Positions 1 to 18,293 of a stretch of 18,293 nucleotides of DNA are shown one piece after another. The translations under genes and the position numbers were made by a program. Every line of letters starts with the position of its first letter. Position 1 is the first letter of the stretch. The stretch comes from Candidatus Latescibacterota bacterium (lineage in GTDB: Bacteria; Latescibacterota; UBA2968), in NCBI GenBank assembly GCA_038279365.1, contig JAYODI010000100.1, positions 1 through 18,293 on the forward strand. The letters are read 5' to 3'. The notes beneath the pieces are model-generated. The model had not been told where the DNA came from. It saw nothing but the letters and a program-made list of their open reading frames with translations, and ran no database searches.

Positions 1-312
1 ACTTGTATCTGTGCCGTATTGGCGAATCAGCCTTTCTGCCTCTTGATAGTGCGTAGAACCTATCCGAATCACGGCTATTTTTTGGCTTTTGATATCATTG
101 GAGAACTGAGCGCGCACCTGTTGCAATGCTTCATCTGTATCAATTTCGTGCGTCAATCTCTTTTTTGAAAATGTAGCATGAATTTCGACAATTGTCAGCT
201 CTGAGATAAAATGGCGTGCTTGTCCATCAAATAAAAGGTTTACAATCTCACTGCCTAACTCGGTATGATATCGCTTTACAAGTGCGCTGGAGTCATAGAA
301 ATAATTGGGCAC
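1..312 (-). CDS. vapC: PIN-domain (VapC-like) toxin, 3' end runs off the window; absent from the ORF track
   Basis: Manual translation from GTG at 312: MPNYFYDSSALVKRYHTELGSEIVNLLFDGQARHFISELTIVEIHATFSKKRLTHEI..., open to position 1. It shows the PIN N-terminal DSSALVKRY and SELTIVE motifs, and the start abuts the upstream gene's TAA (315-313). Confidence 0.88.
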   Translation of the reverse strand, partial: MPNYFYDSSALVKRYHTELGSEIVNLLFDGQARHFISELTIVEIHATFSKKRLTHEIDTDEALQQVRAQFSNDIKSQKIAVIRIGSTHYQEAERLIRQYGTDTS

Positions 313-621
313 TTAACGCCTGCCCTCTATGATATCATCTGAAAGTGAGCCAGGAATTTTAGACAGAATATTTCTTACATCATCCAATGTGACGTTGTCA
401 TCCGCATCTCTGGTATAATAATCCAGAACAGGTTGTTCCACCAACAAATCCTCGACATCCTCATACGATAATTCAGGAAGATCCGTTTCTGCGCTGGCCT
501 TATTTCCCAAAAGGGTTTGACGAGCTGCATGCTCAAAGAATGCATCAACGTTTTTGTATGCACCCTCTTCAACTTTTTTTTGAACAAGCTTTTCAATTTC
601 GGGGCTGAGTGTAATATTCAA
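313..621 (-). CDS. Antitoxin with ParD/CopG-like ribbon-helix-helix N-terminus (about 102 aa)
   Basis: The likely start is TTG at 621, 6 nt after AGGAGG, rather than 747. MNITLSPEIEKLVQKKVEEGAY resembles RHH antitoxins. The acidic C-terminus ends SLSDDIIEGRR and the gene is coupled to the PIN gene. Confidence 0.75.
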   Translation of the reverse strand: MNITLSPEIEKLVQKKVEEGAYKNVDAFFEHAARQTLLGNKASAETDLPELSYEDVEDLLVEQPVLDYYTRDADDNVTLDDVRNILSKIPGSLSDDIIEGRR

Positions 622-680
622 CTCATACCTCCTATGAAGATGTATTCCCAAACGATACGCCTGGACTCTTTTTGTTCGAC

Positions 681-723
681 TTATGTACGTAACAAATATG
701 AGCAAGATCGAATCAAATTGCAA
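681..723 (-). promoter_or_regulatory. Putative sigma70 promoter and operator of the TA operon
   Basis: On the minus strand, TTGCAA (723-718), a 17-nt spacer and CATATT (700-695) are followed by the near-palindrome TTATGTACGTAA (681-692) around the expected start site. Confidence 0.35.
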
Positions 724-780
724 GACCAGATAAGAATAGAATTTCATGCTTTCAGTTCCCTGCCTACAAGCAGGTGCTTA

Positions 781-823
781 AAAAGAACAACGGCTTACGT
801 TTTTCACGTAAGCCGTTGTTTTT
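781..823. terminator. Intrinsic terminator downstream of tRNA-Pro (probably bidirectional)
   Basis: Perfect 15-bp inverted repeat AACAACGGCTTACGT-TTTTC-ACGTAAGCCGTTGTT (786-820) flanked by A and T runs. Confidence 0.8.
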
Positions 824-828
824 ATTTA

Positions 829-905
829 TGGTCGGGGCGAGAGGATTCGAACCTCCGGCCCCCTGCTCCCAAAGCAGGTGCTCTACCGGACTGAGCCACG
901 CCCCG
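829..905 (-). tRNA. tRNA-Pro (anticodon UGG), CCA encoded
   Basis: Reverse complement CGGGGCGTGGCTCAGTCCGGTAGAGCACCTGCTTTGGGAGCAGGGGGCCGGAGGTTCGAATCCTCTCGCCCCGACCA (77 nt): acceptor stem CGGGGCG/CGCCCCG, anticodon loop TTTGGGA, T-loop GTTCGAATC. Confidence 0.98.
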
Positions 906-965
906 ACATTAAATCTTTATAAATCAATACATTAAGCAATACACATTCATAAACCAACTGGCATA

Positions 966-993
966 AAGATACAAGAATACGGCAGTTAGGCAA
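966..993 (-). promoter_or_regulatory. Putative sigma70 promoter of tRNA-Pro
   Basis: TTGCCT (993-988), a 16-nt spacer and TATCTT (971-966) on the minus strand, about 60 nt upstream of the tRNA. Confidence 0.3.
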
Positions 994-1054
994 GAAAAAT
1001 GTCACTTCAGCCGTCTTACCAAGTTGGCTTTTTGGTGCGTGATCAAAACAAACA

Positions 1055-1852
1055 TCAACCAAACTGTGGCAGATTGTTGCGTGGGTTTTCGGGTGGACCA
1101 AATGCTTGATAGGCCAAATTGAAATAACACTTCTGCTCGTCGGTCATTTGTGCAAACGCCTTGGCACTGGGGCGGCGCGGTTCTTGGGCATGGTAGATCG
1201 CAGCCCGATCATTAAACTTGTAGAACAACCCGTAACGTGGCGTATCATTTTGCCACGATGCAGCACCGTGTGCCAGCGTCTCGGTAAAGATAATGGCAGC
1301 TCCCTTGGGCGCGGCAACCTTGCGCACAAGCGGCCCATCTAATGCAAAGAGTTCTTTACGGTCTTCGCTTGGCACAGAGAAATCCGACTTGTGTGATCCT
1401 GGAATACAGGCAAACCCGCCATCTGCTTCACTGATATCTTGAAGCGCAATAGAAACAACCGTAAGACCCGTATAAATTTGACCGTTGTGAACGGCATACC
1501 GAAAGTTCACACGCCCACCCCGATGCCCACCGTGCATTTCAAATGGCGGGCACCCCTTGTGGCGCACAAAGCTATAACAACTCTCACAACGCAGTGCCGG
1601 TCCAATGATCTCCGTCAACACAGCGGTAATATCTGGTTGATTGATTAAGTTGATAAAAGGTTGACCCGCTTCATAAAGCCCAGCAACATTCTCCCAGGTG
1701 CCGTTTGCATCATAGCCATCGGGTGTCTTTGCCATGGGTTTGGCAAGCGATTTGATCTTGGCAATCGCTTCATCACACTCTGCGTGGCTCAAAACATTCT
1801 CTACGAGCAAATAGCCCTGAAGATCAAAAAGGTATTTCTGACGCTCTGTCAT
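1055..1852 (-). CDS. Phytanoyl-CoA dioxygenase (PhyH) family Fe(II)/2-oxoglutarate enzyme
   Basis: FDLQGYLLVENVLS N-terminus, DGGFACIPGSHK, and KGAAIIFTETLAHG...R jelly-roll motifs. Confidence 0.88.
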   Translation of the reverse strand: MTERQKYLFDLQGYLLVENVLSHAECDEAIAKIKSLAKPMAKTPDGYDANGTWENVAGLYEAGQPFINLINQPDITAVLTEIIGPALRCESCYSFVRHKGCPPFEMHGGHRGGRVNFRYAVHNGQIYTGLTVVSIALQDISEADGGFACIPGSHKSDFSVPSEDRKELFALDGPLVRKVAAPKGAAIIFTETLAHGAASWQNDTPRYGLFYKFNDRAAIYHAQEPRRPSAKAFAQMTDEQKCYFNLAYQAFGPPENPRNNLPQFG

Positions 1853-1982
1853 ATTTATTTTCCATTTTTAGAGATACACAATTTGTTATTGCAAATACGG
1901 AATCAATCGCACAGCATGTATTGCTTGTCATCTATTCTGTTGTTTATTGCTTCATTCCAATAGCCCCATATCGTCCAACCCA

Positions 1983-2606
1983 TCATTCCACCTGTTTTGT
2001 CGCAATGAAATCATCAATGGTCAAACACGCATCCAAATCTTTCAAAATCCCATTTTCAATGCTATATACCCAGCCATGAATAGACAAGTTCACGCCGTTT
2101 CGCCAAGCATTTTGTACAATGGTTGTGTTCGCAACATTTGTCACTTGCTCAATCACATTGAGTTCACACAGCAAATCAAGCTTCTCTTCGTGTTTTAAAC
2201 CTTCCAATCGATCTGCATTAAAACGACCCACATCTTGCACATGGCGCAACCAATTGTCAATTAAACCGTGCACACGGTTTTCCAAGGCCGCCTGAATGCC
2301 ACCACACCCATAATGCCCACAAACAATAATATGCTTCACCTTGAGTATTTCAACTGCAAACTGAATCACAGACAAACAATTGAGATCGGTATGCACCACC
2401 ACATTGGCAATGTTGCGATGCACAAAAACTTCGCCAGGAGGCAAATCGACAATCTGATTGGCAGGAACACGACTGTCCGAACAACCGATCCAAAGAATCT
2501 CAGGCAATTGTTGTTTAGACAACCCTAAAAAAAACTCAGGATCTTTTTCTTTAATGGCATTTGCCCAAGCCTGATTTCTTTCAAACAGATAACGCAAGGT
2601 TTTCAA
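1983..2606 (-). CDS. can: Beta-class carbonic anhydrase
   Basis: Zn-binding motifs WIGCSDSRVP and CGHYGCGG, plus GEVFVHRNIAN and HGWVY. TTG start preceded by GGAGAGG. Confidence 0.95.
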   Translation of the reverse strand: MKTLRYLFERNQAWANAIKEKDPEFFLGLSKQQLPEILWIGCSDSRVPANQIVDLPPGEVFVHRNIANVVVHTDLNCLSVIQFAVEILKVKHIIVCGHYGCGGIQAALENRVHGLIDNWLRHVQDVGRFNADRLEGLKHEEKLDLLCELNVIEQVTNVANTTIVQNAWRNGVNLSIHGWVYSIENGILKDLDACLTIDDFIATKQVE

Positions 2607-2876
2607 AGCTCTGCAGACCTCTCCAATTTATACGGCGTTAAGAAAATTTTAAACGCGTCATTGCCACCCAAAACCAGCCCCTGTCACCAGATTGCCAAAT
2701 CGTTTTTTCAATGACAAAACATAATATATCTATTTCTACAAACATTTGAAAAACCATTTTTGCCCCATCTCCCAGTAACCCTTCCCCAAAAGGGTGTTAA
2801 ATGGGGTATATATAGTAAAGACACTGGATGACAAAGCACCTATTTCATTCAAAACCCGCTTCAAGGAGCGTGCCAA

Positions 2877-4610
2877 ATGGCCAAACGGTTAAAAAGCAAA
2901 ACCCAACAAAAGCAAGACCGCCGCATGAAATGGTGGCGAGAGGCCCGATTTGGTTTGTTCATTCACTGGGGGCTATATGCCATTCCTGCAGGCATTTGGA
3001 AAGGCAAAGAAATTCCTGGCATTGGCGAATGGATCCAAAAACGCGCCCACATTCCCGTTGTCGAATATGAAAAATTGGCCAAACAATTTAACCCCACCCA
3101 ATTCAACGCCCAAGAATGGGTGCAAGTGGCCAAAGACGCAGGCATGAAATACCTCACCATCACATCCAAACACCACGATGGATTTGCCCTCTTTAAATCA
3201 CACGCCAGCCCCTACAACATCGTAGATGCCACACCCTATGGCAAAGACATCATTGCCGACCTGGCAAAAGCCTGTCAAGAAGCCGGCATCAAACTTTGCT
3301 TCTACTACTCACAAAAACAAGACTGGCACCATCCACACGGCTCGGGCAACACCCTCGATTTTGACCCTACCAAACAAAACTTTAACCAATACATGCGAGA
3401 AAAAGGCCTGCCCCAAGTCAAAGAAATTCTTACACAATATGGCCCCATTGGCATGATTTGGTATGACACCCCACAAGACATCACACCGGCACAAACCCAA
3501 AAATTTGTTCTTGAAGTCTACAAACACCAACCCAACTGCTTGGTCAATGGCCGAGCAGGGCACGGTCTGGGCGACTATCAATCGATGGGTGACAACCTCA
3601 TACCACCGGCGCGTGTTGACGGCGATTGGGAAACCCCTGCCACGCTCAACGACACATGGGGTTTTAAGAAAAACGATCACAACTTGAAACCTGTAGACGG
3701 CCTCATCAAACGTTTGGTCGATATTGTCAGCAAAGGTGGCAACTACCTCCTCAACGTGGGCCCAACTGCCGAAGGGCGCATTCCCAAACAGAGCATCACA
3801 CGCCTCAAAAAAGTAGGCGACTGGCTCAAAATCAATGGCGATGCCATTTACGGTGCTTCGGCAAGCCCACATCCTTACGAATTCTCTTGGGGTGCCATCA
3901 CCACCAAAGGGCGCAAACTTTACCTCAACATTTGGAATTGGCCCCAAGGCGACTTTACCCTCTATGGCCTTAAAAACAAAGTACGCAAAGCCTATTTGCT
4001 GGCCGATCCAAACCGTACGTCACTGGAGAAAGAGCAAACACACATCGCTCAAATGGACTTAGATGTGCTCACCCTTAAGCTTCCCAAAAAGAGACCCGAC
4101 AAAATCGTCTCTGTTGTTGTGCTCGAAATCACGGGTGAGCCTGCAATGGACAAAACCCTATTACAAAATGCCGATGGTCGAATCCTACTTGAAGCGCACA
4201 ATGGCCAAATAAAATCGCCCAAAACAGGGTCACAACTCATACGAGGCCGTTTTGGCACGATTGAAAACTGGTTCGCCACAAACCACCGTGTAACCTGGAC
4301 CGTCAAAGTCGCCACCCCCGGAAACTACCAGGTCAACATCCTCACACAAACCGACCGCAACGGCCAATGGGAAGGCGGTCATCAGACCAAACTCACCCTG
4401 GGGCAAACGTCGATCACAGCAACACTCAAAGAACAAGAACGCCGTGACAACCCAAAAGCCAATTCAGACCTGCGCGATGTGGTTTCATCATTGGGGCAAA
4501 TCACCATCAACAAACCCGGCACGCATGATATCACCTTGCGTATGGAAAAAATAATGAAGAAAAATGGCCTGGGCCCCAAATTGCGTGCCATACAATGCAT
4601 ACCGGTCTAA
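2877..4610 (+). CDS. Alpha-L-fucosidase (GH29) with an extra C-terminal beta-sandwich/CBM-like domain
   Basis: WWREARFGLFIHWGLY, AKDAGMKY..TSKHHDGF, WYD (nucleophile) and SKGGNYLLNVGP motifs. RBS AAGGAG upstream; no signal peptide evident. Confidence 0.93.
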   Translation: MAKRLKSKTQQKQDRRMKWWREARFGLFIHWGLYAIPAGIWKGKEIPGIGEWIQKRAHIPVVEYEKLAKQFNPTQFNAQEWVQVAKDAGMKYLTITSKHHDGFALFKSHASPYNIVDATPYGKDIIADLAKACQEAGIKLCFYYSQKQDWHHPHGSGNTLDFDPTKQNFNQYMREKGLPQVKEILTQYGPIGMIWYDTPQDITPAQTQKFVLEVYKHQPNCLVNGRAGHGLGDYQSMGDNLIPPARVDGDWETPATLNDTWGFKKNDHNLKPVDGLIKRLVDIVSKGGNYLLNVGPTAEGRIPKQSITRLKKVGDWLKINGDAIYGASASPHPYEFSWGAITTKGRKLYLNIWNWPQGDFTLYGLKNKVRKAYLLADPNRTSLEKEQTHIAQMDLDVLTLKLPKKRPDKIVSVVVLEITGEPAMDKTLLQNADGRILLEAHNGQIKSPKTGSQLIRGRFGTIENWFATNHRVTWTVKVATPGNYQVNILTQTDRNGQWEGGHQTKLTLGQTSITATLKEQERRDNPKANSDLRDVVSSLGQITINKPGTHDITLRMEKIMKKNGLGPKLRAIQCIPV

Positions 4611-4667
4611 ATCAACATACCACGTGACACCATGCAACAAAAACGCCCTCAACCAAGAGAAAAAACC

Positions 4668-5726
4668 ATGACCGCTCAAGAAAGAGTCACAACTGTCCTC
4701 AATGGGGGCATACCTGACCGCGTCCCCTATCAAGATGCCTTTTGGGCCACCACCATTGAACGATGGCGCACCGAAGGGCTTCCGCAAAACACATCACCAG
4801 ATGATTATTTTGGTTGTGAAATTGCCCATATCGGTGGTGACTACTCTCTCCAACTGCCCATTGAAACCTTAGAAAAAACGGATCACCACCACATCTATCG
4901 CGATGAAAACGGCGCGACCCGCAAAGACCTCAACACCGCCGATGGCTGGACGCCAGGCTGGCTCACATTTGCCATCAACAACCGCGACGACTGGCATCGC
5001 TTCAAAAAAAATGCACAATACCATCCCTCACGCATTCCCCAACACATCCAAAGCGCCTATCAAAAAGCACGCGACAAAGGCCAATTTGTCACCTTTGCCG
5101 CCCATGCATGTTTTCACCCCACGTGGCAAAAGATCGGCATGGAAAACATGCTGATGTTGCTCATTGAAGACCCCGATTTCATTACGGACATCTATGCCAC
5201 ACATGCCCAACTCATCATCGACCTCTACAACAACATCAAAGCCCTTGGCATTGCCTTCGACGGTGCTCGGCTGGCCGATGATTTGGGATATCGCAATGCC
5301 CCACTCATTTCACCCACCATGTATCGCGACCTTGTTTTGCCACACCACAAACGCCTGTGTGATCATTTTGCACAAGATGGCCTGAAAACCATCCTGCATT
5401 CAGACGGCGACGTGCGCCCTCTCATTCCCCATTTTCTCGATGCCGGATTTTCTGCCCTTCATCCTCTCGAAGTCAAAGCCAATCTCAATGTGCAAGATCT
5501 TAAACTCCGCTACGGGAATCGACTCGTCTTATTTGGCAATATTGATGCCCGTGCACTGGCCGGATCATATGAAGACATTGAAAATGAAATTTGCAACAAA
5601 GTAAACATCGGAAAAGAAAATGGCGGTTACATCTTTCACACCGATCATTCCGTGCCCAACGATGTTTCTTTTCACAATTATCAATTTGCTTGTAAAATGC
5701 TTCAAAAATATGGTCAATATGCCTGA
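4668..5726 (+). CDS. Uroporphyrinogen decarboxylase (URO-D)/MtaA-CmuA-like family protein
   Basis: Likely start at 4668 (MTAQERV...PDRVP). Motifs ADDLG..PLISP, LHSDGD, LFGNID and GGYIFHTDHSVP. Confidence 0.85.
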   Translation: MTAQERVTTVLNGGIPDRVPYQDAFWATTIERWRTEGLPQNTSPDDYFGCEIAHIGGDYSLQLPIETLEKTDHHHIYRDENGATRKDLNTADGWTPGWLTFAINNRDDWHRFKKNAQYHPSRIPQHIQSAYQKARDKGQFVTFAAHACFHPTWQKIGMENMLMLLIEDPDFITDIYATHAQLIIDLYNNIKALGIAFDGARLADDLGYRNAPLISPTMYRDLVLPHHKRLCDHFAQDGLKTILHSDGDVRPLIPHFLDAGFSALHPLEVKANLNVQDLKLRYGNRLVLFGNIDARALAGSYEDIENEICNKVNIGKENGGYIFHTDHSVPNDVSFHNYQFACKMLQKYGQYA

Positions 5727-5750
5727 TTTCATTTTGACATCATATCCCAC

Positions 5751-5779
5751 TTGACGAGACACAATAAATATGATACTTT
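5751..5779 (+). promoter_or_regulatory. Putative sigma70 promoter for the small membrane protein
   Basis: TTGACG (5751-5756), a 17-nt spacer and TACTTT (5774-5779) with an extended -10 TG at 5771-5772. Confidence 0.4.
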
Positions 5780-5818
5780 TGCCATGTCACTCATACCCCC
5801 ACAACTGAGGAGATCCCC

Positions 5819-6052
5819 ATGACGCCACAGTTGCTCATATTTCTTGGCGCTGTTATTTATTTAAGCTGGGCACTTGTTCGCTATCTCAAAAGCCGCAACA
5901 ACCCCAATGATCGACCCTTTATTGAAGTGCTTGATGATATTGCAGAACCCAAAGCACCCCCTCCAAAACAAAAAGCAAATAAAAAAGAATTGGACGGTGA
6001 CAGCGAATGGCGCAAGCGTGTGCAAGCTGAAATTGAAGACTTAACCAAATAA
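5819..6052 (+). CDS. Small single-pass membrane protein (77 aa), unknown function
   Basis: GAGGAG RBS, an N-terminal hydrophobic helix (LLIFLGAVIYLSWALV), a charged tail, and its own downstream terminator. Confidence 0.75.
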   Translation: MTPQLLIFLGAVIYLSWALVRYLKSRNNPNDRPFIEVLDDIAEPKAPPPKQKANKKELDGDSEWRKRVQAEIEDLTK

Positions 6053-6075
6053 ATACCGCTCATAAGTTTTTCTTT

Positions 6076-6112
6076 AAAAACCCTGTACCCATAAACGTAC
6101 AGGGTTTTTTTT
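6076..6112 (+). terminator. Intrinsic terminator
   Basis: AAAAACCCTGTAC-CCATAAAC-GTACAGGG-TTTTTTTT. Confidence 0.85.
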
Positions 6113-6231
6113 GCCCTCCAAATTCTGCTTGCCCTCCCATCTTCCCCATCGTACGTTATCCCATCAATCGCACAGGGCATCCTCAACACCCTGATGACCC
6201 ACATCACATCTTTCCGACTTTAGGTATTTCC

Positions 6232-7359
6232 ATGGCAAAACACCTCATCATAGACGGCCACCTCGACATGGCCTTTAATGGCCTCTTTTATCGGCGTGAC
6301 CTCACCCAATCGGTTTATGAACTGCGCAACCGAGAAGACAGCATACGCGGCGGTATTTCGGCACATCCCGATTCGCTCGAACGCCGCATGGGCCCGCGTC
6401 CCAAACACTTTACACCCACTGTTGCCTTGCCTGAAATGCGCAAAGGCAAAGTGGGTATTATGCTTTCTACCATTATGGCACGCGTGCAAAACCCCGCCGC
6501 CAACACCCACAATGCCGTGCGCACACAAGCCAATGCCTATGCCCGTGGACAATCGCACTTGGCCTATTATCGTGCGCTTGAGCGCAAAGGTGAAATCACG
6601 TTCATCAAATCCACAGCCGATTTGGATGCCTGTATTCAAGCGTGGGAAAACCCCACCGATGAAACACCCATTGGTCTGATCCTCACCATGGAAAGCGCCG
6701 ACCCCATTTTGGGCCCAGACCAAGTATCCGAATGGTATGAAGCGGGTTTGCGTTCGGTGTCTCTCACCCACTTTGGGGCCAATTCTTATGGCCATGGCAC
6801 AGGCACCGTGGGCGGGCTTTATCCTCCGGCATATCCATTAATGGACGCCTTGGCAAAAACCAATATCGCCATAGACCTCACCCACGCGGCAGATCTTGCC
6901 TTTTGGCATATTATGGACTATTGGAAAGGCCCCGTTCACGCCAGCCATTGCAACTGTCGTGCACTGGTGCCCGGACAACGCCATCTCACCGACGACATGA
7001 TCAAAGCCATCACCAATCGTGGCGGCGTGATCGGCACCGTCTTTGCCGAACAAATGCTCAACCCCGCCTGGAACTGGGATGACCCAAGCACACATTATGC
7101 AACCGCCACACGCCCCATGAAAGCCGCCATAGAACACATCGATCACATTTGCAACCTCACGGGCAACACCGATCACATTGCCTTTGGCACCGACCTCGAC
7201 GGCGGGTTTGGGCTGGAACTTTCACCCACAGATTACAACACCATCGACGACCTACAGCGTTTTCTCGACCTCATGGCCAAACACGGCTTTAGCGACGAAG
7301 ACGTAGCCAAATTTGCAAGTGGCAACCTCATTCGATTCTTCAAAAATATCTGGAGCTAA
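6232..7359 (+). CDS. Membrane dipeptidase family (peptidase M19, amidohydrolase fold), paralog 1
   Basis: IDGHLD, MESAD, IDLTH, ASHCNCRAL and FGTDLDGG motifs. Confidence 0.9.
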   Translation: MAKHLIIDGHLDMAFNGLFYRRDLTQSVYELRNREDSIRGGISAHPDSLERRMGPRPKHFTPTVALPEMRKGKVGIMLSTIMARVQNPAANTHNAVRTQANAYARGQSHLAYYRALERKGEITFIKSTADLDACIQAWENPTDETPIGLILTMESADPILGPDQVSEWYEAGLRSVSLTHFGANSYGHGTGTVGGLYPPAYPLMDALAKTNIAIDLTHAADLAFWHIMDYWKGPVHASHCNCRALVPGQRHLTDDMIKAITNRGGVIGTVFAEQMLNPAWNWDDPSTHYATATRPMKAAIEHIDHICNLTGNTDHIAFGTDLDGGFGLELSPTDYNTIDDLQRFLDLMAKHGFSDEDVAKFASGNLIRFFKNIWS

Positions 7360-7365
7360 TTCATC

Positions 7366-8448
7366 ATGTCCAATCATCCATACCTTATTCTCGACAGCCA
7401 CCTCGACCTTGGTTTTGGGGCCATTCAGATCAACCGCGACCTCACCCAACCGGCAAAAACCGTGCGTGTTGCCGACGCCGAATCTACCATGCGCAGTTTT
7501 GGCTCTTGTACCACCACCTTTCCCGAACTGCACAAAGGTCACATCGGCATCGTCTTTGGCACCGTGATGTCGCGCATTGACCCCAATGACCAATGGACCG
7601 GCACGGGCATGTATGACCAAACCCAATGCCACGGCATTGGCATGGGGCATTACAGTGTTTACAAAGCCTTAGAACGCGATGGCATCATCACCCAAATTCA
7701 CAACAGTGCCGATCTCGATGCCAGCATCGCCGCATGGCAAAACCCACAAGCCGACACGCCCATTGGCCTTGTGTTGGCCATGGAAAGCGCCGACCCGATT
7801 ATGGACCCCGAACAGGTGCCCTATTGGTATGACCTTGGCCTGCGCATCGTCAGCATTTCGCACTATGGCACCAGTTCATATTGCCATGGCACGGGCACAG
7901 AAGGCGGCTTACTCGACAGAGGTCGCCCCCTTTTAGATGCGCTTAAAGAAGCGGGCATCATCGTCGACTTAACCCACACCACCGACCAAGCTTTCTGGGA
8001 AATTTTGGATCACTACGATGGCCCAGTGGCGGCGAGCCACCACAATTGTCGGGCACTTGTGCCAGGCCAACGTCAACTGACCGATGAGATGATCAAAGCC
8101 ATTGTGGAACGGGGTGGGGTGATTGGTGCGGCTTTTGATGCGTGGATGCTCGATCCAGAGTGGAAACGCGAAACACCTGCGTGGGGGCAAACCACACAGG
8201 CCACTATTGAAACGGTGTGTGATCACATAGACCACATTTCTCAGCTGGTGGGCAATGCAAACCATTCGGGTATTGGCAGTGATTTGGATGGTGGATTTGG
8301 GCAGGAGCAATCGCCACGGGATTTGAATACGATTGCAGATCTTCAGCGGATGCCTGAGATATTGGATCGGCGGGGATATTCGGATGGGGATATTGCAAAT
8401 TTGATGTCGGGGAATTGGATTAGGTTGTTGAAAGAGGTTTGGGGATGA
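7366..8448 (+). CDS. Membrane dipeptidase family (peptidase M19), paralog 2
   Basis: LDSHLD, MESAD, VDLTH, ASHHNCRAL and IGSDLDGG motifs. Colinear with paralog 1 and starts 6 nt after it. Confidence 0.9.
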   Translation: MSNHPYLILDSHLDLGFGAIQINRDLTQPAKTVRVADAESTMRSFGSCTTTFPELHKGHIGIVFGTVMSRIDPNDQWTGTGMYDQTQCHGIGMGHYSVYKALERDGIITQIHNSADLDASIAAWQNPQADTPIGLVLAMESADPIMDPEQVPYWYDLGLRIVSISHYGTSSYCHGTGTEGGLLDRGRPLLDALKEAGIIVDLTHTTDQAFWEILDHYDGPVAASHHNCRALVPGQRQLTDEMIKAIVERGGVIGAAFDAWMLDPEWKRETPAWGQTTQATIETVCDHIDHISQLVGNANHSGIGSDLDGGFGQEQSPRDLNTIADLQRMPEILDRRGYSDGDIANLMSGNWIRLLKEVWG

Positions 8449-8484
8449 TCTTACATGCATCTAAAATACTTGTTTTATCTTTGT

Positions 8485-9006
8485 ATGCCTGCGGCGCATT
8501 ACTTTTTTTCAACAGCTAAAAAAAGTAATCAAAAAAAGCCGTCCCTCAAGTGCCGGGAAGGCTGATTTTCCGCAAATATCTTCTGTGGGTACAACAAGTC
8601 ATATAGCCTACAACGCGTAGAGCAATCACAAGGTATGTTGCTGAACGGAAAATGCGGGAAATCCTGATCTCTTTGAGTGAGCTATTGGGGATGTTGTGGG
8701 GGTTTGGTTTAGGTGATGGGTGAAAAGAATACGCCTCAAAACTTGAATCTCACCCACTGGGGTTGGGGCCGTTGTGCAGTTGGTGGGGGGGGCCTTGGTG
8801 TGGGAAGGGTGGCGTGTGGAACACGAGGTGGGGTGGGAACTGCGCGGGCGGGTAAGGGTGGTTTCGCTTGTAAAAACACTGAAGTACATTAAAGCCCCAC
8901 GCAGTGGCCCCCTTCTTTTGCATACTTTTCTTGGGGGTTCAAGAAAAGTAAGAGAATGCGAGTAATTTGAGCATTCTCCGCCGTAGGCATAGAACGCCGT
9001 AGGCAT
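8485..9006. repeat. Non-coding MITE/REP-like element with terminal inverted repeats and subterminal hairpins
   Basis: Left ATGCCTGCGGCG (8485-8496) matches right CGCCGTAGGCAT (8979-8990 and 8995-9006) 11/12 in inverted orientation. Mirror-image hairpin modules: ATTACTTTTTTT/AAAAAAAGTAAT (8498-8529) and TACTTTTCTTG/CAAGAAAAGTA (8923-8950). No credible ORF inside. Confidence 0.6.
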
Positions 9007-9051
9007 CACAAATAAAAAATCATTCTAACAACCAAATCTCAGGAGTATGTT

Positions 9052-10509
9052 ATGTCTCGCCCAAACCTCCTCCTCATCACCACCGATCAACAACGCGGCG
9101 ATTGCCTCGGCTGCGCTGGGCACCCCGCGCTTGAAACCCCTTACCTCGATGAACTTGCCGAAAACGGTGCATATTTCCCCCACGCATATACGTCCGTGCC
9201 CTCTTGTACCCCTGCACGCGCAGGCATTATCACGGGCATGGACCAATGGAACCACGGTCGCCTCACCATGACTGGCGCAGACCCGCTCGAATATCCTGCC
9301 ACCTTACCCGGAGAACTTGCCAAAGCAGGGTATCACACACAAGCCGTAGGAAAAATGCACCACGCCCCACAACGTCGGCTCTATGGCTTTCACAACATGG
9401 TCTTAGATGAAAGCGGTCGCCGACAAGGCAATTTTATCAGCGACTACCACATCTGGTTTGAGCAAAACAAAGACGGCGCATATGGCTATCGCGACCACAG
9501 CATTGATTGGAACTCGTGGATGGCACGCCCATCTCATTTGCCCGAACACCTCCACCCCACCCACTGGACAGCCAGTGAAGGCATCAAATTTTTGCAACAA
9601 CGCGACCCCACCACACCCTTCTTTATGTGGCTCTCCTTTGCCCGCCCCCACTCGCCTTATGATGCTCCACAAGCCTATTGGGATATGTATAAAGACCACC
9701 CCGCTATTCCCAAGGCTGCCGTAGGCAAATGGGCCGATGAATTTGACAAAAAAATAGCCGACGTCAATGCGCCCAGATCGCATCGCACAGATCGAGAAAC
9801 GCACAATGCCCGTGCGGGTTATTATGGCAACATCACTTTTATTGACCATCAAATTGGGCGCGTCTTATATGAATTGCGCCATCGCGACCCACAAGCCTAT
9901 GCCAATACCCTCATCATTTTCACCTCCGATCACGGCGACATGATGGGTGATCATCACCATTGGCGAAAAACCTATGCTTACGAAGGGTCGGCGCGCATTC
10001 CTTTCATTGTCAAATACCCCGACACGTGGAAAGACATGCCACGCGGGCAAGTGTATGACCACCCCGTAGAGTTGCGCGACATTATGCCCACCTTGCTCGA
10101 TGCGGCAGGCGTCACTGTGCCAGATCATGTAGATGGCAGGAGCCTGCTTGACATCCCGCGTGAAAAAGACCAAAATTGGCGTGACTGTGTACAAGGCGAA
10201 CACACCACCTGTTACACACACGAACACGGCATGCAATATGTTACCGATGGACACGAAAAATACATTTGGTTTCACCATACGGGAGAAGAACAATTCTTCA
10301 ACCTCGATGACGACCCTCTCGAATGCAACGAACTGTCTCAAAGTGCAAACCATCAAGACCGCGTGCAACACTGGCGCAAGCGCCTCGCACAAATCAATGA
10401 AGAACGCGGTGATCCGCGTGGTCAAAATGGCGAACTTGTGCCCCAACCCGAGGGTGCGTTACGCCTCTCGCCCAACTATCAAAAGTGGAAAGAAGCGGCA
10501 GAGGTATAA
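9052..10509 (+). CDS. Cys-type (formylglycine-dependent) sulfatase, arylsulfatase/choline-sulfatase-like
   Basis: RPNLLLITTDQQR, SCTPARAGIITG (CxPxR), GKMH, PHSPY and FTSDHGDMMGDH motifs. AGGAG RBS; no signal peptide evident. Confidence 0.95.
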   Translation: MSRPNLLLITTDQQRGDCLGCAGHPALETPYLDELAENGAYFPHAYTSVPSCTPARAGIITGMDQWNHGRLTMTGADPLEYPATLPGELAKAGYHTQAVGKMHHAPQRRLYGFHNMVLDESGRRQGNFISDYHIWFEQNKDGAYGYRDHSIDWNSWMARPSHLPEHLHPTHWTASEGIKFLQQRDPTTPFFMWLSFARPHSPYDAPQAYWDMYKDHPAIPKAAVGKWADEFDKKIADVNAPRSHRTDRETHNARAGYYGNITFIDHQIGRVLYELRHRDPQAYANTLIIFTSDHGDMMGDHHHWRKTYAYEGSARIPFIVKYPDTWKDMPRGQVYDHPVELRDIMPTLLDAAGVTVPDHVDGRSLLDIPREKDQNWRDCVQGEHTTCYTHEHGMQYVTDGHEKYIWFHHTGEEQFFNLDDDPLECNELSQSANHQDRVQHWRKRLAQINEERGDPRGQNGELVPQPEGALRLSPNYQKWKEAAEV

Positions 10510-10527
10510 ATCAAAACTTTTAAAACC

Positions 10528-10609
10528 GTCACAAGTCGCAGGTCGACACGTCTCAAGTCTGAAACCACCCAGTATTTGACCTGTAACTTGCAAACCTGTG
10601 ACCTGTGAC
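10528..10609. repeat. Inverted arrays of degenerate 7-mers forming an intergenic hairpin
   Basis: GTCACAAGTCGCAGGT (10528-10543) matches the reverse complement of ACCTGTGACCTGTGAC (10594-10609) at 14/16; repeat unit about GACCTGT. Confidence 0.55.
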
Positions 10610-10633
10610 CGATTTATCTTTTGGAGAAGATAC

Positions 10634-11098
10634 ATGAACTATTGGCTTGTGAAATGTGAATACGACGAATGTACTTTTGACGAACTCAAAACACGCCCAC
10701 AACAAACGGGGCGCTGGCGAGGTGTGCGCAACTATCAGGCGCGCAACTTCATTCGCGATGTCATGAAAAAAGGCGATCTTGCATTCTTTTACCAATCCAA
10801 CTGTGATGAACCCGGTACAGCAGGCGTGGTCAAAATAGTCAAAGCGGGATATCCTGATCCTTCGCAATTTGACCCCGAACACAAATATTACGACGAAAAA
10901 GCCACCGAAGCAGAACCCCGTTGGTTTACCTTTGATGTCAAACAGCACAAAGCCTTCAAAAATTTTGTACACCTCAAAGATCTCAAAGACAACAACGCGC
11001 TTAAAGATATGAAGGTCGTACAGCGCGGTCAGCGGCTCTCCATTCAACCTGTAACTTTAGAAGAGTTTGAAATTGTGTGTCAGATGGGTGGGATATAG
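10634..11098 (+). CDS. EVE domain-containing protein (PUA-like, THYN1-type)
   Basis: Start at ATG 10634 after GGAG. Motifs MNYWLVKCE, WRGVRNYQARNF, GDLAFFYQS, YPDPSQFDP..YYD and RLSIQPV. Confidence 0.93.
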   Translation: MNYWLVKCEYDECTFDELKTRPQQTGRWRGVRNYQARNFIRDVMKKGDLAFFYQSNCDEPGTAGVVKIVKAGYPDPSQFDPEHKYYDEKATEAEPRWFTFDVKQHKAFKNFVHLKDLKDNNALKDMKVVQRGQRLSIQPVTLEEFEIVCQMGGI

Positions 11099-11160
11099 AA
11101 GCAGTTAAAAATTAAAATGTCCATTTTTAGACCGTTCCCAGACCTCAAGCAAAACGCATT

Positions 11161-11195
11161 AAAAAAGGCGAGATCGTAATGATCTCGCCTTTTTT
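11161..11195. terminator. Bidirectional intrinsic terminator between the convergent EVE and rhodanese genes
   Basis: AAAAAAGGCGAGATC-GTAAT-GATCTCGCCTTTTTT. Confidence 0.9.
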
Positions 11196-11216
11196 ATGAT
11201 GCTCTTTTTTAATACC

Positions 11217-11305
11217 TCACAACGCCAAGTCAACACCCTGAGCCATTTCAATACCACCAAGCACAGCGGCTCTGCAATGATCGTACCCCGAGCATAGCGT
11301 CGTGA
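11217..11305 (-). ncRNA. Candidate structured RNA element in the 3' UTR of the UGA-containing rhodanese
   Basis: Hand-folded minus-strand RNA: closing stem UCACGACGCUA/UGGCGUUGUGA (11 bp, 2 G-U), inner stems CGAUCAUU/GGUGUUG and GAGCCG/UGGCUC, small side hairpin UGCU-CGG-GGUA. The wobble pairs form only on the minus strand. Confidence 0.5.
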
Positions 11306-11340
11306 TCTACACAACAACAAAATTCTCAAAAATTTTAGAC

Positions 11341-12177
11341 TTACTTCTCTGGCACCTCAATCGGCAAATCCAGCCGATCTCCCCACTCTTTCCACGAACC
11401 AATGTAGTTGCGAATTTTGGGGTATCCCAACAAACGCAATGCCAAATAGCTGTGTGAAGAGCGGTATCCGCCTTGTCAATAGGGTACAATTTCTTTTTCG
11501 GGTGTAACCCCCAAGGCTTCATACATTGCACGCAGTTCCTGGGCTGACTTAAAAGTGCCATCTTCGGCCAAATTGTTCACATATTCCACATGCACCGCAC
11601 CCGGAATGGCACCACCGCGCGCGGCCCTCACATTTGTGCCATAATATTCACCCGCACTGCGCGTGTCTAAGGGCACCACATCATCACGCCCCAACATGCT
11701 GTGCAACATATCGGCTCCCACAGTGCGCTCCCGCATGGGATCACCAAACAATTCGGACCGTTCGGGAACCACACACTCGGTTGTGACCTCATACCCTGCC
11801 GCTTGCCAGGCGGTTAAACCACCATTTAAGACATGCACATCCAAGTGCCCAAAATATTCGCACACCCAAAAACCACGTGCTGCACGCATGCCCGAATTGT
11901 CTTCATACCACACCACTGTTTTTTCTGAACCAATACCCCGACTGCTCAACAAATATTGAAACATCCACATAAACGAATCAAACGCGTCATCGGACGTATT
12001 GTTGAGACTGATGCCATACAAATCCAAATGCACCGCACCCGGAATATGCCCAGCCGCAAACAGATGCGATGGACGCGCATCGACCACGCACAATTTTTCC
12101 TCACCCAATCTTGCATGCAAGTCTTTGACAGACATGAGCAATGCTGGGTTGGCGTATTCATTACTTTCCATAAGCAT
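11341..12177 (-). CDS. Tandem-domain rhodanese/sulfurtransferase (SseA/TST-like), 278 aa, with in-frame UGA at the active site (probable selenocysteine, U234)
   Basis: [30 protein letters not shown] and GAIPGA motifs. After the TGA the frame continues [44 protein letters not shown] to TAA at 11343-11341, including the C-terminal Y.GSW.EW rhodanese signature. Confidence 0.9.
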
Positions 12178-12204
12178 TCCTCTTCCTCAAAATGGACACC
12201 ATCG

Positions 12205-15012
12205 TTATTGATCCAGCGCCTTCTTCAGGTCTTGAATCGATTTTTCCAAAGCCTTCATGGCATCCCCTGCTTTTGCCCAATCCCACTTTTGCATCGATTC
12301 ACGCACAAGTTGATATTGCCGATCTGCCTCGGCAGCCAATTGAACAGCCGATTGATCCACCTGAAGCACTTGTGATGTGTTGGGTGTTGACGACGGTGTG
12401 TCCTGTTGTCCTTTATCCAACGTGCGCCCAGCACCCGAACCAAACAGATCATTAAGCGCATCTTCAAAGGTATCGCGCATGATCACCTGTCCACCATAAG
12501 CCACAATCACTTGCTTCAGCTCTGGAATGGCCGTGCTTTGGCGTTGTTGTCTGGGCTGTTGCACCTGGTTTTGTTGCCCACCACCTTCTTGACCAAATTG
12601 TTGAGGGGGTTGGTCCGACTCTTGGCGTGCTTGCAAATAAATCGGTTCAACATATAAAAATGAGGTCTCTATCGGAATGGCCAACAAGTTACCACGAATC
12701 ACTTCTGATCCACGCTGACCCCACAAAGTCAACTGGCTTGAAATATCGGGCTGTTGGTCAATACGTGCTTCCAACTGCATGGGACCAAAAATGAGCTTTT
12801 CTTTGGGCAACTTATAGACCAACAAATCACCGTAATTTTCACCATCACATCGGGCGGCCATCCAACCAATCATATTGTCTTTTTTGGCGGGTGTAAACGG
12901 TACCATCAGCAAAAACTCTTCGCGTTTTTCTCCGGGCAATTTGACAATGATATAATAAGGCTCCATCATTTGGGGGCGATCGCTATAAATTTCGTTAGGG
13001 ATCTCCCACAAGTCTTCTTGGTTATAAAACAGTTGCACATCTTGCATGTGATAGGAGCGATACATGGCCGCTTGAATGCGGAACAAATCAACCGGATAGC
13101 GCACGTGAGAACGCAAATCTTCTGACAGTTCACTTAAGGGTGTGAACAAACTGGGAAACATATCGGCATAAGCATTAATAAGAGGCTCATCTTCGGCCTG
13201 ATAAAATGTAATGTCTCCATTATAGGCATCAATCACCACCTTGACAGAGTTGCGAATATAGTTAATCTGAGAACGTCCCGTACGGGTTGAATAAGGATAC
13301 ATATTGGTCGATGTATAGGCGTCCAAAATCCAAAACAATCGGCCCTCAGACACCACCATATAAGGATCGGAATCAAAAAACAAAAACGGTGCTATTTCGC
13401 GCGCACGTTGTACAATTTGTCTGCGAAACATAATGCGGCTGTCACCCTTGATATAGGTACTCAACAGCAAATTGGCATCCATCATGCGTATCGTAAACGC
13501 CAACTTTTGAATAAAACTACCAATGGGTACACCACCTGTTCCACTATAGGTGGTAAAGGCATTGCCATCGCGCCGAGGATAATCAAACTCTTCCGTACCC
13601 GTTTTGACAATCACATTGCCATAGGTACGCTCGCCATAATAAATACCTGGTTGTGTGATTTCCAAATCTTTTGACACCGATACTGGAGGTAAATCTTTAA
13701 TTAAAAACTCTGGCAAACCTTCTGGTGTCACGGTTGTCACTGGGCTCATAGCCACACCATAGCCGTGGGTATATTGCAACCGTTCGTTTACCCAGTTTCG
13801 GGCCTGTGCAGGCAAACGATTGGTATCGAGTTCACGCCCAGACAACATCACCTGACTATAAACCCCATCAATGGTATATCGATCTACATCCACATTTGGG
13901 AAAATGTAATAGGGGCGAATTTCTTGAACCTGTTGAAAAGTTTGCGCCATAGGGGGTTGATCCCAAATACGCACATTTCGAATGGTCAATGGGTTGGCTT
14001 CAATATCGGCGGCCGTTAAATTTTCAGAGGCCGCAAAAGGCTTTTCAACAACCCGATCCAAAGCATAGGCCCGCCGAGTTGATTCAATATTGTGCTTGAT
14101 ATATGGTGTTTCGCGTTGTAATTCGGTAGGATCAACAGCAACCTTTTGAACGATGGCACCTGGAATATTGCCCACTCCAATGGCCCCCACCAAAAACACA
14201 CCCAAACCCATAATCAAAGGGCGTGCTTCACGTGTTTTCACATTGCGCAACACCATCACACCCGTAACCAAAAATGCCAAAACCAGGAACCAATAAACCC
14301 ATATTTGCACATTGACATCGACAAAACCTGCACCAAAAAACACACTGCCTTGTGAATACAACAAATCATAAATTTTTAACCGATAGTTGAGCGCAGAAAA
14401 CAACAAAAACAAACCACCCAAAACCGACAAATGAGCCACAGGTCGAGGCATCAGTTGAATGCGATCTTGAATGCGAATACCACCTGCTGCAATATAAATC
14501 ACACTGCTCACAATAGCAGAAACCACCACACAGGCAATCAAAAACCCAACGGTAAATTGATAAAGTGGCAAGTCAAAAACATAAAACCCAACATTGTGAC
14601 CAAAAATAGGATCACTCGAATCAAACGCACCCCCATACCAATATTTAAGCACCATTGGCCACTGCGAAGACCCCACATTGCCCAAAATGAGTACCAAAAC
14701 AGCACCGATTAATGCATATCCAACAGGTGATTTGAGCAGTCCTTCACCAGGAAATTCACCTTCAAAAGGTGTTCCCCCAACCTCTAATGCATGGCGCGTA
14801 AATTTAGACACAAACCAGAGATTCACGCCGACAATAACGGCAGCGATAAGCCCATAAAACACACCCGACAAAAAACGGGCTTTGAGTGTGCGCCAAAAGA
14901 CATCTTGGTAATCCAAGCTGTGAAACCACAACCAATCCGTATAATAAGACGATGCCCATCCCAAACCCATCACCACAGCGACCACGACCGGAATTAGAAA
15001 CTTGCGTTGCAT
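12205..15012 (-). CDS. UPF0182 family integral membrane protein
   Basis: YTDWLWF, DPIFGHNVGFYVFDLP, NVRIWD, DVDRY, YTHGYG, NYIRNSVK, RYPVDLF and VIRGNLL motifs with several N-terminal TM segments. AGGGAG RBS. Confidence 0.93.
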   Translation of the reverse strand: MQRKFLIPVVVAVVMGLGWASSYYTDWLWFHSLDYQDVFWRTLKARFLSGVFYGLIAAVIVGVNLWFVSKFTRHALEVGGTPFEGEFPGEGLLKSPVGYALIGAVLVLILGNVGSSQWPMVLKYWYGGAFDSSDPIFGHNVGFYVFDLPLYQFTVGFLIACVVVSAIVSSVIYIAAGGIRIQDRIQLMPRPVAHLSVLGGLFLLFSALNYRLKIYDLLYSQGSVFFGAGFVDVNVQIWVYWFLVLAFLVTGVMVLRNVKTREARPLIMGLGVFLVGAIGVGNIPGAIVQKVAVDPTELQRETPYIKHNIESTRRAYALDRVVEKPFAASENLTAADIEANPLTIRNVRIWDQPPMAQTFQQVQEIRPYYIFPNVDVDRYTIDGVYSQVMLSGRELDTNRLPAQARNWVNERLQYTHGYGVAMSPVTTVTPEGLPEFLIKDLPPVSVSKDLEITQPGIYYGERTYGNVIVKTGTEEFDYPRRDGNAFTTYSGTGGVPIGSFIQKLAFTIRMMDANLLLSTYIKGDSRIMFRRQIVQRAREIAPFLFFDSDPYMVVSEGRLFWILDAYTSTNMYPYSTRTGRSQINYIRNSVKVVIDAYNGDITFYQAEDEPLINAYADMFPSLFTPLSELSEDLRSHVRYPVDLFRIQAAMYRSYHMQDVQLFYNQEDLWEIPNEIYSDRPQMMEPYYIIVKLPGEKREEFLLMVPFTPAKKDNMIGWMAARCDGENYGDLLVYKLPKEKLIFGPMQLEARIDQQPDISSQLTLWGQRGSEVIRGNLLAIPIETSFLYVEPIYLQARQESDQPPQQFGQEGGGQQNQVQQPRQQRQSTAIPELKQVIVAYGGQVIMRDTFEDALNDLFGSGAGRTLDKGQQDTPSSTPNTSQVLQVDQSAVQLAAEADRQYQLVRESMQKWDWAKAGDAMKALEKSIQDLKKALDQ

Positions 15013-15244
15013 ACGCTCCCTTTATAAAAAACCACTATGAAAACACGCAGAATCGACATTCTGCTTTTGATAAAATATCTAACACAACTGTTGACGCCTT
15101 GCAAGTAAACAAAAAAAACACCATCTGTCACGTAAAACCGAAAGGCATCAGGCAAGAGATACACATTGCACGTCTTTTATCACCGTGATATATTGACAAC
15201 CGTTCTGCCATTTCTTTTCCATACAAAAACACACAGCGTTAACA

Positions 15245-16714
15245 ATGTCGATTCATCCTTTAGATGGGGTTGTACACGCCCCACCCTTTCCATTGCACCT
15301 CGATTGGCTCAATACAGACCATCCATTTACAATGGACAGCCTCAAAGGAAAAATCGTTCTGCTCGATTTTTGGACCTACGGCTGTATCAATTGTATGCAT
15401 GTGTTGCCAGACCTAAAGCGTTTGGAACAAAAGTATGCCCAAGAACTGGTGGTCATTGGCATCCACTCAGCCAAGTTTACCCACGAAAAGCAAACAGATG
15501 CCATTCAGGCAGTTATTCACCGCTACGAAATCGAACACCCTGTTGTGAACGACTGTCACTTCCAAATATGGAAAGCCTACAACATTCACGCCTGGCCCTC
15601 GTTTATGCTCATCAATCCCAATGGACGTATTGTGGGTACCCATTCTGGCGAAGGCATTTACCCTCTTTTTGATCCCTTAATACAAAAACTCATCACACAT
15701 TTTGATCAAAAAGGGGCCTTAGATCGTACCCAACAAACGTATAACCGTCAATCGGTTCCCCAGCAAACCTTGCTATTCCCACACAAAATTCACGCCTCCA
15801 ACCATCAGCTTTACATCGCAGATACCAACCACAACCGCATACTGATCACCGACCTCCATGGACACATTCAAGACACCATTGGAAAGGGTGACATGGGCAA
15901 AAAAGATGGCACATTTGAATCGGCCACTTTTTTTCACCCCAAAGGCATCTACCGCTCAGGCGATGATCTCTACATTGCCGACACCGAAAACCACCTCATT
16001 CGCAAAGCCAACCTGACCCAGCGCCGTGTTCAAACCGTGCTTGGAACGGGTCACCAAGCGCAACAATTTAACAAACCAGGCACAGGCCTTTCATGTGCGC
16101 TCAACTCTCCGTGGGACTTAACCATTGAAAACAACATTCTCTACATAGCCATGGCTGGCGCGCACCAAATCTGGGCCGTTGATCCCAATGGTTTTCATGC
16201 ACGCCCTCATGCGGGTTCTGCACGCGAAGACATAGACGACGGCCCATTGCTCACGGCAACACTTGCCCAACCCAGTGGACTAACAACCGATGGCAAACAC
16301 CTCTATATTGCCGACAGTGAAACCAGCGCCATTCGCCAAGCCAGCATTTCCCCCTCGGGTTATGTGGAAACCCTCATCGGAGAAGCCCTTTTCCACTTTG
16401 GTGACAAAGACGGTACGTATCCTAAGGCACGCTTGCAACACCCCTTAGGTATCACCCATCACAATGGGTTGCTCTATGTAGCCGATACCTATAACCACAA
16501 AATCAAAACCATCGATCCCAAAACCAAAACGGCTACCACACGTGCAGGCTCAACCAAAGGTCATCAAGACGGCAACCTTACCACCGCACAATTCAACGAA
16601 CCCTCTGGTGTTACAGTGCATCTTCACTTGCTCTATGTGGCTGACACCAACAACCATGCCATCCGTGTCATAGATCTCAACATGCAAACTGTGTCTACGT
16701 TACACATCCAGTAA
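15245..16714 (+). CDS. Thioredoxin-like (redoxin) domain plus NHL-repeat beta-propeller protein (NHLRC2/SOQ1-like architecture)
   Basis: LKGKIVLLDFWTYGCINCMH and VIGIHSAKF, followed by repeated LYIADT.NH.I NHL repeats. Confidence 0.92.
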   Translation: MSIHPLDGVVHAPPFPLHLDWLNTDHPFTMDSLKGKIVLLDFWTYGCINCMHVLPDLKRLEQKYAQELVVIGIHSAKFTHEKQTDAIQAVIHRYEIEHPVVNDCHFQIWKAYNIHAWPSFMLINPNGRIVGTHSGEGIYPLFDPLIQKLITHFDQKGALDRTQQTYNRQSVPQQTLLFPHKIHASNHQLYIADTNHNRILITDLHGHIQDTIGKGDMGKKDGTFESATFFHPKGIYRSGDDLYIADTENHLIRKANLTQRRVQTVLGTGHQAQQFNKPGTGLSCALNSPWDLTIENNILYIAMAGAHQIWAVDPNGFHARPHAGSAREDIDDGPLLTATLAQPSGLTTDGKHLYIADSETSAIRQASISPSGYVETLIGEALFHFGDKDGTYPKARLQHPLGITHHNGLLYVADTYNHKIKTIDPKTKTATTRAGSTKGHQDGNLTTAQFNEPSGVTVHLHLLYVADTNNHAIRVIDLNMQTVSTLHIQ

Positions 16715-16740
16715 AACTTGATTTTCAGAAAGGACGTCGC

Positions 16741-17427
16741 ATGTCTGATACGCGTCATACAGAATCATATTATCAAATTGACCTTTCCACTCAAAATTGG
16801 GTCAAATACCTCACATACATTGTGATTGGGCTTTTATCCATTCACGTTGTGCTCCAAATTTGGCACTATGAATTTGAAAAATTACCTTGGCTCTTACGGC
16901 AAATTTTCGACGTAGATGAAGAAGACACAATTCCCACTTGGTACTCGGCCAATGCACTTTTGGTAACTGCGGGCCTGCTGTATCTCATTAGCCAGCGCAA
17001 ACGCACAGACCAAGACCCTTGGTTTCGCTATTGGTACGGCTTAACAATCGGTTTTGTATTTCTTTCCTTAGATGAAATTGCAGGTTTCCACGAAACCGTT
17101 AATGGTTTGGTCGAATTTTCTTGGACAATTCCTGGTGGTATTGTGGCCGCCTTGGTTGGCTTATTATATCTTCGATTCCTGTGGCACCTTCCAGTCCAAA
17201 TCCGATGGCGCTTTATCATTGCAGGTGCCATATTTGTGGGGGGGGCCGTGGGCGTCGAGAAGTATACCGATTGGTATGAAGACGAAGACCTCCTCAACAC
17301 ACTGGCCTACAACCTATGGACAGCCGTTGAAGAAGGCATGGAAATGGGCAGTATTGTGTTCTTTATCCAAGCACTGCTTCAGTACATGAACTTGGAAAAA
17401 CGTGCACGGGTGAACATCATGCCATAG
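16741..17427 (+). CDS. Multi-pass membrane protein of unknown function
   Basis: About six hydrophobic segments, with family-like motifs FDVDEE.TIPTWYS, LSLDE...HE and EEGMEM. AAGGA RBS. Confidence 0.8.
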   Translation: MSDTRHTESYYQIDLSTQNWVKYLTYIVIGLLSIHVVLQIWHYEFEKLPWLLRQIFDVDEEDTIPTWYSANALLVTAGLLYLISQRKRTDQDPWFRYWYGLTIGFVFLSLDEIAGFHETVNGLVEFSWTIPGGIVAALVGLLYLRFLWHLPVQIRWRFIIAGAIFVGGAVGVEKYTDWYEDEDLLNTLAYNLWTAVEEGMEMGSIVFFIQALLQYMNLEKRARVNIMP

Positions 17428-17490
17428 AAAACACGCACATGCATTGCGGGTCTGTGTCTACCGCATTGCTTCAACAGGTCATTTGCATAC

Positions 17491-17529
17491 AAAAAGTCGC
17501 TCAATAGCCATCTACTGAGCGACTTTTTT
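17491..17529 (+). terminator. Intrinsic terminator
   Basis: AAAAAGTCGCTCA...TGAGCGACTTTTTT inverted repeat. Confidence 0.85.
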
Positions 17530-17601
17530 ATTTATTTGAATAATGAACCTTCTGATCTGTTTTCTTTTTTTAAAAGTTTTGGTAAAACTTAAAAAAAGAT
17601 C

Positions 17602-17627
17602 GAACCATTTTCCCAATCAGGTGTATC
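17602..17627 (+). promoter_or_regulatory. Putative ECF-type autoregulatory promoter
   Basis: GAACC (17602-17606), a 16-nt spacer and GTATC (17623-17627) upstream of the ECF gene, resembling the generic ECF AAC...GT pattern. Confidence 0.35.
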
Positions 17628-17672
17628 ACACTATGAAAGCGGATCATCAACAACCCAACACGCCAGGATCGT

Positions 17673-18278
17673 ATGCTGACATTCTTTAGAAAATACGACA
17701 CATATACAGATGAAAAGCTGATGAAATTTATTCAGCGCCAAGACACGGTTGCATTTGATGTGTTGTATGAACGTTACAGCAAAAGAATGTTGTATTACTT
17801 TCACAGAATGTTGGGTGGAAACACAGAAAAAGCACAAGATTTTTTGCAGGATCTTTTTCTCAAAATAGTTGAAAAACCAGATCGTTTTTGTACTGAAAAC
17901 AAATTCAGCAGTTGGATTTTTACGGTGGCACACAACATGTGCAAAAATGAATATCGGCAACAAGGTGTGCGAAACGTTGTTTCAAGCATACCCGACATGG
18001 ATTTGCTCTCAGAGCACATCGGCGAAGATCATCCCATCGAACAAGCATTGGATCACCACACCTTTGAAGAAGCAGTCATCCAAGCTTTATCAGATCTCTC
18101 TCCAGAACACAAAACCACATTTTTATTGCGGCACCAAGAAAATCAATCCATAAAAGAAATCAGTGCCCAGCTCAATTGTTCTGAGGGCACCACCAAATCG
18201 CGGTTGTTTTATACCACGCAAAAATTGGCTCAAAAATTAAAACGGCACAATCCTTATCGTGACGAGAGGTGTATATGA
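17673..18278 (+). CDS. ECF-type RNA polymerase sigma-70 factor
   Basis: Region 2 (AFDVLYERY, AQDFLQDLFLK, FSSWIFTVAHNMCKN) and region 4 (LSPEHKTTFLLR..SIKEIS..SEGTTKSRLFY). Confidence 0.95.
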   Translation: MLTFFRKYDTYTDEKLMKFIQRQDTVAFDVLYERYSKRMLYYFHRMLGGNTEKAQDFLQDLFLKIVEKPDRFCTENKFSSWIFTVAHNMCKNEYRQQGVRNVVSSIPDMDLLSEHIGEDHPIEQALDHHTFEEAVIQALSDLSPEHKTTFLLRHQENQSIKEISAQLNCSEGTTKSRLFYTTQKLAQKLKRHNPYRDERCI

Positions 18279-18293
18279 AAAAAATGGCAAATG
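18275..18293 (+). CDS. Possible start of a downstream gene coupled to the ECF sigma, truncated by the window end
   Basis: ATGA start/stop overlap at 18275-18278 with GAGG upstream; reads MKKMAN. Confidence 0.45.

Follow-up and report, generated by a model that had tools for sequence, protein, structure and literature searches.

Bacterial selenocysteine (Sec) insertion, as it is taught, relies on a hairpin that immediately follows the UGA codon and presents a loop G about 20 nt downstream, and this adjacent-hairpin rule underlies both the prediction tools and the way in which recombinant selenoproteins are engineered. The bacterial SECIS (bSECIS) model summarized in a 2026 review (PMC13188914) sets rules for stem, loop and energy together with a UGA-to-loop distance of 16-37 nt, and published reviews state that some bacterial SECIS elements depart from the model. 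Rhodanese-related sulfurtransferase is listed as a selenoprotein family by Zhang et al. 2005 (PMC1088965) and by the 2026 review, which gives UxxG as the family motif (PMC13188914). The published table enters the class as COG2897, the family was found in marine metagenomes, and the text of Zhang et al. 2005 on the new families (PMC1088965), this one included, describes bSECIS-like stem-loops after the UGA in all of them. An earlier note on the DNA considered here was thus right in stating that Sec-containing rhodanese-like proteins had been reported. Since the family is already published, the novelty of the gene described below is limited: it joins a known selenoprotein family, and the unexpected part is its decoding signal.

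The gene lies on the minus strand of a window of 18,293 nt (the whole stretch of DNA that was analysed, from a Candidatus Latescibacterota bacterium). Reverse-complement translation of positions 11341-12177 gives a frame of 278 codons with one internal TGA at codon 234 (11476-11478), in the context I-V-P-Y-[TGA]-Q-G-G-Y-R, followed by 44 sense codons and a TAA at 11341-11343; re-reading of the frame revealed no other lesion, as the earlier note had said. The product sizes given there, 278 and 233 aa, hold only in part: the 278-codon frame exists, but translation more likely starts at ATG 12171 than at the alternative ATG 12177, because a Shine-Dalgarno-like GAGGA (12178-12182, minus strand; read from the sequence and presumably functional) lies 6 nt upstream of the former and because the orthologs all start, with M-[SEDA]-D-K-G-Y, at the Met corresponding to it. 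The coding sequence would then occupy 11341-12171, with 276 codons from the ATG, and the full and truncated products would be 276 and 231 aa. Two stretches of the protein match PF00581 (Pfam, E 2e-35), as is the case for tandem-domain rhodaneses, single chains of about 270-300 aa with two such domains: an N-terminal, non-catalytic domain at 11797-12132 (minus strand, 61.3 bits) and a C-terminal, catalytic domain at 11380-11715 (minus strand, 58.8 bits), with the one TGA inside the latter. The two-domain rhodanese class is, we assume, the one that COG2897 denotes. The protein reaches the cut-off of no NCBIfam model, in keeping with its truncated state in annotations. With 109.3 bits against a curated cut-off of 250 for NF008557 (3-mercaptopyruvate sulfurtransferase), the protein is by its score a relative and no equivalog; the two selenoprotein models, NF041203 (rhodanese_LYCAU, 42.3 bits against 115) and NF045694 (TsoB, 23.6 bits against 805), represent, judged in the same way, different forms. 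In the database, the 11 proteins closest to this one (66-93% identity) are each 231 aa long, so that the truncation by gene callers foreseen in the earlier note has indeed taken place.

The best solved relative is the tandem rhodanese of Azotobacter vinelandii (PDB 1e0c, 1h4k, 1h4m), which aligns over residues 7-274 with an E value of 1.7e-46. The two proteins share the two-domain layout, and C-Q-x-x-x-R-S of 1e0c aligns with U-Q-G-G-Y-R-S, the TGA falling on the catalytic Cys (CQthhRS against CQggyRS); they differ in that 1e0c has Cys for Sec and the loop residues T-H-H for G-G-Y. The six-residue loop that the catalytic Cys opens in the C-terminal domain, and that ends in Arg, is present in the window protein with Sec apparently replacing Cys. 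We take the sulfurtransferase of 1e0c to be RhdA, with Cys230 as the catalytic residue. By motif and description, the published rhodanese selenoprotein family (COG2897) resembles the window gene in having Sec at the catalytic position, U-x-x-G of the family being U-Q-G-G in the rhodanese domain here.

The TGA is found at the catalytic column in 28 of 30 related-genome loci, the remaining 2 having TGC or TGT, in 67 of 80 genome loci and in 19 of 79 analysed metagenome loci. When genome and metagenome loci are pooled and duplicates removed, there are 85 distinct Sec forms, the orthologs that keep the TGA being 55-95% identical, and 65 distinct Cys forms with TGC or TGT. Among 41 related genomes, the ortholog has exactly one TGA in 37 and none inside in 3, and one genome is unmatched. 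The earlier note had placed a catalytic Cys in this column and had looked to related genomes for conservation of the TGA, and both expectations are borne out. The presence of the same-column TGA in 85 distinct sequences from independent assemblies is far beyond chance, and together with the number of assemblies and studies involved it refutes a sequencing error or a recent nonsense mutation that would make the gene a pseudogene, a reading that has the bare stop codon in its favor and nothing further. The gene is free of other lesions, and a DNA contig from a different, independent study spans it with two differences, none of them at the TGA, which answers the concern about a read error raised in the earlier note.

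It could also be argued that the TGA is a true stop and that the gene yields a 231-aa product comprising one and a half rhodanese domains without the catalytic loop, with the conservation downstream belonging elsewhere. The database annotation with its 11 proteins of 231 aa agrees with this, and TGA is also an ordinary stop in the window since, as the earlier note had listed, five ORFs (ending at 1055, 1983, 5726, 8448 and 18278) terminate with it; seven other long ORFs end with TAA or TAG. However, the 44 codons after the UGA continue the upstream frame without interruption in all 74 Sec forms, with stops in frame 1 in 20 and in frame 2 in 37 of them, and the mean column entropies of 0.29, 0.09 and 0.97 at codon positions 1, 2 and 3 amount to a strong coding periodicity. 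The downstream codons can also be aligned, residue by residue, to the C-terminus of the Cys forms and of PDB 1e0c, and a separate ORF at this place would have no evident start codon or ribosome-binding site. A true stop is therefore scarcely credible.

The machinery for Sec insertion, which the earlier note proposed to search for, is clustered on a single contig of the genome (C34): selA (506.6 bits), selB (378.9 bits, cut-off 242), selD (366.7 bits), which contains a TGA as well, and tRNA-Sec (68.1 bits) with the anticodon tca (UCA). In the relatives, selB scores above the cut-off in 39 of 41. Besides selD, the genome has at least seven further TGA-containing redox genes. The other TGA-containing genes were identified by family searches, which were used in place of a de novo genome scan for a TGA, a CxxU- or UxxC-like motif and a hairpin; that scan returned 28 candidates, many of them resembling terminators after true stops, with selD alone clearly real. 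In this genome, eight other genes with a TGA carry 6-8 bp hairpins that begin at +16 to +20, with the loops GGU, GGA, GGA, GUG, UGGAU, GUA, CGUGU and one less clear, and the first loop G in these eight SECIS elements is located at +24 to +27. The SECIS of selD, GAUCCGGC-GGU-GCUGGAUC starting at +16, is canonical. The homolog column, the conservation of the TGA and the Sec machinery support what the earlier note had proposed, a site-specific recoding of UGA, most likely to Sec. Thus, the gene very probably encodes a tandem-domain RhdA-type sulfurtransferase in which the catalytic Cys is replaced with Sec and the UGA is recoded by the bacterium's own SelA, SelB, SelD and tRNA-Sec.

In the published accounts of the rhodanese family, the SECIS element is directly downstream of the UGA, whereas in the window gene none is conserved there and a SECIS-like hairpin occurs at +101 (RNA positions are numbered from the U of the UGA at 11476-11478, which is positions 1-3). 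An ungapped hairpin fitting the bSECIS model at a spacing of 16-37 nt after the UGA is present in 0 of 74 Sec forms; the scan considered ungapped stems and may therefore have overlooked a bulged element within the canonical range. Folded alone, the 71 nt that directly follow the UGA are unremarkable (z = -1.18), which first suggested that there was no SECIS, and the signal emerged when 125 nt were compared across orthologs. Searches against Rfam returned no SECIS-like family in 11200-11600 (E <= 10) and, at gathering thresholds over the whole window, tRNA-Pro only.

The structure that emerged consists of two elements, all coordinates being on the minus strand. After a spacer of 11 nt (11465-11475, RNA 4-14) comes the 5' strand of a long-range helix, LR (11453-11464, RNA 15-26), which pairs over 11 bp with a 3' strand at 11383-11394 (RNA 85-96); both strands are delineated by the consensus fold, the pair counts and the minimum free energy fold of the window sequence, and the 3' strand also by the compensatory pairs 18-93 and 21-90. 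In the window, pair 24-87 of LR is an A-G mismatch. The 58-nt interior that LR encloses (11395-11452, RNA 27-84) forms an extended irregular hairpin in the window, its fold varies by clade, and a structure common to all 74 Sec forms was not found in it. Four nucleotides past LR there is a 6-bp hairpin, H3 (11360-11378, RNA 101-119), the proposed SelB-binding SECIS, with the stem AUCGGC/GCCGAU and the loop UGGAUUU at 11366-11372, the loop being U-G-G-A-U-Y-U in the Sec forms. The minimum free energy structure of the window sequence (-45.5, z = -3.52, 1 of 200 shuffles) is exactly the long hairpin plus H3. H3 conforms to the bSECIS model (as in E. coli fdhF) in stem, loop and energy: its stem has 6-7 bp, its 7-nt loop carries G-G at loop positions 2-3, and its dG is -9.5 kcal/mol. 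Unlike the canonical element, it is separated from the UGA by 103 nt, counted to the loop, instead of 16-37, and reaches the canonical distance only if 82 nt are looped out. A displaced position of the SECIS was not part of the earlier note.

A long hairpin at this place might be thought to act without any SECIS, by stimulating a selenium-free read-through of the UGA with near-cognate Trp or Cys, and an extended stem-loop about 8-11 nt past the UGA is indeed a known form of stimulator in eukaryotic viruses (PMC3159437). We consider this very improbable: a rhodanese with Trp in place of the catalytic residue would be inactive, the TGA-less form has Cys (TGC, TGT) in the two related genomes in which the codon was read, the genome encodes the complete Sec machinery as well as at least eight further TGA genes whose SECIS hairpins are ordinary, and the GG loop of H3 is typical of SelB sites.

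LR and H3 both show compensatory changes and are both specific to the Sec forms. Over 74 Sec forms, 99.2% of the cells are paired, compared with 94.4 +/- 0.3 in shuffles (0 of 500 reach this value), and 72 cells are changed on both sides, compared with 22.6 +/- 3.2 in shuffles (0 of 500) and with 0-4 in slid controls. Among the same forms, the LR pair 18-93 is CG in 52, UA in 20 and UG in 2, and the LR pair 21-90 is UA in 48 and CG in 24; in H3, the pair 102-118 is CG in 50 and UA in 23, and the pair 103-117 is CG in 65 and AU in 7. Because the Sec forms are related to one another, these sequence counts overstate the number of independent events and the minimum number of changes on a tree is a safer measure; with a tree built from the N-terminal part of the protein only, each compensatory pair requires 2 to 6 changes per side. 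As read from these alignments, the compensatory changes in LR and in H3 are independent. A drift in GC3 does not explain the two LR pairs, since 18-93 and 21-90 rank first among 50 variable third-position pairs of the pyrimidine-type/purine-type kind, each being Watson-Crick in 72 of 74 forms, with 58 for the next pair. LR is complete (11 of 11 pairs) in 76 of the 85 distinct Sec forms and in 1 of the 65 Cys forms, and H3 with 6 of 6 pairs and G108 G109 is present in 83 of 85 and 0 of 65, respectively; two Sec forms (L084 and L106) have H3 in a shifted register. H3, at its spacing of 103 nt, passes a threshold of dG <= -7.5 in 72 of 74 Sec forms but in none of 14 Cys forms, and the consensus fold has an energy of -23.4 kcal/mol in Sec forms versus -8.05 in Cys forms.

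Two other pairings were considered and rejected. The sequences also permit a hairpin at +5 to +21, which was discarded as the SECIS: it lacks two-sided changes, shares positions with the 5' strand of LR and would be within the ribosome when the UGA is in the A site. For an alternative register of LR, 19-26/94-101, the pair 21-99 forms in just 33 of 74 Sec forms.

Sec may also be inserted with the help of some other non-canonical element that SelB recognizes nearer the UGA, for example the less stably conserved hairpin at +29 to +58 (loop UUGCGGU) or the apex of the long hairpin, in which case the covarying helices would serve another purpose such as ribosome pausing, mRNA protection or selenium-tuned expression. 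Folding predicts the +29 to +58 hairpin for many Sec forms, the published departures from the bSECIS model mentioned above leave room for an element of this kind, and the binding of SelB to H3 is itself a prediction. This hairpin, however, lacks a G at loop positions 1 and 2 and is poorly kept: out of its 11 pairs, three (38-48, 30-57 and 29-58) form in only 43, 38 and 40 of 74 Sec forms and two more in 60-64, and across clades no common fold emerges for the interior of the long hairpin. Conservation coupled with specificity to the Sec forms is seen in H3 and LR only, and the H3 loop resembles the loops of the other SECIS elements of the genome. Moreover, once the 82 nt of positions 15-96 are looped out, the loop G at 108 comes to +26 (108 - 82 = 26), which would have to be a coincidence. 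We therefore regard recognition of another element as rather unlikely, while far less so than read-through.

On balance, it is somewhat probable that LR and H3 constitute a natural discontinuous bacterial SECIS, in which a hairpin located about 100 nt downstream is returned to the canonical position by LR. According to this proposal, positions 15-26 of the mRNA would pair with 85-96 (11 bp), looping out 82 nt of coding RNA, and H3, which adjoins LR after 4 nt, would present its conserved loop G at the equivalent of position 26, i.e., at the canonical distance, with an effective spacing between the UGA and the loop of about 21-22 nt. On a ribosome paused at the UGA, which then occupies the A site, the long helix would have its base at the mRNA entrance, and SelB, predicted to dock at H3 set beside the long helix and not atop it, would deliver Sec-tRNA-Sec. 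The selenolate of the resulting enzyme may accept sulfane sulfur or selenium to form a Se-S or Se-Se intermediate, which is then passed on in the manner of Cys230 of RhdA. Gene callers, ending the gene at the UGA, produce the 231-aa fragment that has no active site.

Our literature search found no description of a SECIS brought into place by a long-range helix. The SECIS elements of archaea and eukaryotes are like H3 in the large linear distance between signal and UGA; they differ in being located in the 3' UTR and in using other factors and other motifs, whereas H3 is within the coding sequence, has the form of a bacterial hairpin and is apparently tethered near the UGA by folding. If the split SECIS is real, SelB-dependent recoding is governed by three-dimensional proximity and not by linear spacing, gene finders that rely on SECIS elements are bound by their design to miss such genes, and part of the "atypical SECIS" fraction of the literature could be explained. 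If confirmed, it would also mean that the constraint imposed by the SECIS on the codons just after Sec is looser than assumed, which bears on selenoprotein finding and design. The annotation needs correction, as what is very probably an active-site selenoenzyme is represented in the databases by a 231-aa fragment that lacks the catalytic residue, and the Sec rhodanese appears widespread, occurring in Latescibacterota, Poribacteria and some MAGs labelled Gemmatimonadota or Nitrospinota.

Three metatranscriptome studies contain contigs that match parts of 11629-12200 at >=99%, i.e., the 5' two thirds of the gene only, and that may reflect DNA carry-over; none of them spans the UGA or the region downstream. 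The neighborhood comparison revealed no conserved operon partner, a UPF0182 gene being present in 1 of 80 loci and an EVE-domain gene in 17 of 80. About 145 nt 3' of the stop codon, a pattern scan detected a terminator-like hairpin flanked by runs of A and T (11160-11196, minus strand), which could serve both the rhodanese gene and the convergent EVE-domain gene.

On the minus strand, 11341-12177 constitutes a single frame of 278 codons that is broken only by the TGA of codon 234 (11476-11478), within I-V-P-Y-[TGA]-Q-G-G-Y-R; 44 sense codons and TAA come after it, just as the earlier note had read. The five ORFs named there as ending in TGA all do so and seven other ORFs in the window stop at TAA or TAG, so, in agreement with the earlier note, there is no genome-wide reassignment of TGA. 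The proposed product sizes of 278 and 233 aa need adjustment: the 278-codon frame does run from 12177, but the start is likely the ATG at 12171, because GAGGA is present 6 nt upstream and the orthologs begin at the same Met; from there the full product measures 276 aa and the truncated one 231 aa.

The protein contains two rhodanese domains (Pfam PF00581, E 2e-35). Its best solved relative is a tandem rhodanese, PDB 1e0c (E 1.7e-46), presumably RhdA-type, whose catalytic loop 'hCQthhRS' aligns with 'yCQggyRS' of the window protein; judged by sequence, the enzyme's nearest relatives are RhdA-type thiosulfate sulfurtransferases. All NCBIfam models stay under their cut-offs (109 bits against 250 for the best-scoring one, 3-mercaptopyruvate sulfurtransferase model NF008557, with selenoprotein models NF041203 and NF045694 falling far short), which may be why annotation pipelines leave the protein truncated. 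With a selenolate in the thiolate's place, the adduct would be Se-S or Se-Se, and the possible benefit is either faster sulfur transfer or selenium handling. Zhang et al. 2005 (PMC1088965) count 'Rhodanese-related sulfurtransferase' (COG2897, 3 sequences) as one of the 15 selenoprotein families they newly describe from the Sargasso Sea, and a 2026 review (PMC13188914) lists five rhodanese-like selenoprotein forms, two of them named rhodanese-related sulfurtransferase with the motif UxxG, which fits U-Q-G-G of the window protein, a likeness of motif and description. Sec-containing rhodanese-like proteins had thus indeed been reported before; the window protein belongs to a published selenoprotein family and, therefore, the gene is not new in kind.

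Among the best 120 of 7463 database matches, the 11 closest (66-93% identity) all have 231 aa and a query coverage of 83%, so their prediction stopped at the same TGA, i.e., gene callers do truncate the product as predicted; full-length matches start at ≤64% identity in the same set. An ortholog is present in 40 of 41 related genomes, the window's own included, with exactly one internal TGA in 37 and none in 3; the only genome giving no match is G007 (89% complete). One of the 37 orthologs (G019:C241:5467-6287) is additionally divided into two overlapping frames near residue 190, owing to either a frameshift or a faulty assembly of the MAG. The catalytic column is TGA in 28 of the 30 loci returned from related genomes (TGC or TGT in 2), in 67 of 80 loci of the species-genome collection (TGC in 13) and in 19 of the 79 analysable metagenome loci out of 80 (TGC in 54, TGT in 6). 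After removal of identical sequences, 85 distinct Sec forms, with TGA, and 65 distinct Cys forms, with TGC or TGT, were obtained, i.e., both the Cys homologs and the TGA-bearing relatives that the earlier note anticipated. By label, the Sec forms belong to Latescibacterota, Poribacteria, a few Gemmatimonadota MAGs and one Nitrospinota MAG, and the Cys forms to Binatia, Chloroflexota, Vicinamibacterales, a Syntrophobacter MAG, a delta-proteobacterium MAG and some Latescibacterota. Mean column entropy after the UGA is 0.29, 0.09 and 0.97 at codon positions 1, 2 and 3, and frame 0 is open in all 74 Sec forms compared, with stops in frame 1 for 20 and in frame 2 for 37, a pattern indicating that the post-UGA codons evolve as coding sequence. 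At the level of sequence accuracy, a 3.6-kb DNA contig from another study spans 11300-12200 with two differences, none at the TGA. Contigs from the RNA libraries of three studies align with parts of 11629-12200 (≥99%) and are silent on recoding because none reaches the UGA.

The Sec machinery is found in one row on contig C34 of the window's own genome: selA (31297-32382, 506.6 bits), selB (32484-34364, 378.9 bits, cut-off 242), selD (35750-36673, 366.7 bits) with its own TGA at 35780, and tRNA-Sec (36827-36920, 68.1 bits; ARAGORN: SeC, anticodon tca). This compact sel cluster (C34:31297-36920, outside the window) holds a selenoprotein gene between selB and selD, a peroxiredoxin/thioredoxin-like gene with an in-frame TGA in W-U-G-C (34912-35256). 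selB is above cut-off in 39 of 41 related genomes, the two others being fragmented MAGs (84% and 91% complete). Family searches of the genome revealed one TGA each in 5 of 25 AhpC/TSA-type matches over the Pfam cut-off, one in the single Rdx/SelW-like match, and TGA in 2 of 11 rhodanese matches, the window gene counted. Four AhpC/TSA-type genes, one Rdx/SelW-like gene and a second rhodanese gene (F-C-T-U-P-N-E) with TGA lie at C93:59262-59630(-), C16:32730-33107(-), C124:15045-15467(-), C134:59422-59811(+), C127:54595-54813(-) and C129:39533-39820(+). With at least nine selenoprotein genes, the organism uses selenocysteine routinely.

Conservation of the TGA column together with the Sec machinery excludes, for practical purposes, a pseudogene or a sequencing error, and also a true stop, against which the coding-type evolution downstream speaks as well. 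Read-through without selenium is unlikely, since catalysis needs Cys or Sec at this residue and the organism has a full Sec system. From the comparative sequence evidence we infer that the TGA is a conserved Sec codon, not damage; column conservation and sel machinery agree on the site-specific recoding to Sec proposed earlier.

The bSECIS model, as quoted in PMC13188914, has an apical loop of 3-9 nt, a stem of 4-16 bp, a G within the first two loop positions, 16-37 nt from UGA to loop and MFE ≤ -7.5 kcal/mol; PMC4605307 places the conserved loop G ~20 nt past the UGA. The other TGA genes of the genome have SECIS hairpins with small loops and 6-8 bp stems that start at +16 to +20 (U of UGA being 1), and the first loop G is at +24 to +27 in all eight, with several stems and loops read from the printed sequence where the MFE drew a different fold. 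The selD element is GAUCCGGC-GGU-GCUGGAUC and that of the sel-cluster peroxiredoxin-like gene ACUGCC-UGGAU-GGCAGU; the loops are GGA, GGA and GUG in peroxiredoxin-like genes 1, 2 and 3, GUA in the SelW-like gene and CGUGU in the second rhodanese, and the element of one further peroxiredoxin-like gene is less clear. In the window gene, folding of the first 71 nt past the UGA does not stand out from shuffles (z = -1.18), Rfam has no match for the recoding region, and a scan restricted to ungapped stems finds a bSECIS-type hairpin at spacing 16-37 in 0 of 74 Sec forms. The accessible portions of reviews and method papers state that some bacterial selenoprotein genes carry SECIS elements outside the model, whose structure they do not describe, and that bSECISearch missed at least 13% of known genes in one test set.

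Third-position variability points to suppressed synonymous change in two stretches of the Sec forms, one from codon -1 to +7 relative to the UGA and one from codon 34 to 38 behind it. Leu codon +35 is CUG in 74 of 74 Sec forms, and at this place Cys forms carry Ala, Thr, Met, Pro or Glu. RNAalifold over positions 1-125 of the Sec forms (-23.4 kcal/mol) yields a long-range helix, LR (15-26/85-96), and a hairpin, H3 (101-119, loop 107-113); the Cys forms (-8.05 kcal/mol) show neither. Third-position entropy is 0.64 in LR/H3 codons versus 1.17 in the remaining post-UGA codons. Four pairs covary in the 74 Sec forms: 18-93 (CG 52, UA 20, UG 2; synonymous third positions of Arg and Glu), 21-90 (UA 48, CG 24, 2 others; third positions of Ser and Lys), 102-118 (CG 50, UA 23, UG 1; third position of Asp and first position of Val/Ile codon +39) and 103-117 (CG 65, AU 7, AA 2; CGG/AGG Arg versus CCG/CCU Pro, both synonymous). 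Paired cells amount to 99.2% versus 94.4 ± 0.3 in shuffles and cells altered on both sides to 72 versus 22.6 ± 3.2 (0 of 500 as high in either case); sliding the partner by 1-3 columns leaves 35-52% of cells paired and 0-4 two-sided ones. In a tree of the 231 N-terminal residues only, the minimum changes per side are 5+6 for 18-93, 4+2 for 21-90, 4+3 for 102-118 and 4+5 for 103-117, and the Sec/Cys state changes at least 4 times. GC3 drift as the cause of the LR covariation was ruled out: when variable third positions of pyrimidine type are combined with those of purine type in this part of the gene (50 combinations in all), the two LR pairs come out on top, each Watson-Crick in 72 of 74 (next, 58). 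One genome may hold U-A at one LR pair and C-G at the other. The window's own 125 nt (-45.5 kcal/mol, z = -3.52, 1 of 200 shuffles as good) have as MFE and centroid exactly a long hairpin 15-96 plus H3 at 100-120; its interior, 27-84, has no consensus and clades fold it differently.

LR is complete (11 of 11 pairs) in 76 of 85 Sec forms versus 1 of 65 Cys forms and has at least 9 pairs in 85 of 85 versus 3 of 65; complete H3 with G108 G109 is present in 83 of 85 versus 0 of 65. Sec forms have Ser-Ser after Q-G-G-Y-R and always Arg-Leu (CGG/AGG, CUG), where Cys forms have mostly Ala and varying residues, respectively; these differences fit a coding sequence bent to RNA structure. Three metagenome Cys forms (L165, L183, L207) keep the complete H3 stem and Arg-Leu with Leu CUC, giving the loop UCGAUCU without GG, and may be left over from a switch of Sec to Cys, or else be forerunners of the Sec form. 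The genome locus L081, a Cys form with Ser-Ser, Arg-Leu and pairs 18-93, 21-90 and 102-118 intact and C-C at 103-117, looks like a recent Sec-to-Cys change with the RNA element starting to decay. In Sec forms L084 and L106, as in L153 from metagenomes, the H3 register is shifted (CUGG-AGUUG/AGUUA-CCAG versus CGGC-UGGAUUU-GCCG), with a different loop in the same place.

H3 (AUCGGC-UGGAUUU-GCCGAU, -9.5 kcal/mol with one extra G-U pair) has the form of the other SECIS of this genome and a loop that starts U-G-G-A-U, as in the sel-cluster peroxiredoxin-like gene; it is, however, located at +101 to +119. LR starts at +15, 11 nt past the UGA, the usual start of a canonical SECIS stem, and the gap between LR and H3 is 4 nt. 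Removal of the 82 nt closed by LR places G108 at the equivalent of +26. LR would thus set aside 82 nt of strongly constrained coding sequence as a loop and, with the UGA in the A site, H3 would probably stand beside the mRNA entrance at the canonical distance. On these comparisons we lean towards a split SECIS, in which H3 would be the SelB site and LR the bridge. The serious, if less likely, alternative, which concerns the mechanism only, is that SelB uses another non-canonical element and LR/H3 serve pausing or stability. In its favour, the canonical-hairpin scan admitted ungapped stems only, Zhang et al. report SECIS-like stem-loops downstream of the UGA for their families, and predictions often show a hairpin at +29 to +58. 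Against it, 3 of the 11 pairs of this hairpin form in only 38-43 and two more in 60-64 of 74 Sec forms, G-U pairs make up nearly all of it in the window, and its loop does not start with G. The independent compensatory changes and the near-absence from Cys forms support the split SECIS, and the recoding signal appears to be a new form of bacterial SECIS; in the literature searched no bacterial SECIS split from its UGA by a looped-out domain was found.

No conserved operon partner of the rhodanese gene was found in 80 loci. The gene of a 935-aa UPF0182 membrane protein (12205-15012, minus strand) ends 27 nt before ATG 12177 on the same strand, an adjacency present in 1 of the 80 loci, from the same genus only. 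Downstream, a convergent EVE-domain gene occurs in 17 of 80 loci, and a sulfatase is also found. Elsewhere in the window, 15245-16714 (plus strand) encodes, without an internal stop, a protein of 489 aa in which NHL repeats come after an N-terminal thioredoxin-like/AhpC-TSA domain, two paralogous genes for membrane dipeptidase (M19) lie side by side at 6232-7359 and 7366-8448 (plus strand) with 6 nt between them, and tRNA-Pro (829-905, minus strand, anticodon tgg) is the sole Rfam or ARAGORN match.
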